Assembly: GCA_965214865.1 (NCBI GenBank) | Contig: CBDCCN010000004.1 | Location: 3,338,942-3,402,941 of the forward strand | DNA: 64,000 nucleotides | Direction: 5' to 3' | Source: Vicinamibacterales bacterium | Lineage (GTDB): Bacteria; Acidobacteriota; Vicinamibacteria; Vicinamibacterales; UBA8438 | In this document: positions 1-64,000 of the stretch, one piece after another | Layout: each line of letters opens with the position of its first letter | Numbering within the stretch: the first letter of the stretch is position 1 | The notes under the pieces: model-generated | Told to the model about the DNA's origin: nothing | Seen by the model: the letters and a program-made list of their open reading frames with translations, nothing else | Databases searched by the model: none | Made by a program: the position numbers and the translations under genes

Positions 1-58
1 CGGGAATGAATCTTGCTTTCTGCTCTTCCGGTTGTCGCGACGCAGGGAGGAGCGAGCG

Positions 59-409
59 ATGGAATGGTACGAAGTCCTGTCCGTGGTCGCCGTCGGAACG
101 GCGTTGCTGTGGGGCGGGTGGCGTCTGCACGGCGGGATTCGTGTGATCGTCGAACGTGCGGAACAGCGCGTGATGCAGCACACCGATGCGACCTTCGACA
201 TCCTTGCGCAACAGAACGATGCGGCGCATGCCGGGATCACGGCGTGCGTCGATCGACATGCGCAACAGAACGATGCGGCCCTGGCGGAGACGAGGACGGA
301 GCTTGCGAAGGTCAGCGAAAACGTGGCGTACATACGCGGTCGGATGGACGAGCGGCGGGGACGACCGGGGGACGTCGTCGATGATGCGGGCGCAGATCCT
401 GGACTATGA
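59..409 (+). CDS. Small membrane-anchored coiled-coil protein
   Basis: GGGAGG RBS before ATG59; N-terminal TM helix (VLSVVAVGTALLWGGW) then helical region with repeated AQQNDAA (exact 21-bp repeat at 205-225 and 259-279). Confidence 0.75.
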   Translation: MEWYEVLSVVAVGTALLWGGWRLHGGIRVIVERAEQRVMQHTDATFDILAQQNDAAHAGITACVDRHAQQNDAALAETRTELAKVSENVAYIRGRMDERRGRPGDVVDDAGADPGL

Positions 410-506
410 TCGTGCGGTGATCGGTTCCAGCCGGCGGGAGCCGCGTCGCCTGCAGCGGGTTCTTTCCGCCGGAGGGGCTCCCGACCCGCCGCGGTCGGCC
501 CATCCT

Positions 507-3032
507 GTGACTGGCCGCGGCGCGCCGTCCGCGGCGCTCCCTGTCGTCGTCGTCCTGCTGATCGGGCTTTCCAGCTTCTCGGCCGCCCAACCCGACGGGG
601 TTTCCGAGGCGCAGCAGTTTCACGGGCGCGCGACGCGCGCCCTCGCGCACGGGGACCGCGAGGCGGCCGAGGAACTCGCCGCCGGCCGCGATCCATCCGA
701 TCCGGCCGCCGCCGCGCTTCGGGCCCGGCTGCTGATCGACGTGGGGAACTACGAAGAGGCGGAGGCGCTGCTCGCGCCGGCCGCCCGGGCGGCGCCGAGC
801 AGCGTGGCCGGGCTCGAGCTCGCCCGCCTGCTCGGGACGCTCGGCCGCGCCGGCGAGGCGGCGCCGTTCCTCGAGGCGGTCATCGTCAGGGGACTGAACT
901 CCTTCGACGGGCTGTCGCAGTATTACGGCGCGCTCGCCTCCCGCACCGCCGGCAGCTTCCGGCGGGCCAACACGTTCTTCCGCGGCGCCGCCCGCGCGCT
1001 GCCCGACGATCCCGCGATCCACACCGCGTGGGGCGAGCTGTTTCTGGAGAAGTACAACAACCCGGACGCCCTGCAGTCGTTCCAGGACGCGCTGCAGCTC
1101 GACGAGGACTGGACGCCGGCGCTGGTCGGGATGGCGCGGGTGCTGGCCAACGAGAACCCCCCGGCGGCCCGCGGGGCGGTGGAGCGCGCCCTCGGCGTCG
1201 ACGAGTCGAACGTCGCGGCGCACCTGTTCGTCGCGGAGCTGGAGCTCGGCGACCGGAACCGCGACGCCGCCCGCGCATCGATCGAGCGGGCCCTCGCCGT
1301 CAACCCGCGCAGCCTGGAGGCGCGGTCGCTGCTCGCGGCCATCGCCTGGCTGGAGGACCGGGCCGACGACTTCGCGGCCGAGGTCGAGCGGGCGTTGGCG
1401 ATCAACCCGACCTACGGCGACGTCTACCGCATCGCGGGCAGCCAGACGGCGCGGGCCTACCGCTTCCCCGAGGCGGTGACCCTCGTCCGGCGCGCCCTGG
1501 CGCTCGAGCCGGACAACACCCGCGCCTACGCCGAGCTCGGGATGCACCTGCTGCGCACCGGCGACGAGCCGGCCGCGCGCGCCGCGCTGGAGCGGTCGTT
1601 CGAAGAGGATCCCTACGACGTCGTGACGTTCAACCTGCTGCAGATGATGGACAACCTGGACGAGTTCGTGACCGTCGAGCGGGGGGATCTCATCGTGCGG
1701 CTCCATCCCGACGAGGCCCCGGCTCTCGAACCATACGTCCTCGACGTCGCCCAGGAAGCGCTCGACGAGCTTTCCGCGCGGTACGACATGACGGTGCAGA
1801 CGCCGATTCTCGTCGAGGTGTTTCCGAGCCACGACGACTTCGCGGTGCGCACCCTGGGGCTGCCGGGCATGATCGGCGCGTTGGGCGCGTGCTTCGGCCA
1901 GGTGGTCACCCTCGACTCGCCGCGCGCCCGCCCGCCGGGCGACTTCAACTGGATGTCGACGCTGTGGCACGAGATGGCCCACGTCATCACCCTGCAGATG
2001 TCGCGGCAGCGGCTGCCGCGCTGGCTGAGCGAGGGGATCTCGACCTACGAGGAGAAGCGCAGGCGCCTGGCCTGGGGCCGCGACCAGGTGCTGGAGTTCG
2101 CTAACGCGCTCAACGGCGGCACGCTCTTGTCGATCAGCGAGCTCGACCGCGGGTTCACGCGGCCCGAGTCGATATCGCTTTCCTACTTCCATGCCTCCGT
2201 GGTGGTCGAGCACCTGATCGAGGCCTACGGCCTGGAGGCCCTCCGGACCCTGATTCGGGCGTACGGCGACGGGTTGGAGACCGAGGAGGCCCTCGGCCGC
2301 ATCGATCTCGACTACGAGCGCCTCCAGGCGAGCTTCGACACGGCGGTGGAGGAGCAGTTCGGCGCGCTGCGGCGCGCTCTCCAGAGCGCCCCGCGGAACC
2401 TGCCCGAGGGACCGGAGCGTCTCGAAACGCTGCGGAGGCTGGCGGAGGAGCAGCCGGAGAACTTCAACGTGCAGTTCGGGCTCGGCCGCGCCCTGCGGGC
2501 CGCCGGTGACATGGCCGGGGCGCGCGCCGCCTTCGAGCGGGCGGCGGCGCTGGCGCCGATGGCGACCGGCCTGGAGAGTCCGCGCGGGCAGTTGGCGAGT
2601 CTCGCCGAGGCGGAGGGCGACGCCGAGCGCGCCATGGCGGAGCTGGAGCGCCTGCTGATGTACGACGAGACCTCGATCGACGCTGTCCGCACGTTCGCCG
2701 CGCTGGCGGAGGAGGCGGGAGACGACGCGCGCCTGCAGGCGGCCTACGAGCGGCTGATCGAGATCGATCCGTTCGATCCGATCCCCCACCAGACGCTCGG
2801 CCGCATCGCGAAGGAGGCCGGGCGGAACGACGACGCGGTGCGGGAACTGCAGGTGGCCCTGGCCCTCGGACCGGTGGATCGGGTGGCCGCCCACACGGAC
2901 CTGGCGGAGACGCTGTTCGCGGCCGGACGGATCGCCGAGGCGCGGCGCCAGACGCTCGCCGCGCTGGAGATCGCCCCGACCTACGACCGAGCGCTGGAGC
3001 TGCTGCTGGCCATCGTCGAGGCCGACCGGTGA
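507..3032 (+). CDS. Secreted TPR-repeat protein with gluzincin/peptidase MA-like domain
   Basis: Signal-like N-terminus after GTG507 (start uncertain); many TPR-like helices; HEMAH (HExxH) followed by PRWLSEG. Confidence 0.85.
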   Translation: MTGRGAPSAALPVVVVLLIGLSSFSAAQPDGVSEAQQFHGRATRALAHGDREAAEELAAGRDPSDPAAAALRARLLIDVGNYEEAEALLAPAARAAPSSVAGLELARLLGTLGRAGEAAPFLEAVIVRGLNSFDGLSQYYGALASRTAGSFRRANTFFRGAARALPDDPAIHTAWGELFLEKYNNPDALQSFQDALQLDEDWTPALVGMARVLANENPPAARGAVERALGVDESNVAAHLFVAELELGDRNRDAARASIERALAVNPRSLEARSLLAAIAWLEDRADDFAAEVERALAINPTYGDVYRIAGSQTARAYRFPEAVTLVRRALALEPDNTRAYAELGMHLLRTGDEPAARAALERSFEEDPYDVVTFNLLQMMDNLDEFVTVERGDLIVRLHPDEAPALEPYVLDVAQEALDELSARYDMTVQTPILVEVFPSHDDFAVRTLGLPGMIGALGACFGQVVTLDSPRARPPGDFNWMSTLWHEMAHVITLQMSRQRLPRWLSEGISTYEEKRRRLAWGRDQVLEFANALNGGTLLSISELDRGFTRPESISLSYFHASVVVEHLIEAYGLEALRTLIRAYGDGLETEEALGRIDLDYERLQASFDTAVEEQFGALRRALQSAPRNLPEGPERLETLRRLAEEQPENFNVQFGLGRALRAAGDMAGARAAFERAAALAPMATGLESPRGQLASLAEAEGDAERAMAELERLLMYDETSIDAVRTFAALAEEAGDDARLQAAYERLIEIDPFDPIPHQTLGRIAKEAGRNDDAVRELQVALALGPVDRVAAHTDLAETLFAAGRIAEARRQTLAALEIAPTYDRALELLLAIVEADR

Positions 3033-3820
3033 AAGGTGCGTGGCCGCGGGCCGCCGCGGTCGTCGCCGCGTTTCTGGCGTTCGGCGCGCCGGTGACGTCA
3101 GGCCAGGACGAGGCGCTGCCGGAGCGGGACGGCCTGACCGGGCTCGAATGGCGCTTCGTCCGCATCCGCTACAGCACGCCGCCGGCCCAGCTCGCCGAGT
3201 TCAAGCGCATCTACTGGGTCGATCCGTGGGAGGTCGACGCGCCGGTCGCCGAGCAGAACCTGTCGCGGCGCATGGCGCGGGTGACGAGCTTGCAGGTGAA
3301 CGAGCCGATCGTCCTGGAGCTGATGGACGAGGCGATCTGGGAGCATCCCTGGATCTACATCGTCGAGCCGGCGAACCTGATGCTGACCGACGCGGAGGTC
3401 GACGTCCTGCGCGAGTTCCTGCTGCGGGGCGGGACGGTGACGTTCGACGACTTCCACGGGCCGCAGGAATGGGCGCTGTTCGAGCGGCAGATGGGGCGCG
3501 TCTTCCCGGATCGCGAGATCGTGCGGCTGCCCGCGGACCATCCGGTGTTCAGTTGTTTCTACCAGCTCGACGAGTATCCGCAGATCGCCGGCCTCGGGTC
3601 GTACTTCAACAACGTCACCTGGGAGAAGGGCGGGTTCGAGGCGCAGCTCCACGGGATTCTCGACGACGACGGCCGGGTGATGGCGCTCGTCAACTTCAAC
3701 ACGGACATGGGGGACGGCTGGGAGTGGTCCAACGCCGAGCAGTATCCCGGCTACATCCGGTACACCGCGCAGTCGTACCGCATGTTCATAAACGAGATCG
3801 TCTACGCGTTGACCCACTGA
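3029..3820 (+). CDS. DUF4159 domain protein, secreted
   Basis: FVRIRY, LREFLLRGG..FDDF, HPVF, NTDMGDGWE motifs; GTGA overlap with upstream stop. Confidence 0.85.
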   Translation: MKGAWPRAAAVVAAFLAFGAPVTSGQDEALPERDGLTGLEWRFVRIRYSTPPAQLAEFKRIYWVDPWEVDAPVAEQNLSRRMARVTSLQVNEPIVLELMDEAIWEHPWIYIVEPANLMLTDAEVDVLREFLLRGGTVTFDDFHGPQEWALFERQMGRVFPDREIVRLPADHPVFSCFYQLDEYPQIAGLGSYFNNVTWEKGGFEAQLHGILDDDGRVMALVNFNTDMGDGWEWSNAEQYPGYIRYTAQSYRMFINEIVYALTH

Positions 3821-3902
3821 GCGGGGGATGACGACTTCCACCACCGCCGTGGCGGAGACCTGAGCGGGGGATGACGACCACCCCGACCGCTGCGGCGGAG
3901 GC
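3817..3902 (+). repeat. 43-bp imperfect tandem duplication of the stop/RBS/start region of moxR
   Basis: CTGAGCGGGGGATGACGAC at 3817 and 3860; creates mini-ORF MTTSTTAVAET* (3828-3863). Confidence 0.85.
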
Positions 3903-4881
3903 GCCGGCCGAACGGGTGATGGAGGGCCGCGCGCGGATCCTGGCCGAGCTGCGCAAGGTGATCGTGGGCCAGGACGAGGTGCTCGATCTCGTCCTGACGG
4001 CGCTGTTCGCGGGCGGGCACTGCCTAATCACCGGAGTGCCCGGCCTGGCCAAGACGCTGCTCGTCAAGACGCTGGCCGACGTGCTGCACCTGTCGTTCAA
4101 GCGGATCCAGTTCACCCCCGACCTGATGCCGGCCGACATCACCGGGACCGAGATCATCGACGAGACCAGCGGCCACCGCGAGCTGACGTTCGTCAAGGGG
4201 CCGGTCTTCGCGCAGATTATCCTTGCAGACGAGATCAACCGGACGCCGCCGAAGACGCAGTCGGCGCTGCTCGAGGCGATGCAGGAGCACCATGTGACGG
4301 CGGCGGGGCGCACTTGGCCGCTCGAAGAGCCGTTCCTCGTGCTCGCGACCCAGAACCCGATCGAGCTCGAAGGCACCTACCCGCTGCCCGAGGCGCAACT
4401 GTCCCGCTTCATGTTCAACATCGTCATGGGCTACCTGGCCGAGGACGACGAGGTGCGCGTGGTGACCCGCACGACCTCCGACGAGCCCCCCGCGCTCGAC
4501 CGCGTGCTGCACGGCGACGACGTCCTGGCGTTCCAGCACCTGGTGCGGCAGGTGGTGGTGGCCGACGAGGTGGCGCGCTACGCCGTCCGGCTCGTCGACG
4601 CCTCGCGGCCGGGGCGGGCCGGCACGCCGGACTTCGTCGAGCGCTGGGTGAAGTGGGGCGCCGGCACCCGCGCGTCGCAGGCGCTGGTGCTCGGCGGGAA
4701 GGCGCGCGCGCTGATGGCGGGACGCTACCACGTATCGGTGGCGGACATCCGGGCGCTGGCGCCGCCGACGCTGCGGCACCGCCTGGTGACCAACTTCTAC
4801 GCCGAGTCCGAGGGCGTCGACGCGGAGACGATCGCCGCGCGGCTCCTCGACGCCGTGCCGGCTCCCGCGAGCGGGATGTGA
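3871..4881 (+). CDS. moxR: MoxR-family AAA+ ATPase
   Basis: Walker A GVPGLAKT, RIQFTPDLMPADITG, Walker B ILADEINRTPPKTQSALLEAM, ATQNPIELEGTYPLPEAQ. Confidence 0.95.
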   Translation: MTTTPTAAAEAPAERVMEGRARILAELRKVIVGQDEVLDLVLTALFAGGHCLITGVPGLAKTLLVKTLADVLHLSFKRIQFTPDLMPADITGTEIIDETSGHRELTFVKGPVFAQIILADEINRTPPKTQSALLEAMQEHHVTAAGRTWPLEEPFLVLATQNPIELEGTYPLPEAQLSRFMFNIVMGYLAEDDEVRVVTRTTSDEPPALDRVLHGDDVLAFQHLVRQVVVADEVARYAVRLVDASRPGRAGTPDFVERWVKWGAGTRASQALVLGGKARALMAGRYHVSVADIRALAPPTLRHRLVTNFYAESEGVDAETIAARLLDAVPAPASGM

Positions 4882-5774
4882 AGGAACGCCCGGCGCTCGG
4901 GTATCTCGATCCGGAGACGGTCGCGGGCCTCGGCTCGATGGAGCTGCGGGCCCGCGCGGTGGTCGAGGGCTTCCTCCTCGGCCTGCACCGCAGTCCCTCG
5001 ACCGGCTTCAGCGCCGAGTTCTCCGAGTACCGCCAGTACATGCCGGGCGACGATCTGTCGACCCTGGACTGGAAGGTCTACGGCCGCAGCGACCGGTTCT
5101 ACGTCAAGCGGTTCGAGGAGGAGACCAACGTCGACTGCCGGGTCCTGCTGGACGTGTCGGCGTCGATGAGCTACCGCTCCGGCGCGGTGTCGAAGCTGCA
5201 GTACGGCTCGTATCTCGCGGCCGCGCTGGCCTGGCTGATGAACCGGCAGCACGACGCCGTCGGGCTCCTGACCTTCGACGAGTGGGTCGTGACCAACGTC
5301 CCGGTCAGCGCGCGCCCCGGTCATCTGCGCCGGATCCTGGTCGCACTGGAGCAGATTCGGATCGGGCGCCGCTCGAACGTTTCGCAGGCGCTGAACGCGC
5401 TGGCCGCCGCGATGCGCCGGCGGGGGATGGTGGTGCTGATCTCCGATCTGCTCGACGATCCGGAAGCGGTCGTCGCCGGCCTGAAGCACCTGAAGTTCCG
5501 GGGCAGCGAGGTCATCGTGTTCCACGTGCTCGACCCGGCCGAGCTGCAGTTTCCGTTCGAGCGCGCGATGCGGTTCCAGGATCTGGAGACCGGCCGGGAG
5601 GTGACCACCGTCGCCGCGGAGATCCGGGACGGTTACGTCCGCGAGATGGAGCGGATGACGGCGCGCTACCGCCGTGCGCTGCGGCTGGCGGGCATCGAAT
5701 ACAGCCGGGTGCAGACCGTGCAGCCGCTCGACGGCGCGCTCCGCGAGTATCTGGGCGCCCGGAGCCGGCGCTGA
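4878..5774 (+). CDS. DUF58 domain protein (MoxR partner)
   Basis: GLHRS...GFSAEFSEYRQYMPGDDL..LDWKVYGRSDR..VKRFEEE; GTG4878 overlaps moxR stop. Confidence 0.92.
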   Translation: MKERPALGYLDPETVAGLGSMELRARAVVEGFLLGLHRSPSTGFSAEFSEYRQYMPGDDLSTLDWKVYGRSDRFYVKRFEEETNVDCRVLLDVSASMSYRSGAVSKLQYGSYLAAALAWLMNRQHDAVGLLTFDEWVVTNVPVSARPGHLRRILVALEQIRIGRRSNVSQALNALAAAMRRRGMVVLISDLLDDPEAVVAGLKHLKFRGSEVIVFHVLDPAELQFPFERAMRFQDLETGREVTTVAAEIRDGYVREMERMTARYRRALRLAGIEYSRVQTVQPLDGALREYLGARSRR

Positions 5775-7801
5775 TGTCGTTCCTCTTTCCCGCCTTCCTG
5801 CTCGGGGGGCTGGCGGCGGCGGCGCCGATCCTCCTGCACTTCTTCGCGCGGGATCGGGCGCCGCGGCTGCCGTTCAGCGACGTCCGGTTTCTCGAACGAG
5901 CGTTCGTGCGCCGCGACCGGCGCCGGCGGCTGCGCGAGCTGCTGCTGCTGGCCCTGCGGGTGGCGGCGCTGCTGCTGCTCGCCGTCGCCTTCGCGCGGCC
6001 GTTCCTGGACGCGGCCGACCCGGCGCGGCGGATCACCGTGGTCGCGGTGGACCGTTCGCTGAGCCTGTCGGCGCCGGGGCAGATGGCCCTTGCCCGCCGG
6101 CGCGCCCTGGAGGTGGTGGCCGCGACGCCGTCGGACGAATCGATCGCCGTGGTGGCGTTCGACGCTACCGCGGAGGTCGTGGCGGGGCCGGCGGCCGGCC
6201 GGCCGCCGGTGCACGCCGCGATCGGACGGATCGCGCCGACGGCCGGCGCGACGAGCTACCCGGCGGGGCTCGCAGCGGCGGTCGAGGCGCTCGACGGGCG
6301 GTCGGGCCGGATCGTCTTGGTGACCGACCTGCAGGCGGCGGGCTGGCCGGAGGGCGCCCGGGCGGCGGTTCCGGAGTACGTGGAGGTCGAGGTCGCAGGC
6401 GTGCCGCCGGTCGAGCGCAACCTTGCCGTGACTGCCGCCGGAGTCGAGGGCGGGGGTCTGGCCGCCGTCATCCTCAACACGGGATCGGAGCCGGTCGAGA
6501 CGGAAACGGTGCTCCTGCTCGCCGGGCGCGAGGTCGTCCGGCGGCCGGTGACGCTCCAGCCCGGCGCTACGGAGATGCACTGGAACGTGCGGGCGGCCGG
6601 GGCCGTGGTCAGCGCGGCCGACCGGGGTCCGGAAGCAGAAGCCCGGGAGGAGGCGCTTCGGAATGCTCAGGTTGCAGCGGTCCGTGTGACTGACCGGGAC
6701 GGTTACCGGTGGGACGACACTCGTTACGTGCTGCTCGGTCCCGCGAGTCCGACGGTCGTCCACGTCGTCGCCAACAGCGGAACGCTCGACGCCGAGGCGT
6801 TCTATCTCGCGCAGGCGCTCGGCGTTGCGCCCGGATCCCGGCCGTTCGAGGTCCGTCCGGTGACGCCCGCCGCGCTGACCGCACCGGACGCGTCCGGCCG
6901 GCTGGCGGGCGACGTGGTCGTGATCGTCGGCACGGACGGACTGAGCCGTCCCGGACGGGCGCGCATCGCCGCGTTCGTCGAGGCCGGCGGCGGTCTGCTG
7001 CTCGCGCCCGGGCCGGGCGTCGATCCGCGGCTGGTCCGCGACCTGTTCGGCGAATCGGTCGAGCTGGCGGTCGAGGCCCCGATGGAGACATCTTCGGACG
7101 CCGCCGCCCGCCGGCTCGCGGTGGTGGATCCGCGCCATCCCGTGTTCCGGCCGTTCGGCGACGTCGTGGCGACGCTCGGTCAGGTCCGTTTCACCGGTAC
7201 GATTCCCGTGACCCTCGCCGAGCGCGGAGATGCCGGCGCCGGGATCGGATCGGGCGGCAGCGCCTCGACGTCCCGCTCCGACAGCAACGTCGACCGCTCG
7301 GGGACTGACGGTCCGGCGCGCGTCCTGGCCCGGTTCGATCACGGCGACCCGGCGCTGATCGAGTACGGCCGGGGGGACGGCCGGGCGTTCGTTTTCGCGT
7401 CCGACCTGAACATGGGATGGAACGACTTCCCGCGCCGTCCGGGCTTCGTGCCGTTTCTTCAGGAGACCGTCCGGTACCTGGCCGGCCCGGGCGAATTGCC
7501 GCGCGACGTGCTTCCGGCTGACGCCCCCCCCGGCGTCCCGCGCATCCCCGGCGCGGCAACGGATCCTGCTTCCGGGCGCCGCGTCGCCGTCAACGTGGAT
7601 CCCCGTGAGTCCGAGCCCGGTCCGCTGACACCGGACGAGTTCCTGGCGCGTCTCGGCAACGCCCCGGCCGGTGAAACCGGCGCAACACTGGTTCCTGACG
7701 GCGTTACCCGTGAAGCCGAGCAGTCGCTCTGGTGGTACGTCGTGCTCGCCGTAGCGGTCGTCCTGGTCGGCGAAGCATGGCTCGGGCGTTCCATGGCGTG
7801 A
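5774..7801 (+). CDS. BatA N-terminal domain + vWA membrane protein
   Basis: MSFLFPAFLLGGLAAAAPILLH...AFARP (BatA-type); MIDAS-like DRSLS; C-terminal VNVDPRES and TM helix; TGATG coupling. Confidence 0.88.
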   Translation: MSFLFPAFLLGGLAAAAPILLHFFARDRAPRLPFSDVRFLERAFVRRDRRRRLRELLLLALRVAALLLLAVAFARPFLDAADPARRITVVAVDRSLSLSAPGQMALARRRALEVVAATPSDESIAVVAFDATAEVVAGPAAGRPPVHAAIGRIAPTAGATSYPAGLAAAVEALDGRSGRIVLVTDLQAAGWPEGARAAVPEYVEVEVAGVPPVERNLAVTAAGVEGGGLAAVILNTGSEPVETETVLLLAGREVVRRPVTLQPGATEMHWNVRAAGAVVSAADRGPEAEAREEALRNAQVAAVRVTDRDGYRWDDTRYVLLGPASPTVVHVVANSGTLDAEAFYLAQALGVAPGSRPFEVRPVTPAALTAPDASGRLAGDVVVIVGTDGLSRPGRARIAAFVEAGGGLLLAPGPGVDPRLVRDLFGESVELAVEAPMETSSDAAARRLAVVDPRHPVFRPFGDVVATLGQVRFTGTIPVTLAERGDAGAGIGSGGSASTSRSDSNVDRSGTDGPARVLARFDHGDPALIEYGRGDGRAFVFASDLNMGWNDFPRRPGFVPFLQETVRYLAGPGELPRDVLPADAPPGVPRIPGAATDPASGRRVAVNVDPRESEPGPLTPDEFLARLGNAPAGETGATLVPDGVTREAEQSLWWYVVLAVAVVLVGEAWLGRSMA

Positions 7802-7900
7802 GCCCGACGCCGGTGACCGACGAACGGCTGAAACCTCTCGGCGCTGCGATTCGAGACGGCATGCGCGCCGGGAGGCGGAATGCGCATCTACCGCCGCGGA

Positions 7901-7906
7901 TATAAT
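7901..7906 (+). promoter_or_regulatory. Sigma70-type -10 box, probable leaderless promoter
   Basis: TATAAT 6 nt upstream of in-frame GTG7913 in GC-rich DNA. Confidence 0.5.
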
Positions 7907-7912
7907 CGGGAC

Positions 7913-10900
7913 GTGCTCGGGTCCCGCTCCGCGCCTGCGTCGAGCATGGCCGAGATCGCTGCGCTGCTGAGGTCGGTGCGCCGGCGGTGGATGGCGGTGC
8001 GCGTCATGCGCGGCGTGGCCCTGGCCGCCGCCGTCGCGTTGCTGGCGCTGGCGCTGCTGCTCGCGGTCGACCTCCTGCTCGCTCCCGCCGACCTCGTCGT
8101 GGCCGTGCTGGCGGCCGGTGCGGCGGGAGTCGCCGCCGGTGCCGCCGCCTGGACCTTCTGGCCGTTGCGGCGTGGTCCCTCCGAGCGGCGGACAGCCCGC
8201 TATGTCGAAGAGCGCTGTCCCGAGTTCCGGGATCGGCTGGCGAGCGCCGTCGATTTCCGCGAGACGCCGTCGCCCTTCGCTGGCCGGGTGCTGGACGACG
8301 CCGCGCGCTGCGCGCGGGGTCTCGATCTCGACCGCGTGGTCGCGGCGCGGGTGGTCCGCCGGGCCGTTGCCGGCGGGGCCGGCGCCGCGGCGGCGCTCGC
8401 GGCCCTGCTGCTTGTCGGCGCCGACGTGGTGGGCCGCATCGCCCGCAGCGCCTGGCTGTACGCTGCGCCGTTCGGCGCGACGCTGATCGTCGAGCCGGGC
8501 GCGGCGCGACTGGTTGCGGGCGAGCCGCTGAACGTGCGGGCGCGCCTCACCGATACACTCGGCGCTTTCGGGCGGTCGGTTCCGCGCGTGACGGTCGTGG
8601 ACGCCTCCGGCGGGCGCTCCGTCCTCGCCATGCAACCGCGCGGCACGGGGTACGCGGCGACGTTGCCGCCTGCCGCGGGAAGCTTCACGTACCGGGTCAC
8701 CGCCGCGGCGCTCGAATCGGAGGACTACGCGGTGACCGTCCTCCACGCCCCGCGCGTGGAGCGTATCGACGTCGCCTACGTGTATCCCGCGTACATCGGC
8801 CTCGATCCCCGCGTCGAGACGGGCGGCGGCGACATATTCGCACCGGAAGGCACCGTGGTGACGGTGACGGTGCACGCCGACAAGCCGGTCCGCGACGGTT
8901 CGGTACGGCTGGCGGCGCGCGGCGACGTCGATCTGCGCCGCGACGCGCCGGCTGCGATGTCGGCGTCGTTCGAGGTGACCGGCGACGACACGTACCGTGT
9001 CGCGCTCCGGGACGCCGACGGCCTGTCGAACCGGGCCGCTGCGGAGTACGTCGTCCGGGCGGTGGCCGATGACGCCCCCCTCGTCGAGGTGCGCCGACCG
9101 GGCGGAGACCGCGAGATCACGCCGCTCGAGGAGGTGGTGATCGAGGCGCGCGCCGAGGACGATTTCGCCCTGGCCCGGTTCGATCTCGTCTACGCGGCGG
9201 CCGGCGGCGCGGAGCGGGTCGTCGATCTGCTCGGTGGGGAGTCGATGGCGCGCGGCGCCGGCGTCCATACCCTCTACGCCGAAGATCTCGACGTGTCGCC
9301 GGGGGACGTCATCAGCTATTACGTCCGGGCGGGCGACGGCAGGCCCGCGCGCGTGCGCGAGACGCGCAGCGACATCTACTTCCTGGAGGTGCGGCCGTTC
9401 GAGCGGGAGTTCGAGGATGCGCCGAGCCAGTCGTCGCTGTCGATGGACGCGGGCACGGTCGGGCAGCTCGCCGGCGTGCAGAAGGAGATCGTCGCCGCGA
9501 CCTGGCGGCTGGACGGCCGGCCGAACCTGGCCGCGGACGACGCGGACCTCGTGGCGGTGGCGGACGCGCAGGCCGAGTTGCGCCAGACCGCGCTGGGCGC
9601 CGCGGCGCGGACGCTGCAGCACCGGGGTGGGCGGGCGGAGCGGCAGGCGCTGGCCGCCGCGGTGGACGCCATGGCGCGGGCGGAGGAGGCGTTGCGAGCC
9701 GCGTCGACCGGCGCCGCCCTGCCGCCCGAGATGGAGGCGCTGGCCGCGCTGTTGCGCGCGCAGGCCGCGATCCGGCGCACGCGCGTCTCGCGCGGCGGCA
9801 GCGGACGGTCGGCGGCGTGGCAACCCCAGGAGGACCTCTCCGCGCTGTTCGACCGAGACCTGCGCCGCGAGCAGGAAACCAACTACGAGAACCGGCCCTC
9901 CAGCCCGCCCGCCGAATCGAACGCTGCGGAGAGCGACGCCCTGCGCCGCGTGCGGGAGCTGGCGGAACGGCAGGCGGCGCTCGGCCGGGCGCAGGACGAC
10001 CTGGCGCGCCGGCGCGACACGTTCGACGACGAGGAGGCGGCTCGCGTCCTCGCCAGGCTCACCCGCGAGCAGGAGGAGCTGCGCGAGCAGGCGGAAGCGC
10101 TCGAGCGGGAGATCGAGGTGCGCACGGCGGGCGGCCGGTCGAGCGCGTCGTCCGGATCGGACGCGCCCGGTTCGCGCCGTTCACCGACGTCCCCGGGATC
10201 GTTCGACTCGTCCACGTCCAGGCCGCCTGGTTCCTCCACGCCCTCGGCATCGGGTGAATCGTCCCGTGCGACTGCGGTCGCCGAATCGAAATCTCCCGAA
10301 TCGAACGCTCGCGGTGCGGGCGGAGCCGGCGCACCGATGCGGCGGGCGCTGGCCGAGTTGCGGCGCGGGCAGGTCGCGGAGGCGGCCGAGCGGGCCCGCG
10401 AAGCACTCGAGCGCCTGCGCGCTCTGGAGCGGGAGCTCGTCGGCGCGGACACCGCCGCGAAGTCCGACGACAGCCATCGGCTCTCGGCCGAGTTGCAGGC
10501 CGCCGAGGAGGTGCGCCGGAGCCTGGAGGCGTTGGGAGAGCGGCTCGGCCGCATCGGGATGGAACCAGAGGAAGCTGGCGGGACCGGCCGGCGCACCGAC
10601 GATCCCGGCGACGAAGCGGTTCGAGCGCCCGACGGCGGCGGTCGGACCGACAGGGGCCGGCGCAGCGACGGCGAGCTGGCGGCCTTCGGGGCGGCGGCCC
10701 GGGAACTGCTCCGCCGTCTGGAGGCCCTGCCGGACCTGCGGGATGCCTTGCGCGAGGCGCGGCCGGGCATGCTGGAAGACCTGGCCCGATGGGCGGCGCG
10801 TCCCACCGGCGGGGGGCCGGCGCTGCAGGCGTTCGAGCAGGACTTCGCCCCGTGGGAGAGCCTGCGCGACGGGGTCCGGCAGGCGATCGAGGCGTTCGAG

Positions 10901-11056
10901 GCGGACCGCACCCGCGCGCTGCAGGCGGCCGAAACGGAGGGGCGTCTCGACGTGGGCGCCGGCGAGGCGGCGCCGGACGGTTACCGCGCCCTTGTCGACC
11001 GCTATTATCGCGCCCTCGCCGACCATCCGCCGCGGCGACCGCGGGAACGTCGATAG
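7913..11056 (+). CDS. DUF4175-like membrane protein with Ig-like repeats and coiled-coil tail
   Basis: N-terminal TM helices, 'P..RDRLASA', beta-rich region (YVYPAYIGL, AEDDFAL), coiled coils, C-terminal YRALVDRYYRAL; start may be ATG7946. Confidence 0.8.
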   Translation: MLGSRSAPASSMAEIAALLRSVRRRWMAVRVMRGVALAAAVALLALALLLAVDLLLAPADLVVAVLAAGAAGVAAGAAAWTFWPLRRGPSERRTARYVEERCPEFRDRLASAVDFRETPSPFAGRVLDDAARCARGLDLDRVVAARVVRRAVAGGAGAAAALAALLLVGADVVGRIARSAWLYAAPFGATLIVEPGAARLVAGEPLNVRARLTDTLGAFGRSVPRVTVVDASGGRSVLAMQPRGTGYAATLPPAAGSFTYRVTAAALESEDYAVTVLHAPRVERIDVAYVYPAYIGLDPRVETGGGDIFAPEGTVVTVTVHADKPVRDGSVRLAARGDVDLRRDAPAAMSASFEVTGDDTYRVALRDADGLSNRAAAEYVVRAVADDAPLVEVRRPGGDREITPLEEVVIEARAEDDFALARFDLVYAAAGGAERVVDLLGGESMARGAGVHTLYAEDLDVSPGDVISYYVRAGDGRPARVRETRSDIYFLEVRPFEREFEDAPSQSSLSMDAGTVGQLAGVQKEIVAATWRLDGRPNLAADDADLVAVADAQAELRQTALGAAARTLQHRGGRAERQALAAAVDAMARAEEALRAASTGAALPPEMEALAALLRAQAAIRRTRVSRGGSGRSAAWQPQEDLSALFDRDLRREQETNYENRPSSPPAESNAAESDALRRVRELAERQAALGRAQDDLARRRDTFDDEEAARVLARLTREQEELREQAEALEREIEVRTAGGRSSASSGSDAPGSRRSPTSPGSFDSSTSRPPGSSTPSASGESSRATAVAESKSPESNARGAGGAGAPMRRALAELRRGQVAEAAERAREALERLRALERELVGADTAAKSDDSHRLSAELQAAEEVRRSLEALGERLGRIGMEPEEAGGTGRRTDDPGDEAVRAPDGGGRTDRGRRSDGELAAFGAAARELLRRLEALPDLRDALREARPGMLEDLARWAARPTGGGPALQAFEQDFAPWESLRDGVRQAIEAFEADRTRALQAAETEGRLDVGAGEAAPDGYRALVDRYYRALADHPPRRPRERR

Positions 11057-11068
11057 GGCGCTGGTCCG

Positions 11069-13282
11069 GTGCAGATCGGCGTACCGATTCCGTGGTGGGG
11101 CGTCGCGGCGGCCGTGCTGGCCGCGGCGATCTTCGCATGGCGGGCCTATGCGCATCCGCCGGTCCACCTGACCCCCCGGCAGCGTGCGATCCTGACCACG
11201 TTGCGCCTGTGCGTACTTCTGGTCGTCCTCTTCGTGCTGCTGCGGCCGCTACGCGACGAGCCGGTCCCGCCCGGAGACGGCGTGGTCGCCGTCCTGGTGG
11301 ACAGCTCGCGCAGCATGGCGATTCCGGATGCGGACGGCAAGCCGAGAATCGACGCCGCTCGGGATCTCGTCCGGGATCGACTGGTGCCCGTGCTCGGCGA
11401 GGCGTTCGACGTCGAGGTGCTCGCGTTCGGCGAGGCGCCGGTCGCGGCCGACGTCGACACGCTCGTGGCGGGCGCGTCGCGGTCGGACGTCGCCGGCGCC
11501 CTCGCCGCCGTCCCCGCGCGGTTCGGCGGACGGGCGATGGCCGGGATCGTCGTCGTCTCGGACGGCGTCGCCACCGGGACGGGCGACGCGGCCGAGGTCG
11601 CCGCGCGGTTGTCCGTCCCGGTCTACACGGTCGGGGTGGGCGACCCGCGCCCGGGGCCGGATCGGGAGGTCAAGGCTCTGGAAGCAGGGCGGCCGGTCGC
11701 GGCCGGCTCCGCCGTCGACGTGACCGCGACCATCGTGAGCCACGGGTTCGGCGACGCCCCCTTCGACGTGCGGCTGATCGCCGACGGGCGTCTCTTCGGC
11801 GTGCGCCGCGCGCGGCCGGCGCGCGACGGCGCCCCGATCGTCACTGTGTTCCGGGTGGCGCCCGATCCGGTGCTGGCGTCGGTCTACACGGTCGAGGTGC
11901 CGGTCGCCACAGCGGAGCTGACGCCCGGGAACAATCGCCGGCAGGTCCTGGTGCGCCCACCGGAGCGACCGCGCCGCCTCCTGCTCGTCGAAGGATCGCC
12001 CGGCTACGAGCACAGCTTCCTCAAACGTGCGTGGCTGGCGGATCCCGGGCTCACGTTCGATGCCGTGGTGCGGAAAGGGCAGAACGACCAGGGGGAGCAG
12101 ACGTTCTACGTCCAGGGCGACCCGGCGCGGACCGGCGCGCTGGCCACCGGCTATCCGCGGACGCGCGCGGCGCTGTTCGGGTACGACGCGGTCGTGCTCG
12201 CCAACCTCGAGGCGGAGTTCTTCCGGCCGGACCAGCTCGACCTGACCGCGGCGTTCGTCGCCGAACGCGGCGGCGGCCTGCTGTTGTTCGGACCGGCGAG
12301 CCTGCGCCGGCGCGGCTACCTCGGCTCGTCGCTCGAGCCGGTCCTGCCGGCGCAGCTCGCCGACCGGCTCGGTCTGACCGACGCGGCCCGCGACCGGGAC
12401 GGTGCGGGCCGCTTCGCGCCGACCCCGGCGGGGCTCGCCCACCCCGTGCTGCGGCTCGGGCCGACCGTCGAGGAGACGCGGAACCGGTGGCGGGCGGCGC
12501 CGCCGCTGGCCGGCAGCGTGCGCCTCGGTCCCGTGCGCCCGGGCGCCGCGGTGCTCGCGGTGACCGCGTCGGGGAGCCGTCCCGCACGGCCGCTCGTCGT
12601 CGTCCAGCGCTATGGCGCCGGCCGGTCGATGATCCTGGCCGGGCGCGCCACGTGGCGCTGGCGGATGCTGCTGCCCGCGGAGGACGGGACCTACGAGCGG
12701 TACTGGGGACAGGCGGCCCGCTGGCTGACGGCCGGGGCCGTCGACCGGATCACGGTCGCGACGAGCGGCGGGGGCGCGGCCGGAGACTCGCTCCGGGTGG
12801 ACGTGGCGGTGCGCGATGCGGCGTTCCGGCCCGTTTCCGGCGCCGCCGTGCGCGTGCGCGTCCACGATCCGGCCGGGGCGCCGCGGCTGGAAGACGAAGC
12901 CGCGGTGGCGCGGTCGGCGGGCGAGTACCGCGTCTCCACGCCCCCGTTGTCCGCGGGGGCGCATCGAATCGAGGTGGTGGTGACCCACGATGGAGAGGAT
13001 CTCGGCAGCCGGCGCGACTGGGCGCTGGTGGGCGCCGCCGATCCGGAGCTCACCGACCCGTGGCTGAACGTCGCTCTGCTCCGGCGCGTTGCTGCTGCCG
13101 GTGGCGGGGCATACCTCGATCCGGACCGGCTCGGGGACCTTGCCGATCGCCTGCGGGCAGCGGCCCCCACCGTTTCGCGCACCGCGACGCGGGACGTCTG
13201 GCATCATTCAGCCGTGTTGCTGCTGTCGATGGCGCTGCTCACGGCCGAGTGGTCGCTCCGCCGCCTGTGGGGCATGCGGTGA
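11069..13282 (+). CDS. Membrane protein with vWA and glutamine-amidotransferase-like domains
   Basis: VLVDSSRSM, VVVSDG, YGAGRS..LAGRATWRWRM, C-terminal LTAEWSLRRLWGMR. Confidence 0.85.
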   Translation: MQIGVPIPWWGVAAAVLAAAIFAWRAYAHPPVHLTPRQRAILTTLRLCVLLVVLFVLLRPLRDEPVPPGDGVVAVLVDSSRSMAIPDADGKPRIDAARDLVRDRLVPVLGEAFDVEVLAFGEAPVAADVDTLVAGASRSDVAGALAAVPARFGGRAMAGIVVVSDGVATGTGDAAEVAARLSVPVYTVGVGDPRPGPDREVKALEAGRPVAAGSAVDVTATIVSHGFGDAPFDVRLIADGRLFGVRRARPARDGAPIVTVFRVAPDPVLASVYTVEVPVATAELTPGNNRRQVLVRPPERPRRLLLVEGSPGYEHSFLKRAWLADPGLTFDAVVRKGQNDQGEQTFYVQGDPARTGALATGYPRTRAALFGYDAVVLANLEAEFFRPDQLDLTAAFVAERGGGLLLFGPASLRRRGYLGSSLEPVLPAQLADRLGLTDAARDRDGAGRFAPTPAGLAHPVLRLGPTVEETRNRWRAAPPLAGSVRLGPVRPGAAVLAVTASGSRPARPLVVVQRYGAGRSMILAGRATWRWRMLLPAEDGTYERYWGQAARWLTAGAVDRITVATSGGGAAGDSLRVDVAVRDAAFRPVSGAAVRVRVHDPAGAPRLEDEAAVARSAGEYRVSTPPLSAGAHRIEVVVTHDGEDLGSRRDWALVGAADPELTDPWLNVALLRRVAAAGGGAYLDPDRLGDLADRLRAAAPTVSRTATRDVWHHSAVLLLSMALLTAEWSLRRLWGMR

Positions 13283-14265
13283 TCCGGTGGGGATGGCGGG
13301 CGGCGGCCGCGCTCGTCCTGCTGGCCGCGCCCGGTCCGGCCGGCGCCAGGGACTACTTCACCCTCGTGGTGTCGGGAGCGTCGGGCGGCCCGGAGTACGC
13401 CGAGCGCCACGACCGCTGGCGCTCCGGCCTGGTCGCGGCGCTGCGCGCGCAGCCGGGATTCCGTGACGACCACCTGCTGGTGCTGGCCGAGACCCCGAGA
13501 CCCGGCGTCGGGTGCGCCACCCGCGAGGGCGTGCGGCGTGCGGTCCGGGAGCTCGCGGCGCGCATGGACGAGCAGTCCGTGCTGTTCGTCCTTCTGCTCG
13601 GCCATGGGACCTTCGACGGCCGGGAGGCCAGGTTCAACCTCGTCGGGCCGGACCTGGCCGCCGCGGAGTGGGCCGCCCTCGTCGATCCGCTGCCCGGGCG
13701 GCTCGTGTTCGTCAACACGACGGCGGCCAGCGCGCCGTTCCTCGCGCCGCTGGCGAGGGCCGACCGCATCGTGATCACGGCGACCGAATCGCCGGCGCAG
13801 CGCTACGCGACCGTGTTTCCCGAGTTCCTCACCCGCGCGTTCGTCGACCCGTCCAGCGACTTCGATCGCAACGGCCGCGTTTCGGTGTGGGAGGCGTTCG
13901 CCTACGCGAGCGCCGGCGTGCGGCGCTGGTACCGGGAGCGGGGGCGCCTAGCGACGGAACGCGCCCTGCTCGACGACACGGGGGACGGTCACGGCGTAGA
14001 CGCCGGCGACGGCGCGAGCGATCCGTACGCCGGCCTGGCGGCGGCGGTGTACGTAGGGGCCGGCGTGGACGACGTCTCGACCGGCCGGGGCGGCGAGATC
14101 GACGGGCTGGCCGCGCGCCGCGCCGCGCTCGACGTCGAGGTGGCCGAACTCCGGGCGGCGCGGGAGTCCATGCCGCCGGCGCGCTACGCCGCCGAGCTGG
14201 AGCGGCTGCTGCTGGAACTCGCGCGGATCTCGCGGGAAATGCGGCGTCTGACCGGCGGGCGCTGA
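13279..14265 (+). CDS. Secreted caspase/C13 (legumain)-fold protein, possibly non-catalytic
   Basis: Signal peptide; LLGHG motif; FVNTTAAS where a nucleophilic Cys is expected; EF-hand-like DFDRNGRVSVWEAF; GTGA overlap. Confidence 0.75.
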   Translation: MIRWGWRAAAALVLLAAPGPAGARDYFTLVVSGASGGPEYAERHDRWRSGLVAALRAQPGFRDDHLLVLAETPRPGVGCATREGVRRAVRELAARMDEQSVLFVLLLGHGTFDGREARFNLVGPDLAAAEWAALVDPLPGRLVFVNTTAASAPFLAPLARADRIVITATESPAQRYATVFPEFLTRAFVDPSSDFDRNGRVSVWEAFAYASAGVRRWYRERGRLATERALLDDTGDGHGVDAGDGASDPYAGLAAAVYVGAGVDDVSTGRGGEIDGLAARRAALDVEVAELRAARESMPPARYAAELERLLLELARISREMRRLTGGR

Positions 14266-14285
14266 ACGGAACGGACGGGTGGATC

Positions 14286-14558
14286 ATGACGTGTGACGCC
14301 TGCGGGCAGGAAATCGCGGACAACGCCCTCATCTGCTACAAGTGCGGCGCCGCGACTACGGCGCGCGAACGCGAGCCGGTGTCCCTCGACGAGCCCGGCC
14401 GGCGCCGCTGGTCCGCCCTGTTTCTCGCGGTCGTGTTCCTGGGGGTGGTCCTCTTCTTCGTCAGCGAGCTCCTGCGCGGCAGGCCGCCGGAGCCGCTCGT
14501 CTGGGTGATGCTCGCCTGCGCCGGGGGGCTGCTGGCGTGGCGCCTGCGGCTCGGCTGA
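14286..14558 (+). CDS. Zinc-ribbon membrane protein
   Basis: CDACG..IADNALICYKCG plus two TM helices. Confidence 0.8.
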   Translation: MTCDACGQEIADNALICYKCGAATTAREREPVSLDEPGRRRWSALFLAVVFLGVVLFFVSELLRGRPPEPLVWVMLACAGGLLAWRLRLG

Positions 14559-14660
14559 CGCACGCGGGGGGCCGTTGCGATATCCTGACCCCGCCGGCCG
14601 ACGCGCGGGCCGCAGCTCGGTTGCCGCACGGCGGGCCCGTTGCGACGGCATGATGCGCAC

Positions 14661-16322
14661 ATGACCGACGCCCGACTCGAGATGACCGGCGCCTCGGCCA
14701 GGCAGGTGAGCATCGACAAGGTTCCGTTTTTCCTCGGCCGCCGCGCCGAAAGCGATCTGGTTCTGCCGCACGGCGAGGTTTCCCGCAACCACGCCGAGAT
14801 CAGGGCGGCCGGGGCCGGCTACGCGATCCGGGATCGGGGGTCGCGCTACGGCACGTTCGTCAACGGCGAGCCGGTGACCGAGCGGGCCGAGCGGGCGCTG
14901 GCCGACGGCGATCGAATCCGGCTCGGCCGGGGCGGCGGCGCCGAGCTGGTCTTTCGCCAGGCCGGCGTGGCCCCGGCGACCGGCGGCGACACGGACCGGG
15001 GCGCGGCCGCGGTCACCGACCTGCGGCAGGTGGCGGCGCTGCTGGAGGGCCTCCGCGCCCTCAGTTCGGCGCGCGTTCTCGACGACGTGCTGGCCCTCGT
15101 GATGGACTCGGCCATCGCGGTGAGCGGCGCCGAGCGCGGGTTCATCATGCTCGCGAACGAAGACGGCGCGCTCGACCTGAAGATGGCGCGGGCGCGCGGA
15201 CGGCAGACCCTGCCCGGCAGCGGCTTCGAGACCAGCCGCAAGATTCCCGAGGAGGTCTTCCGCACCGGCCGAACGCGGATCGAAGCCGATCTGCTCGACG
15301 GCGATCTCGCCGACATGCACGTCGGCACGGTGGCTCTCGGTATTCGCCACGTGCTCTGCGTGCCGCTCCGCCTGATGCAGTTCTCGGACTCGGCGGACGC
15401 GACGCCTGCGGCGCTCGCCGCGGAGGAAGAGCAGCGGCGGATCGGCGTGCTCTACCTCGACAGCCGCGACAAGGCGGAGCTGCTGTCGTCGTCCACCGAG
15501 GGCGCGCTGGAGACCCTGGCCAACGAGGCGGCGGTCGCCATCCAGAACGCGGAGCTGTACCGGGCGGCGCTCGAGAACGCGAAGCTGGAGCGGGAGATGC
15601 GGACCGCGGCGGAGATCCAGCAGGCGCTGCTTCCGAACCGGCAGCGGTCCGGTGCGTTCTTCGAGGCCGCGGCGGCGACGCTGCCCTGCCGGTCCATCGG
15701 CGGCGACTTCTTCGACTACATCGATCGGCCCGACGGGTCACTCGCGTTCGCGCTGGGCGACGTAGCCGGCAAGGGGCCGCCCGCGGCGCTGCTCGGCGCG
15801 CTGATGCAAGGTTCGCTCGCGGCGGAAGGCAGCGCGGGGGCAGGCCCGGCGGCGACGATGACCACGGTGAACACCGCGCTCGTGCGCCGCGGCATCCAGG
15901 GGCGCTTCGTGACCCTCTTCTACGCGGTGCTGCATCCCGACGGCCGGCTGATCTACTGCAACGCCGGGCACAATGCGCCGATGCTCGTGACGGCGGCGGG
16001 CGTCTCGCGCCTGGAGACCGGCGGGATGGTGGTGGGCCTGTTCGACGGGACGCCGTTCGCCGAGGGGACGGTCAGTCTCCGGCCGGGCGATTACCTCCTG
16101 CTCTTCAGCGACGGGGTCTCGGAAGCGATGAACGCGGACGGCGAGGAGTACGGCGACGACCGGCTCCTCGAATGCTTGGCCGGCATGACCGGTTCCGCGT
16201 GCGAGCCGCGCCTGCAGGAGATCTTCGCCGGCGTCGAGCGGTTCACCGCCGGCGCCGCGCAGCACGACGACGTGACGGCGATGGTCGTCACCTATCGGCC
16301 GCGCGCCTCGGCCGCGACGTAG
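14661..16322 (+). CDS. FHA-GAF-SpoIIE (RsbU-like PP2C) phosphatase
   Basis: FHA: LGR...VSRNHA...DRGSRYGTFVNG; GAF: VLCVPL...IGVLYLDS; PP2C: GGDFFD, GDVAGKG, NAGHN, SDGVSE, DDVT. Confidence 0.93.
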   Translation: MTDARLEMTGASARQVSIDKVPFFLGRRAESDLVLPHGEVSRNHAEIRAAGAGYAIRDRGSRYGTFVNGEPVTERAERALADGDRIRLGRGGGAELVFRQAGVAPATGGDTDRGAAAVTDLRQVAALLEGLRALSSARVLDDVLALVMDSAIAVSGAERGFIMLANEDGALDLKMARARGRQTLPGSGFETSRKIPEEVFRTGRTRIEADLLDGDLADMHVGTVALGIRHVLCVPLRLMQFSDSADATPAALAAEEEQRRIGVLYLDSRDKAELLSSSTEGALETLANEAAVAIQNAELYRAALENAKLEREMRTAAEIQQALLPNRQRSGAFFEAAAATLPCRSIGGDFFDYIDRPDGSLAFALGDVAGKGPPAALLGALMQGSLAAEGSAGAGPAATMTTVNTALVRRGIQGRFVTLFYAVLHPDGRLIYCNAGHNAPMLVTAAGVSRLETGGMVVGLFDGTPFAEGTVSLRPGDYLLLFSDGVSEAMNADGEEYGDDRLLECLAGMTGSACEPRLQEIFAGVERFTAGAAQHDDVTAMVVTYRPRASAAT

Positions 16323-17596
16323 TCGCGCGTGTCCTCCCCCATGTAAAGCTGCCGCGGGCGGGCGATCTTCTGTTCGTCGTCCTCCAGCATCTCCTGCCAC
16401 TGGGCGACCCAGCCGGCGGTGCGGCCGATGGCGAAGAGCACCGGGAACATGCCGGCGTCGAATCCCATCGCTTCGTAGATCAGGCCGGAGTAGAAGTCGA
16501 CGTTCGGGTAGAGGCGGCGCTTGACGAAGTAGTCGTCCTCGAGCGCGATCTTTTCGAGCTCGAGCGCCACGTCCAGCAGCGGGTTGCGGCCGGTCACTTC
16601 GAACACGTCGTAAGCGGTCTTCTTGATTACCTTGGCGCGCGGGTCGTAGGACTTGTAGACGCGGTGCCCGAAGCCCATCAGCCGGCCTTCGCCGCTCTTG
16701 ACGCGGGCGATGAAGTCCGGAATCCGTTCCACCGAGCCGATCTCGCGCAGCATCCGGAGGACCGCCTCGTTGGCCCCGCCGTGCAGCGGCCCGTAGAGGG
16801 CCGCCGCGGCGCCCGCGAGCGACGCGAACGGGTCGGCCTGCGAGCTGCCGATGCCGCGCATGGCGCTGGTGCTGCAGTTCTGCTCGTGGTCGGCATGCAG
16901 TATGAACAGGACGTCGAGCGCGCGCTCCAGGACCGGATGCGGTTCGTAGACCTTCCCTTCCTCCCGGTAGAGCATGCTCAGGAATGCGCCGGTGTAACCG
17001 AGGCCGGCGTCCGGCGCGACGTACGGGCGTCCGGTGCTGCGCCGGCAGGCGCAGGCGGCCACGCCGGGCGCGAGCGCGATCAGCCGGGTCATCTGCGTCC
17101 GGCGGGTCTGCGCGTCGAGAACCTGCTTCGCCTCGGGGAAGAACGTCGAGAGCGCGCCGATGGCGGCCAGGAACATCCCCATCGGGTGGGCGCCTTTCTC
17201 GAAGCCTCCCATGAACGCCTGCACGTGCGCATCGAGCGCGGAGCGTCCGTTCAGGGCATGCCCGTCGACAGCGGCCGACCAGGCGTCGAGCTCCGACGCC
17301 GAGGGTAGCTCACCGTTGATGAGCAGCCACGCCGTTTCGAGGAACGTACTCTGCTCGGCGAGCTGCTCGATCGGATAGCCGCGGTAGCGGAGGATGCCCC
17401 GATCGCCGTCGATGAACGTGATCCGGCTGCGGCAACTGGCGGTGTTGAGGTACGCCGGGTCGTACGACATCATGCCGAACTCGTCGGGACCGACCTTGAT
17501 CTGGCGGAGGTCGATTGCACGGATGGTGCCGTCGACGATCGGGATCTCGTACTGCCTGCCGGTGCGGTTGTCGGTGATGGTCAGCGTCTCGCTCAT
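16292..17596 (-). CDS. gltA: Citrate synthase
   Basis: LHADHEQNCST, GPLHGGANE, GFGHRVYKSYDPR, YPNVDFYSG. Confidence 0.96.
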   Translation of the reverse strand: MSETLTITDNRTGRQYEIPIVDGTIRAIDLRQIKVGPDEFGMMSYDPAYLNTASCRSRITFIDGDRGILRYRGYPIEQLAEQSTFLETAWLLINGELPSASELDAWSAAVDGHALNGRSALDAHVQAFMGGFEKGAHPMGMFLAAIGALSTFFPEAKQVLDAQTRRTQMTRLIALAPGVAACACRRSTGRPYVAPDAGLGYTGAFLSMLYREEGKVYEPHPVLERALDVLFILHADHEQNCSTSAMRGIGSSQADPFASLAGAAAALYGPLHGGANEAVLRMLREIGSVERIPDFIARVKSGEGRLMGFGHRVYKSYDPRAKVIKKTAYDVFEVTGRNPLLDVALELEKIALEDDYFVKRRLYPNVDFYSGLIYEAMGFDAGMFPVLFAIGRTAGWVAQWQEMLEDDEQKIARPRQLYMGEDTRDYVAAEARGR

Positions 17597-17646
17597 GCCT
17601 GCCTGTCGCTCCCCGGATTGATCGGTCGGCGCTTCCCGGCGCCCGG

Positions 17647-17832
17647 TCAGGAGCCCTGATCGCCGCCGCTCGGATCGTGATCTTCCGCCGCCGCAGATTC
17701 GCTCGGTACCCGGTAGCGCTCGTCGATCCAGTTGCCCAGATCGAGGAGCCTGCAGCGCTCGCTGCAGAACGGCCGCCACGCGGGGTCCACCGGACGCTGC
17801 CGGCATTGCACACAACGCCGCTCTTCGCTCAC
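17647..17832 (-). CDS. yacG: DNA gyrase inhibitor YacG
   Basis: CVQC...WRPFCSERCRLLDLGNWIDERYRVP; GTG17832 with GGGGAG RBS. Confidence 0.9.
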   Translation of the reverse strand: MSEERRCVQCRQRPVDPAWRPFCSERCRLLDLGNWIDERYRVPSESAAAEDHDPSGGDQGS

Positions 17833-17944
17833 GACGTCTCCCCTGGATGCAGATGCGCGCGGGCGGCGCCGACGCCACGCCGATGAACCGCGCGCGCCGC
17901 CGCCTCGGTAACGCCGGGACGACCGGCGATGCGGCTGGTCGCCG

Positions 17945-19651
17945 TCAACCGGACTCGCGGGATTGTAGATCGTCGCGCCGCCGTCCGTCAGGCGGCGCTT
18001 GGGGATCGCCGGGCGCCGGGACCGCCGCCCGCCGCCGCGGCGCGGGGGCGCGAGGCGCAGCGCTTTGTCGCCGCCGTCCCGGCGACCCCGCGCCGCCCGC
18101 CGCCGCCCGCCGCCGCTTTGCATCGACCTCGCAACGAACGATGCGGCCGAGCACCGACTCGAGCGGCGCCACGTTCCGCTGGGCGGCCCAGATCTCCAGC
18201 TCCGTGTCGCCGGCCGGCGTCAACTTCAGCAGGCAGTCGTGGGTCCCCGCCACGAGCGTGACCGACGCCACGCTCTGTGCGTGACTGCGGTCGAGGCCTT
18301 CGGCCACGCGGAGCATGGCCGACAGCGTCCTGACGGTGCGCCGGCGCGCCCCCGGGAGGTCGCCGTACCCTTCGTGGGAGCGCTTGGGCAACCCGCGGCG
18401 ATGGTAGCGTGCGACCTGCGCCATCACTTCGATCTCCTGCGGCTCGAAGCCGCGCAGGTCGCCGTTCTTGATCAGGTAGCAGGAATGCTTGTGGTGCCGG
18501 CTGTAGCTGATGTGCACCCCGATGTCGTGGAGCAGCGCCGCGTACTCCAGCCACTCGCGCTCGCGCCCCCCCAGGCCGTGGATCGCGGACGTCTGGTCGA
18601 ACAGGGCCAGGGCCATCCGCACCACCTGGCGCGCGTGCTGCTCGCTGTAGTTGCAGCGCTCGGCCAGCTCCATCACGCTCCGCCGCCGAACGTCCGGGTA
18701 CTGCTCGACCCTGGCGATGTGAACCCGGTTGCGATGGATGTAGTCGAGCGCCAGTCCCTCGCGCAGCGCCAGGTCGCAGAGCGTCAGTTCACTGGCGCCG
18801 AGCAGCCGCAGCGTCGTGCAGAGCAGGACGGAGCCGGCGACGGCCAGGTCCGCCCGCCGCGGATCGAGTCCCGGGATGCCGATGCGTCCGGCGAGATCCA
18901 GCGCCGTCAGCTCCTTGCGGACGCGCCGGAGCTGCTTGAGACTGACGCGCCGGTTCCGCAACGCGTCGGAGCCGACCGGCCGGCCCTCGCCGACGGCCAG
19001 CGCGCCGAGGCTGAGGATGGTGCCCGACGTCCCGACGACGCGGGCGAAGCCGCGGCCGCGAATCCTGTCGCTGATCGGGGTCAGCGCTTCGGTGATGTGG
19101 CTCACCATGCGCCGCTCGTCGGCCCGGGTGATCGGATCGCTGTGCACGAACCGCTCGGTCAGCCGGATGACGCCCAGCTTGAGGCTGTGAGCCACCCGCG
19201 CCTGATGCGAACGCCCGAGGGTCAGCTCGACGCTGCCGCCGCCGATGTCGATCACCAGCGCCGCGCCGTCCGCGACGTCTACGCCGTAGACGGCGGCGCG
19301 GTGAATGAGACGCGCCTCCTCCGTGCCCGAGATGACGCGGACCTCGATCCCGGTCCGCTGGCGGACCGCGGCCAGGAACTCGCGGCCGTTCTCGGCCTCC
19401 CGCACCGCGCTGGTCGCCGCCGCGACCACCTCGTCGACCTCGTGCGAGTCGGCCAGGCGCTTGAACTTCGCCAGCGCCTGCAGCGCCGAGCGCATCGTCG
19501 CCTCCGTCAGGGCGCGCCCGCCGAGGCCGCCCGCGCCGAGCCGGACCATCTCCTTCTCGCGGTCCACGATCTCGAACGAGTGGTCGGGCCGCACCTGCAC
19601 CACGATCATGTGGACGGAGTTGGTGCCGATGTCGATGGCTGCTATGCGCAC
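17945..19651 (-). CDS. ppx: Ppx/GppA exopolyphosphatase with HD domain
   Basis: IAAIDIGTNS, ATSAVREAENG, EEARL, DIGGGSVE, LREG, ALLHDIG. Confidence 0.93.
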   Translation of the reverse strand: MRIAAIDIGTNSVHMIVVQVRPDHSFEIVDREKEMVRLGAGGLGGRALTEATMRSALQALAKFKRLADSHEVDEVVAAATSAVREAENGREFLAAVRQRTGIEVRVISGTEEARLIHRAAVYGVDVADGAALVIDIGGGSVELTLGRSHQARVAHSLKLGVIRLTERFVHSDPITRADERRMVSHITEALTPISDRIRGRGFARVVGTSGTILSLGALAVGEGRPVGSDALRNRRVSLKQLRRVRKELTALDLAGRIGIPGLDPRRADLAVAGSVLLCTTLRLLGASELTLCDLALREGLALDYIHRNRVHIARVEQYPDVRRRSVMELAERCNYSEQHARQVVRMALALFDQTSAIHGLGGREREWLEYAALLHDIGVHISYSRHHKHSCYLIKNGDLRGFEPQEIEVMAQVARYHRRGLPKRSHEGYGDLPGARRRTVRTLSAMLRVAEGLDRSHAQSVASVTLVAGTHDCLLKLTPAGDTELEIWAAQRNVAPLESVLGRIVRCEVDAKRRRAAAGGAGSPGRRRQSAAPRAPAPRRRAAVPAPGDPQAPPDGRRRDDLQSRESG

Positions 19652-19749
19652 GGTGCGAACAGAAGGCGAATACGGTGTGACGAGCTTGCGACAGATGCCG
19701 GGAATTTCCCTATACTCTTGCCTCTGCCCAAGGAGCGAGGCATCGTAGC

Positions 19750-20724
19750 ATGGTCGGTCCTCACGTCCTGAAGCGTCCGCTGGAGCGCCGCGTCCGGGCG
19801 TTGCTGCGGCACCTGCGTCCGACGACGGAAGGCGCCGTGGAGCCGCTCCACCAGTGCCGCGTGGCGACCCGCCGGCTGCGGGAGCTGCTGCCGTTGTGCA
19901 AAGCGGAGCTGACCGCCCCGGTCGCGTCGCGCGCACGCAAGCGAGTACGGCAGTTGGGCGGATCGCTCGGCGCCGTGCGGGAGCTCGACGTTGCCCTCGG
20001 GTTGATCGACGAGCTGGAACGGGCGGGGCGGGCGCAACCCGCCGCCGCCAGCCGGTTGCGGCGGCGCGTGCGCGAAGAGCGCGAACGGCAGCGCGAGCGG
20101 ATGCGGCTGCGCCTGAAGCAGGCCTGGCTCCGGAAGGTGGCGCGGGACGTGGCCGAGGTGCTCAAGGCGATCGGCATGCGCGACGCGACCGACGCCTGGG
20201 CGCTGGTGCTGGCCGAGCGGCTGAGCGAGCGCGCCGACCGCTTGCGCGACGCGGTCGCCGACGCCGGGCCGATGTACGTCTCCGAACGTGTCCACGAGGT
20301 CCGGATCGCGGCCAAGAAGCTCCGCTACGCCCTTGAACTGGCGGCCGAGACCGGGGAGGCGGACACGTCGGAAGCAGTGGCGTGTCTCAAGAAGATCCAG
20401 GACTCGTTGGGCCGGCTCCACGACATCGAGATCCTCCAGGAGCTGCTGCGCAGCATCGACCTGCTGGCCCATCGCGATGAGCCCTGGGCGGAGGAGCTCG
20501 CCGCGCTGGATCGTGACCTGACCGAGGAATGCCGCCGCCTGCACGGCGTCTTCGTCGCCGGCCAGACAGGGCTGGGCGAGGTCGGCAAGGCGGCCAGGCG
20601 CGTGGCCTCGCGGATGTCCACCGACCACGGTGGCCGCAGAGGGCGGACCCCCGTGCTCGAGATGTCGCTGGAGCGGACTCCGGAAGCGCCGCCCGCGCGG
20701 CCGCTTCCGGCCACGCGCCGGTAA
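19750..20724 (+). CDS. CHAD domain (polyphosphate-binding) protein
   Basis: LHQCRVATRRLRE, LGAVRELDV, VHEVRIAAKKLRYALE, QDSLGRLHD; divergent from ppx with TATACT at 19711. Confidence 0.9.
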   Translation: MVGPHVLKRPLERRVRALLRHLRPTTEGAVEPLHQCRVATRRLRELLPLCKAELTAPVASRARKRVRQLGGSLGAVRELDVALGLIDELERAGRAQPAAASRLRRRVREERERQRERMRLRLKQAWLRKVARDVAEVLKAIGMRDATDAWALVLAERLSERADRLRDAVADAGPMYVSERVHEVRIAAKKLRYALELAAETGEADTSEAVACLKKIQDSLGRLHDIEILQELLRSIDLLAHRDEPWAEELAALDRDLTEECRRLHGVFVAGQTGLGEVGKAARRVASRMSTDHGGRRGRTPVLEMSLERTPEAPPARPLPATRR

Positions 20725-20865
20725 CGTCCCGGGCCGGCGCCCACGCCCGTGCTTGCGGTCCGCCATGACCCGGTTGTCTCTGCTACGCCCTTCGATCGGC
20801 CGACCGGGGCCCGCCGGCTATTGCACGATCTGCAGGCCGCGCTCGACGACGACCGGTTCGCAGCA

Positions 20866-22131
20866 TCACCTGCCCAGCAGCCAGCCGGCCGCCGCGCCGC
20901 CCAGAATCAGCCAGGTAGAGTTGGGCCGCCAGCGGAACAGGACCAGCGCGGCGGCGCCGGCGATCAGCGCCGTCGGCAGGTCGACCACCGCGGCCCGCGC
21001 CAACTGCCAGGTGACCGCCGCCATCAGGCCGAGCGACGCCGCCACCACGCCGTCGAGGCAGCCGCCGAGCGCCCGCGATGCGCGCAGTCGGGGGATGAGC
21101 GGCTGGGTGACCGCGACGAAGAAGAACCCGGGAGCGAAGATCGCGGCGGTGGCGAGCGCTGCGCCGGCCCAGCCCCCGAGCAGGTAGCCGATGAACGTGG
21201 CGGTGGTGAACACCGGCCCCGGCGTGATCTGCCCGACGGTGATGGCGTCGATGAGCTGCTGGTCGGTCAGCCAGCCCCAGCGTTCGACCAGGTCGGCCCG
21301 CAGGAACGCGAGCAGGACGTAGCCGCTGCCGAACAGGACGGAGCCCACCTTCAGGAAGAAGAGGGTCAGCCGGGCGAGGGTGAACGGGACCGCGGCCACG
21401 GCGGCTGCCGCTCCCGTTGCCAAGCTGGCGGTGGATGGGGTCGCGCCGGCGGCGACTGCCGCTCCCGCGGCCGCGCTGGCGGATGTGGTCGCGTCGGCGG
21501 AGGTGACCGCTGCGGCCGCGCCGCGCAGCAGGTTCGCCAGCGCCCCCCGGATCGCCGCCAGCCAGGCGCCGGCTGCCGCGCCGCTTCCTGGTCCGTTCGG
21601 CCGCATGGCTAGTAGCAGTCCGATCGCCCCGCCCGCCGCGAGCACGGCCAGCTCGTTCACGCCGCCGAGGGCCGCCGCCGCCGCGGCGGTCCCGACCGGC
21701 GCGTACGCCCACCGGCTGAGAGCCGCCTGTCCCAGCTTCACGAGCGCCTGCACGACGATGGCGATGACCACCGGCCCGATGCCGTACATCAGCCACCCGA
21801 CCTGCGGCGTCGTGCCGTACCGGGCGTACGCCCCGGCGATGCCGGCGACGATCAGCGCCGCCGGCAGGATGAAGCAGACGCCGGCCAGCGCCAGCCCCGT
21901 CAGGCCCCCGCGCCGATAGCCGAGGTGGATCGCCAGCTCGGTGGAGTTCGGACCGGGAACCAGGTTGGTCGCCGCGACCAGATCGAGGAACTCCCTGTCC
22001 GCCAGCCAGCGCCGCCGGTCGACCACCTCGTCGCGCATCATCGCGATGTGCGCGGCGGGCCCGCCGAACGCGGTGACGCCGAGGCGGAGGAAGAGAGCGG
22101 CGAGTTCCCGGAGCGGCGCAGTGGCGTTCAC
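20866..22131 (-). CDS. chrA: Chromate efflux transporter
   Basis: FLRLGVTAFGGPAAHIAMM, PGPNSTE, FGSGYVL, GQITPGPVFTTATFIGY. Confidence 0.93.
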   Translation of the reverse strand: MNATAPLRELAALFLRLGVTAFGGPAAHIAMMRDEVVDRRRWLADREFLDLVAATNLVPGPNSTELAIHLGYRRGGLTGLALAGVCFILPAALIVAGIAGAYARYGTTPQVGWLMYGIGPVVIAIVVQALVKLGQAALSRWAYAPVGTAAAAAALGGVNELAVLAAGGAIGLLLAMRPNGPGSGAAAGAWLAAIRGALANLLRGAAAAVTSADATTSASAAAGAAVAAGATPSTASLATGAAAAVAAVPFTLARLTLFFLKVGSVLFGSGYVLLAFLRADLVERWGWLTDQQLIDAITVGQITPGPVFTTATFIGYLLGGWAGAALATAAIFAPGFFFVAVTQPLIPRLRASRALGGCLDGVVAASLGLMAAVTWQLARAAVVDLPTALIAGAAALVLFRWRPNSTWLILGGAAAGWLLGR

Positions 22132-22231
22132 GCGGCGGATTCTACTCCCGCCGGATGCCGGCAGCCCGTCGCGCGCCCGCCCGGATCACAGTGTCGCGAC
22201 CGCGTCGGCGCCGGTCGGACGAACGGACGCA

Positions 22232-23575
22232 TCACTCGTAGTCCGCTGCGCTCATCGACACTGCGATGATCTCCTCGTCGTTCCGCGTGTAGACGTGCCG
22301 GTTGGCGTAGGCCGGGTGGACCCAGTTGACGAACCGCAGTTCGCGGCGGTTGCCGGGCGGGGAGGTGGGGGCGATCAGTTCGGTCCGGCCAACCTCGTCG
22401 TAGCCCTCGGGGCTCAGGCGCGCGATGATCAGCTCGCCGCGGTCGTTGTTGATCAGCACGCGGTCGCCGTTGCGCACCATGTAGCCCGATGCCCAGCGGC
22501 GCCGCTCGACCGTCGCCGCCTGCGTTTCCCAGAGGCGCTCGCCGGTCGTGGCGTTCAGGCAGCGGAGCTGGCCGTAACTGCAGATGCCGTAGATGTAGCC
22601 GCCGTCGATGATCGGGGTGGCGAGGACCGCATGCAGGCCGTCGGTGCGGATCTCGCTGTTGCTGCGTCCCTTCCAGGCGACGCGCGCCCCGGGCCGGTCC
22701 TGGTTCAGGGACAGCATCATGGGGCCGTCGTAGAACGTCGTGAAGAAGAGCTGCGTGCCCACCTGCACGGGAACCGCCACGGTCATCGCCCCGCCGACGA
22801 CGTACGGCTGCCGCCAGTAGACTTCGCCGGTGACCGGATCGAGCGACGCCACCTCCTCCGGGTTCCAGACGATGAGCTGGCGCGCGCCGCCCGCCTCGAC
22901 GATGATCGGCTGGGCCACGCCGAGGTCCTCCCCGCTCGACAGGGCGCGCCAGATCTCCTCGCCGGTCAGCTTGTCGAAGGCCACCACGCGCGCGTCGGGC
23001 TGGCCGCCGACGAAGCAGATGAGCCGTTCGCCGTCCACCAGCGGCGCGCTGGCGAAGCCCCAGTCGAAGCCCCACTGCATGCGGTCCACGCCGTAGTCGT
23101 CGCCGTAGCGCTTGCGCCAGAGCAGCTCGCCGGTGTCGACGCGCAGGGCGGAGAGGGTCCCGGTGCGGCCGAGGACGTACACCCGGTCGTCGTCCACCGT
23201 CGGGGTCGCGCCCGGCCCGACCTCCCACTGGACGCCGGCATAGTCGGCCTCCCATTCCCGGACCCACAGCACCTCGCCGGTCGCTTCGTCGAACGCCATC
23301 GCGCGCTCGGTGCCGCGCATGCCGCTGGTCGGCTCCCAGTCGGTGGCGAACACCCGCCCGTCGGCCACCGCCGGTCCCGCGAAGCCCGCCTTGATCGGCA
23401 TCCGCCAGCGCACCTTCAGACCCTCGGCGGGGAACGACTCGAGCAGGCCGGTCTCGCGCCACACGCCCAGGCGGCCCTCGCCGCGGAACTCCGGCCAGTC
23501 GTCGGCGCGGACTTCCGCCGCGCCTCCCGCGAGCACCGCCAGCGCGCCGATCACCGCCGATTTCCACGTCTTCAT
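22232..23575 (-). CDS. Secreted PQQ-binding-like beta-propeller protein
   Basis: Signal peptide, DWPEFRG, repeated TGE..W motifs, C-terminal WVHPAYANRHVYTRN. Confidence 0.88.
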   Translation of the reverse strand: MKTWKSAVIGALAVLAGGAAEVRADDWPEFRGEGRLGVWRETGLLESFPAEGLKVRWRMPIKAGFAGPAVADGRVFATDWEPTSGMRGTERAMAFDEATGEVLWVREWEADYAGVQWEVGPGATPTVDDDRVYVLGRTGTLSALRVDTGELLWRKRYGDDYGVDRMQWGFDWGFASAPLVDGERLICFVGGQPDARVVAFDKLTGEEIWRALSSGEDLGVAQPIIVEAGGARQLIVWNPEEVASLDPVTGEVYWRQPYVVGGAMTVAVPVQVGTQLFFTTFYDGPMMLSLNQDRPGARVAWKGRSNSEIRTDGLHAVLATPIIDGGYIYGICSYGQLRCLNATTGERLWETQAATVERRRWASGYMVRNGDRVLINNDRGELIIARLSPEGYDEVGRTELIAPTSPPGNRRELRFVNWVHPAYANRHVYTRNDEEIIAVSMSAADYE

Positions 23576-23594
23576 GATGCGTTCCCCGCGGCCG

Positions 23595-24545
23595 TCAGCG
23601 GGCCGCCAGTTCGTTGTAGATCGCGTCGACGTTCGCCCGCGCCCGCGCCATGTCGTAGCCGGCGTAACGTTCCGGCAGGTCGAGATTCGCGGCCGCCTCC
23701 TCGACGCTCCGCCCGGCCTCCCGGGAGGCCCGCACGGAGGCGAGGAAGTCGCGGTTGAAGTCGGCGTACTCCGCCAGGTCGTCCCAGGTCATCCAGCCGG
23801 TCCACGCCCGCCGCGCGCCGCGGTCGCGCCGGCCCCGCCCGGCGTAGGTGGTGGGGATCGGGCCGTGGCCGGTGATCACCCGATCGACCCCGTCGATGGC
23901 CGCCACCGCCTTCGCCAGCGTCTCCGGGAACGCGACGCCGCTCCCGCCGTTGGCGGTGTCGATGACCGGCGCCGCCCTGTCCGGGAACAGGTCCCCCAGA
24001 TACGCGGTGCGCTTCTGCGGGAACACGACCACGACATCCCCGTCGGTGTGGGCGGGACCGAAGTGGTACAGCTCGATGCGGTCGAGGTCCTCGAGCAGCC
24101 CGAAGCGGTCGGTGAAGGTGGTCGTCGGCAGGCCGGGGGCGCCGTCGGCGAACAGCTCCATGCGGGCCATGGCGGCGCGGGTGTTCTCGTGCGCGATGAC
24201 TTCGACCACGTCCGGGAACTCGCCGTTGGCGCCGGTGTGATCGGGATCGGCGTGGGTGCTGATGATGGTCGTCACCGGCAGGTCCGTGACCTGGTAGACC
24301 GCGTCGAGCACGGGCTGCCCCCAGCCCGGAAGCTTCGTCCCGACCAGGATGACCCCGCCGTTGATCTCGTCGATCAGGGCCAGCGCGTTCGCGCCGCCGT
24401 CCCCGAGGTGGTACAGCGTGTCGCGGACGTTGAGGGTGTCGATGCGGATGAACCGTTCTTCCTGCGCCTGCGCCAGCCCGCCGCCCGCCGCGAGCGCCAG
24501 CCCGCAGGCGGCGACCAGCGTGAACGTCCCGACCCACCGTTGCAT
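23595..24545 (-). CDS. Secreted MBL-fold hydrolase (cyclase-like)
   Basis: THADPDHTGAN, GPAHTDGD, GDLF, ITGHG; signal peptide; GGAGGG RBS. Confidence 0.85.
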   Translation of the reverse strand: MQRWVGTFTLVAACGLALAAGGGLAQAQEERFIRIDTLNVRDTLYHLGDGGANALALIDEINGGVILVGTKLPGWGQPVLDAVYQVTDLPVTTIISTHADPDHTGANGEFPDVVEVIAHENTRAAMARMELFADGAPGLPTTTFTDRFGLLEDLDRIELYHFGPAHTDGDVVVVFPQKRTAYLGDLFPDRAAPVIDTANGGSGVAFPETLAKAVAAIDGVDRVITGHGPIPTTYAGRGRRDRGARRAWTGWMTWDDLAEYADFNRDFLASVRASREAGRSVEEAAANLDLPERYAGYDMARARANVDAIYNELAAR

Positions 24546-24658
24546 GGGATCCCTCCTCGCTTGCGAGTCCGATCCGGGTGCGCGAACGCGGCGGACACCG
24601 GGATCATAACGCCGGCCCGGTTCTTGACCCGTCGGATCCGACGTGTCCAGGAGTCCGC

Positions 24659-24757
24659 TACGTCCGGAGCGACGTGGAGCGCCGGGAGCTGGAGCTGCTG
24701 ATCGCCGAGATCCAGGGCGTGGTGCGGGTCTCGAACCAGTTGCTGACGTTCAGATAG
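24659..24757 (+). pseudogene. Orphan C-terminal fragment of a BON-domain gene
   Basis: Reads YVRSDVERRELELLIAEIQGVVRVSNQLLTFR* with no upstream start. Confidence 0.5.
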
Positions 24758-24901
24758 CGGCTTGCGCGCGATTCCGTTGAAGGCGGATGCCGAGGCGGGT
24801 CGGTCACGAACAAGGTCCCATTGCATGGACATGCAAAGTGCCGTCGTCGTTGGTGGGGTTGGCAATCGGCGACTCGACCGGGCTCCCGATGCGGGCTGGA
24901 A

Positions 24902-26014
24902 CTATGCGGCGACGACCCGCTCCACGGTCCAGAACAGCCCCACGCCGGCAATGGCGACCGATAGCGGGACCACGACCCGCGGCCGATACCACGGGCGCTT
25001 GCGAACCCCGAGCACCGCGGCGAACGCGGCGGCGATGACCGCGAGCTGCCCGGCCTCGACGCCGACGTTGAAGGTGAGGAGGGCCGTGACGAACTCCGAT
25101 CGGGGCAGCCCGAGTCCGGTCAGGACGCCGGCGAAGCCCATGCCGTGCAGGAGGCCGAAGGCGAAGACGAGCACGACGCGCGACGGCTGCAGCTCGCTCG
25201 TGACGAGGTTCTCCACGGCGACGTAGGCGATCGACAGGGCGATGAGCGGCTCGACCACGGACGGCGGCAGCGCGAAGACGCCGTAGATCGTCAGCGCCAG
25301 GGTCAGCGTGTGCGCCGCTGTGAACGCGGTCACCTGCAGCAGCAGCGGCTTCAGCCGGGTGCTGAGGAGAAACAGGCCGAGGACGAACAGGATGTGGTCG
25401 AGGCCCCGCGGCAGGATGTGGGTGAAGCCGAGGCCGAGATACTGGGTCGCGACCTGCCAGCGGGTGAGCGGCTGCAGCGCGCCGATCTCGAACGCCTCGC
25501 TCACCTGCGCGGCGAGCAGCCAGCGGGTGACCGGCGCGCCGACGGCGGGCGCCACCGTGAGGGGATACTCGTCGACGACCAGGTCATAGCCGAACTGGAA
25601 CGTCCGCGCCCCGGGCGGCGCCGTCCCGGACAGCCGCATCAGGCCGGGCTCGGCGAGCCCCATCGGCGCCGAGCGGTCGCGTTCGAGCGGCGGGAGATAC
25701 GTCACCGTCCGCGGCGCCGCCGGGTTGCCGTCGAACAGCAGCGTGATACCGGTGGCGAACTGTGGAGCGAGCTCGGCGAGACGGGCGTCGCGTGCATCCA
25801 CCGGCGGCAGCTCCGCTGCGCCCGGGTGGAACTGCATCCACAGCCAGTCGGCGTCGTTCAGGACGTCGATCCGGTATTCGCCGTCGGCCGGGAAGCTGAT
25901 CAGGACGTGGGTGTTCTCTATCTCGTGAGCCGCGGCGGGCGGCGCCGCGAGGACGAGCGCGAGCAGGACGGCCGCCCGGCAGCGGCTGCGAACGCGGCTG
26001 GTGCGGCGCGCCAT
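24902..26014 (-). CDS. HupE/UreJ-family membrane protein with periplasmic N-terminal domain
   Basis: AAAHE after signal; GFTHILPRGLDHILF, TAFTAAHTLTL, FGLLHGMGFA, FNVGVEAGQL; start 26014 or 26026. Confidence 0.9.
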   Translation of the reverse strand: MARRTSRVRSRCRAAVLLALVLAAPPAAAHEIENTHVLISFPADGEYRIDVLNDADWLWMQFHPGAAELPPVDARDARLAELAPQFATGITLLFDGNPAAPRTVTYLPPLERDRSAPMGLAEPGLMRLSGTAPPGARTFQFGYDLVVDEYPLTVAPAVGAPVTRWLLAAQVSEAFEIGALQPLTRWQVATQYLGLGFTHILPRGLDHILFVLGLFLLSTRLKPLLLQVTAFTAAHTLTLALTIYGVFALPPSVVEPLIALSIAYVAVENLVTSELQPSRVVLVFAFGLLHGMGFAGVLTGLGLPRSEFVTALLTFNVGVEAGQLAVIAAAFAAVLGVRKRPWYRPRVVVPLSVAIAGVGLFWTVERVVAA

Positions 26015-26032
26015 TGGACGACTCATTCTAGC

Positions 26033-26070
26033 CCGTCGGGTCTGACGATCACCGCGCCTCGGCATATCCG
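26033..26070. repeat. 38-bp direct repeat, copy 1 (copy 2 at 27290-27327)
   Basis: CCGTCGGGTCTGACGATCACCGCGCCTCGGCATATCCG vs CCGTCGGGTCTGACAATCACTTCACCTCAGCATATCCG, 33/38 identical. Confidence 0.85.
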
Positions 26071-26089
26071 TGCAGAGGGATCCGAACGG

Positions 26090-26575
26090 CCTGATGGGGG
26101 CCGCGCTTGTTCGGCACCGAGTGCTTCGGATAGTAGAGCACCATGTCGGTGTTGTAGACGTGGGCCTCCGCGTCTTCGCTGAACCGGTAGCCGTTGCACC
26201 ACTCGCGCATCAGGCCGAGCGTGGTCTCCACGTCCTGGTCGAACGCGCCGAGGCCGCGGCACCTCTCCAGCATGTCCCGCACCTCGGCCTCGGTGAAGCC
26301 GAGCATCTCGTTGTACTCCGGCAGCAGGCTGATGTTCGTGCCGATGTTGAAGCCGCTGGTCACGTCGTCCATGGTAATGGGCGACACCCCGGTGACGCCG
26401 GTCCACGCTGCCGTTCTCGGTGCCCGCCTTCAGCGTGGCGAAGAAGTTGCGGTAGAAGCCCCCGCCGTGCGTGAAGGAATGATATGCTTCCGCCCCCCGC
26501 GGCGCGAGGATGGTGTTGGCGAAGTTGTCATACTCGTCGATCAGGATGTCGAGCGGAACGTTGCGCGCCTGCAGT
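26090..26575 (-). pseudogene. Internal fragment of an AAA-ATPase-like (PD-(D/E)XK nuclease-associated) gene
   Basis: ILIDEYDNFAN...FYRNFFATLK, frameshift, then VTGVSPITMDDVTSGFNI...MLGFTEAEV...WCNGYRF...VYNTDMVLYY; Walker A and nuclease domain absent. Confidence 0.85.
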
Positions 26576-26583
26576 GTACCGTT

Positions 26584-27309
26584 CTACGGCGCAGACCCCT
26601 GCGGGCCGCGGGCGGTCCCGCGGAGCACGACGCGTGGCGCAGCGTCATGCGCGGCCTGGAGATCGCGGTCCGAGGCGTACGACCGCGCCGTCAGCCGGCG
26701 GGCCGGCGCCGTCAGCTCGACGATCCGGCCCGCGAACGGATCCGGCCGCACGTGCAGCGTCGTCCCGTCGCGCGTGACGGCGTAGCCCTCGCGGTGGAAC
26801 GTTCCCGACCACCCGCAGCAGAAGATCAGCGAGAGCAGATCGCCGAGAAAGACGAAGCGGTAGTCCGCCAGCAATACGTCGAGATCGTCGTCGTAGGCGC
26901 CGCCCCGGAGAATCCGGTCCCGCTCCGCCGCCAGGGCGGTGAAGAAGCGCTTCCAGCCGGGTGTCGAATGCCGCTCCAGCACGGTGAGCGCATGCTGCGC
27001 CACCAGCGCCGCGGCGGCCGGATCGACCGGCTCGAGCCGGCGCATCCCGCGCGGCCAGATGCCTTGTTTCGTCGCGTCCGGGGCGGTCATGAAGTGATGC
27101 GGGCGCCCGGTGGCCGCGTCGACCGCGGGCCGGTCGTCCACCGCGAGCCAGCCGTTGTCGTGCTCGCGGGTCGCAAGGAGCACCGTCTCGCGCGTACGGC
27201 GTCCCGGAAGGCCGTCGCTGCGCCACGCCGCCATGATGCGTCCGGAGAGGGCCGCGTGATCCGGCTGGGTGACGAGCAGCAGATCGTCGCCGTCGGGTCT
27301 GACAATCAC
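26584..27309 (-). CDS. DUF3891 family protein
   Basis: MIVRPDGDDLLLVTQPDHAALSG..AAW, EHDNGW, DLLSL..C. Confidence 0.85.
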   Translation of the reverse strand: MIVRPDGDDLLLVTQPDHAALSGRIMAAWRSDGLPGRRTRETVLLATREHDNGWLAVDDRPAVDAATGRPHHFMTAPDATKQGIWPRGMRRLEPVDPAAAALVAQHALTVLERHSTPGWKRFFTALAAERDRILRGGAYDDDLDVLLADYRFVFLGDLLSLIFCCGWSGTFHREGYAVTRDGTTLHVRPDPFAGRIVELTAPARRLTARSYASDRDLQAAHDAAPRVVLRGTARGPQGSAP

Positions 27310-27327
27310 TTCACCTCAGCATATCCG
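27290..27327. repeat. 38-bp direct repeat, copy 2 (covers -10 box and start of the DUF3891 gene)
   Basis: See copy 1; minus strand TATGCT-8 nt-GTG27309. Confidence 0.85.
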
Positions 27328-27418
27328 CGTATCATGGATGCATGGGCCGGCCCGGACGGCAGCGGCCGGCGCCTGCCCGTTCCCTGTGGCGCATGACACG
27401 ACGAATCGGAGGTTCCAG

Positions 27419-28498
27419 ATGAAGCTCGCTCGCATCCTGGCTCTGACGTTGGCGCTCGCGTTCGCGGCCGCCACCGCCGCCGCGCAGGCCCCGCCCCTGC
27501 CGGACGTCGACCGGTTCGGCCCGCGGGTGGGCGAGACCGCACCGTCCTTCTCGCTTGTCGACCAGCACGGCGCGGCGCACGACCTGCAGTCGCTGATGGG
27601 ACCGGACGGCCTGATGCTCGTCTTCAGCCGCTCGGCCGACTGGTGACCGTACTGCAAGACGCAGCTCGTGGAGCTGCAGAGCCGGTACACGGACCTCCGG
27701 GATCGCGGCCTCGGCCTCGCCGTCATCACCTACGACCCGACCACCACCCTCGCCGGCTTCGCCGCCGCGCGCGGGATCGATTTTCCGCTCCTTTCCGACG
27801 AAGGCTCCGCGACCATCCGCGAGTACGGCCTCCTGAACGAGGAGATGGACCCGGCGCGGGCGCCGGAGGAGCGGCGCGCGCTGATGCAACGGCTGTACGG
27901 GATCCCGTACCCGGGAACCTTCATGCTCGATCCGGCCGGCCGCGTGACCGCCCGCTTCTTCGAGGCGGCCTATCAGGAGCGCTCCACGGTCGCCAGTATC
28001 GCCGTCCGGCTCGGGGACGCGGCGGCGGGCGCGGATCGGGCCGGGGTGCGTGTCGAGACCGATCACCTGGAGGCTCTGGCCTGGGTGACCGACGAGGGGG
28101 TCGCACCCGGCAACCGCCTGTCGCTCGTGGTCGACGTGACGCCGAAGGCCGACATGCACGTCTACGCGCCGGGGGATCATGCCTACCGCGTCATTCGTCT
28201 GCGCACGACCGCGCCCGACTTCCTGCAAAGTCACGAGGTGACCTATCCGCCGTCCGGGCTGTACCACTTCGAGCCGCTCGACGAGACGGTGCAGGTCTAC
28301 GAGGAACCGTTCCGACTGGTGCAGGACGTCACGATCCCGATGCGGCAGGACATCGCCGAGGCGGCGTCCGAGCCGGACGCCACGGTGCGCGTCGAGGCGG
28401 TGCTGGAGTACCAGGCCTGCGACCACGCGGTGTGCTATCTGCCGCAGGCGGTCCCGCTGGTCTGGGATTTGTCTTGGCGCCCGCTGATCCGCGACTGA
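27419..28498 (+). CDS. Selenoprotein: secreted AhpC/TSA-like redoxin (UxxC) fused to a DsbD N-terminal-like domain; in-frame TGA at 27644-27646 read as Sec
   Basis: GGAGG RBS + ATG27419; signal peptide; GP.VGE.APSFSL.DQ.G...FSRSADW-TGA-PYCKTQL continues in frame; C-terminal YQACDHAVCYLP; SECIS-like hairpin directly downstream. Confidence 0.88.
27647..27692 (+). promoter_or_regulatory. Bacterial SECIS-like stem-loop
   Basis: Perfect stem GCAGCTC(27661-67)/GAGCTGC(27671-77) with GTG loop 21 nt after the UGA; lower stem GTACTG/CGGTAC. Confidence 0.75.
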
Positions 28499-28592
28499 CG
28501 GGCGTACAAGGCGAAGGTCGGCGGCGAATGCGGGCGCGAACCGCAACCGAACGTGTCGTGGCGGCGCGTCGTCTGCGGGTGCGGGCGCATCG

Positions 28593-28637
28593 ACGCCGTG
28601 CGTCGCGACGATGCCCGCCGGACGCGACGCACGGCGT
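28593..28637. repeat. 15-bp perfect inverted repeat downstream of the selenoprotein gene
   Basis: ACGCCGTGCGTCGCG (28593-28607) / CGCGACGCACGGCGT (28623-28637). Confidence 0.7.
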
Positions 28638-29249
28638 ATGAGTCCCTGAACCGCCTGCTGGCCGACCGTGCGTCCGGCGCCCTGTTCGATGGTGACGACC
28701 ACGGTGTTTCCGCTGCGCAAGTCCTGATGTTCCCCGGCGCCAGGCGGGAGCGCGGGCCGGAGTACGGTCCCGTAACCCAGCCTCGACGTTGCAGGGATTC
28801 GTGATCGTCGTCGGTGGCGAACGGGGTCCGGTCCCCGTGCACTTGCAAGAGCTCGAGACTGACGAAGCGGCGGGCCCTCACCACGAGACCGACAGAGCGG
28901 CGCCGCTCCTCAACGGCGCCACAGCCACCCGCGGCGAGCGGCGGTAGATCTCCCTCACTGCCCTGAACTCGGCATCGATGGTCCCGCCGATCCAGGTCCC
29001 CGGTAGGCCGTTCAGGCCCGAGACCGCCGACATGCGGAACGCCTGCTGTCCCGCAGACGGCAACTCTCCCTCGAGTCTGATGAACACCACGCCGATGCCC
29101 CACAGGGCGCCGGCGCCGGTCGCGACCCCGTGAGGTAGCCGGCCCGGGTCGATGCCGCAGGATGAACGAGGCGGACGGTCAGTCGAGCAGACGGACCGCT
29201 CAGGTGGATTCGGATTCGATGGTTTACAACGGCCTGTGCCGGAACAGCG

Positions 29250-30278
29250 CTACTCAACGCCTTCCATCAGGTATTCGACAAGCGCGGGCACGATGATGTC
29301 CGGCCGCTCCAGGTGCGGCACATGACCCAGCCCGGGAAAGAGCAGCATGCGACCGTTTCCGTTCGGGATGGTGTCGGCCAACACCTGCATTCGCTCCTGG
29401 AAGACCTCCGCCGGACCGAGCAGCAGATCCTCCGCGCCCCCGAAGGCGAGCGTCGGCACGTGGACATGCGGCCAGTCGTAGACGACCGGGTCCTGGTAGA
29501 GCATCTGGCTGATGATCGCCTGCACCATGGCGAGGCGCGGAAAGTCGGAGCTGAGGGTCCACGACGAGCGGATGCGGGTGTAGAGCTCGAACTGGTCGTT
29601 CCAGGCCGACGGGTCGTGCCCGACGTACCGGCTGAGGCTCCGGCGGGTGCTCTGGTAGTCGGTCTGCAGGATCCGCTCGTAGATCCGATCGACCGGCGTC
29701 ATCGGGCGATTGAACCGGTTGTCGGAGAGGCCGATGGGGTTGTAGATGACCAGCCGCTCGACCGAGTCGGGATACTGCGTGGTGAACCGCGTGGCGAGCA
29801 TGCCGCCCATCGAGTGGCCGACCGCCATGACCTTGTCGATCCCCTCGTGCTCGATGATGAGCTGCGTGTTGCGCGCCTGCGTGTTGAAGTTGTAGGGCGC
29901 GATCGGTTTCGACGATTTGCCGTACCCGATTTGGTCCGGGACGATGACGCGAAATCCGGCGTCGGTCAGCCCGTCGATGATGTCACCGAAGTAGAAGCCG
30001 CCGAAGTTGTTGCCGTGCATCAGCAGGACGACGTGGCCGTTGGCCGTGCTGGCCGGCGCGATGTCCATATAGGAGATGCGCACGTCCTGGCTGTAGACAT
30101 TGATGTCGAGATACTTGCTCGGGGCCGGATACGGGCACTCGTCGCAGGTGATGCTGCCTGGCTTGAGGTCCGTCGGCGTCGGCACCGGCGGCAGAATGTC
30201 GCGACCTTGGGCGCCGGCGGCGGCCGCCGCACCGAGAATCACGAGCACCGAGGCGAGTGTTCTGAGAGAAACGGGCAT
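29250..30278 (-). CDS. Secreted alpha/beta hydrolase
   Basis: LLMHGNNF, PDQIGYGKS, GHSMGG nucleophile elbow, GHVPHLE. Confidence 0.92.
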   Translation of the reverse strand: MPVSLRTLASVLVILGAAAAAGAQGRDILPPVPTPTDLKPGSITCDECPYPAPSKYLDINVYSQDVRISYMDIAPASTANGHVVLLMHGNNFGGFYFGDIIDGLTDAGFRVIVPDQIGYGKSSKPIAPYNFNTQARNTQLIIEHEGIDKVMAVGHSMGGMLATRFTTQYPDSVERLVIYNPIGLSDNRFNRPMTPVDRIYERILQTDYQSTRRSLSRYVGHDPSAWNDQFELYTRIRSSWTLSSDFPRLAMVQAIISQMLYQDPVVYDWPHVHVPTLAFGGAEDLLLGPAEVFQERMQVLADTIPNGNGRMLLFPGLGHVPHLERPDIIVPALVEYLMEGVE

Positions 30279-30554
30279 GAGTCCTGCTCCATGGTCCAGA
30301 AAGTGTCGGTAAATGTACCATACGCCGGGGGCTCGATCCAGAACCGCCCGCACGACGACAGTCCGTATCGGCATTGGCGCGCCCCTCGAACAGGCGCCCG
30401 ACCGTCGCAGCGGGCTGACCAGGCTGACCCACAAGCCGGGCTGCGACGCCGAGGCGCACGAAGCTCTCGTGTACCCGCCCGGGCACCTGCCGGTCCGCCC
30501 ACCGCGATCCGCGCACGAGATCGTCGGCGCGCGCCATGGCGTCGACCATGTGAC

Positions 30555-31823
30555 CTACAGTTCGCGGATCCCGTGGCTGCGGGCGAGGAAGTACAACGCC
30601 ACCAGCACCAGCAAGCTCCCGTTCAGGGCGATGACGGTCTGGGTCGAGGCGAACGTCGTCAGGTAGGCGCTGGCGAGGCTTCCCAGCGGCATCCCGCCCC
30701 GGAAGGCCATCAGGTAGATGCTCATCACCCGGCCGCGGAGCTCGTCCGGCACGTTGAGCTGGACGAGCGACGCGGTCAGCGAGAAGACGATGAGCAGCGC
30801 CGCGCCTGCGAGGAACAGCAGCAGGTAGCTCAGCGGGTTGACCGGCAGGAGCGCGAACACGGCGATCAGGCCTCCGAACACCGCAAGCACCCGCAGGAGC
30901 GTCAGACCCATCCGCTCGAAGCTGCCCATCCAGGCGACGACGAGCGCGCCCGCCACCGCGCCGGTTCCGAGCGCCGTCATCATGTGGCTGAGCGTGGTCG
31001 GATCGCCGGCGAAAACCGGAAGGAACGCGCGGAGCGGCAGGCCGAGCGAGGTGGTCGAGATGGCCAGGATGGTCAGGGCGAGGAGCGCGCCGCCGCTGCC
31101 GACGTAGGTCAGGCCGCCCTTCAGTTCTTCCAGGACCGGCCGGCGTTTGGCGGGATCGGGCGGCGAAACCTGCAGCAGGCTCAGCACCACGATCACGACC
31201 AGGAACGACGCGCCGTTGATCCCGAAGCAGGCGACGAGTCCCAGCGTCGTGAAGACCAGTCCGCCGATGAGCGGCCCGACCGACTGGGCCAGATTGAACT
31301 GGATGGAGTTGAGGGCGACCGCGTTCGGCAGCGTCTTGCGCGGCACGAGCGCCGGAATCAACGACTGGAAGGCGGGACCGCCGAACGCCTGCGCCAGACC
31401 GGTGACGAACGACAGAATCAGGATGAAGGGAAGGCGCACCGTCTCCGTGAAGACGAGCGCGGTCAGGATGAGCGCGCAGGCCATCTGCAGCACCTGCGAG
31501 GCCATCAGCAGGTGCCGGCGGTCGTAGCGGTCGGCGGTGACGCCCCCGATGAGCGTGAACAGAAGCAGCGGCACGTTCCCCACGAACATGTCGAGTCCCA
31601 GGTAGAACGCCGAGCCGGTGAGGTCGTAGACCAGCCACTGCTGGGCGAAGCGCTGCATCCACGTGCCGACGGCCGAGGTGAACGCCGCCGTCCACAGATT
31701 CCGGAAACCCGGGAAGGTGAAAGCCTCGCCGAGGCGCAGCAGCGCACGCAGGACACGCCCCCGAGGGGGGGCGTCGGCCTGGATCGGCTCCGCGGTGTCA
31801 GGGTCGGCTACCGGCTCGGCCAC
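30555..31823 (-). CDS. MFS transporter (MFS_3/EntS-like)
   Basis: FRNLW...GTWMQ, GGVTADRYDRR, NAVALNSIQFN, DELRGRVMS; about 12 TM helices. Confidence 0.92.
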   Translation of the reverse strand: MAEPVADPDTAEPIQADAPPRGRVLRALLRLGEAFTFPGFRNLWTAAFTSAVGTWMQRFAQQWLVYDLTGSAFYLGLDMFVGNVPLLLFTLIGGVTADRYDRRHLLMASQVLQMACALILTALVFTETVRLPFILILSFVTGLAQAFGGPAFQSLIPALVPRKTLPNAVALNSIQFNLAQSVGPLIGGLVFTTLGLVACFGINGASFLVVIVVLSLLQVSPPDPAKRRPVLEELKGGLTYVGSGGALLALTILAISTTSLGLPLRAFLPVFAGDPTTLSHMMTALGTGAVAGALVVAWMGSFERMGLTLLRVLAVFGGLIAVFALLPVNPLSYLLLFLAGAALLIVFSLTASLVQLNVPDELRGRVMSIYLMAFRGGMPLGSLASAYLTTFASTQTVIALNGSLLVLVALYFLARSHGIREL

Positions 31824-32179
31824 CGAATGTAGAGCCCTTCACCCAGGAAGACGAAGCTGGTCCAGAGTCCCTTCGACAGCCGGTAGAAGGCGAACGGGGC
31901 GAGCGCCGCGATCACCGTCCAGATGGCGAGCTGCTGGGACGTCGAGAGCGAGGTGAAGGTCTGCAACAGAAGGTAGCCCGTCACCGTGAGCCCGAGCGTG
32001 AGTCCGAGATTGACGTAGACGGCGCCGAGCCATTGACCGGGCTCGCGCTCGAAACGCTCGCCGCACGCCGAGCACCGCTCGTGCATGCGGGTCGCCGACT
32101 TGAAGAGACGCCCATAGCCGCAGCAGGGGCATCGAAGCCTGCATCCGCGTCCGATGAGGTCGGCGATTTCGCGGAGCAC
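31808..32179 (-). CDS. DUF983 domain protein
   Basis: RCPCCGYGRLF...CSACG..FEREPG plus two TM helices. Confidence 0.85.
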   Translation of the reverse strand: MLREIADLIGRGCRLRCPCCGYGRLFKSATRMHERCSACGERFEREPGQWLGAVYVNLGLTLGLTVTGYLLLQTFTSLSTSQQLAIWTVIAALAPFAFYRLSKGLWTSFVFLGEGLYIRWPSR

Positions 32180-32199
32180 CGGACACCACCCTCACCATT

Positions 32200-33093
32200 C
32201 TACCAGTCGCGCGCACGCGCGGCCCCGCGGGCGCCGGGACAGAAGTCCGTCGGTCGTATCGATCCGCGTGTCGGCGCTACCGCTTCGTGCTCGCGTGCGC
32301 CGGTGTCCGCGATGGAGGAGAGCAGCGCGCGTTGGCTCCGCCGGGCTTCCGTCTCTCCGGGATGCCTCCGAAACGGTATCCCCTTCAGATACAGGCGGGC
32401 GGCCTCGGCGTGAATCGCGGCGATCGTCTGCACGGTGACGAACGGATAGCGCAGCAGTGCGCCGGTGAGCGTACGCGTCGTCAGCGGCGTACGCCGTCCC
32501 CGAAGCTGCGCGTCCAGCACGTGCCGACCCTCCTCGTGCTGCACGATGCCGACGCCGAGCCGCTCGCCGACCGGCGCCAGCGTGAAGTCGTAGGTGCAGT
32601 CCATCGCCAGGAACGGAGAGACGTGCATCGCCTTGGCGGCGCGAAATCGCGCGTTCGCGCCGGCGGCGGCTCTCTGTCGCCCGTCCAGCAGGTACAGGTG
32701 CCGTTCGCCGAACGTGTTGCTGACCTCGGCGACCACCGCAGCGAGAGCGCCGTCGGCGTCCCGGCAGTAGTACAGGCTGATCGGGTTGAAGACGTAGCCG
32801 AGGACGCGGCACTGGGTAAGCAGTCGGATCGTGCCACCGTCGAACGCGATCCCGTGGTGTGCGAGAAGCCGGCGCACCTTCCGGGCGGTGGAACCCGGAC
32901 GCCCGTCGACGTGGTCGCGGTCGAAGAACGACCAGAGGTTCCAGCGATTGAGGGAGAACGGCCGGACCGTGCGGTCGAGCAGATCGAGCTCGTCGAGGTC
33001 AAGATACGCGAGAACCAGCCGGTAACGGAAGTCGTGCACGCGAGGGTGGTGTCGGCGGTGGCGGATCCAGCCGGTGTAGAGGCAGGAGTTCAC
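32200..33093 (-). CDS. DUF1365 protein (UfaO-like)
   Basis: LYTGWIRHRR..P..HDFRY, GYVFNPISLYYC, AEVSNTFGERH.Y, KAMHVSPF; GTG33093 overlaps upstream stop. Confidence 0.9.
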   Translation of the reverse strand: MNSCLYTGWIRHRRHHPRVHDFRYRLVLAYLDLDELDLLDRTVRPFSLNRWNLWSFFDRDHVDGRPGSTARKVRRLLAHHGIAFDGGTIRLLTQCRVLGYVFNPISLYYCRDADGALAAVVAEVSNTFGERHLYLLDGRQRAAAGANARFRAAKAMHVSPFLAMDCTYDFTLAPVGERLGVGIVQHEEGRHVLDAQLRGRRTPLTTRTLTGALLRYPFVTVQTIAAIHAEAARLYLKGIPFRRHPGETEARRSQRALLSSIADTGAREHEAVAPTRGSIRPTDFCPGARGAARARDW

Positions 33094-34349
33094 GACGCCT
33101 CCTGCCGGCGGTCGATCGCGTCGTCCACCGCGAGGCCGGCGCGCACGCCGTCCTCGTGAAAGCCGTTGCCGAGATACGCGCCGCAGTAGAACGTACGGCG
33201 GCGGCCGTTCATGGCTCGCAACGCGTCCCGCGCCTGCAGGCCGTCCACCGTGTAGACCGGGTGCTCGTAGACATGCCGCGCCACGACCTGCGCCGGGTCG
33301 ATGCGCTCCTCGTCGTTCAGCGTGACACAGTAGTGCGGACCGTCCGGCAGCCGCTGCAGGCGGTTCATGTAGTACGTCATCCGCAGCGGCGCCCGGTGGT
33401 CCGCGCAATCCTCCACCCGGGCGTTCCAGGACGCCCAGGCTCCGCGGGCCCGGGGCAGGACGCGGGTGTCCGTATGCAGGACGGCGACGTTGCGCCGGTA
33501 GGGGATCGCGCCGAGCGCCGCACGCTCCCCTTCGGCCGGCTGGTCGATGAGGGCCAGCGCCTGGTCGGCATGCGCCGCGATGACCACGTCGTCGTACGCC
33601 TCCCAGCCCATGTCCCGCGTGTGCAGCTCGACGCCGCCGGTGCGGCGACGGACCCGGTCCACCGCAGTACGGAGCCGAACGCGGTCCCGAAACGGCCGCA
33701 CCAGCGCCTCGACGTAACGGCGGCTGCCGCCGGTCACCGACCGCCAGGGCGGCTGACCGCGCACCTGGAGCAGGCCGTGGTTGGCGAAGAAGGTCAGCAG
33801 GAACCCCAGTGGGAGTCGAAGCGCGTCGTCCGCCGCCGCCGACCAGATCGCGCTCGACATCGGGAGCAGGTAGTGGCGGAAGAAGTCGACTCCGAAGCGA
33901 CCCTCGGTCGCCAACTCCCCGATGGTGGCGCCCCCGTCGTTCGGCACGACCGCGGAGCGCCGTCCCCACGCGTTGAAGCGCAGGACGTCGATCGCCATGC
34001 GGTGGACGGCGGGCTTCAGGATCTGCATCCGGCGGGCGAACAGCCCGGCGAGCCCGCGGCTGCTGTACTCGATGCCGCAACGGCGACAGCTTACCGAGAA
34101 CGACATGTCGCTCGACTGCGACGCAACGCCCAGCTCGCGCAGCAGCGCCGTGAAGCGCGGATACGTGCGTTCGTTGAAGACGATGAAACCGGTGTCGACG
34201 CCCAGCCCGCCGGATACGGTGACGGTCCGGGCGTGTCCGCCGGCCGCCCCGGCCGCCTCGTAAACGGTGACGTCGTGCCGGAGACGTAAAGCCCGGGCCG
34301 CCACCAGTCCCGAGACGCCGCTGCCGATGATCGCGATTCGCCGCCGCAT
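33090..34349 (-). CDS. FAD-dependent oxidoreductase, amine-oxidase-like (UfaD-like desaturase)
   Basis: IAIIGSGVSGL, GGHART, DTGFIVFNERTYP, FFANHGLL, GAYLGNGFHEDG. Confidence 0.92.
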   Translation of the reverse strand: MRRRIAIIGSGVSGLVAARALRLRHDVTVYEAAGAAGGHARTVTVSGGLGVDTGFIVFNERTYPRFTALLRELGVASQSSDMSFSVSCRRCGIEYSSRGLAGLFARRMQILKPAVHRMAIDVLRFNAWGRRSAVVPNDGGATIGELATEGRFGVDFFRHYLLPMSSAIWSAAADDALRLPLGFLLTFFANHGLLQVRGQPPWRSVTGGSRRYVEALVRPFRDRVRLRTAVDRVRRRTGGVELHTRDMGWEAYDDVVIAAHADQALALIDQPAEGERAALGAIPYRRNVAVLHTDTRVLPRARGAWASWNARVEDCADHRAPLRMTYYMNRLQRLPDGPHYCVTLNDEERIDPAQVVARHVYEHPVYTVDGLQARDALRAMNGRRRTFYCGAYLGNGFHEDGVRAGLAVDDAIDRRQEAS

Positions 34350-34521
34350 TAGCGCCTTCGTGCCCGGCCGCGTGTCCTTCCGGCAGTATGCCGCGCCTGC
34401 CGCCGGGGCAACCGCGGTGTTTTCCTCTGCAGCAAATCGAGGCGGCGCGTTTGCTTCGCCCGGTCAACACGGGGCCGCGATCCGCCCGGCCGGTGCGAGG
34501 CGCCTCCTTACAATCGAGGAG

Positions 34522-35784
34522 ATGACGACGCCGGAGCCGACCGAGCGGCAGTATCCCGGGCTGGAGGACGTGGCCCGGCCGCGCCGCGGCGGCCCGCCCC
34601 GGTCGATCGCCCGGGCGCTCGGCGGATTGGCCGGCGGGCGTCTGGACGTCGTCGACGGCGCCTGGCGGCGGACGTTCGGCGATCCTGCCGGGCCGGAGCC
34701 GGCCGCGCGCGTCGAGATTCACGATCCGCGCACCTGGCGCGCCCTCCTGCTCGGCGGCACCATCGGCGCGGCCGAGGCCTACGCCGAGGGGTGGTGGTCG
34801 GCCGACGACCTGACCGCGTTGATCCGCCTCATGGCTCGCAACGAACGCGCCGCGGCGGGTCTCGACGGATGGCTGTCGCGCGCGGCGTTCACCGTGCATG
34901 CCGTGCTGCACCGGCTGCGGGCCAACCGGCGCGGGCAGAGCCGGCGAAACGTTTCCGCGCACTACGACCTCGGCAACGACTTCTTCGCCCACTTTCTCGA
35001 TCCCGGCATGACCTATTCCTGCGCGATCTTCCCGAGCTGCGGCAGCAGCCTGGAGGAAGCGTCGCGACACAAGCTGGACCTGATCTGCCGTCGGCTGGAG
35101 TTGTCGCCCTCCGACGAGCTGCTCGAGATCGGCGCCGGCTGGGGCAGTCTCGCACTGCACGCCGCGGCCCGCTACGGCTGCCGTGTCACGACGACCACGA
35201 TCTCGGCCGAGCAGTATCGGCACGCGCGCGCTGCGGTATCGTGCGCCGGACTCGAAGGACGCGTGACGGTGCTCGACGCCGACTACCGGGACCTGCCGGA
35301 CATCCTGCGGCGGCGGTTCGACAAGCTCGTGTCGGTCGAGATGATCGAGGCGGTGGGACAGGGGTTCCTGAACCGCTACCTGAAGGTCTGCGACGCGCTG
35401 GCCAAGCCGGGCGGCCGGATGCTGCTGCAGGCGATCGTCATCGCGGACGATCGCTACCCGTCCTACCGTCGGTCGGTCGACGTGATCCGGAGCCACGTCT
35501 TTCCCGGCGGCTTCCTGCCGTGCCGCACGGATCTGCGGGCGCGGATTGCACGCGCGACCGCGTTTCGGATCGAGGGCCGGTACGACATTACCCGGCACTA
35601 TCCCCCGACCCTGCGCTGCTGGCGGGAGCGTCTCGCCGCCAATCGGCGCAAGCTCGAAGCGCTCGGGTACCCGCGGCGGCTGCTCCGGTTGTGGGACTAC
35701 TACTTCGCCTACTGCGAGGGCGGGTTTCTCGAGCGCACCATAGGCGCCGTGCAGCTCGTGCTGAACCGCGCGGGCGCCGCATGA
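34522..35784 (+). CDS. cfa: Cyclopropane-fatty-acyl-phospholipid synthase family methyltransferase (UfaM-like)
   Basis: [58 protein letters not shown]; GAGGAG RBS. Confidence 0.92.
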
Positions 35785-36142
35785 GCCTGGTGGCGGCGGC
35801 CGAACGGGGCTGGCTTCCGGACGGGCTGATCCGGCTCGGCATCCGTTCCCTGCTCCGCGGGCGGCTGGCGGTGCGCCGGCGCACGGGCGGCAGGGAGCGG
35901 ACGCCTCACGATCACCGGCGCTGATGCGGCAGGGGCCGATCGCGGTGGCGCCGTCGGCCGCGAACGACCAGCACTACGAGACGCCGGTCGAGTTCTTCCA
36001 GCGCTGGCGGCTGTTCTTCCTCGCCTGCGCCGAGCTGTTCGGGTATCGCGCCGGACGTGAGTGGTTCGTGGCCCACTACCTCCTGCGCCGCGGGCGGACC
36101 GATGGTGCGGGGGCGTCTCCAGGCATGGCGCAATTCACATGA
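35781..36142 (+). pseudogene. Internally deleted, frameshifted second Cfa-like methyltransferase
   Basis: N-terminus ([15 protein letters not shown]...PIA...ANDQHYE.P.EFF) joined directly to C-terminus ([24 protein letters not shown]); SAM-binding core missing. Confidence 0.85.
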
Positions 36143-36924
36143 CGGGGACCGCCATCGCCGGGCTGGGAACGCTGCTCGCCCTGATGTCCGCGGTCTGGGC
36201 GGCCGGCGTCCTGCGGCGCGACGTCAGCATCGTCGACGTCTGGTGGGGTCCGGCGATCCTCACCGCGGCGTGTGTCTATGCAGGCGACGCGGATCAATTG
36301 ACGCCGCGCCGAATCGTCGTGCTGGCCATGGTGGCTCTCTGGGCGATCCGCCTGGCGGGCTACCTGGCGTGGCGCGGATGGGGCTCGGAAGAGGACAAGC
36401 GGTACCGGGCGATGCGCATCCGCCGGCCCCGGTTCCGGTGGACCAGCCTGTTCGTCGTGTTCTGGTTGCAGGCAGTGCTTGCCTGGGTCGTTTCCCTGCC
36501 GCTGCTGGCCGTCATGCAGGTCGAGCAGCCGGCCGCTTTCAGGCTGCTCGACGGGGTCGGGACCGTCCTGTTCGCTGCCGGCTTCGGCTTCGAAGCGGTC
36601 GGCGACCGGCAGATGGCGCAGTTCAAGGCGGATCCGGCGAACCGGCGACGGGTCTGCGACCGGGGCCTCTGGCGCTACACGCGGCACCCCAACTACTTCG
36701 GTGAAGCAATCCTCTGGTGGGGCATATGGTGTCTCGCCGGCGCCGCGCCGGGCGCGCAATGGACGGTCGTCGGTCCGGTGCTGCTCACCTGGCTCCTGCT
36801 TCGCGTTTCCGGCGTGCGGCTGCTGGAGAGCGATCTGGTGAAGGAGAAGCCCGCGTATCGCGACTACGCCGCGCGTACTTCCGCCTTCGTGCCGCTGCCG
36901 CCGGGGCAGGCCCGCGGAGACTAA
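36139..36924 (+). CDS. DUF1295 (steroid 5-alpha-reductase-like) membrane protein
   Basis: [42 protein letters not shown]. Confidence 0.92.
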
Positions 36925-37514
36925 CCCGTCAATCGCCGCCTGCGGCCAACCTCGCCGCCCGACCAACCCTCACCAGGGCTACCGTTCTGCGGCGCAGACC
37001 CCCGGCGCGCATCGAAGGCCCTCGCGGTGGCGCGCCGGCGATACTCGAAGATGGCCGTCAGTTCGGCGCCGACCCACGCGGGCAGCGGCGTGCGGGCCAG
37101 CGGCCGGCAGTAGAGATCGAAGTCGACCACGTCGGCCACCAGAGTCCCGTCGCCGCTCGCCTGGAACGTGTGGCGGTGGCGCCACTGCCGGAACGGGCCC
37201 CGGATCTGCAGGTCGACGAAGCGGTGGGGCGGTTCCCAGACGTCAATCAACGTCCGCCAGCGGATCGGCAGCCGATGCAGCCGCAGGCTGTAGTCGATCA
37301 CGGACCCGGCTTCTAGCGGCTCGTCCCGTATACGCCGGATCCGGAAACTCAGGAACGGGGGCGTGATCCGCTCGAGGTTGCGCGGGGTTCCGAAGAACGG
37401 AAACACCTGCGCCGGGTGCCCCGGCAGCCACTGACAGCAAAACAGCCGCCAAGCCCCTTCCGGTCGCCGCTCGATGTGGATCGGACGGTTCCGTTCCTCC
37501 CGTTGCGCTACCAT
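36921..37514 (-). CDS. SRPBCC family protein
   Basis: VFPFF..PRNLERITPP, WRTLI..WEPPHRFVD.QIRGPF..WRHRHTF, IFEYR. Confidence 0.85.
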   Translation of the reverse strand: MVAQREERNRPIHIERRPEGAWRLFCCQWLPGHPAQVFPFFGTPRNLERITPPFLSFRIRRIRDEPLEAGSVIDYSLRLHRLPIRWRTLIDVWEPPHRFVDLQIRGPFRQWRHRHTFQASGDGTLVADVVDFDLYCRPLARTPLPAWVGAELTAIFEYRRRATARAFDARRGSAPQNGSPGEGWSGGEVGRRRRLTG

Positions 37515-37560
37515 GGAATTGGAGTATAAATTAAAATGTATTGAGTACAGAGAAACCTGC
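37515..37560. promoter_or_regulatory. AT-rich divergent promoter/operator between the SRPBCC and XRE genes
   Basis: GGAATTGGAGTATAAATTAAAATGTATTGAGTACAG, exceptionally AT-rich; repeated GAGTAYA. Confidence 0.55.
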
Positions 37561-37616
37561 ATGGTCATCGCAGCGCCAGACGGGATCGCGAGTAATCGGA
37601 TCGGAGATGGACGCAC

Positions 37617-38201
37617 ATGGCGTTGACGGAGACTCTGCAGAACGGGTTGGACCGGTACGGGATCGGTCCGAAGGTGCGCGAGCTGCGGATGCGCAAGCGC
37701 ATGGGACTCGTCGAGCTGGGCGCGCATACGGGGCTGTCCGCAGCGCTGCTCTCGAAGATCGAACGCGGCCGGATGTACCCGACGCTGCCGACCCTGCTGC
37801 GGATCGCGCTCGTGTTCAGCGTGGGGCTCGACTACTTCTTCAGCCATGAGGAGCCGGTGGTGACGATCGTGCGGCGCGGGGACCGGCTGCGGCTCCCGGA
37901 ACGGTTGGGGTCCCAGGAGATCGCCTACTACTTCGAGTCGCTCGACTTCCGCGCCGAAAAGAGGAAGATGCACTCCTACCTCGGCGAGTTCGAGGCGCTG
38001 CCTGTGGAGGACGTGCGCCTGCACAAGCACGACGGCGCCGAGCTGGTCTACGTGCTGGAGGGAACGCTCGGCCTGTACGTGCGGGACGGCGAGGAGACAC
38101 TGGAAGAGGGGGATGCCGCGTACCTGGACGCGACCGCGCTGCACGGCTACCGTCGGCTCGGCCGGGAACCCTGCCGCGCCCTGGTCGTGACTGTACCCTG
38201 A
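37617..38201 (+). CDS. XRE-family HTH + cupin transcriptional regulator
   Basis: IGPKVRELR...GLSAALLSKIERG..PTLPTLLRIA; cupin HDGAELVYVLEG...GDAAY.DA..LHGY. Confidence 0.92.
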   Translation: MALTETLQNGLDRYGIGPKVRELRMRKRMGLVELGAHTGLSAALLSKIERGRMYPTLPTLLRIALVFSVGLDYFFSHEEPVVTIVRRGDRLRLPERLGSQEIAYYFESLDFRAEKRKMHSYLGEFEALPVEDVRLHKHDGAELVYVLEGTLGLYVRDGEETLEEGDAAYLDATALHGYRRLGREPCRALVVTVP

Positions 38202-38214
38202 CAGAGGGTCCGTC

Positions 38215-39599
38215 ATGCAGCGTTATCGACGGGAGAGCGTGGTGGCCGCGCCCAGTGCGGCAGTGTTCGACTGGCATGCGCGACCGGGCGCCCTCGAGCG
38301 CCTGACGCCCCCCTGGCGCGCCGTGCGCGTCGTCGAACGGTCGGGCCGTCCGCTCGAGCCCGGCGCGCGCGTGACGCTGCGTGTGCCGCTCGGTCCGTTC
38401 GGGATGCGCTGGGTCGCCGAGCATGGTCCGTGGGTTCCCGGCCGGTCGTTCAGCGACCGGCAGGTTGCCGGGCCGTTCGCCGCGTGGGAGCACCGGCATC
38501 GCTTCGAGCCGGCTCGCGCCGGCGAGACGACGCTGGTCGACGAAGTGCGGTACGCGTTGCCCGGCGGTTGGCTGGCGTTCCGGCGCGTGCGTTCGCGCAC
38601 CGGGAGATCGAGCGGCTGTTCGCGTATCGTCAGCGCCTGACGGCCGTCGATCTGAAGTGGCATCGTTGCTATGGAGGGAAGCCGATGAAGGTGGTCGTTA
38701 CCGGCGCGTCGGGACTGATAGGGTCCGCGCTCGTCCCGTTCCTGCGTGGTGGGGGACACGAGGCGGTGCCCCTGCGGCGGGCGTCCGCGGGCCCGCGCGG
38801 CGACAACGCTGAACCGAGCTGGGATCCGGCGACCGGCGCCCTCGCGGAGGGAGCGCTCGACGGTGCGGACGCAGTGGTGCATCTGGCCGGGGAGAACATC
38901 GCGGCCGGGCGCTGGACGGCGGCGCGCAAGGCGCGCATCCGGGACAGCCGGGTGGCTGGAACGCGGCGTCTCGCCGAGGCGCTGGCCGCCCTGCCGCAGC
39001 CGCCGGAGACGCTGGTCGCCGCCTCGGCGATCGGGTATTACGGGGATCGGGGGGCCGAGGCGCTCGACGAATCGTCGGCGCCGGGGGACGGCTTCCTGCC
39101 CGAGGTCTGCCGGGCCTGGGAAGCGTCGGCGGTCCCGGCGCGGGAAGCGGGGATTCGGGTCGTCCACCTGCGGATCGGCATCGTGCTGACGCCGGCCGGC
39201 GGCGCCCTCGGGCAGATGCTCCTCCCGTTCCGGATGGGCGTCGGCGGCGTGATCGGCTCGGGCCGGCAGTACATGAGCTGGGTGGCGCTCGACGACGTGC
39301 TGGGCGGCATCCTGCATGCGCTGCGCACGGAAGATCTGGCCGGGCCGGTGAACATGGTCGCGCCCAACCCGGCCACGAACGCGGAGTTCACGAAGACGCT
39401 CGGCCGCGTGCTGCGCCGGCCGACCATCCTGCCGCTGCCGGGGTTCGCGGCGCGGCTGGCGTTCGGGGAAATGGCCGACGCGCTGCTGCTGGCGAGCGCG
39501 CGGGTCGATCCCGCGCGCCTGCGGGAGAGCGGTTTCGACTTCGGCTACCCGGACCTGCAGGACGCGCTGCGCCACGTGCTCGGCCGCGCCGCGTCCTGA
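38215..39599 (+). pseudogene. SRPBCC-TIGR01777 epimerase fusion split by a 1-nt frameshift near 38573; the epimerase part may be expressed from ATG38685
   Basis: SRPBCC motifs (VFDWHARPGALERLTPPW, GPFAAWEHRHRF) continue in the shifted frame as REIERLFAYRQ, then VVVTGASGLIG, HLAGENI..RWT..RK, SAIGYYG, GRQYMSW. Confidence 0.8.
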
Positions 39600-39600
39600 G

Positions 39601-39624
39601 CGGCGCGGCCGGCGGGCCGCGCCG
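39601..39624. terminator. GC-rich hairpin between convergent genes
   Basis: CGGCGCGGCC-GGCG-GGCCGCGCCG perfect 10-bp stem; no U-tract. Confidence 0.5.
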
Positions 39625-39639
39625 TAGAACGGCTCCCGA

Positions 39640-40452
39640 CTATTCGGCCGATTGCAGGCGGACCGACCCGTTCACCGTCCGGATGCGCAGCGTGCGGCCG
39701 CCTTCGCCGAGGCGGCCCTCGAAGCGCCGCCGCCGCTCGTCGGTGTCGGTGATCGGCAGATCGGCGCGTATCGACCCGTTCGACGTGCGGACCGACACGT
39801 CGGCGTCTGCGGTCTCGGGCAGGGTGAGGGTGACGCTGCCGTTGACGGTCTCGAACGACGCTTCGCCGTCCCAGTCCGCGCGCCCGACGGCCGCCCTGAT
39901 CGAGCCGTTGACGGTCCTGGCCTGCGCGTGCCCGGCGACCGCCAGGGTGACGCTGCCGTTGACGGTGCGCGCCTCCACGTCACCGTCCAGATCGGCAGTC
40001 CTGATGGCGCCGTTCACGTTGCGGGCCACCAGATCGACCCCGGCCGGCACGCCGACCGTGAACGTGACGTTGACGTCGTTCCTCCGGGCGCTCAGGCGTC
40101 CTTCGCCCCCCGGGAGACACGCGTTGCCCTCGCGCGGATAGACGGCGCAGATCGTCACCCCGGCCGGATGCTCCACCACCTCGATGCGGACCTCGTTGGG
40201 GTCGTTGCGGGCGCCGCGGCGGTCGGCGGTCACTTCCACCAGGCCGCTCGGCGACGGCGCCGCGGTGATCGTTCCGTTGACGCCCTTGATCTCCGCGTGC
40301 TGGCCGGCGGCGATGCGGCCCCGCCATTCGAACAGCTCGTCGGCCGGGCGGCGCTCGCCGCCGAAGACGCCGGCCGACAGCAGGGCGAGGTCACAGCCGG
40401 TCAGGAACAGAGCGGCGGCCGAGAGGACGGCGACGGTCGGCAGTCTCGACAT
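39640..40452 (-). CDS. DUF4097 beta-strand-repeat lipoprotein (adhesin-like)
   Basis: Lipobox LTGC; repeated TVNGSV/I motifs. Confidence 0.88.
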   Translation of the reverse strand: MSRLPTVAVLSAAALFLTGCDLALLSAGVFGGERRPADELFEWRGRIAAGQHAEIKGVNGTITAAPSPSGLVEVTADRRGARNDPNEVRIEVVEHPAGVTICAVYPREGNACLPGGEGRLSARRNDVNVTFTVGVPAGVDLVARNVNGAIRTADLDGDVEARTVNGSVTLAVAGHAQARTVNGSIRAAVGRADWDGEASFETVNGSVTLTLPETADADVSVRTSNGSIRADLPITDTDERRRRFEGRLGEGGRTLRIRTVNGSVRLQSAE

Positions 40453-40472
40453 GAGCAACTCCTTTGGCTTGC

Positions 40473-41195
40473 TCACTTGGACGGAGGACCGGCCGGCAAG
40501 GTTTCCTCCAGGCGGAACTCCCGCGTCGCGAGCGCCGCGTTGAGGAAGTCGATGAGCGGCGCCAGGTGCGAGAAGAGCCGGAGCAGGGAAGGGTAGAAGC
40601 GCGGGCCGGTCGCGAACGCCGGGTGCCGTTCGCAGCCGGCGAGGAACTGCTTGAGGCGGAGCAGATCCGCGGCCGGGTGATCGGCCGGAAAGCCGCGCGG
40701 CACCCGCTTCAGCCGTTCGCCGGACAGCGCGCCGAAGTTGCGGCGGAAGGCCGGCGCCGCAGCGAGGGCCCGCAGCCGGTCGTGGTTGGCGGCGACGTGC
40801 TCGCGGAGGCGCTGGAGTTGCCGCGGCTGCGGCCGGTACAGTCCGCCGCCGGCGAACACCTGGTCGGCCGCGACGTGGACGTAGAGTCCGGCCCCCTCGT
40901 GCTTGGGCAGCGCCCGGTGCGGGAAGATCGCCGCGACGTGCGTCTTGAACGGCGCCTTGTTCGCCGAGAAGCGCGTGTCGCGGTAGATGCGGTACAGCGA
41001 CGTCTTCGGGTTGGCGACGAGATCGGGCGCGATCGCCGGCAGATCGGTCGCGAGCTGCTCGATGAGCGCGATCATCGGGCCCCTGACGTGCGCCTCGTAC
41101 TCGTCACGGTGCTCGCGGAACCAGTCCCGGTCGTTGTTGCGCGCGAGCCGGCGGAGAAAGTCGAGGGTCTGCGGCGTGAAGCGCGGGGCGGGCAT
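40473..41195 (-). CDS. DUF2461 (TIGR02453) family protein
   Basis: FL..L.RNNDRDWF..HR..Y, RIYRDTRFS.NK.PFKT, LKRVPRGF..DHP. Confidence 0.9.
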   Translation of the reverse strand: MPAPRFTPQTLDFLRRLARNNDRDWFREHRDEYEAHVRGPMIALIEQLATDLPAIAPDLVANPKTSLYRIYRDTRFSANKAPFKTHVAAIFPHRALPKHEGAGLYVHVAADQVFAGGGLYRPQPRQLQRLREHVAANHDRLRALAAAPAFRRNFGALSGERLKRVPRGFPADHPAADLLRLKQFLAGCERHPAFATGPRFYPSLLRLFSHLAPLIDFLNAALATREFRLEETLPAGPPSK

Positions 41196-41217
41196 CGACC
41201 GCAACTCCCTGGATCGT

Positions 41218-41604
41218 TCAACCGGTGAAGCGGACGCGCGGCGCCAGCGACCAGTCGAAGCGTTCGAGGCCCGCTGGGCCGAGTCGCTCGACTTCCGCGC
41301 GGATGCGCGCCGCCTGGGCGAGCAGGTCGGCCACGTCGACCGTCTGGCAGGCCGGGGCGAAGGGGCGGAGGTACGCGGGCCCGCGGGTCAGCATGTAGAC
41401 GGCGCCGTGGTGGTTCCGGCGCGTGACGTGGTACATGGCGACGCCGATCTGCAGGATGCCCTGGTAGAGCCGGCGCACCCCGCGCGCTTCTTCCCGCCAG
41501 AGATCCTCCAGCGTCTCGTGCTGCTCGAAGAACTCGCCGCGGTTGAACTGTTCCACACCGGCCAGCAGCAGCGGCGGGGGCGGCTCGCCGCACCAGGCGG
41601 GCAT
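41218..41604 (-). CDS. DUF309 domain protein
   Basis: GVEQFNRGEFFEQHETLEDLW, YQGILQIGVA.YH. Confidence 0.88.
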   Translation of the reverse strand: MPAWCGEPPPPLLLAGVEQFNRGEFFEQHETLEDLWREEARGVRRLYQGILQIGVAMYHVTRRNHHGAVYMLTRGPAYLRPFAPACQTVDVADLLAQAARIRAEVERLGPAGLERFDWSLAPRVRFTG

Positions 41605-41643
41605 CGGCCGGCATTATAGACGGGCGCGGCTACAATCTACGGC
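41605..41643. promoter_or_regulatory. Back-to-back leaderless promoters
   Basis: Minus-strand TATAAT (41613-18) 8 nt before ATG41604; plus-strand TACAAT (41631-36) 7 nt before ATG41644. Confidence 0.6.
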
Positions 41644-42159
41644 ATGGCGGAGACAACGGGGGCGGCGGCCGGGAGGCGCGCCGGACGGCCGGCGGCGAAG
41701 GGGCGCGACCTCCCCGACCGGCCCCGCGACTACTCCGACCCGTACGCCACCGGCCTGTACTTCCCGAAGATCAGGCGGAAGCGGTCGAAGCTGCACGGCT
41801 GGGGCGTCTTCGCGCTCGAGGACATCCACAAGAACAAGCGGATCATCCACTACGCGGGCGAGAAGATCCGGGTGCGCGACAGCCTGGTGCGGGAGGATCG
41901 CTACCTGACGCGGGGCGAAATCTGGTGCTTCCGGATCAACCGCCTGTTCGTGCGCGACGGCCACGTCGGCGGCAACCTCGCCCGTTTCATCAACCACGCG
42001 TGCAGGCCGAACTGCTACGTCGCGGTGATCGTGGATACGATCTGGATCATCGCCGCGCGCAACATCGCGGCGGGCGAGGAGCTGACCTTCCACTACAACA
42101 CGGAGGGAGACGGCGACATCCCGTGCCGCTGCCGGCCCGGGTGCCCGTATCGGCTGTGA
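41644..42159 (+). CDS. SET-domain lysine methyltransferase with post-SET Cys cluster
   Basis: HGWGVFA, RFINHACRPNC, GEELTFHY, CRCRPGC. Confidence 0.92.
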   Translation: MAETTGAAAGRRAGRPAAKGRDLPDRPRDYSDPYATGLYFPKIRRKRSKLHGWGVFALEDIHKNKRIIHYAGEKIRVRDSLVREDRYLTRGEIWCFRINRLFVRDGHVGGNLARFINHACRPNCYVAVIVDTIWIIAARNIAAGEELTFHYNTEGDGDIPCRCRPGCPYRL

Positions 42160-42854
42160 CGCCGCAAGTCGTCTACCTGCACGGGTTCGCGTCGTCCCCG
42201 GCGTCGTCCAAGGCCGCCTTCCTCGGCCGGCGGCTCGCCGCGCACGGCGTGGCGTTTCACTGTCCCGATCTCAACCAGCCCGATTTCTCGACGCTCACCG
42301 CGACGCGGATGATCGAGCGCACGGTGGCGCTGATCGCGACGCTGCCGGCGGGACCGGTGGTGCTCTTCGGTTCGAGCCTCGGCGCGTTCGTCGCCCTGCA
42401 GGTCGCCGAGCAGGCGGCGGCGGGGACGCAGCAGCCGATCACGCAGCTCGTGCTCCTGGCCCCGGCGCTCGACTTCGGCCGGCGGCCGGTGGGCGATCTG
42501 GGCGACGCCGGCATGGCCCGCTGGCGCGAGACCGGCTGGTGGGAGCTGACGCACTACGCTTCCGGCGAGCCGACCCGCGTGCACTACGAGATGTTCCGCG
42601 ACGCGCGGCGCTACGACGCGTTCGCCGCGCGGCGCCCGGTCCCCACCCTCGTTCTCCAGGGGCGGCGCGACGACGTGGTCGATCCGGACATGGTTGCGCG
42701 GTACGCCGCGGCCCGGCCGCATGTGACCCTGGTCATGCTGGACGACGATCACCAGCTCGGCGGCAGCCTCGAGCGGGTGTGGTCGGAATCCGCGCCCATT
42801 CTGGGCTTGGCCCGAGTCGCGGAGGCGGCAGCGGTCCCACGGGCGCCCGGCTGA
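42156..42854 (+). CDS. YqiA/YcfP-family esterase
   Basis: VYLHGFASSPASSKA, PDLNQPDF, GSSLGA, LLAPA, DDDHQL; GTGA overlap. Confidence 0.9.
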   Translation: MTPQVVYLHGFASSPASSKAAFLGRRLAAHGVAFHCPDLNQPDFSTLTATRMIERTVALIATLPAGPVVLFGSSLGAFVALQVAEQAAAGTQQPITQLVLLAPALDFGRRPVGDLGDAGMARWRETGWWELTHYASGEPTRVHYEMFRDARRYDAFAARRPVPTLVLQGRRDDVVDPDMVARYAAARPHVTLVMLDDDHQLGGSLERVWSESAPILGLARVAEAAAVPRAPG

Positions 42855-43021
42855 TACCGGTTGCTGTTCCGCCGCGGCGCCCCTGCTCGACGACCTCGCG
42901 CACGCGCTGCGCTCGTACGCCGCGGCGTCACGGATGATCCCTCGCGCGCGCCCGGCTGATACTCGTCGATGAAGACGATGCACGGGGCGTTCTTCGATGA
43001 TCCCGCGCGCCCGGCTGATAC
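42831..43021. repeat. Three direct repeats separated by unrelated spacers (CRISPR-like mini-array, no cas genes)
   Basis: Core GCGCCCGGCTGATAC at 42843, 42948 and 43007; copies 2 and 3 begin GATGATCCC; spacers of 75 and 33 nt. Confidence 0.8.
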
Positions 43022-43031
43022 CCTGTCGGCG

Positions 43032-43793
43032 GTGCTGTCGGACGGCTCCCGGCCGCTCGTCTCGATCGTCGTGCCCGTGCTCCGGGACACCCCGGAGCTC
43101 GCCGGTCTGCTCGACGCCCTGCGGGTGGATCGGCTCGACGCCCGCGTCGAGGTCATAGTGGTCAACGGCGACGCCGCCGACCGCTCCCTCGACCCGTTGC
43201 GCGGGCGCATGACCACGGTGCGCTGGATCGACAGCGAGCCGGGACGGGGCCGCCAGATGAACGCCGGGGCGCGCGCTTCGTCCGGCCGGTGGCTGCTGTT
43301 CCTGCACGCCGATGCGCGCCTCGGGGCCGGCTGGCTGGCCGCGCTCGCCGAAGCCGACAGGCGGCCGGAGATCGCAGGGGGTGCGTTCCGCCTGACCCTC
43401 GCCTCGGCGCATTGGGCGGCCCGCGTGGTCGAACGCGGCGTGGCGGCGCGGACGCTCTGGCTGGGGTTGCCGTACGGCGATCAGGCGATCTTCGTCCACC
43501 GGAAGGCGTTCGAGCACCTGGGCGGCTACCGGCCGATCGGATTGATGGAGGACGTCGACTTCGTTCGACGCCTGCGCCGGCGGGGGCGGCTCCGGTTTCC
43601 GCCGGTGTCGGTACGGGTATCGGCGCGGCGCTGGGAGCGCGACGGCTGGTGGCGGCGGACGGGCATGAACCTGATGCTGCTGGGGCTCTACTTCGCCGGT
43701 GTCGCGCCCGACCGGCTCGCGCGCTGGTACTACGGGCCGTACCGCGGCGCCCCGGTCCGGCGCGCACCCACGGTCGGCGCGCCGCAAGGGTGA
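43032..43793 (+). CDS. GT2 glycosyltransferase, TIGR04283-like
   Basis: VSIVVPV, GRGRQMNAGA, LLFLHAD, LPYGDQAIF, GGY....LMEDV, SARRWE; GTG43032 lies 7 nt after extended -10 TGATACCCT (ORF track starts at 42969). Confidence 0.88.
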   Translation: MLSDGSRPLVSIVVPVLRDTPELAGLLDALRVDRLDARVEVIVVNGDAADRSLDPLRGRMTTVRWIDSEPGRGRQMNAGARASSGRWLLFLHADARLGAGWLAALAEADRRPEIAGGAFRLTLASAHWAARVVERGVAARTLWLGLPYGDQAIFVHRKAFEHLGGYRPIGLMEDVDFVRRLRRRGRLRFPPVSVRVSARRWERDGWWRRTGMNLMLLGLYFAGVAPDRLARWYYGPYRGAPVRRAPTVGAPQG

Positions 43794-45283
43794 TGACCTG
43801 GAAGATCGCCGTGTTCGGCGTTGCATTCCTGCTGGCGCAGGCGGCGGCGGCGCTCGGCTCGCGCTGGCAGGCCGAAGCGTTCGTGGTGCTGTTCGTCGTG
43901 GCGGCGCGGGTCGTCCAGGTGTTGCTCCGCGGTGACGCGTCGGCCGCCGAGACGATCGGCAGGCGGGTCCTGGCCTGCGGCGTGGTGCTGGCGGCCGCAC
44001 TGGCTGCTGCGGCGGCGCTCGACGCACGCCGCCAGGCCGAGGCGTTCGTCGCGCTTCTGGGCGTTGCCTCGCTTGCGTACGTCGCGGCGCTGCGGCTCGT
44101 CGGTCGGCTCGCCGGCGCCGGCTCGACGCCGCGGGCGGGCGGGCGCGCCCTCGCCGCCTGTCTGCTCCTCGGCGTCGTCTGGCGCCTCGTTCTGCTCGTC
44201 TCGGCGCCGCTCGTCTCGGACGACGTCTACCGCTACGTCTGGGACGGACGGGTACAGCAGCATGGGCTCAATCCCCTCCGGACCGCACCTGCCGATCCCG
44301 CCCTGTCCCGCCTCCACACGGACGTGACGCGGCGGATCGATCCGACGAGCGCCGTGCTGCCGTCCATCTACCCGCCGCTCGCCCAGCGCTTCTTCCTGGG
44401 CGTGACGTCGGTGCACGAATCCGTGCTGGCGATGGCTGCCGCGGTGCTGGTCTGCGATCTGCTGCTCATCGCGTTGATCTGGCGCTGGCTCGCCGTGACG
44501 GGGCGGAACCCCTGGTGGGTGCTCGGCTACGCCTGGCATCCCCTCGCAGCCTTGGAGGGCGCAGGCGGAGCCCACATCGACGTCGTGGGCGCGCTGCTCC
44601 TCGTGGCGGCGGTCTACGCACTGTCGCGCGGCCGTTCGCTCCTGGCGGCGATGGGCTTCGCCGGCGCATTCGCCGTCAAGTTCCTGCCCGTGGTGCTGCT
44701 GCCGCTGCTCTGGAGGCGGCTCCGGCTCACCGACGCCGCGGTCGTTGCGCTGCTGGTCGTGCTCCTGTACCTGCCGTTCCTCGACGGCTGGCAGCTTCCG
44801 GCCGGGTCCCTCGGCGCCTATCTGGCGCAGTGGCGCTTCAACGGCCCGCTCTTTCGATGGCTGGCGTCGTGGACGGGTACGGCGCCGGTGATCGCGCTCT
44901 CGGTCGCGGCGGGACTCGCGGTGGCGGTGCACGCGCGACGGGCGCGCGACCGGGACGATCCGGCCGCCTGGAGTTTGCCGCTGGCTGCCGCGATCTGCCT
45001 GCTGCCTGCGATCTATCCCTGGTATCTCGTCTGGCTGATCCCGTTCCTCGGACCCGCCGTCAACTGGCCGCTCGTCGTCTGGACGCTGGCCTCCATGCTG
45101 ACGTATACGGTGTGGACGCCGCACCTGGCCGGCGACGGCTGGGTGCTGCCGGTCTGGGTGGAGCCGGTCGAGTACGGGCTGGTCGCGGCGGCCGGCGGGT
45201 GGACGTGGTGGACCGGCCGGCGCCGGGTGCGGCCGGGTGCGGCCCGCCGTGTTGACAAGGGATCGGCCGCGGGGCGACCATGA
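43793..45283 (+). CDS. GT-C membrane glycosyltransferase (GT87/DUF2029-like)
   Basis: SDDVYRYVWDGRVQ..G.NP, IYPPLAQ, YAWHPL..LE..G.AHID, WRFNG, YPWY; many TM helices; TGATG coupling. Confidence 0.85.
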   Translation: MTWKIAVFGVAFLLAQAAAALGSRWQAEAFVVLFVVAARVVQVLLRGDASAAETIGRRVLACGVVLAAALAAAAALDARRQAEAFVALLGVASLAYVAALRLVGRLAGAGSTPRAGGRALAACLLLGVVWRLVLLVSAPLVSDDVYRYVWDGRVQQHGLNPLRTAPADPALSRLHTDVTRRIDPTSAVLPSIYPPLAQRFFLGVTSVHESVLAMAAAVLVCDLLLIALIWRWLAVTGRNPWWVLGYAWHPLAALEGAGGAHIDVVGALLLVAAVYALSRGRSLLAAMGFAGAFAVKFLPVVLLPLLWRRLRLTDAAVVALLVVLLYLPFLDGWQLPAGSLGAYLAQWRFNGPLFRWLASWTGTAPVIALSVAAGLAVAVHARRARDRDDPAAWSLPLAAAICLLPAIYPWYLVWLIPFLGPAVNWPLVVWTLASMLTYTVWTPHLAGDGWVLPVWVEPVEYGLVAAAGGWTWWTGRRRVRPGAARRVDKGSAAGRP

Positions 45284-45335
45284 ACGGAGACACGGAAATC
45301 TAGACGCCTACGCGTCGCCAGGCAGAGGTGGACCG

Positions 45336-46298
45336 ATGCTGATCAAACAGGCGCCCGACATCCGCTCGTCCGAGATCACGCCCGAGCGGCTCTACTACGA
45401 CCGGCGGCAGTTCATCCGGGCCGCTTCCGGGGCCGCGCTCGGAGCCGCCGGGGCGACCGTGGCGGGCCGGCCGGACGGCGGTCTGCAGGCCGCCCCGCAG
45501 GAGAATCTCGGCGAACTGCGGCCGAGTCAGTTCAGCACCGACGAACGGCAGAACTCCTACGAGGAAATCACCAGCTACAACAACTTCTTCGAGTTCGGCA
45601 TGGACAAGGAAGATCCGAAGCGGTACGCGGACGAGCTGACCGTCGAGCCGTGGACGGTCCGTGTCGAAGGCCACATGAACCGGCCGGCCGCCGACTACGC
45701 GCTCGAGGACATCCTCAGTCCCCACACGCTCGAGGAGCGCATCTACCGGCTGCGCTGCGTCGAGGCGTGGTCGATGGTGGTGCCCTGGGTCGGCTTTCCG
45801 CTGAGAGACCTGATCCGGCGCTTCGAGCCGACCTCCAGAGCGAAGTACGTCCGGTTCGAGACGCTCTACCGCCCGTCGGAGTTCCGCGGCCAGCGCGCCC
45901 GGAACCTCCAGTATCCGTACGTGGAGGGCCTGCGGATGGACGAGGCCATGAGCCCGCTGGCGATTCTCGCCGTCGGTATCTACGGCAAGACGCTGCTGAA
46001 CCAGAACGGGGCGCCGATTCGCCTGGTCGTCCCCTGGAAGTACGGCTTCAAGAGCATCAAGTCGATCGTCAGGATCCAGTTCGTCGAGGACCAGCCGCGG
46101 AACACCTGGAACATTGCTATCCCGCACGAGTACGGGTTCTACGCGAACGTCAATCCGGAGGTCGATCACCCGCGCTGGTCGCAGGCGATGGAGCGGCGGA
46201 TCGGCAACTTCTTCCGGCAGCGGACGCAGATGTTCAACGGGTACGGTTACCAGGTCGCCCGGATGTACGACGGGATGGACCTGGCGAGGAACTACTGA
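45336..46298 (+). CDS. msrP: Protein-methionine-sulfoxide reductase, catalytic subunit
   Basis: SEITPE...RRQFI Tat motif, YNNFFEFG..K, RCVEAWSMV.PW, NGAPIRLVVPWKYGFKSIKSI, EYGFYANVNP. Confidence 0.96.
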   Translation: MLIKQAPDIRSSEITPERLYYDRRQFIRAASGAALGAAGATVAGRPDGGLQAAPQENLGELRPSQFSTDERQNSYEEITSYNNFFEFGMDKEDPKRYADELTVEPWTVRVEGHMNRPAADYALEDILSPHTLEERIYRLRCVEAWSMVVPWVGFPLRDLIRRFEPTSRAKYVRFETLYRPSEFRGQRARNLQYPYVEGLRMDEAMSPLAILAVGIYGKTLLNQNGAPIRLVVPWKYGFKSIKSIVRIQFVEDQPRNTWNIAIPHEYGFYANVNPEVDHPRWSQAMERRIGNFFRQRTQMFNGYGYQVARMYDGMDLARNY

Positions 46299-46353
46299 GG
46301 CGGCGGCGTCCCGGTCCCCGTCCCGGCGGGGGCCGGCGCCGCCCTTGCAGCGC

Positions 46354-47004
46354 ATGTCAACCGCGTCCAGCATCCCCCGCCGCGTCAAGCCGTTCGTATT
46401 CCTCGCCTGCCTGATCCCGGCCCTGCTGCTGGTCCGCGATGCGTTCACCGGCGGCCTCGGCGTCAATCCGATCGAGGAGATCACGCACCGCACCGGCGAC
46501 TGGGCGCTCCGGTTCCTGCTGGTGACGCTCGCGGTGACGCCGGTGCGCCGGCTGGCCGGCTGGAATGCGCTGATCCGGTTCCGTCGGATGCTCGGGCTCT
46601 TCGCCTTCTTCTACGCCACGCTGCACTTCTCGACCTACGTCGTCTTCGATCACTTCTTCGACCTGCTCCTCATCATCGACGACGTGGCCGAGCGGAAGTA
46701 CGTGACGGCCGGTTTCGTCGGGTTCGTGCTGCTGATCCCGCTGGCCGTGACGTCGACGCGGGGCTGGATCCGGCGGCTCGGCAAGCGCTGGGCGACGCTC
46801 CACCGCCTGGTCTACGCGAGCGCCGTCGCCGGCGTGGTGCATTTTCTCTGGCTGGTCAAGATCGACATCGGCGAGCCGCTCGTCTACGCGGGCATCCTCG
46901 CGATCCTGCTCGGCGCACGTCTGGCGCACCGCAACCGGGGGCGCGGCGCCCCGGTTGGCGCCGGGGCGACGGCGGGTGCCGCGCGTCAGCCGGCCGCGCG
47001 TTGA
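46354..47004 (+). CDS. msrQ: Protein-methionine-sulfoxide reductase, heme-binding subunit
   Basis: NPIEEITHRTGDW, RRMLGLFAFFY..LH, PLAVTS, W..LHRLVY. Confidence 0.94.
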   Translation: MSTASSIPRRVKPFVFLACLIPALLLVRDAFTGGLGVNPIEEITHRTGDWALRFLLVTLAVTPVRRLAGWNALIRFRRMLGLFAFFYATLHFSTYVVFDHFFDLLLIIDDVAERKYVTAGFVGFVLLIPLAVTSTRGWIRRLGKRWATLHRLVYASAVAGVVHFLWLVKIDIGEPLVYAGILAILLGARLAHRNRGRGAPVGAGATAGAARQPAAR

Positions 47005-47333
47005 GCTTCCAGCCGCGTGAGGCGGCGGTCCATCCTGGCGAACTCCGCCCTGGTCTCGGCCTCGAACGCCTCGAACCGCTGGGTGAGTGCCACCAAGCCT
47101 TCGGCGATGATGCGGATCTGAGTCTCCAACCGCTCGGCGACGGCGTCGAAGTGCGCGCGCGTACGTTCGCCCTCCGCCCGCAACTCGTCCCTGGTGGCGA
47201 AGTTGGCGAGGTCGTCCCTGGTGGCGAAGTTGGCGAGGTCGTCCCTGGTGGCCAGGGTTGGCAGGATCTGCTCGATCCGTCCGACACGTCGATCGAGACT
47301 TCCGAGTACTGTTTCCATGGTTTCCCGGTTCAT
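46986..47333 (-). CDS. Small coiled-coil protein with nonad (ATRDDLANF) repeats
   Basis: GGGAGG RBS; 27-bp exact tandem repeats; heptad pattern; upstream extended -10 TGGTATGAT. Confidence 0.75.
   Translation of the reverse strand: MNRETMETVLGSLDRRVGRIEQILPTLATRDDLANFATRDDLANFATRDELRAEGERTRAHFDAVAERLETQIRIIAEGLVALTQRFEAFEAETRAEFARMDRRLTRLEAQRAAG
47185..47252. repeat. 27-bp tandem repeat, about 2.5 copies
   Basis: TCGTCCCTGGTGGCGAAGTTGGCGAGG at 47185 and 47212, partial copy at 47239. Confidence 0.9.
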
Positions 47334-47463
47334 TGCAGCCCTCCCTGCCGGCCGCGGCCCGTGGTTGGGGCTCCGCGCCTCCGGGGCCGGCATCATACCA
47401 TCGATTTCCTTGCAAGGAGAGTGCCGCCCAGGGACGTGCGGCTGCGGGGGCCGCTCCCGCCCT

Positions 47464-48615
47464 TCAGAGGACGGTCCGCTCCCGGCCTGGCCGTTCTGCC
47501 GGCAGGCCGACGAGCTCTTCCGCCGGGCCGGTTCCGGCAACCCGGGACGTGACGTAGGCGCCGACGGCCGGCCCGAGCTTGAACCCGTGGCCGGATCCGC
47601 CGCCCGCGAGCCATACGTTGTCGTGGTCGGGATGGCGGTCGAGGAGGAGATCGCCGCTCGGGGTGTTGGTGTACTGGCACACCCTGGCCTCCAGCAGCGG
47701 CGCGGCGCGCAGGGCCGGCAGCCGGGCGGCGGCGAACCGGCGCGCGGCCGCCAGCGCATGGGCGGAGGGCGCCCGGTCGCCGCTGTCGGGATCGAAAGCC
47801 GGGCCGAGCGCGGTGAGTCCGATCTTGGCGCCGCGGCCTTCGATGTCGGGGAGGCCGTAGGCTCCCCCGTCGAAGTCGATCCAGGCGGGCAGGGCCGGCG
47901 GCATGAAGCGGCGGTCGCCGGCCGGCGTTCCGAAGAAGAAGACCTCCTGGCGCGTGATGCGCAGCACCGGACCGAGCAGTTCCGGGAAGAGTCTCGGCAG
48001 CCACGGGCCGCAAGCGAAGACGAACGTTCCGGCGGACAGCCGTGCGCCGTCGTCGAGGTTCACGGCGTCGACGCGCCGGGAGAGGCCGCGCGGCTCGACC
48101 GAAGCCACGTGGTAGTCGACCCCGCGGCGCGCCGCCTGGTGCGCCACCACGTTGACGGCGCGGCGGGCGAGCAGCACGCCGCTGGCCGGCTCGAATATGC
48201 CCCGCGTGATCCCGGTGAAGTCGAGCGCGGGGAACCGGGCCGTCAAGTCCGTGGGAGCAAGCGACTCCGTAGCGACGCCGAGCCGGTCGAGCGTCCGGGC
48301 GGTGGCGTCGATGTGCGGGTCCGCGTCGTGCCCCAGCCACAGGACACCGGTCTGGCGGAAGAGGGCCGGCTGACCGGCTTCCGCGAGGACGTCCTTCCAT
48401 TGTGGAAGCGACTCGAGCGCCCAGCGGGAGTAGAGCGCCCGGTCGCCGTAGCCCATGCGGATGATGCGCGACTCGCCGCCCGAGCTCGCCCGCGAATGGC
48501 CGGCCCCGAACGCGTCGACGAGCGCCACCGCGTACCCGGCCCGGCGCAGGTGCCAGGCAGTCCAGGCGCCGAAGGTCCCGGCGCCGATCACGACGACGTC
48601 GGTGGAGCGCGGCAT
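47464..48615 (-). CDS. FAD-dependent oxidoreductase, sarcosine oxidase/SolA-like
   Basis: VVVIGAGTFG, ASSGGESRIIRMGYG, ACGPW, CQYTNTP, GGSGHGFKLGP. Confidence 0.9.
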   Translation of the reverse strand: MPRSTDVVVIGAGTFGAWTAWHLRRAGYAVALVDAFGAGHSRASSGGESRIIRMGYGDRALYSRWALESLPQWKDVLAEAGQPALFRQTGVLWLGHDADPHIDATARTLDRLGVATESLAPTDLTARFPALDFTGITRGIFEPASGVLLARRAVNVVAHQAARRGVDYHVASVEPRGLSRRVDAVNLDDGARLSAGTFVFACGPWLPRLFPELLGPVLRITRQEVFFFGTPAGDRRFMPPALPAWIDFDGGAYGLPDIEGRGAKIGLTALGPAFDPDSGDRAPSAHALAAARRFAAARLPALRAAPLLEARVCQYTNTPSGDLLLDRHPDHDNVWLAGGGSGHGFKLGPAVGAYVTSRVAGTGPAEELVGLPAERPGRERTVL

Positions 48616-48732
48616 GCCGGTCATGATAGCGGTACGATTGCCGGGTACGGTTCCTCGACTGTTCCTCGACTCCGCTACTGCCGGGTAGGGCGCTTGGATA
48701 CGGCAGTCGCTGATACCGTGCCACGGATCGCC

Positions 48733-49389
48733 ATGTCCGCCGACGAGGTCGTTGAACTCGCGCCCGGTGCGTTCCATCTGCCGGGATTCCTGTCGCCGTC
48801 CGAGCAGCGCCGCGTGCTGGACGTGGTGCAGGCGCTCGCCGCGGAGCCGGCCGGTTTCTACCGCCCGCGGGTGCGCGGCGGCGGCCTCATGCACTGCGAC
48901 ATGCTCTGCCTCGGCCGGCACTGGAACGCGCGGACCTATACCTACGAACCGTCGAGGTCGGATCACGACGGCCTTCCGGCGCCCGCGCTGCCGCCCGCGC
49001 TGGCGCGCCTGGGGGTGGACGCGGCCGCGGCTGTCGGTTTCACCCTCGTCCCTGACATCTGCCTCGTCAACCGCTACGGCGACGACGGCAGGATGGGGCT
49101 GCACCAGGACAAGGACGAGGACCGGTCCACGCTGGACGCCGGCGTGCCGGTGGTTTCGCTCTCGGTCGGCGCCGCCGCCCGGTTCCTGCTCGGCGGGTTG
49201 CGCCGCCGCGAGCCGACCACCGCTATCGATTTGCGATCGGGCGATGCGTTCGTGATGGGCGGGGCCAGCCGGTTGCGGTACCACGGGGTGGCGCGCATCC
49301 TGCGCGGGTCGGGACCGCCGGCGCTGGGGCTGTGTGGGAGGGTCAGCTTGACGTTCCGGCAGTACGCCCTGCCCGCGCCGTCGAGCTGA
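48733..49389 (+). CDS. alkB: AlkB-family 2OG-Fe(II) dioxygenase
   Basis: PDICLVNRY...MGLHQDKDE, VSLSVG, RLRYHGV, RVSLTFR. Confidence 0.9.
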   Translation: MSADEVVELAPGAFHLPGFLSPSEQRRVLDVVQALAAEPAGFYRPRVRGGGLMHCDMLCLGRHWNARTYTYEPSRSDHDGLPAPALPPALARLGVDAAAAVGFTLVPDICLVNRYGDDGRMGLHQDKDEDRSTLDAGVPVVSLSVGAAARFLLGGLRRREPTTAIDLRSGDAFVMGGASRLRYHGVARILRGSGPPALGLCGRVSLTFRQYALPAPSS

Positions 49390-49660
49390 CCCGCCTGTCC
49401 GAGCCGGCGGCCGACGTCGAGGCGGCGGGAGACGGCAGGCGCCGGCTGCGTCACGCTGACCCACCGGGGAGCCGCGTTCGCCGGCGGGCCGTTCGGATGC
49501 GGTCACGCCCACTCAGGCCGTCGTTCCGCCCTTCCACGACAATCTTGTAGCCTGCGCCCGGAACCGCAGGTATTCTCCGCAGGAACGCGAAGCATGGGAA
49601 CCGGTCCGGCCGCGGTCGGATCGCGAATCCGGGGACTCCGATCTCAGAGGCAGATCCACG

Positions 49661-51835
<2,175 letters not shown>

Positions 51836-51837
51836 TG

Positions 51838-52093
51838 TGAACGCGGCCCGCGGCGTCCATCCTGGCGTACAGGATGCGAACGATCAGGATGTCGTCGTCA
51901 CCCTGCACGTAGAACACGGCGTGCGAACGATGCTCGAGCGTCGAAGACCAGGTCGAAGCCGTTCCGAGCTTCTGCCAAGTCGTGGATTCTCCGCCGGAGT
52001 CCGGGAGCAGGCTTCCAGATCGTCACGATACCGATGTGCCTGCTCGACGCCGAAGGTCTCGATGGTGTAGCGGGCGATGGCGCCGGGATCCTC
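51838..52093 (-). pseudogene. parE: ParE-family toxin remnant (5' truncated, frameshifted)
   Basis: IARYTIETFGVEQAHRY...ENPRLGRS...LRPGLRR, frameshift, EHRSHAVFY...ILIVRILYARMD. Confidence 0.8.
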
Positions 52094-52361
52094 GGGGCCG
52101 GAACGCGCGCAGGATGGTGCCCGCGGTCGGTCGAGGTGGACTTCGTCGATGGTGACCCCATCGTCGTCGAGCCGCCTGATCAGCGTGGCGGCCAGGCGCA
52201 GAAGGATGTCCTGGTACGCCAGGTTGTCGGGGTCGAGATCCTGCGCTGCATCCGCAGCCGCGGCGCCCACGGAAACAGGTGGTTGGCCGCGGTCGGGCGG
52301 CATCCTGAGGTGCCGCGTGGATGTACTCTCAGCGCCCTCCACGCCGAGTGCGCGCTAGCCC

Positions 52362-53432
52362 CAATACTGTTGCTTTAGCTGCCTGGCGCGACGATGCGTG
52401 GAGTCCAATCCCACTTGCGACGGGACATCGGACCCGGGCGGCGAAGTGGATAGCCGCTCATCTTCCGCTTGACGCCGCGGGGCTTCTTCTGCCCGCGACT
52501 GGAGACCACCCGCTCTTCCAGAATCTCGTCCAGCACGCGGTCGCGAAGCCGCTCATTCGAAGCCGAAGGGGGAAACGCCGGGGTTCTCGACGCGCCGGCG
52601 CAGGACCCGCACGGCGTGGACGAACGACAGACGGTCCGGGTCCTCGTCCACCTTGCGCGCCGCCTCGTGGATCAGGCGCCGCACAGCGTAATGCGCCAGC
52701 ATCAGGCCGTGGACTTCCTGCAGCACCAGTTCCGGCGTCTTGCTGCGCAGGATCGCGCCGGGTCCCAGGATGTGCGTCTTGACTTCGTCGCAGGTGGCCT
52801 CCACTTCCCAACGCTTGTGGTACAAGGCGGCGACCTCGGCGGCCGGGTCGAGCAGGGTGGTGGCCAAGCGGCAGACATCGTCGCTTACGCCGTCAAGCGT
52901 GTACTCGACGACCCGGACGGGGTATTCTCCCCGACTGCGCCGACGGTCCTGGCCGCTGCCCCGCAGCACGCTCCGGTAGGAACCGTCGTCGAAGCGCTCC
53001 AGCACCGGCAGGCGCAGATTCGCCTTCATCCGCCACAGCAGATCGGCGCCGGTGTCCGCCGCCTGCCGCCAAAGCGGGAAGCTGCAGTAGCCCCGGTCGG
53101 CCAGCACCAACATCCCCGCGGACAACCACGGCAGCAATGCCTCGACCTGCGCCGCCTCCGATTCGGCATACGCGCCCGCCCGCCAGGCGAACGCCGCCCG
53201 CGTGCCCAATTCCACCAGCGCCGTCAAGCGCACCTGCTGGAAGGCAGCACGGCCACGCGACGCCCCGGGCGCCCCGAACGTCTCCCGGTTCCCCGCTTCG
53301 TCCGGCACGTTCAGATAGTCCGACAGGCGCGGACCCCCCGGCAGAACCGCTTGTGTTCGGGACATCCACCCCTCCGCTTCTCTGTCTGGAGGACAGCAAT
53401 ACAGGGAGGCAGATGTTAAAGCAACAGTATTG
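52362..53432 (-). mobile_element. IS4-family insertion sequence, internally deleted
   Basis: Perfect 16-bp TIRs CAATACTGTTGCTTTA (52362-77) / TAAAGCAACAGTATTG (53417-32); degenerate 10-bp flanks GCGCTAGCCC / GCGTTAGCTA. Confidence 0.9.
52553..53365 (-). pseudogene. IS4 transposase lacking the N-terminal domain and first catalytic Asp
   Basis: LADRGY, ADLLWR, LYHKRWEVE..DEVKTH, LRSKTPELVLQE, DPDRLSF; N-terminus RLSDYL joins directly to NVPDEAGN..FG. Confidence 0.8.
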
Positions 53433-53540
53433 GCGTTAGCTAGCTAGGGAAATCCCCGTTTCCGCGAACATTCCGATGCAGCCTACCCTGGATTCTGTCC
53501 GCCGGGCTGATGGGCGGTCCGGCACTTCGCGGGAGGTCTG

Positions 53541-53798
53541 ATGCGACTGAAACGAGCCCTGCTAATGCTGTTCTTGCTCGTCATCATGAGCATAGTCGTG
53601 GGAGCGGACTCACGGCTGAGACCGCGCGACGGGGAAATATGCGCGACCTCTCACCACGATTGCCGAAGGCACTGCCGGCAGGCTGAGCTTCCCGAGCTCC
53701 TCGGCAACGTCTGGCACCACGAGTACTGCGTGGCACCAGACGGGGATGTCACCACGCGGCGCTCCCATCCACACAACCGGACCTGTTGCTGGCTGTAG
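53541..53798 (+). CDS. Small secreted Cys/His-rich peptide
   Basis: GGGAGG RBS; signal peptide; mature part has 6 Cys and 7 His, ends TCCWL. Confidence 0.65.
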   Translation: MRLKRALLMLFLLVIMSIVVGADSRLRPRDGEICATSHHDCRRHCRQAELPELLGNVWHHEYCVAPDGDVTTRRSHPHNRTCCWL

Positions 53799-53847
53799 TC
53801 GGTGGGCGGTGCCAGCGTTTCTTCGGGCTATCGAAAGGAGAGGACAG

Positions 53848-54510
53848 ATGAACATCTCACGACTCGTTCTCTTGCTCGGGTTCATCGTTCTAGCCGGGCA
53901 CGGAACGCTCGCCCAGGACGGTCCGTCGGTCGTCATGATGACCTTCGACGACGTCTACATCTCGCCAGAGGGCGACCGCGATGTCATGAAGACCGGCCGG
54001 ATCTACCTGACGCCGGTCACCGACGGCCGGTTTCGGATAGATCGGCACCGCTTCGTCGACGGCGAGGTCGAGCGAACTACTGAGGTTACCGACGGGGACC
54101 GGCGCATCACCATCAACCACAACATGGAGATCGCGCTGTGGGGACCGGCGGGAACCTGGTGGGAAATGCCGTCGACGGTGCCGATGGCTACTCTGCACAT
54201 TCCGGATTCCGATGCGACGGTGGATGATCAGGACCACGACACTGCCGAGCAGTTGAAGACCGGCAACGTCGTCACGGTCGGCCCGGCCATTCTGATCGAG
54301 TGGGCGGGCGGCATGGAGGACGGCACGCGGGTGGTCTCCCGGCAGGACCAGCAGTCCGGTAAGTTCGTCGCGACGCAGATCACGCTGCCTGATGGCTCGA
54401 TGACAGGAGAAGTCATCACGTCGGCTGCGCGCACCGTGGTCCCGATGAACACGTTCGAAATCCCGCAGAACTACACGGTCCAGTCGGTCGTCAGAGGAGG
54501 GCGGCGGTGA
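53848..54510 (+). CDS. Secreted beta-rich hypothetical protein (LolA-like?)
   Basis: AAAGGAGAGG RBS; signal peptide ending TLA-Q; GRIY...DGRFRID and C-terminal FEIPQNY. Confidence 0.7.
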   Translation: MNISRLVLLLGFIVLAGHGTLAQDGPSVVMMTFDDVYISPEGDRDVMKTGRIYLTPVTDGRFRIDRHRFVDGEVERTTEVTDGDRRITINHNMEIALWGPAGTWWEMPSTVPMATLHIPDSDATVDDQDHDTAEQLKTGNVVTVGPAILIEWAGGMEDGTRVVSRQDQQSGKFVATQITLPDGSMTGEVITSAARTVVPMNTFEIPQNYTVQSVVRGGRR

Positions 54511-54982
54511 AGCTCCAGACCGTGGCGGACGGCGTGTCGGTCGTGGCAGGGCTGGCAACCTGCTGGTGATCGCCAGCCTGTTCTGGCCGGTTGATGCCAC
54601 GCCGAAGCCCTTCAAGGACGTGCGTATCGATGAGTCGGTCGGCATCGACTTCTCGGCGTATCCGCGGACGCTGATGATGGTGCTCCACTCGGAGTGCGGG
54701 TACTGCCACGAGTCGGTGCCGTTCTACCGTCGCGTGATCACGCGCGCCGTCGATCTACAGGTCGTCGTCGTTGCATCGTCCGACGACGTGGGAATCGGCG
54801 ACTACCTCGACGCGGCTGGTCTCGACCCGCACGCGCTCGTGTTCGTGGATCGTGGACAGCTCCCGGTGCCGGCAACGCCGACTCTGATGCTGGTCAAAGC
54901 CGACGGCACGGCCACGCATGCCTGGATCGGCCTGCTCGACGCCGAACGCGAGGAGGGCGTGCTCGACGTACTGTTCGGCTGA
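54507..54982 (+). pseudogene. Membrane-anchored thioredoxin-like CxxC protein with a 1-nt frameshift near 54560
   Basis: GAGGAGG RBS + GTG54507; VKLQTVADGVSVVAGLAT / LVIASLFW...RTLMMVLHSECGYCHESVPFY...ATPTLMLV..DG....WIG. Confidence 0.7.
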
Positions 54983-55356
54983 TCTTTCCGTCGATTCGCC
55001 GGGGCCGTGATCGTGCGGCCCCGGCACCATTCCGAAATGAACGACCTCGGGCCGATCTGTTCCTGTTCGGCGCAGGTCTTTGGCGGGCTGCTGAGCCGCC
55101 ACGAATAATGCTGGCTGGGAGTTTCACAAGTGGCTCTAGCTAAGCTAGGGTTAGAGGAACGAAGACTGTACTCTCCCCGCGCCTTCCGTGTCGACCCACC
55201 GGGGGTCGTTCGATCCGTCGAGAGGCTCGTCGAGCTGCGGCGAGCGGTTGACCTCCCAGAGATCCCAGAGATCGTCAGGCGGCGTATACGGCGAACTCAA
55301 CGCAGCACTCACTTGCAGGCCGGTCGTGGAATCGAACTTCCAGCATGGTACCAGCT

Positions 55357-57525
55357 TCAGGCCGGTATTTCCGGGACGCGGGGCACGATCACGGCGTCGA
55401 GCGCCACGGCGCCGTGGCCGCCCGGAAGCACGACGAACGGGTTGACCTCGGCGGTTTCGATCCGGTCGCCGTGCTCCGCCGCGAAGGCCGACAGGGCTGA
55501 TAGAGCCGCCGCCAGGGCGGCCACGTCGTACGGTCCGTTGCCGCGGGCCCCGCGCAACACCTTGGCGGCGCGCGTCTCCGCGATCATCCGGTGCGCTTCG
55601 GCCTTGCCGAACGGCGCCACGCGGAAGCTCACGTCCCCGATCACCTCCACGAAGGTCCCGCCCAGACCGAACATGACGACCGGACCGAACGTCGGGTCGT
55701 GACGGATACCGAGAATGGTCTCGATGCCACCTGTGATCATCGGCGCGATCAGCATGCCCTCGATGCGGATTTCCGGGTCCGCCGCGCGGGCGCGCGACAT
55801 GACCGTCTCATAGGCCTGCCGCGCCTCCGCTTCGTTCGACACGTCGAGCACCACGCCGCCGACCTCGGTCTTGTGCAGGACGCCCGGTGCGCACAGCTTG
55901 ACCGCCACGGGCCCGCCGAACGCGGCGGCGATGCGCGCGGCCTCGTCTGCGGTCCGCGCCAGCTCCTCCGCCACCACCGGCACTCCTGCTTCCGACAGCA
56001 GGCGCTTCGCCTCCCGTTCCGAGAGGGGGCCGTCGGGGAGGTTCGCCCTGCGCGGCGCGATGGCCGGGGTATCCGCCGTGGTGTCTGTGCACGGCCCGAT
56101 GGTGGGGACGTCCGCGTTTCCGTCCGTTCCGGCCGCGAAGATCCGGCTGAACCGGTGCAGCGCCGCGACGGATCGCACCGCGCGGGTCGGGTCCTCGAAC
56201 ACCGGACAGCCGACCGCCTCGTACTGGCGCACGACGTCCGGCGGGGCGACGATGGACAGCACCAGCGCGCAGCCGGGCCGCCGCTCGCGGGCCGCATGGA
56301 TAGCCTGCCGAATCGGTTCGACCATCCCGTCGGCCGCGGCGACGTAGGTGAAGAAGGCGACGACGGCGTCGTGCTGCTCCTCCTCGAACACGATCCCGAG
56401 GTTGTCGGCGATGAGCTCCACCCGGTTGAACGCCTGCGCGGTGATGTCGACCGGGTTGCGCGGCGAGGCGTAGGGAAGCGCGGCCTTCAGCCGGGTCTGG
56501 GCCGACTCGCTGAGCGGCGCCACGTCGAGGCCGAAGCCGACCGCTGCGTCCGCCATCTGTACGCCGACCCCGCCGGAAATGGAGACGAGGGCGACCTGCG
56601 GGCTCTGCGGAAAGACGCCGAAGCTCGCCGCGTAGGCGATGTCCAGCATCTCGTCCGTGTCGCGCGCCCGGTAGGCGCCGAACTGGCGGAACGCCGCCTC
56701 GTAGATCGGGTCCGCGCCGGCGAGCGACGCCGTGTGCGATTGGGCCGCCTGCGCGCCGACCGCGGTGACCCCGACCTTCTGGAACACCACCGGCTTGCGG
56801 CGCGCGCGGGCCGTCCCGAGGGCGCGCACGAGAGCGTCCCGGTCGGTGACCCCCTCGGCGTGGGCCATGATGACCGAGACGTCGTCCTGCTCCGCCAGCC
56901 ACCCGAGCACTTCGGGCACCGACACGTCCGCCTCGTTGCCGGTCGTCACCCAGTAGCGGACGTCGATGTTGCGCTTGCGGGCCAGCAGCGACAGGTGGCT
57001 GCCGTAGGCGCCGCTCTGGCTGACCAGCGCGACGCGGCCGGGCGCCGGGAAACCGTCCTCGAGCGTCGTGCTGAACGTGGCGAAGAAGCCGAGCTCCGAG
57101 TTGTAGACGCCGAGGCAGTTGGGACCTACGATGCGGAGGCCGGTCTCCGCCGCGATGGCGCTGAGCCGCTGCTGGTGGCGGCGGCCTTCGGCGCCCATCT
57201 CCGCGAAGCCGGCGCTGTAGATGACCGCGACCCGCACCCTGCGTGCGGCGCAGGCCTCGACCGTATCCACCACGCTCGGCGCGGGCACGGCGACGATGGC
57301 CAGGTCGACCGCTTCCGGCACGTCGTCGATGCGCGGGAACGCCGGGAGTCCCTGCACCTCGGCGTGTTTCGGATTGACGGGGTAGACCCGCCCGGCGTAG
57401 TCCGCGGCGCGCAGGTACCGGATCGGCCGCCCGCCGATGCGCGTCGGGTCGTTCGAGGCGCCGATGACGGCGACCGACGCGGGCCGCAGCAGGGCGTCGA
57501 GGGATCGGTTCGGTGCCGTGGTCAT
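55357..57525 (-). CDS. Acetate--CoA ligase (ADP-forming) family protein
   Basis: SVAVIGAS, YPVNP, GPNCLG, SQSGA, ASHTASLAG-like motif, NPVDIT, HKTEVGGV, FGPVVMFGLGG, EVNPF. Confidence 0.93.
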   Translation of the reverse strand: MTTAPNRSLDALLRPASVAVIGASNDPTRIGGRPIRYLRAADYAGRVYPVNPKHAEVQGLPAFPRIDDVPEAVDLAIVAVPAPSVVDTVEACAARRVRVAVIYSAGFAEMGAEGRRHQQRLSAIAAETGLRIVGPNCLGVYNSELGFFATFSTTLEDGFPAPGRVALVSQSGAYGSHLSLLARKRNIDVRYWVTTGNEADVSVPEVLGWLAEQDDVSVIMAHAEGVTDRDALVRALGTARARRKPVVFQKVGVTAVGAQAAQSHTASLAGADPIYEAAFRQFGAYRARDTDEMLDIAYAASFGVFPQSPQVALVSISGGVGVQMADAAVGFGLDVAPLSESAQTRLKAALPYASPRNPVDITAQAFNRVELIADNLGIVFEEEQHDAVVAFFTYVAAADGMVEPIRQAIHAARERRPGCALVLSIVAPPDVVRQYEAVGCPVFEDPTRAVRSVAALHRFSRIFAAGTDGNADVPTIGPCTDTTADTPAIAPRRANLPDGPLSEREAKRLLSEAGVPVVAEELARTADEAARIAAAFGGPVAVKLCAPGVLHKTEVGGVVLDVSNEAEARQAYETVMSRARAADPEIRIEGMLIAPMITGGIETILGIRHDPTFGPVVMFGLGGTFVEVIGDVSFRVAPFGKAEAHRMIAETRAAKVLRGARGNGPYDVAALAAALSALSAFAAEHGDRIETAEVNPFVVLPGGHGAVALDAVIVPRVPEIPA

Positions 57526-57552
57526 CGGCAAGCTTAGACTACCAGTCCTGGG

Positions 57553-58332
57553 ATGCCGCGCGGGACCATCAGGATCATCGGGGCGTCGCCGGCGGCAGCG
57601 ACCTGGGTCGCGTCACTCGCGGATGCGGGCTACGCGATAGACAGGGATCTGTTCACCGGCCCGGACGACCTCAAGCGCCTGGCGCGTCAGCCGCCGCAGG
57701 CGGTCGTGATCGATCTCGACCGGGCCCCGGCGCGGGGTCGGGACATCGCCCTCGCGCTGCGCCAGCGGGTGGCGACGCGGCGCGTCCCGATCGTGTTCGT
57801 CGCGTCCGACCGGGACGTGTTCACGCGGCTCGAGGCGCTGCCGCTCGAGACCATGCACGCCGCCCCGGAGGACGTCGTCACCGCGGCGGCCAGCGCCCTC
57901 GCCATGCCCCCGAGCGGCGCCGCGCCCCCGCCGGCGGCTGTCGCCGGCCATTCCGGCACGCCGCTGCCCCGCAAGCTCGGCATCAAGCCGGGGACGCGGG
58001 TCGTGCTGGTGAAGCCTCCGGACGGCTTCACCGAGCTGCTCGATCCGCTGCCGCCCGACGTGGCGCTCCGGACGACGAACCGCGGCGTCCGCGATGTCAC
58101 CCTCTGGTTCACGCGCTCGCGGCGGGAACTGGAGCGCGGCATGAAGCGGATGGCGCAGGCCGCCGGCGACGGGCGACTCTGGATCGTGTGGCCGAAGAAG
58201 ACCTCGCCCCTGGCTGCCGATCACTCCGGGGCCGACGTGCGGCGCGTCGGGCTCGCGGCCGGGCTCGTCGATTTCAAGGTCTGCGCCGTGGACGAGGACT
58301 GGTCCGGCCTGGCGTTCGCCCGCCGGCGGTGA
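57553..58332 (+). CDS. Receiver-like domain fused to a DUF3052 domain
   Basis: PPQAVVIDLDR...VPIVFV; GHSGTPLPRKLGIK, LWIVWPKK, GLVDFKVCAVDEDWSGL. Confidence 0.8.
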   Translation: MPRGTIRIIGASPAAATWVASLADAGYAIDRDLFTGPDDLKRLARQPPQAVVIDLDRAPARGRDIALALRQRVATRRVPIVFVASDRDVFTRLEALPLETMHAAPEDVVTAAASALAMPPSGAAPPPAAVAGHSGTPLPRKLGIKPGTRVVLVKPPDGFTELLDPLPPDVALRTTNRGVRDVTLWFTRSRRELERGMKRMAQAAGDGRLWIVWPKKTSPLAADHSGADVRRVGLAAGLVDFKVCAVDEDWSGLAFARRR

Positions 58333-58351
58333 TCCGCGCGGAACCGTCCGC

Positions 58352-60067
58352 TCAATCCGTCTGCAGCAGATGGTGGTACTCCAGCGCCGCCCCGAGCACC
58401 ATGGCGCCGCCGCGATCGTCCGCGCCGTTGACGGCGGGCCGGTCGAGGTAGTGCCGCTGCGTCGGGCCGGCCCCGGTGCTGAAGCAGACGTCGACCAGCG
58501 CGCCGTCCTCCAGCACGTGGGCGAGCAGGGCGCGCCACGCCCGGTCGACCACCGGCCGGTAGGAGGCGTCGAGCCACCCCAACCGGATCCCGCGGGCCAT
58601 GGCGGTCAGGGTCATCGCGGTGACGCTGGTCTCCCGGTAGCTGCCCGGCACGTCGACGACCTGCCGCCACATGCCGTCGGGCGCCTGCCGGGCGCGCATC
58701 GCGGCGAGGTGGCGGCGGTGGACGTCGAGCACCGCCGTGCGATCCGGGTGGTCCGCCGGGAGGACCGTCAGCAGCTCGGAGAGGCCGAGTGCGCCGAAGC
58801 CGTTGCCGCGGCCCCACGCGGTCGGGGCGTCCGCGTCGTGGTGGAACAGCCCGTCCGGCTGCTGCAGCCGGGCCGCAGTGGTCGTGACCAGCCGGACGGC
58901 GGCGGCGAGTCCCTCCGGATCGCCCGCGCGGACCGCGGCGATCGTGCCGAGGAAGAAGTCGTCGCTCCAGCCGGACGCGCGCCGGGGGACGCCGGGCGCC
59001 GTCTCCGCCGCCGCCAGTGCGACTCCCTCAGCCGCGAGCCGCGCCGCGGCTTCCCGGTGCTCCGCCGACGATTGCGCGACCGCGCTGAAGATCATCGTTC
59101 CCGCCAGCGCGGCGAAGGAGATCCGGTCGCCGAACAGCGGCCCGCCGCCGGAGAGCCACGGGCGGATCTCTTCCAGCACCTTGTCGCGCAGCGACGCGTC
59201 GCCGTCGAGGGCGGCGAGCCGCAGGGTGTGCACCCAGGCGAGCGCCGGGATGTAGCTGATGCTCGGCGTGCCGGGGTAGCGCCGGGCCAGCAGCCGCGCG
59301 ACGGTGAGCGGGTCGCGCTGCAACCGGCGATCCAGCGCGTCTCGCAGCGGCGAGCGCCGGTACGGGAGCTCTGTGGCGCGAGCCAGCACCTCGCGCATGA
59401 CAGTTGCGCCGTCGGCAACGCCGGCCGTCGCGACCAGCGTGTCGACGAGGCCGAGGCCCGTGTGGTTCGCCGGGTGAGCCAACGCCGCGGCCAGCGATCC
59501 GACGGGCACTCCGTCGGCGTCGGGTCCGCTGCTGGCCCGCACGCGCAGCTCGTCCCCGGCGCGCACCTCCACGACGAGGTCGGGCGCCTGATAGGCGACC
59601 CAGCGCCAGACGTAGCGGCTCTCCGGCCGGTCCGGATCGTCGAAGAACCCGTCGACCGGCGGAAACGTGGCCGCCGGGCCGGCCGCGTCGGCGCCGGGCA
59701 GGGCGAGCGGGAGGGCGCTCACCAGCCAGCGCGCGCGCTCCGATGCCGGCGCCTCCGTCTTGAACCAGCGCACCGCGTCGAGCACGATGCCGGCGGTCTC
59801 CGCGTCGCCGTCGAGTCCGCCGACCAGTACGAGCCGGCGCTCGGGACGAGACGCGTCGAACGGCCACCCGTTCTCGAGGGTGAGCAGCGGCACATCGTCC
59901 CGCGTCGTGCCGGCCGCGCTCACGATGCGCGGTTCGCCGCCGACCCCGGCGAGTGCGTCCAGCGCTGCCGCCAGTGCAGCCGTTCCCGCGGGAGAGGACT
60001 GGGCATGTACGTGCACGGTTCCAGCGAGGGCCGGCCCCAGCGCGGCGACACCGACGGCGCGGCGCAC
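58352..60067 (-). CDS. GH88/GH105-like glycoside hydrolase with an N-terminal M14-carboxypeptidase-like domain
   Basis: C-terminal WSDDFF, DGLFHH, WGRGNG, DGMWRQV, ETSVTAM; N-terminal LVGGLDG, PESRYVWRW..QAPDLVVE; start uncertain (up to 60199). Confidence 0.8.
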   Translation of the reverse strand: MRRAVGVAALGPALAGTVHVHAQSSPAGTAALAAALDALAGVGGEPRIVSAAGTTRDDVPLLTLENGWPFDASRPERRLVLVGGLDGDAETAGIVLDAVRWFKTEAPASERARWLVSALPLALPGADAAGPAATFPPVDGFFDDPDRPESRYVWRWVAYQAPDLVVEVRAGDELRVRASSGPDADGVPVGSLAAALAHPANHTGLGLVDTLVATAGVADGATVMREVLARATELPYRRSPLRDALDRRLQRDPLTVARLLARRYPGTPSISYIPALAWVHTLRLAALDGDASLRDKVLEEIRPWLSGGGPLFGDRISFAALAGTMIFSAVAQSSAEHREAAARLAAEGVALAAAETAPGVPRRASGWSDDFFLGTIAAVRAGDPEGLAAAVRLVTTTAARLQQPDGLFHHDADAPTAWGRGNGFGALGLSELLTVLPADHPDRTAVLDVHRRHLAAMRARQAPDGMWRQVVDVPGSYRETSVTAMTLTAMARGIRLGWLDASYRPVVDRAWRALLAHVLEDGALVDVCFSTGAGPTQRHYLDRPAVNGADDRGGAMVLGAALEYHHLLQTD

Positions 60068-60195
60068 GCCGAACCGAATCCGCCGCCTTCGGCGTGCTTC
60101 GCAGCATGCCGCGCCGGCGGGGTCGATGGAGGGTGCGGGGTCGCGCCGGATACCGGATACGTGCTGCAAGGAATCGTTCGTCACCACGTTTACCT

Positions 60196-61287
60196 TCAAT
60201 TTGCCGAGAACGCCGCCGCGCCGCCGTCGAGCCCGTGCAGGGCGCGGACTTCGCCTTCCGTCAGGGACGCTCGAACAGCATCCGACGGCGCTAGAATTTC
60301 TCCCGCCAGCCAGAACATGCAGCCGGGTCCGGAGTCGGCCCCGGTCGGGATCTCGCCGATGACCTCCAGCCTCTCCAGGTCGATGACCGCCACCCGATCG
60401 TCGCCCCGCAGCGCCGCGTAGGCCACCGCGCCGTCCGGCCGCACGAGCAAGGCGTTCGGGGCGAGGTCGAAGCGCTCGATCTCCGTGCGGGCCGCGGCGT
60501 CCATGACGACGACGCTGGTGGCCGAGTCGGAGACGAGCACGCGTGCGCCGTCCGGTGTGAAGGCCAGCCGGTTCGGGTCTTCGAAGTTCAGATCGAGGCG
60601 CTCGCTGACCGACTTCGAGGCGACATCGATGATGGAGACGTCGCCGTCGTTGCGCGTGGCGACCCAGAGCTCCGCGCCGTCCGGCGACAGATCGAGCCCC
60701 TCCGGATACGCGCCGCCGGCGGGAATCGAGGTCACCTGCCAGTCGGGCGGGCCGTCCGCCGCGTCCTCCACGATCGACACGGTGTCCGACTCCCGGTTGG
60801 CCGTGAAGATGGTGTCCCGGTCGCGGCTCAGGACCATCATGTGGGCGCCGTCCTGGCCGAGTCCGAGCAGCCAGTCGACTTCGTTGGCCTGCGGGTCGTA
60901 GCGGCCGATCGCCTTGAAGCCCTCGACGGTGAAGTACAGCTTGCCGCCGGCGAAGCGCACGTCGTGCGGCTCGCTGCCCGCGCCGACGTCCAGGCGCCGC
61001 ACCTCCGTCAGCGTTTCCAGATCGATAACGGAGATCCCCTCGCTGGGACTGGCCACGAACGCCAGCCTGCCGTCCGGTGCGGCGGTCACTTCATGCGGGC
61101 CGCGCACCGTCGGGACCTGTCCCAGCACGGTCCCTGCCGCCGGGTCCACGACGGCCAGGGCGCTGGCGTCTCGCAGCAGGACCAGCAGCCGCGCGTCCGC
61201 GCCCGTCTGCGCCGCGGCGGAGCTGAAGCCCGCGGCCAGCAGGCCGAGCGCCGCGAACCATCGGATTGCCTGGATCTGTGCACGCAC
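60196..61287 (-). CDS. Secreted YncE/YVTN beta-propeller protein
   Basis: Signal peptide; GPHEV..PDG, PHDV, PEGLDLSPDG, PNRLAFTPDG. Confidence 0.85.
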   Translation of the reverse strand: MRAQIQAIRWFAALGLLAAGFSSAAAQTGADARLLVLLRDASALAVVDPAAGTVLGQVPTVRGPHEVTAAPDGRLAFVASPSEGISVIDLETLTEVRRLDVGAGSEPHDVRFAGGKLYFTVEGFKAIGRYDPQANEVDWLLGLGQDGAHMMVLSRDRDTIFTANRESDTVSIVEDAADGPPDWQVTSIPAGGAYPEGLDLSPDGAELWVATRNDGDVSIIDVASKSVSERLDLNFEDPNRLAFTPDGARVLVSDSATSVVVMDAAARTEIERFDLAPNALLVRPDGAVAYAALRGDDRVAVIDLERLEVIGEIPTGADSGPGCMFWLAGEILAPSDAVRASLTEGEVRALHGLDGGAAAFSAN

Positions 61288-61301
61288 GGGTCACTTCCTT
61301 T

Positions 61302-61378
61302 CCTCGACGCCCCCGTCAGGCTTCTCGACGCCCTGTCGAGCTCCTCGATGCCGGTCGGCTCCTCGACGCCCCTGTCAC
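61302..61378. repeat. Four imperfect ~20-bp tandem repeats in a divergent promoter region
   Basis: TCCTCGACGCCCCCGTC, TTCTCGACGCCCTGTC, TCCTCGATGCCGGTC, TCCTCGACGCCCCTGTC. Confidence 0.6.
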
Positions 61379-61578
61379 CATCCTGCCACGCAGGAGGCGC
61401 GGTCGCCGGACTACACGTATCCTACTGCCGTACGGTTGGATACCGACTGCGGCGCCGAGCGGATGGCCGCCGAGCGTGCGGCGCGCGCATCGCTTGCGGA
61501 TCTCGCGAATTGGAATCCCGAAGGCGTCGCAGTACAACAGAGACTGTCCCGCACCGGACGGGGCATGAGGAGAGGACG

Positions 61579-62613
61579 ATGACCAGACTCGCTCCCGCGG
61601 CCGGCCTTGCAATCCTGGGGTGCCTCCTGGTGGGGTGCGGCTCGTCGGAGCAGGCCGAACCGCCGGCGGAGCCGGCCGCCCCGGACACCGGCGCCGGCGC
61701 CATCCTGCGCGTGGACCCCCGCTTCGACGCGCTCGTGCCGGCCGATGCCCGCATCGAGAAGCTCGCCGACGGCTATGTCTTCACGGAGGGCCCCGTCTGG
61801 GACCGCGCCGAATCGCGACTGCTGTTCTCCGACGTGCGCGGGAACGGCGTCTACCAATGGTCCGAGGCGGACGGGGCGAGTCCGTTCATGGAGCCGGTGT
61901 TCGAGGGCGACCGGACCGGCCTGCGGTCGGTCAGCTCCAACGGGCTGACGATGGACGCCGAGGGGCGCCTCGTGATGTGCGAGCACGGCAACCGGCTCAT
62001 ATCGCGGGTGGAGGCGGACGGCACGCGGACGACCCTGGTGGACAGCTACGAGGGCCGCCGGCTGAACAGCCCGAACGACGCCGCCTACTCGTCGGACGGC
62101 CGGCTCTACTTCACCGATCCGGGCTCGGCCCTGGAGGGCCGCGACGAATCGCCGCTCCGCGAGCACGACTTCAACGGCATCTACCGCCTGAGCCCGGACG
62201 GCGATCTGGAGCTGCTGTACCGCGATCAGTCACGCCCGAACGGCATCGCGCTGTCGCCGGACGAGTCGATCCTCTACGTGGCGAACTCGGACCCGGAGCA
62301 GAAGGTCTGGATGGCCTACGACCTGAGCGCGGAAGGGGTGTCCAACCCGCGGGTTTTCTTTGACGTCAACGACCAGACCGCCGAAGGGGCGGCGGACGGC
62401 CTGAAGGTGGACGACGCGGGCAACCTGTTCGCCACCGGGCCGGGCGGGGTGTGGGTGATCGCGTCGGACGGTACGCACCTGGGGACGATCATTCCGGACG
62501 AGGTGCCGGCCAACGTGGCGTGGGGCGACGACGGCAGCACTCTCTACATGACGGCGCGCACGGGACTCTACCGGATCCGGTTGACCACCGCAGGTCCGAT
62601 TCCTGGGCTGTAG
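61579..62613 (+). CDS. SMP-30/gluconolactonase family lipoprotein
   Basis: Lipobox LVGC; FTEGPVW, SNGL, LNSPND, PNGIALSPDE, DGLKVD; GAGGAG RBS. Confidence 0.92.
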   Translation: MTRLAPAAGLAILGCLLVGCGSSEQAEPPAEPAAPDTGAGAILRVDPRFDALVPADARIEKLADGYVFTEGPVWDRAESRLLFSDVRGNGVYQWSEADGASPFMEPVFEGDRTGLRSVSSNGLTMDAEGRLVMCEHGNRLISRVEADGTRTTLVDSYEGRRLNSPNDAAYSSDGRLYFTDPGSALEGRDESPLREHDFNGIYRLSPDGDLELLYRDQSRPNGIALSPDESILYVANSDPEQKVWMAYDLSAEGVSNPRVFFDVNDQTAEGAADGLKVDDAGNLFATGPGGVWVIASDGTHLGTIIPDEVPANVAWGDDGSTLYMTARTGLYRIRLTTAGPIPGL

Positions 62614-62664
62614 GCGGGAGCGGACGTAAGCGGCGCCTGTCGAACGTGTGGTAGTCTGCCGGTC

Positions 62665-63036
62665 ATGCCAAGCCTAGACGCGCAGTGGATCATCGGTACC
62701 ATCATCGCCGTCGCCATTGCTCTTGGCATGCAGATCGGTGGCATCCGCGCCGACGTGCGTGAGCTACGCGCCGACATGCGCGAGGATCTCCGCGACATGC
62801 GCCAGGATCTCCGCGACATGCGGACCGGTCTCCGCGGCATCGACGACCGCCTGCGGGCTGTCGAACAGGCCGTGAAGCCCGATCAACCTGTGGAGCAGGG
62901 CGGCGCGTCACCGTCCGACGCCGCCCTGCTCGTGAAGCATGCACGGCTCGCGCCGGGAGCCGCGAGCGACCCTTACGGCTGGTCGGTCGCCCGCTCCTGG
63001 GCGCGCTCGCCGCCGAGGATGTTGGTCATGCTGTAG
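62665..63036 (+). CDS. Small membrane-anchored coiled-coil protein
   Basis: N-terminal TM helix; heptads with a 21-bp repeat (62783, 62804); TGGTAGTCT 7 nt upstream; 3' end overlaps the convergent gene. Confidence 0.7.
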   Translation: MPSLDAQWIIGTIIAVAIALGMQIGGIRADVRELRADMREDLRDMRQDLRDMRTGLRGIDDRLRAVEQAVKPDQPVEQGGASPSDAALLVKHARLAPGAASDPYGWSVARSWARSPPRMLVML

Positions 63037-63992
63037 TTCCCCTCGTGGCAGGCGTACTCGAAGAGGAACGGCAGCTCGTCGGCCGGGAACGCGGTGAACG
63101 GGAACTCCCCGGAGAAGGCCTGCGTGAAGTGGGTCGGGTCGTCGATGGTGAACTCGTAGCGCAGGCTGTCGGGCCCGCTCCGGGTGAACCGCTCGGTCAC
63201 GGTGAGCGTGTCGTCGGACTGGCCGTTCGCCATGCGGAGCAGGATCGGGTCGCCGCCGACCGCGCCCGCGTTCGCTTCCGTCCGCCGCAGGTTGGTGGTT
63301 TCGACGACCAGCGTGTCGCCCTCCCAGTGCCCGCGCGCGTCGCCGTGCCACTGGCGGACGCCGGCCGGCGCGTGCCCGCGCCCGTCGATCGGGATGATGC
63401 GCGTGTCGTGGATCATCTCGGCGTAGATCACCACGTGGTCGGGCGTCTGCAGGACGATGAAGTTGTTGTTGTAGGCGCTCGGCAGCATCGGCGGGCCGGC
63501 CGACCAGACCAGGCAGCGGTCGTTCAGCTCCAGGTCCTCCCAGGAGTCGAACGGGCCGTCGACCGGATACGCCTCGTCGTGCGCCGCCTTGCGCGCCGCG
63601 GCGTCGGCGGTCCGCTCCGGCAGCCGGCCGTTGGGCGGATCGACGATCAGTGACGTGCGGCTGGTCGGGCGCGTGCCGCCGTCGAGCCAGAAGTTGTTGT
63701 AGCCGCCGACGTTCCCGCCCGCCACGGTGCGCCGCGGCGGCGCCAGCAGCAGATCCTGGTTGCGCTGGACCCGCGCCTGCTCCTGCTCGGCGATCTCTTC
63801 GTCGGTGAGGAACGCCTTGTCGCCCAGCGCTTCGGGGCGCTCGAGCGGCGTGATGGTCTTGTTGGTGTAGGTCCCCTGGAGATCCGGGTCGCCCCAGGGA
63901 GTCCGCGGGGCATCCTGTCCGGCGGCGCCGGCCGGGGCCAGCACGAGGAGCACGAGCACGCCCAACGCGGCGCCGAGATATGGCCGAGTCAT
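62973..63992 (-). CDS. Secreted hypothetical protein of an Acidobacteria-expanded family
   Basis: PRTPWGDPDLQG, TSLIVDPPNGRLP, RC, GDARGHWEGDTLVVETTN, EYACHEGNY. Confidence 0.85.
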   Translation of the reverse strand: MTRPYLGAALGVLVLLVLAPAGAAGQDAPRTPWGDPDLQGTYTNKTITPLERPEALGDKAFLTDEEIAEQEQARVQRNQDLLLAPPRRTVAGGNVGGYNNFWLDGGTRPTSRTSLIVDPPNGRLPERTADAAARKAAHDEAYPVDGPFDSWEDLELNDRCLVWSAGPPMLPSAYNNNFIVLQTPDHVVIYAEMIHDTRIIPIDGRGHAPAGVRQWHGDARGHWEGDTLVVETTNLRRTEANAGAVGGDPILLRMANGQSDDTLTVTERFTRSGPDSLRYEFTIDDPTHFTQAFSGEFPFTAFPADELPFLFEYACHEGNYSMTNILGGERAQERATDQP

Positions 63993-64000
63993 CTGACACC

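Follow-up and report, generated by a model that had tools for sequence, protein, structure and literature searches.

Thioredoxin-fold oxidoreductases of the ResA/TlpA/CcmG group work outside the cytoplasm, where they are reduced by DsbD or CcdA. In DsbD, the thioredoxin-like gamma domain passes electrons to the Ig-like alpha domain, which hands them on to thioredoxin-fold clients; the alpha domain is the reductant of both DsbC and CcmG. Selenoproteins of the AhpC/TSA family with a UxxC center have also been described for some time, under the names "Prx-like thiol:disulfide oxidoreductase" and, in the GOS survey, "Prx-like 1", and a "Redoxin family protein" (PF08534, UxxC) likewise appears in published selenoprotein lists (PMC13188914, PMC2398784, PMC1794560). 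As these entries are described in the sections of those papers available to us, they share with the protein reported here the AhpC/TSA thioredoxin fold, Sec as the first residue of UxxC and the existence of Cys homologs, but they are presented as single-domain proteins, whereas ours is probably exported and is fused to a DsbD_N domain. A rhodanese/DsbD fusion-like selenoprotein (PMC13188914) resembles it by name in being a DsbD-type fusion and differs, by its description there, in its rhodanese catalytic domain and UxxxxU motif. In the main text of that 2026 review, so far as it was accessible, this protein is the sole mention of DsbD, and PF11412 is absent. We found no mention in the literature of a selenoprotein combining a redoxin with DsbD_N, and supplementary selenoproteome lists may include the family. 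Thus, although UxxC Prx-like selenoproteins have long been known, the redoxin plus DsbD_N architecture is, as far as we searched, undescribed.

The gene analyzed here lies in a 64,000-nucleotide stretch of DNA from a Vicinamibacterales bacterium, an acidobacterium of soil; the stretch is referred to as the window. As a preliminary description of this DNA had pointed out, two open reading frames, 27269..27646 and 27668..28498, lie in a common forward frame and are separated by a single TGA that falls exactly at the first Cys position of a CxxC motif. Both the frame and the position were verified by direct reading. Translated through this TGA at codon 76, the frame has the 359 codons that had been proposed, counted from the ATG at 27419 to its own TGA stop at 28496-28498, and its active site reads S-A-D-W-U-P-Y-C-K. 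We regard it as nearly certain that the TGA form is a real selenoprotein gene. That the full explanation holds, namely that the product is an exported Sec redoxin fused to a DsbD-alpha-like relay domain, is in our judgment highly probable. The features of the gene are listed in Table 1. A promoter scan gave no promoter-like site, and a terminator-like site at 27758-27775, inside the gene, was taken as a chance occurrence.

Table 1. Features of the redoxin-DsbD_N gene, in window coordinates
Feature	Position	Strand	Basis or remark
Shine-Dalgarno-like GGAGG	27408..27412	+	6 nt upstream of ATG 27419; direct sequence reading
Complete gene, almost certainly for a selenoprotein, 359 codons plus TGA stop	27419..28498	+	End-to-end alignment with full-length Cys-form homologs
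Signal-peptide-like N-terminus, residues 1-24	27419..27490	+	Basic start, hydrophobic core, A-Q-A; by inspection
AhpC/TSA-type thioredoxin-fold (redoxin) domain, residues 37-178	27527..27952	+	Pfam PF00578 and PF08534; Foldseek
In-frame TGA, probable Sec codon 76, first position of U-P-Y-C	27644..27646	+	TGA/Cys pairing; also in same-genome paralog
Cys79, second residue of UxxC center	27653..27655	+	Invariant (41/41); aligns with AhpE peroxidatic Cys
Bacterial SECIS-like hairpin, 7-bp stem, GUG loop	27661..27677	+	Overlaps codons Q-L-V-E-L-Q; RNAalifold
DsbD-alpha-like (DsbD_N) Ig-fold domain, residues 230-344	28106..28450	+	Pfam PF11412, hhalign, Foldseek
Cys334-x4-Cys339 pair in Y-Q-A-C-D-H-A-V-C-Y	28418..28435	+	Both Cys invariant (41/41)

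The N-terminal domain is a redoxin. It matches Pfam AhpC-TSA with 92.2 bits (3e-26, cut-off 26) and Redoxin with 56.4 bits, and the combination of PF00578 with a UxxC motif (U-P-Y-C) is what defines the Prx-like thiol:disulfide oxidoreductase family. Hydrophobic N-termini of a similar kind were seen by inspection in most of the 78 gene models in which a start was found (78 of 81), and we infer from the sequence that the protein is exported to the periplasm and where it is cleaved; the mature protein would have about 335 residues. An AlphaFold model of the full-length protein, built on a 41-sequence alignment, has a pLDDT of 91.4 and a pTM of 0.84. In these 41 sequences, position 76 is always Sec or Cys, and it is as invariant as the three other redox residues. 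When the N-terminal domain of the model was compared with solved structures by Foldseek, BcpB, AhpE and ResA were retrieved with E of about 1e-9 to 1e-10, AhpE superposing with an rmsd of 2.0 A and a TM of 0.78; by sequence, the nearest solved structures are ResA (E 1e-7) and AhpE. The kinship with ResA, TlpA and CcmG thus consists of the best sequence matches (to ResA), a CxxC chemistry of the W-C-P-x-C type and a Pro that aligns with the invariant Pro165. Against this, the score with the NCBIfam ResA subfamily model NF002854 (45.2 bits, E 9e-12) lies far under its cut-off of 170, the fold is closer to BcpB and AhpE, Sec replaces the first Cys, and the alpha-like domain is covalently attached. 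The NCBIfam model of a SelL-related redox protein, NF040769, also scored below its cut-off (39 bits against 120).

One version of our explanation is specific about the substrate and makes the protein a true periplasmic peroxidase, in which Sec76 is peroxidatic and Cys79 resolving, and which the fused alpha-like domain would recycle. The fold, nearest to the peroxiredoxins BcpB and AhpE, is in line with this, as is the fact that AhpC-TSA gives the strongest Pfam match, and periplasmic peroxide reduction fed by the DsbD family does exist, according to the accessible part of PMC3322552. However, in the alignment with AhpE it is Cys79 that takes the peroxidatic position, and Sec76 and Arg71 stand where peroxiredoxins have a conserved Thr and a conserved Pro, respectively. 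The AhpE alignment ends before the conserved Arg, and for this residue we turned to the alignment with ResA, in which the invariant Pro165 is paired with a Pro that we take to be the cis-Pro of ResA-type proteins, presumably located at the conserved Arg position of peroxiredoxins. Accordingly, of the residues listed as absolutely conserved in peroxiredoxins in the legend to Fig. 4 of PMC3322552 (Pro, Thr, the peroxidatic Cys and Arg), the peroxidatic Cys position is the only one kept, the other three being replaced if the assumed position of the Arg is right. Given the replacement of Pro, Thr and Arg, the domain is best described as a thioredoxin-fold oxidoreductase of the CxxC type with a Prx-like scaffold, and not as a peroxiredoxin proper. 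The portion of the same paper that we could consult further indicates that exported Prx-like proteins of Caulobacter need a DsbD-family protein for their reduction, and that the peroxidase activity of one of them, which similarly lacks the peroxiredoxin residues, was undetectable (PMC3322552). These results make a role as a peroxidase no more likely than one as a reductase of disulfides or sulfenates, and we hold the peroxidase version to be possible but doubtful.

The C-terminal domain was identified by three routes. Pfam DsbD_N is matched with 27.5 bits (cut-off 25). Alignment by hhalign to the alpha domain of the same genome's DsbD (96.7%, E 3.3e-10) superposes the Y-Q-A-C-x4-C-Y/F-x-P motifs. 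A profile search of the HMMER type with this domain against the sequences of the PDB gave nothing meaningful (best E 0.92); similarity to the solved nDsbD structures is too low at the level of sequence, so that a fold search was needed. Modeled alone, the domain has a pLDDT of 93.8, and the top five Foldseek matches in the PDB are four nDsbD entries from Neisseria and E. coli (6dps, 3pfu, 1vrs, 1jzd) and ScsB-N (6c29), with E from 8e-5 to 3e-4 and target-normalized TM of 0.38-0.65. With nDsbD and ScsB-N it shares the Ig-like fold, and with the DsbD of its own genome the Y-Q-x-C...C-Y/F-x-P motif and the spacing of the cysteines; it differs from nDsbD in that no DsbD transmembrane domain is attached and that it forms the C-terminus of a soluble redoxin instead. 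Indeed, DsbD_TM has no Pfam match in the protein, which is thus not itself a DsbD of the alpha-beta-gamma, membrane electron transporter type. The only DsbD_TM of the genome belongs to a separate 599-aa gene, a canonical DsbD with alpha, transmembrane and thioredoxin domains, and DsbD_N is carried in this genome by that DsbD and by two redoxin fusion proteins. The preliminary description had assigned the sequence C-D-H-A-V-C, residues 334-339, to a DsbD-alpha-like domain serving as an electron relay; the identity of the domain is borne out by these matches, and the relay is a role that we can propose for it.

On this basis, a working scheme may be put forward. SelB and tRNA-Sec would decode UGA76 as Sec, with the hairpin that begins 14 nt further on as their guide, and the periplasmic product would have two redox centers, a selenol/thiol pair (U76-x-x-C79) in a Prx/ResA-like fold and a dithiol (C334-x4-C339) in an Ig fold. 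By analogy with DsbD, we propose the membrane DsbD encoded elsewhere in the genome as the reductant of the alpha-like domain: its thioredoxin-like gamma domain would reduce the alpha-like domain, which in turn would reduce the selenenylsulfide of the redoxin domain fused to it, and Sec76 would be the nucleophile that attacks an oxidized periplasmic substrate, be it a protein disulfide, a sulfenate or a peroxide. To this direction of flow, from DsbD through the alpha-like domain and the redoxin to the substrate, which leans on analogy, we give about equal weight for and against. Transfer from an alpha domain to a Prx fold is not guaranteed, since a DsbD alpha domain failed to reduce PprX, a periplasmic peroxiredoxin proper, where the gamma domain succeeded (Caulobacter/E. 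coli; PMC3322552, as far as its text was available). The surroundings of the gene are of little help in this respect. When the ORFs of all 81 loci (the window gene and the best 80 of 198 related loci, see below) were clustered with 3-kb flanks, no partner gene proved to be conserved family-wide, the gene itself and shadow ORFs being all that recurred, and neither a CcdA nor a DsbD gene is adjacent to the redoxin fusion gene. With no conserved partner within 3 kb, the identity of the electron donor is a guess. Subsets of the loci have a PQQ dehydrogenase, an MFS transporter, HupE/UreJ or an ECF-type sigma factor as neighbors.

Electrons might also flow the other way. The alpha domain of the membrane DsbD would then reduce the redoxin domain, and the protein's own alpha-like domain would feed other thioredoxin-fold proteins, which would make the protein an extension of DsbD in soluble form, of the composition "gamma-alpha". 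In DsbD itself, thioredoxin folds are the only partners with which the alpha domain exchanges electrons, whether it receives them or passes them on, and two of the fold matches of our C-terminal domain, 1vrs and 1jzd, are complexes; moreover, both redox centers are invariant, and the genome has one DsbD for two DsbD_N fusion proteins. However, the place of Sec in the CxxC motif is the exposed one, from which attack occurs, as is usual where catalysis is the terminal step, and the gene has no linked candidate for a downstream acceptor. The data themselves fix no direction of flow. We consider this reversed order unlikely.

The case for an exported Sec redoxin depends on the TGA being translated, for which the comparison with relatives is most informative. 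We scanned prokaryotic genomes, one for each species, and obtained 198 stretches encoding relatives, of which the best 80 were kept. They are mostly labeled Vicinamibacterales, Vicinamibacteria or Acidobacteriota; a few carry the labels Terriglobia, Bryobacteraceae or Acidiferrales, and three bins have other labels. Among the 81 genes formed by the window gene and these best 80 of the 198 loci, 45 have TGA as codon 76 (44 loci besides the window gene), and the remaining 36 have TGC or TGT. The pairing of Cys with TGA that had been anticipated at this codon is thus found, with TGA-bearing genes reaching down to about 45% protein identity. The frame is open on both sides of the TGA in 43 of the 45 genes, the exceptions being L087, which has frameshifts on both sides, and L042, a second copy in one genome with a shortened N-terminus. 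One Cys form, L094, is also irregular, with a frameshift near the end of the gene. Mean pairwise identity of the TGA forms is 0.66 over the 46 residues before the TGA and 0.70 over the 60 residues after it; the part upstream is as conserved as the part downstream, and is therefore coding. At the same time, TGA is the terminal stop of 27 of the 45 TGA-form genes, the window gene included, indicating that this codon has not been reassigned and still serves as a stop.

Sec and Cys have replaced one another repeatedly. A maximum-likelihood tree of 79 rows, which includes a paralog from the window genome and omits three loci in which no start was found (L042, L087 and L091), requires at least four Sec/Cys changes. 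The window gene belongs to a clade with full support, whose 25 rows are all Sec forms. The paralog (L103:769-1911) is a Sec form as well; it shares W-U-P-Y-C, the hairpin and both Pfam domains with the window gene, and yet it sits on a long branch inside a 14-row clade (support 97) that otherwise consists of Cys forms.

Downstream of the TGA lies a hairpin with a perfect 7-bp stem, formed by the arms GCAGCUC (27661-27667) and GAGCUGC (27671-27677) around the loop GUG (27668-27670). The preliminary description had the stem right; the 21 nt that it gave as the distance from the TGA is the distance to the loop, and the stem begins after 14 nt. The folding energy is ordinary for this GC-rich DNA, as the 67-nt fold has a z of -0.01 and was equaled by 92 of 200 shuffles. 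Such an energy alone proves nothing, and the significance of the hairpin comes from the comparison with relatives. All seven pairs can form in 38 of the 41 distinct TGA-form sequences and six in the remaining three, whereas the 36 Cys forms have seven pairs in 3 cases, six in 9, five in 12, four in 10 and three in 2. Of these 41 TGA-form sequences, 34 have the loop GUG and 7 have GUC; a small apical loop with a G, on a stem closely behind the UGA and conserved along with it, is what one expects of a bacterial selenoprotein gene. RNAalifold, applied to 46 TGA-form sequences, returned exactly this stem as the consensus, each pair being kept in 44 to 46 of them. Covariation amounts to a single compensatory change, from G-C to A-U in locus L100, because the stem is almost invariant. 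A lower stem, GUACUG/CGGUAC, which appears in the minimum-energy fold of the window sequence, is not conserved among the relatives and was dropped. An Rfam scan of 27560-27800 with E up to 10 gave two chance-level matches and no SECIS family.

The constraint is also visible at synonymous sites. In the same sets of 41 distinct TGA-form and 36 Cys-form sequences, third-position entropy over the hairpin codons, +5 to +11 after the Sec/Cys codon, is 0.30 bit in the TGA forms as opposed to 1.16 in the Cys forms. Immediately before, in codons +1 to +4, the values are 0.54 and 0.55 bit, and in codons +12 to +21 the two groups are similarly variable (1.38 and 1.53 bit). About 20 nt around the hairpin are thus almost invariant in the TGA forms, synonymous sites included, which is not so in the Cys forms. 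The peptide encoded across the hairpin, QLVELQ, is present in 45 of 45 TGA forms and in 8 of 35 Cys forms (Fisher p 1.5e-14, a value that ignores relatedness); the count omits the Cys form L091 for its short upstream flank, and L091 has no QLVELQ either. Conservation of the hairpin, which the preliminary description had proposed to examine, is therefore seen only where the TGA is present. Taken together, the pairing and the hairpin establish a recoding signature at this codon.

The machinery to read such a signal is encoded in the window genome (5.3 Mb in 4 contigs). It has a tRNA-Sec (62 bits, anticodon TCA by ARAGORN), selA (535 bits), selB (292 bits) and selD (293 bits), the last within an 827-aa fusion with a pyridine-nucleotide-disulfide oxidoreductase domain. 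As assembled, selB is in two frames, the GTPase, domain 2 and the beta-barrel being in one and winged helices 2 and 3 in the other, but it is a single frame in all five of the closest relatives. We placed the public contigs of four sequencing runs on the selB region; run X1 may be the source sample, and X6 comes from another study. A homopolymer base of the assembly (L009:1364) is missing from the contigs of X1, X2 and X6, and the contigs of X4 stop at this point. Given that three of the four runs lack the extra base, the split in selB is due to a single-base error of the assembly, and the gene is intact, its frame being restored in read-derived contigs. Among the relatives, a selA match above the cut-off was obtained for 40 of 43 genomes with a TGA form, compared with 5 of 33 genomes with a Cys form. 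L042, L085, L088 and L098 were not counted separately in this comparison, because their genomes had already been counted. The three TGA-form genomes without a selA match (L073, L090 and L100) are all draft MAGs. One selA-positive Cys-form genome, G064 (locus L086), is flagged as unpublished; without it, the count is 4 of 32 genomes and there are 35 Cys-form loci, and no conclusion rests on it. The selenoprotein interpretation put forward in the preliminary description is thus supported by pairing, hairpin and machinery alike, and a genome devoid of Sec machinery, with all-Cys homologs and no conserved hairpin, is the opposite of what we found.

These data also bear on whether the TGA could be an ordinary stop, so that the locus would encode a 75-residue peptide and a separate 276-residue protein starting from the GTG at 27668. 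Gene callers do predict this arrangement, and the short form dominates the protein collection: among the 120 best homologs, 118 have 239-288 aa, and the four of these that we aligned take that GTG, closely behind the TGA, as their start; two homologs alone are full-length, and both are Cys forms. The truncated entries include NCBI-sourced ones. However, inspection of the sequence revealed no GGAGG-like ribosome-binding site upstream of this GTG, which is in fact the loop of the conserved hairpin. The short product would have neither the signal peptide nor the whole active-site motif, the Cys-form orthologs are single full-length proteins, and the TGA co-occurs with selA. We thus consider termination at codon 76 very improbable, and regard the abundance of short forms as the splitting by standard pipelines that the preliminary description had predicted. 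Least credible of all is a pseudogene that has just lost its Cys codon to a nonsense mutation, for although TGC to TGA is a one-base change and selB is in two frames in the assembly, the TGA is found in 45 genes to about 45% identity with flanking frames open in 43, the paralog of the window genome shares both TGA and hairpin, and the split in selB is an assembly error.

If an exported Sec redoxin with a DsbD-alpha-like domain is indeed what this gene encodes, it would be an exported thioredoxin-fold selenoenzyme equipped with its own electron-relay domain. Since the truncated calls have lost both the signal peptide and the active site, the use of selenium by abundant soil Acidobacteriota is under-counted. 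With 45 Sec and 36 Cys forms, at least four switches and a Sec paralog nested in a Cys clade, the family offers a natural test of what Sec contributes to an exported thiol oxidoreductase, and the covalent pairing of a DsbD-alpha-type domain with a thioredoxin fold makes partner specificity and direction of flow testable in one small soluble protein. More speculatively, Vicinamibacterales and related Acidobacteriota may possess an as yet unrecognized pathway of periplasmic reduction, in which the membrane DsbD feeds a diffusible two-center protein that serves the cell envelope as a selenium-dependent, self-recharging reductase or peroxidase; whether a lineage keeps the Sec machinery would then decide between Sec and Cys, which were exchanged at least four times. 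Two further observations concern longer fused forms and are weak as evidence: a fusion to DsbD_TM was not found among them, and one homolog of 659 aa has an added PF02517 domain.

The selenoprotein gene looks monocistronic, because all four of its neighbours, which are common to close relatives only, lie on the opposite strand (see the table). In one database protein of 659 aa (P0122), a PF02517 domain (CPBP-type intramembrane protease) accompanies the redoxin and DsbD_N domains; this protein may be genuinely fused, or two genes may have been called as one.

Genes surrounding the selenoprotein gene in the window, and other genes elsewhere in the same genome
Feature	Position	Strand	Contig
HupE/UreJ_2 membrane protein	window 24902-26065	-	
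DUF3891 protein	window 26584-27309	-	
Alpha/beta hydrolase, hydrophobic segment at N-terminal end	window 29250-30434	-	
MFS_3 transporter	window 30555-31823	-	
selB	L009:675-2670	-	C1
selD fusion gene	L018:43-2523	+	C4, near 1.53 Mb
Canonical DsbD	L101:1345-3141	+	C4, near 1.548 Mb
Second Sec paralogue	L103:769-1911		C4, near 608-609 kb
TGA of the second Sec paralogue	L103:1000-1002		

The genome carries a second paralogue of the two-domain Sec protein, whose W-U-P-Y-C motif and hairpin are identical to those of the window gene. This paralogue is a member of the longer-insert subfamily, and in the maximum-likelihood tree it is placed inside a clade that otherwise holds only Cys forms. The genome also encodes a canonical DsbD of 599 aa (DsbD_N, DsbD_TM and Thioredoxin_7), which accounts for its single DsbD_TM match. 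The two cysteines in the alpha domain of this DsbD are spaced C-x4-C, just as in the DsbD_N domain of the selenoprotein.

As assembled, selB of this genome contains an apparent frameshift caused by an extra base at L009:1364. Given that the contigs of three public runs have one base fewer in this homopolymer, the frameshift is an assembly error, and similar homopolymer errors may affect further genes of the same assembly. SelD, with 827 aa in total, bears a pyridine-nucleotide-disulphide oxidoreductase domain fused at its N-terminal side, giving the architecture Pyr_redox_2, AIRS and AIRS_C.

Several orthologous loci are irregular. A second copy of the gene within the genome of locus L022 (L042) keeps both the TGA and the hairpin, with a shortened N-terminus and no obvious signal peptide, and frameshifts occur in one TGA form (L087) and one Cys form (L094). 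These irregularities reflect either decay or assembly errors.

Three loci with a gene of this family (L063, L064 and L100) come from bins titled 'uncultured Bifidobacterium sp.' or 'uncultured Phycisphaeraceae bacterium'. Outside these bins the gene is found in records labelled Acidobacteriota, and the three labels look doubtful, or the contigs mis-binned. L100 forms the longest branch of the tree and is also the bearer of the compensatory stem change in the hairpin.

Follow-up and report, generated by a model that had tools for sequence, protein, structure and literature searches.

The locus described here lies in a window of 64,000 nucleotides (the whole stretch of DNA that was analysed) from the genome of a Vicinamibacterales bacterium, G000, at the boundary between an alpha/beta hydrolase gene and a family-2 glycosyltransferase gene. 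A repeat search showed that the target sequence GCGCCCGGCTGATAC is present at 42831-43021 as three direct copies, which form a three-member repeat family with a shared core and are separated by two inserts. The features, all on the plus strand, are as follows.

42150..42854, plus strand: alpha/beta hydrolase gene (UPF0227/Abhydrolase; Pfam UPF0227 1.9e-22, Abhydrolase_1; open reading frame 41925-42854)
42831..42857, plus strand: repeat copy 1, GCGGTCCCACGGGCGCCCGGCTGATAC, the most diverged copy, alignable both to the other two copies and to the single-copy alleles found in congeners
42858..42932, plus strand: composite 75-nt insert, made up of 5 unmatched nt, an 18-nt match, 2 nt, a 41-nt recN copy and 9 nt
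42863..42880, plus strand: 18-nt exact match to G000:C1:900776-900759 (minus strand; E 0.004, borderline)
42883..42923, plus strand: recN-derived piece, a 41-nt exact copy of C1:66790-66830, in the same sense as the recN-like gene
42933..42962, plus strand: repeat copy 2, 30 nt, with an extra TCGC (4 nt) relative to copy 3
42963..42995, plus strand: ftsH-derived insert, a 33-nt exact copy of G000:C4:485743-485775 from the Walker-B region, antisense to the ftsH coding strand
42996..43021, plus strand: repeat copy 3, 26 nt, still joined to the conserved sequence before the glycosyltransferase gene and with a single-copy homologue in congeners
43022..43034, plus strand: conserved CCTGTCGGCGGTG, whose last three bases, GTG (43032-43034), are the likely start codon of the glycosyltransferase
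43032..43793, plus strand: family-2 glycosyltransferase gene (Glycos_transf_2, 1.7e-10; longest open reading frame 42969-43793)

Alignment with MAFFT resolves each copy into G(G/A)TCCC, a further 2-6 nt and then GCGCCCGGCTGATAC. Copies 2 and 3 differ solely by the 4-nt indel and enclose exactly 33 nt, and the coordinates, sequences and enclosure given for them in the initial annotation are correct; the degenerate first repeat that it described is also real, although diverged, and is probably the oldest copy of the target. The point of integration is the junction GATAC|CC at 43021/43022. Measured from end to end, the copies are spaced by 105 nt and then by 59 nt (the second interval being 63 nt from start to start). 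With this uneven spacing, a diverged first copy and an indel, 42831-43021 does not have the near-identical, regularly spaced repeats of a functional CRISPR array. What it does have is an insert of spacer length, 33 nt, between target duplications of approximately repeat length, 30 and 26 nt.

The younger insert is readily traced. BLAST against the genome returned ftsH at 100% nucleotide identity, over 34 nt if one ambiguous junction base is counted, where a near-exact hit had been predicted, and the reverse complement of the 33-mer encodes KNAPCIVFID, in agreement with the Walker-B reading made from the sequence. The donor gene carries the Pfam domains Peptidase_M41, AAA and FtsH_ext. Read on the minus strand, the insert begins with G and the donor has AA directly upstream of it (flank CAA, then G), an AA|G that was spotted post hoc. 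AAG is the type I-E PAM of Escherichia coli, and the orientation is the one that fits a type I-E system; the TTN PAM of type I-G is absent from the donor flank. The insert can thus be traced to an exact protospacer-like donor with a PAM-like flank.

The older insert is of a different character. Its 41-nt piece derives from a recN-like gene of 554 amino acids with SMC_N and AAA_23 domains; a gapped alignment extends to 48/51, with all 3 mismatches in the flanking part, and the match is therefore not clearly longer than 41 nt. The initial annotation had regarded the whole 75 nt as a coding-like spacer, but the insert is a patchwork for which no single integration accounts. In the locus sequence, the recN piece has no target duplication of its own on its flanks. 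The 18-nt match may be due to chance, or the insert may contain a third donor, the flanks of which are unrelated to those at the locus; the last 9 nt may be diverged target flank, and BLAST found no match in the genome for the rest. Genome-wide, 96 rows of exact-match pairs of at least 28 nt were found in 5.3 Mb, mostly from small repeat families. Because isolated exact matches of 33-41 nt are so few, the ftsH and recN copies are not attributable to chance. Microhomology at the junctions of these two pieces amounts to 0-1 nt.

The arrangement might in principle be an artefact of assembly or sequencing, or a chance resemblance. Each copied piece is a repeat that exceeds a 31-mer in length, which makes short-read graphs break at that point; the contig graph does branch exactly at the two pieces, and its loose ends continue into the flanking sequence of recN and ftsH. 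However, Logan contigs from four runs in two studies (2019; 2024-25), one of which is possibly the assembly's own source, cover 42500-43400 and reproduce every junction, and a single contig spans 42894-43400. The only difference is an A>C at position 42591, present in two of the runs, and it hints at a further sequence source that differs slightly. Given also that exact matches of 33 and 41 nt are not expected by chance, we consider this explanation highly improbable.

Comparison with congeners provides the empty site. Of 11 congener loci, nine (G008, G010, G001, G005, G003, G009, G007, G002 and G012) have a single copy of the target and no insert, which is the single-repeat allele that the initial annotation had anticipated in relatives. 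The remaining two are G014, which has an inserted small ORF, and G013, the closest relative, which has a duplication of its own: the homologous segment, 32 nt in this case, is duplicated with both boundaries aligned to those in G000, around an unrelated 37-nt insert. Indels inside the segment account for its length of 32 nt compared with 26 nt here, and the G013 duplication is independent of the G000 event. For the inserts that G013 itself has at this locus, no donor was found in the G013 genome.

TGATACCCTGTCGGCGGTG or a close variant of it occurs at all 11 congener loci, and the frame opened by the likely GTG continues into a conserved PLVSIVVP. From sequence, the effects of the scar are structural. 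Repeat copy 1 now contains the hydrolase stop codon, TGA at 42852-42854, some 40 nt beyond its position in most congeners compared (the genes of G013 and G014 likewise run further); upstream of the transferase gene the sequence is replaced past 26 nt; and the ftsH-derived insert brings an additional in-frame ATG, at 42969, which may give the glycosyltransferase a 21-residue N-terminal extension. A simple scan of 42700-43150 found neither a sigma-70 promoter nor a terminator. Since that scan was empty, what speaks for the extended -10 box once ascribed to repeat 3 is the conservation of TGATACCCTGTCGGCGGTG. The proposal that transcription would yield an RNA antisense to ftsH is sound as strand logic: the donor match is plus/plus and ftsH lies on the minus strand, so a plus-strand RNA over the insert would be antisense to it.

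Which integrase could have acted is constrained by the CRISPR systems of the genome, which is 97.8% complete. Cas1-Cas2 is present in the lineage, as had been supposed, and the sole Cas1 match and the sole Cas2 match both fall in a type I-G-like locus that encodes a Cas4-Cas1 fusion, Cas2, a GSU0053-family protein and a Cas3 whose HD domain is C-terminal. The resident array of this system has 198 repeats of 36 nt, and its spacers have a mode of 36 nt and a range of 34-45 nt; none of the 197 is 33 nt long and four are 34 nt. Against their own genome, these native spacers give only partial matches of 19-23 nt (7 rows). Type I-E cas1 and cas2 are absent, with no match to the I-E Cas2 family in the whole genome, and the adaptation genes and most of the interference genes of such a system have been lost. 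What remains of it is, next to a transposase gene at C2:179.2-181.7 kb, part of cse1 together with cas5e and cas6e and, at C1:889.9-890.35 kb, a decayed array with a period of 61 nt and, by eye, about eight repeats, seven of them with a CGGGGATCAAC core. Among 14 congeners, Cse1 is found in 10 and Cas7e in 10.

The comparison of repeats that the initial annotation called for divides along the same line. The locus repeats do not belong to a family served by the resident cas genes: 7297 and 2239 of 20000 random segments score as well against the I-G repeat as copies 2 and 3, which amounts to no resemblance. Their only likeness is to the decayed I-E repeat, against which the score of copy 2, 14, is matched by 19 of 20000 random 30-mers and that of copy 3 is reached by 173 of 20000 random 26-mers.

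We therefore read the locus, with roughly even confidence, as a natural off-array ('ectopic') Cas1-Cas2 scar, a small 'neo-CRISPR' whose young unit was made by a type I-E module that has since been deleted. The duplications, the exact donors, the empty alleles of congeners, the I-E remnants and the repeat mimicry are observed; from them we infer the chemistry, the acting integrase and the order of events. A Cas1-Cas2 integrase would attack both strands, a repeat length apart, at a chance look-alike of a CRISPR repeat, in this instance the sequence just before the glycosyltransferase start, at GATAC|CC. It would join a spacer-sized fragment to both strands, and gap repair would then duplicate the target on either side of the insert. 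The inserts being pieces of the cell's own chromosome (ftsH, recN) is as expected if fragments generated by repair were captured. At least two rounds would be required: an older one, later rearranged, between copies 1 and 2, and a young one that produced copies 2 and 3 with the ftsH piece between them, the agent of which would be the type I-E adaptation module formerly present in the lineage.

The attribution to type I-E follows from the I-E dimensions of the young unit, the mimicry of the decayed I-E repeat by the target on the minus strand and the AA|G of the donor in the same orientation. Several observations stand against it. The relic array is heavily decayed, yet the ftsH insert has 0 substitutions in 33 nt, and for this reason the unit looks too young if adaptation died along with the I-E array. 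The duplication is 26/30 nt rather than 28; the published ruler, as given in the available text (8 nt after GCGGG; PMC5039180), places the cut 2 nt further on; and a 41-nt recN piece is impossible as a 33-bp I-E prespacer. Elsewhere in the genome, a single unit, at C4:1012256, unites I-E dimensions with mimicry of the I-E repeat (p ~0.012). The original proposal of ectopic Cas1-Cas2 integration is thus supported in part: the cas1 and cas2 genes of its agent are absent and the 75-nt insert does not fit.

The same mechanism could have been carried out by the resident type I-G-like Cas4/Cas1-Cas2, the main rival agent and the only Cas1-Cas2 in the genome, if local sequence rather than a 36-nt ruler set both cuts and so gave a short duplication. 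This possibility gains weight from the genome as a whole, throughout which the resident enzyme evidently mis-integrates. Clean two-copy direct repeats with a spacing of 30-140 number 185; the spacing is 71-75 in 80 of them and exactly 72 in 37. After extension, and apart from the main locus, these give 59 non-redundant units with a duplication of 33-41 nt and a spacing of 69-77; their modal geometry, a duplication of 36-37 nt and an insert of 34-37 nt, is that of the resident I-G array. Ten of them have exact, full-length self donors, with inserts of 34-36 nt, roughly 48 inserts are non-self, and an empty single-copy site was found in congeners for both of the two units tested. The search proposed at the outset for other duplications around self fragments was therefore rewarded with many, of non-random length, but they are 36-37 nt around 34-36 nt and not 26-30 nt around 33 nt.

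Several details bring the locus closer to these units. The ftsH match of 33-34 nt sits at the low edge of the 34-36-nt range of their self donors, and the 41-nt recN piece has a length that native spacers also reach. Shorter units form a shoulder, 16 pairs lying at spacing 59-69 compared with 2 at 78-100 (exact duplication of at least 26 nt). The target ends in ...GATAC, like the subset of I-G-type duplications that end in AC or start with GT (16/59 against about 11% expected), and the native repeat ends in ...GAAAAC. In G013, moreover, Cse1 and Cas7e have no match and the I-G orthologue is 91% identical; with the same two boundaries and a 37-nt insert, this indicates that an integrase other than type I-E can use the site.

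The duplication of 26/30 nt is nevertheless much shorter than those of the 59 units (33-41 nt), and with a period of 59 or 63 nt the ftsH locus is not a member of the 72-nt class. No native spacer is 33 nt long, the target is unlike the I-G repeat, and both AA|G and the I-E mimicry would have to be coincidence. The missing TTN at the ftsH donor also counts against I-G, though only 1 of the 10 self-derived I-G-type inserts has this PAM (2 of 10 if one ambiguous junction base is counted as part of the spacer), a frequency too low for the PAM to be used in orienting the units. Nor do the target duplications of I-G-type units resemble the I-G repeat (4/60 at p<0.05). On balance, we regard the resident system as a possible but rather unlikely author of the scar.

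Two further candidates for the events in G013 were set aside. A type I-C system with 32-nt repeats does not explain its 32-nt duplication, since the repeats of its second array are about 36-37 nt, with a period of 72-75 nt. Integration everywhere through loss of the array is not the case either, large arrays with a variant 36-nt repeat adjoining its Cas4/Cas1. In G000, selection for in-frame insertions as the origin of the 72-nt peak was dropped after a crude ORF/GC3 test, in which 7/11 'genic' units and 20/49 others were at 72 nt.

An explanation without any integrase has also to be weighed. Template switching of the MMBIR/FoSTeS kind produces templated insertions during break repair, usually with microhomology of at least 2 nt in the case of MMBIR. 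The site is GC-rich and partly palindromic, and a break or a stalled fork there could have been repaired in this way, or by end joining that captures fragments, with 18, 41 and 33 nt copied from distant loci and the local sequence copied again to give the duplications. The pieces are indeed unequal (18, 41 and 33-34 nt) and come from three distant sources; two of them abut inside one 75-nt insert with no duplication of their own, the 18-nt match being borderline; the site has been recurrently unstable in the subclade, with other insertions in G013 and G014; and its dimensions are atypical of the resident CRISPR system. The likeness to MMBIR/FoSTeS would lie in several short pieces from distant loci together with a local duplication. 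Against it, junction microhomology is almost nil, below 2 nt at the ftsH and recN junctions; in the young unit, an insert of spacer size stands cleanly between duplications of repeat size; and an independent event in G013 used the same two boundaries. The same genome also carries a sharp 72-nt period, tied to the CRISPR array, and this length signature is explicable only by a measuring integrase. We consider repair on its own unlikely.

The type I-E reading can be set against described systems, in each case as far as the available text of the sources extends. Non-canonical spacer integration that gives rise to neo-CRISPR loci is known (Nivala, Shipman and Church 2018, Nat Microbiol 3:310; via bioRxiv 10.1101/148544, PMC6698737, PMC7054753, PMC11788318), the published cases coming from E. 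coli in which Cas1-Cas2 was over-produced, and the evidence from two further species being no more than 'circumstantial'. The present locus shares with them a spacer-sized insert, a repeat-sized duplication of a non-CRISPR target that has features of real repeats, and a product that can seed a new array, with three copies here. It differs in being natural and fixed in the genome, with exact chromosomal donors, empty sites in congeners and dozens of events, and in that the cognate I-E integrase is gone from this genome. The type I-E system of E. coli has a 28-bp repeat measured by two molecular rulers (PMC5039180) and prespacers of about 33 bp (PMC5224486). The 33-nt insert, a duplication near 28 nt, a target with GCGGG in its 3' half, a spacer whose first base is G and AA upstream in the donor all resemble it; the 26/30-nt duplication, the lack of a leader and of a cognate cas1-cas2, and the misfit of the older 75-nt insert do not. 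In the I-U/I-G system of Geobacter sulfurreducens, which has a Cas4-Cas1 fusion, TTN is the PAM of 50% of unique and >80% of all spacers, integration is at the array and the predominant spacer is 36 bp (PMC6547450). The make-up and 36-bp spacer of our resident system match this, and the genome-wide 72-nt units fit it, whereas the self-derived ectopic inserts lie outside the array and have TTN in only 1-2 of 10 cases, and the duplication of the ftsH unit is about 10 nt too short.

The insert is also akin to a self-targeting spacer in that it reproduces part of a host gene exactly, and ftsH is usually essential. CRISPR spacers matching the host chromosome have reportedly been described, for example by Stern et al. 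in 2010. The ftsH insert is unlike them in that it lies outside a functional array and its repeats match no resident CRISPR repeat, and for these reasons its processing into a guide is unlikely.

A bolder reading, possible but less likely than not and held with less confidence than that of the scar itself, is that CRISPR adaptation is or has been chronically mis-targeted in the subclade of G000, G013 and G014 (genomes all of about 5.3 Mb) and that the ftsH unit selected for loss of the I-E system. An exact self-spacer from ftsH with a PAM-like flank would have made I-E interference dangerous, and this danger would have selected deletion of cas3, cse2, cas7, cas1 and cas2, leaving cse1', cas5e and cas6e. 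In that case ectopic integration would count as a major source of natural insertions and as a nursery of new arrays, with about 60 fixed units in G000 and several hundred in G013, the latter figure extrapolated from a 400-kb sample. The kind of event is already known; its natural scale here is unreported in the accessible text of the literature that our searches reached.

The locus offers a natural, datable example in which donor, empty site and recurrent target are all identified, and the dozens of fixed events form a natural data set on the choice of wrong targets and the strictness of integrase rulers. They show how new CRISPR arrays may be born and, because they are sited at gene ends and before genes, they measure a mutational cost of adaptive immunity. 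In samples of 400 kb, unit-type pairs were about 7 times denser in the closest relative than in G000, whereas two other genomes had none or hardly any. G013, G014 and G000 are rich in units and G010 and G001 poor. Almost no units occur in sister genomes that carry the same I-G module and have larger arrays, a contrast that points to a fidelity factor.

The window covers C4:3338942-3402941 of the source genome, G000. The sequence at 42831-43021 stands as the initial annotation had written it, with three direct copies of a target segment separated by two inserts.

Target copies and inserts at the locus
42831-42857, copy 1, more diverged than copies 2 and 3
between copies 1 and 2, an insert of 75 nt
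42933-42962, copy 2, 30 nt of GATGATCCC..GCGCGCCCGGCTGATAC
between copies 2 and 3, an insert of exactly 33 nt
42996-43021, copy 3, 26 nt of GATGATCCC..GCGCGCCCGGCTGATAC

The sole difference between copies 2 and 3 is a 4-nt indel. A repeat search of the window recovers the common core of all three as a three-copy family, whose members share, in a MAFFT alignment, G(G/A)TCCC and, after 2-6 variable nt, GCGCCCGGCTGATAC. Upstream lies an alpha/beta-hydrolase gene, whose stop codon falls within copy 1; on the other side, copy 3 adjoins a short conserved stretch that closes with the GTG at which a family-2 glycosyltransferase gene likely starts. This duplication/insert structure is genuine. In two studies, four runs have Logan contigs that cover 42500-43400 and agree with it throughout except for A>C at 42591, present in both runs of the older study. 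One 789-nt contig crosses 42894-43400; the remaining contig graphs break precisely at the 41-nt and 34-nt repeated pieces, with the recN and ftsH flanks as loose ends. This support is only partially independent, as the assembly itself may derive from one of the runs; an artefact is nevertheless very improbable.

Searched against the source genome (G000, contigs C1-C4) with BLAST, the 33-nt insert is an exact copy of C4:485743-485775 (34 nt if an ambiguous base at the junction is included). The donor gene is ftsH, because its product carries Peptidase_M41, AAA and FtsH_ext domains, and the reverse complement of the insert gives KNAPCIVFID; the origin and translation first proposed for this piece are thus both upheld. 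Within the 75-nt insert, 42883-42923 (41 nt) is identical to C1:66790-66830, in a gene whose 554-aa SMC_N/AAA_23 product is RecN-like at its N terminus, and 42863-42880 (18 nt) has a borderline match (E 0.004) to C1:900776-900759. This insert has no duplication of its own, may contain two donors and ends in 9 nt that resemble diverged target flank; it is not accounted for by any single model. Donor flanks bear no relation to the locus flanks, and junction microhomology amounts to 0-1 nt. Template switching or fragment capture in break repair is judged quite unlikely as the origin of the scar.

The two flanking genes are neighbours in every same-genus genome with a match, and the junction was read in 11 congeners. 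The empty allele that the initial annotation had expected in relatives, one target copy followed by conserved CCTGTCGGCGGTG, occurs in nine of them (G008, G010, G001, G005, G003, G009, G007, G002 and G012). In G014 the site holds a small inserted ORF (L009:1150-1500) in which NARIDDLNANV-like units recur, with a TGATAC-type sequence of its own upstream. The closest relative, G013 (flank identity 92%), has the homologous segment as two identical 32-nt copies with an unrelated insert of 37 nt between them. Immediately upstream of these, a unit of 73 nt, made up of a 38-nt copy and a 35-nt insert, is repeated 2.5 times (L003:2284-2467), forming a small neo-array of several copies that contains one insert twice. 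A search of G013 found no donors of its own inserts at this locus. Both ends of its duplication coincide in alignment with the ends in G000, and the lengths differ (32 against 26 nt) because of indels within the segment; the site is therefore a recurrent target with sequence-defined ends.

Cas1 and Cas2 are present in the lineage, as the proposal of a neo-CRISPR scar presupposed, but the G000 pair is of type I-U/I-G, with neither an I-E cas1 nor an I-E cas2 in this genome. The single Cas1 of G000 is a 569-aa Cas4-Cas1 fusion, neighboured by Cas2, Cas3 with a C-terminal HD domain, a GSU0053-family protein and RAMP proteins, which is the make-up of a type I-U/I-G locus. In the array at C3:168654-183004, 198 identical repeats of 36 nt alternate with 197 spacers, 34-45 nt long (length:count 34:4, 35:41, 36:57, 37:49, 38:29, 39:9, 40:3, 41:2, 42:1 and 45:2). 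None of these 197 spacers is 33 nt long, and none has a full self match. According to excerpts of one report (PMC6547450), the studied Geobacter system of I-U/I-G type takes up mainly 36-bp spacers and selects TTN PAMs. An ectopic-type unit with a 36-nt duplication and a 36-nt insert lies within the I-G locus itself (C3:183550-183657), in the short cas2/cas4-cas1 gap and slightly beyond it, with the second copy reaching into the final 4 nt of the cas4-cas1 gene. A Cas4-like fragment at C1:897691-897801, with one stop codon and 71% identity to residues 91-125 of the fusion, lies about 7 kb from a decayed I-E array.

The initial annotation had envisaged further 26-30-bp duplications around 33-bp self fragments. 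A search of G000 for other short exact self-copies with abutting direct repeats did yield clean units, but with duplications of 36-38 nt and self inserts of 34-37 nt. An unbiased scan for two-copy direct repeats (exact over at least 18 nt, at spacings of 30-140), from which the native array and tandem repeats were left out, produced 185 pairs, with 37 at a spacing of 72, 80 at 71-75 and 0-3 at most other spacings; where the exact duplication was at least 30 nt, 39 of 56 pairs fell at 71-75. After extension there were 60 units (59 non-redundant), among them C4:2881145-2881252, C1:736110-736217, C4:3324326-3324435, C4:2890630-2890739 and C1:576543-576651. They have duplications of 33-41 nt, most often 37 (20 units) and then 36 (13 units), at spacings of 69-77. 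Full-length donors elsewhere in the genome, at no less than 97% identity, were identified for ten units, and none elsewhere in G000 for the other 48. Empty sites were seen for the two units tested, both query halves falling on one overlapping copy in 11 and 7 of the 14 congeners. The duplications end in AC or start with GT in 16 of 59 cases (expectation about 11%), and the native I-G repeat ends in GAAAAC; they are otherwise unlike that repeat (4/60 at p<0.05), and TTN stands beside only 1-2 of 10 self donors. As duplication and insert lengths match the resident array, off-array integration by Cas4/Cas1-Cas2 is the only explanation offered for this class.

Several minor features accompany the scan. 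Window 697-720 (C4:3339638-3339661), reversed, is the donor of a 24-nt exact piece in the ectopic unit C4:1461342-1461442, which has a 38-nt duplication, a 63-nt period and an 8-nt junction overlap. A second spacing peak comprises 7 pairs at 102 and 8 at 108 of the 185 in G000, and 17 of 90 at 102 in the G013 sample (L044-L063). At C1:741713-741820, a repeat of type I-C appearance, with GGGGATTGAAAC at its end, occurs in two copies 66 nt apart.

Relatives were scanned alike in equal 400-kb samples, each of 20 pieces of 20 kb.

Direct-repeat pairs in 400-kb samples of the source genome and four congeners
G000: 12 pairs, 6 at spacing 70-76
G013 (L044-L063): 90 pairs, 42 at spacing 70-76
G014 (L091-L110): 37 pairs, 9 at spacing 70-76
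G010 (L064-L083): 0 pairs, 0 at spacing 70-76
G001 (L111-L130): 7 pairs, 1 at spacing 70-76

Ectopic units are lineage-specific, only the three genomes of ~5.3 Mb accumulating them. A full-length Cas4/Cas1 orthologue (85-94% identity) is encoded by 11 of the 14 congeners, G010 and G001 included, and near-identical repeats number 389 in G010 and 304 in G001, larger arrays than that of G000, despite their 0 and 1 pairs at 70-76. Large arrays with variant repeats also occur in G013 and G014.

The ftsH unit, made up of copy 2, the ftsH piece and copy 3, lies outside the 72-nt class by its dimensions, with a period of 59 nt, a duplication of 26/30 nt (some 10 nt short) and an insert of 33-34 nt. 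Relics of a type I-E system, the type that the initial annotation had brought up, are found at two places in G000.

Type I-E relics
C1:889907-890360, minus strand, decayed I-E-like array, period ~61 nt, about 8 repeats by eye
C2:179220-181744 (L139:9220-11744), minus strand, I-E remnant

The array keeps the core CGGGGATCAAC in 7 repeats, with the 3' half CGGGGATCAACC conserved and the 5' halves strongly diverged. The I-E cas genes sought survive in part: the remnant has an N-terminal cse1 fragment (covering 1-132 of 450 profile positions), an intact-looking cas5e and cas6e, without cas3, cse2, cas7e, cas1 or cas2; unrelated genes (GmrSD-like, AAA-fragment, cytosine-methylase) and a DUF772 transposase gene come next. 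Cse1 and Cas7e are each present in 10 of the 14 congeners.

On the minus strand the duplicated target reads GTATCAGCCGGGCGCGCGGGATCATC and resembles the relic I-E repeat. Among random segments of G000, 19 of 20000 30-mers score at least as high as copy 2 (14) and 173 of 20000 26-mers at least as high as copy 3 (12); with the I-G repeat as reference, 7297 and 2239 of 20000 random segments score as well as copies 2 and 3. In this orientation the ftsH insert starts with G and the donor has AA immediately before it. In E. coli type I-E the arrangement is AAG, with the G taken in with the spacer. This also places the ftsH unit next to the 'leader' side and the most divergent copy at the distal end, as in a real array. 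Excerpts of the literature give type I-E a 28-bp repeat (PMC5039180) and ~33-bp prespacers (PMC5224486). One other G000 unit, C4:1012256, mimics the I-E repeat (p about 0.012), with a 28-nt duplication and a 32-nt insert starting with G. In G014, where cas7e is retained, an array of five repeats with I-E dimensions (L098:1559-1830, 60-61-nt period) has a non-canonical repeat, GTCCCGTTCGGGCGCGCGCGGGACGGTGC, with a core resembling the minus-strand target at our locus.

Relics, target mimicry and the AA|G donor flank thus favour an I-E integrase since lost. Against it, the adaptation genes are gone from G000, and the relic array looks much older than the ftsH unit, with its 0 substitutions in the 33-nt insert and copies 2 and 3 differing by the 4-nt indel alone. 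At 26/30 nt the duplication departs from the 28 of type I-E, and the ruler published for the system, as excerpted from PMC5039180, would put the cut 2 nt farther along. In G013, which has no I-E hits, the event with the 37-nt insert took the same boundaries, and the 41-nt recN piece cannot be an I-E spacer. These points together give the lost I-E integrase about an even chance and make action of the resident I-G integrase at a site with fixed ends a somewhat doubtful alternative; they also set the weights placed on break repair and artefact. With the I-E and I-G readings combined, the locus is quite probably a Cas1-Cas2 scar.

Ectopic integration is a kind of event already known, of which this is a natural new case. 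Off-target integration spawning neo-CRISPR loci is described for E. coli over-producing Cas1-Cas2, and the evidence from two other species is circumstantial, according to excerpts of these reports (10.1101/148544, PMC6698737, PMC7054753, PMC11788318). The literature searched does not describe natural ectopic units that are fixed by the dozen and have identified self donors, nor such units for a type I-G system, and it is their genome-wide, lineage-specific scale that would surprise the specialist.

Integration at GATAC|CC leaves 26 nt of original upstream sequence before the transferase. All 11 congeners compared retain TGATACCCTGTCGGCGGTG or a sequence close to it; this stretch is therefore probably functional. 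The notion that copy 3 supplies most of an extended -10 box remains a guess, a simple sigma-70 scan having found no promoter. The longest transferase ORF now begins at an ATG within the ftsH piece. The strand logic of the antisense RNA first suggested is sound: judged from orientation, a plus-strand RNA across the insert would be antisense to ftsH, and it would be sense to recN.
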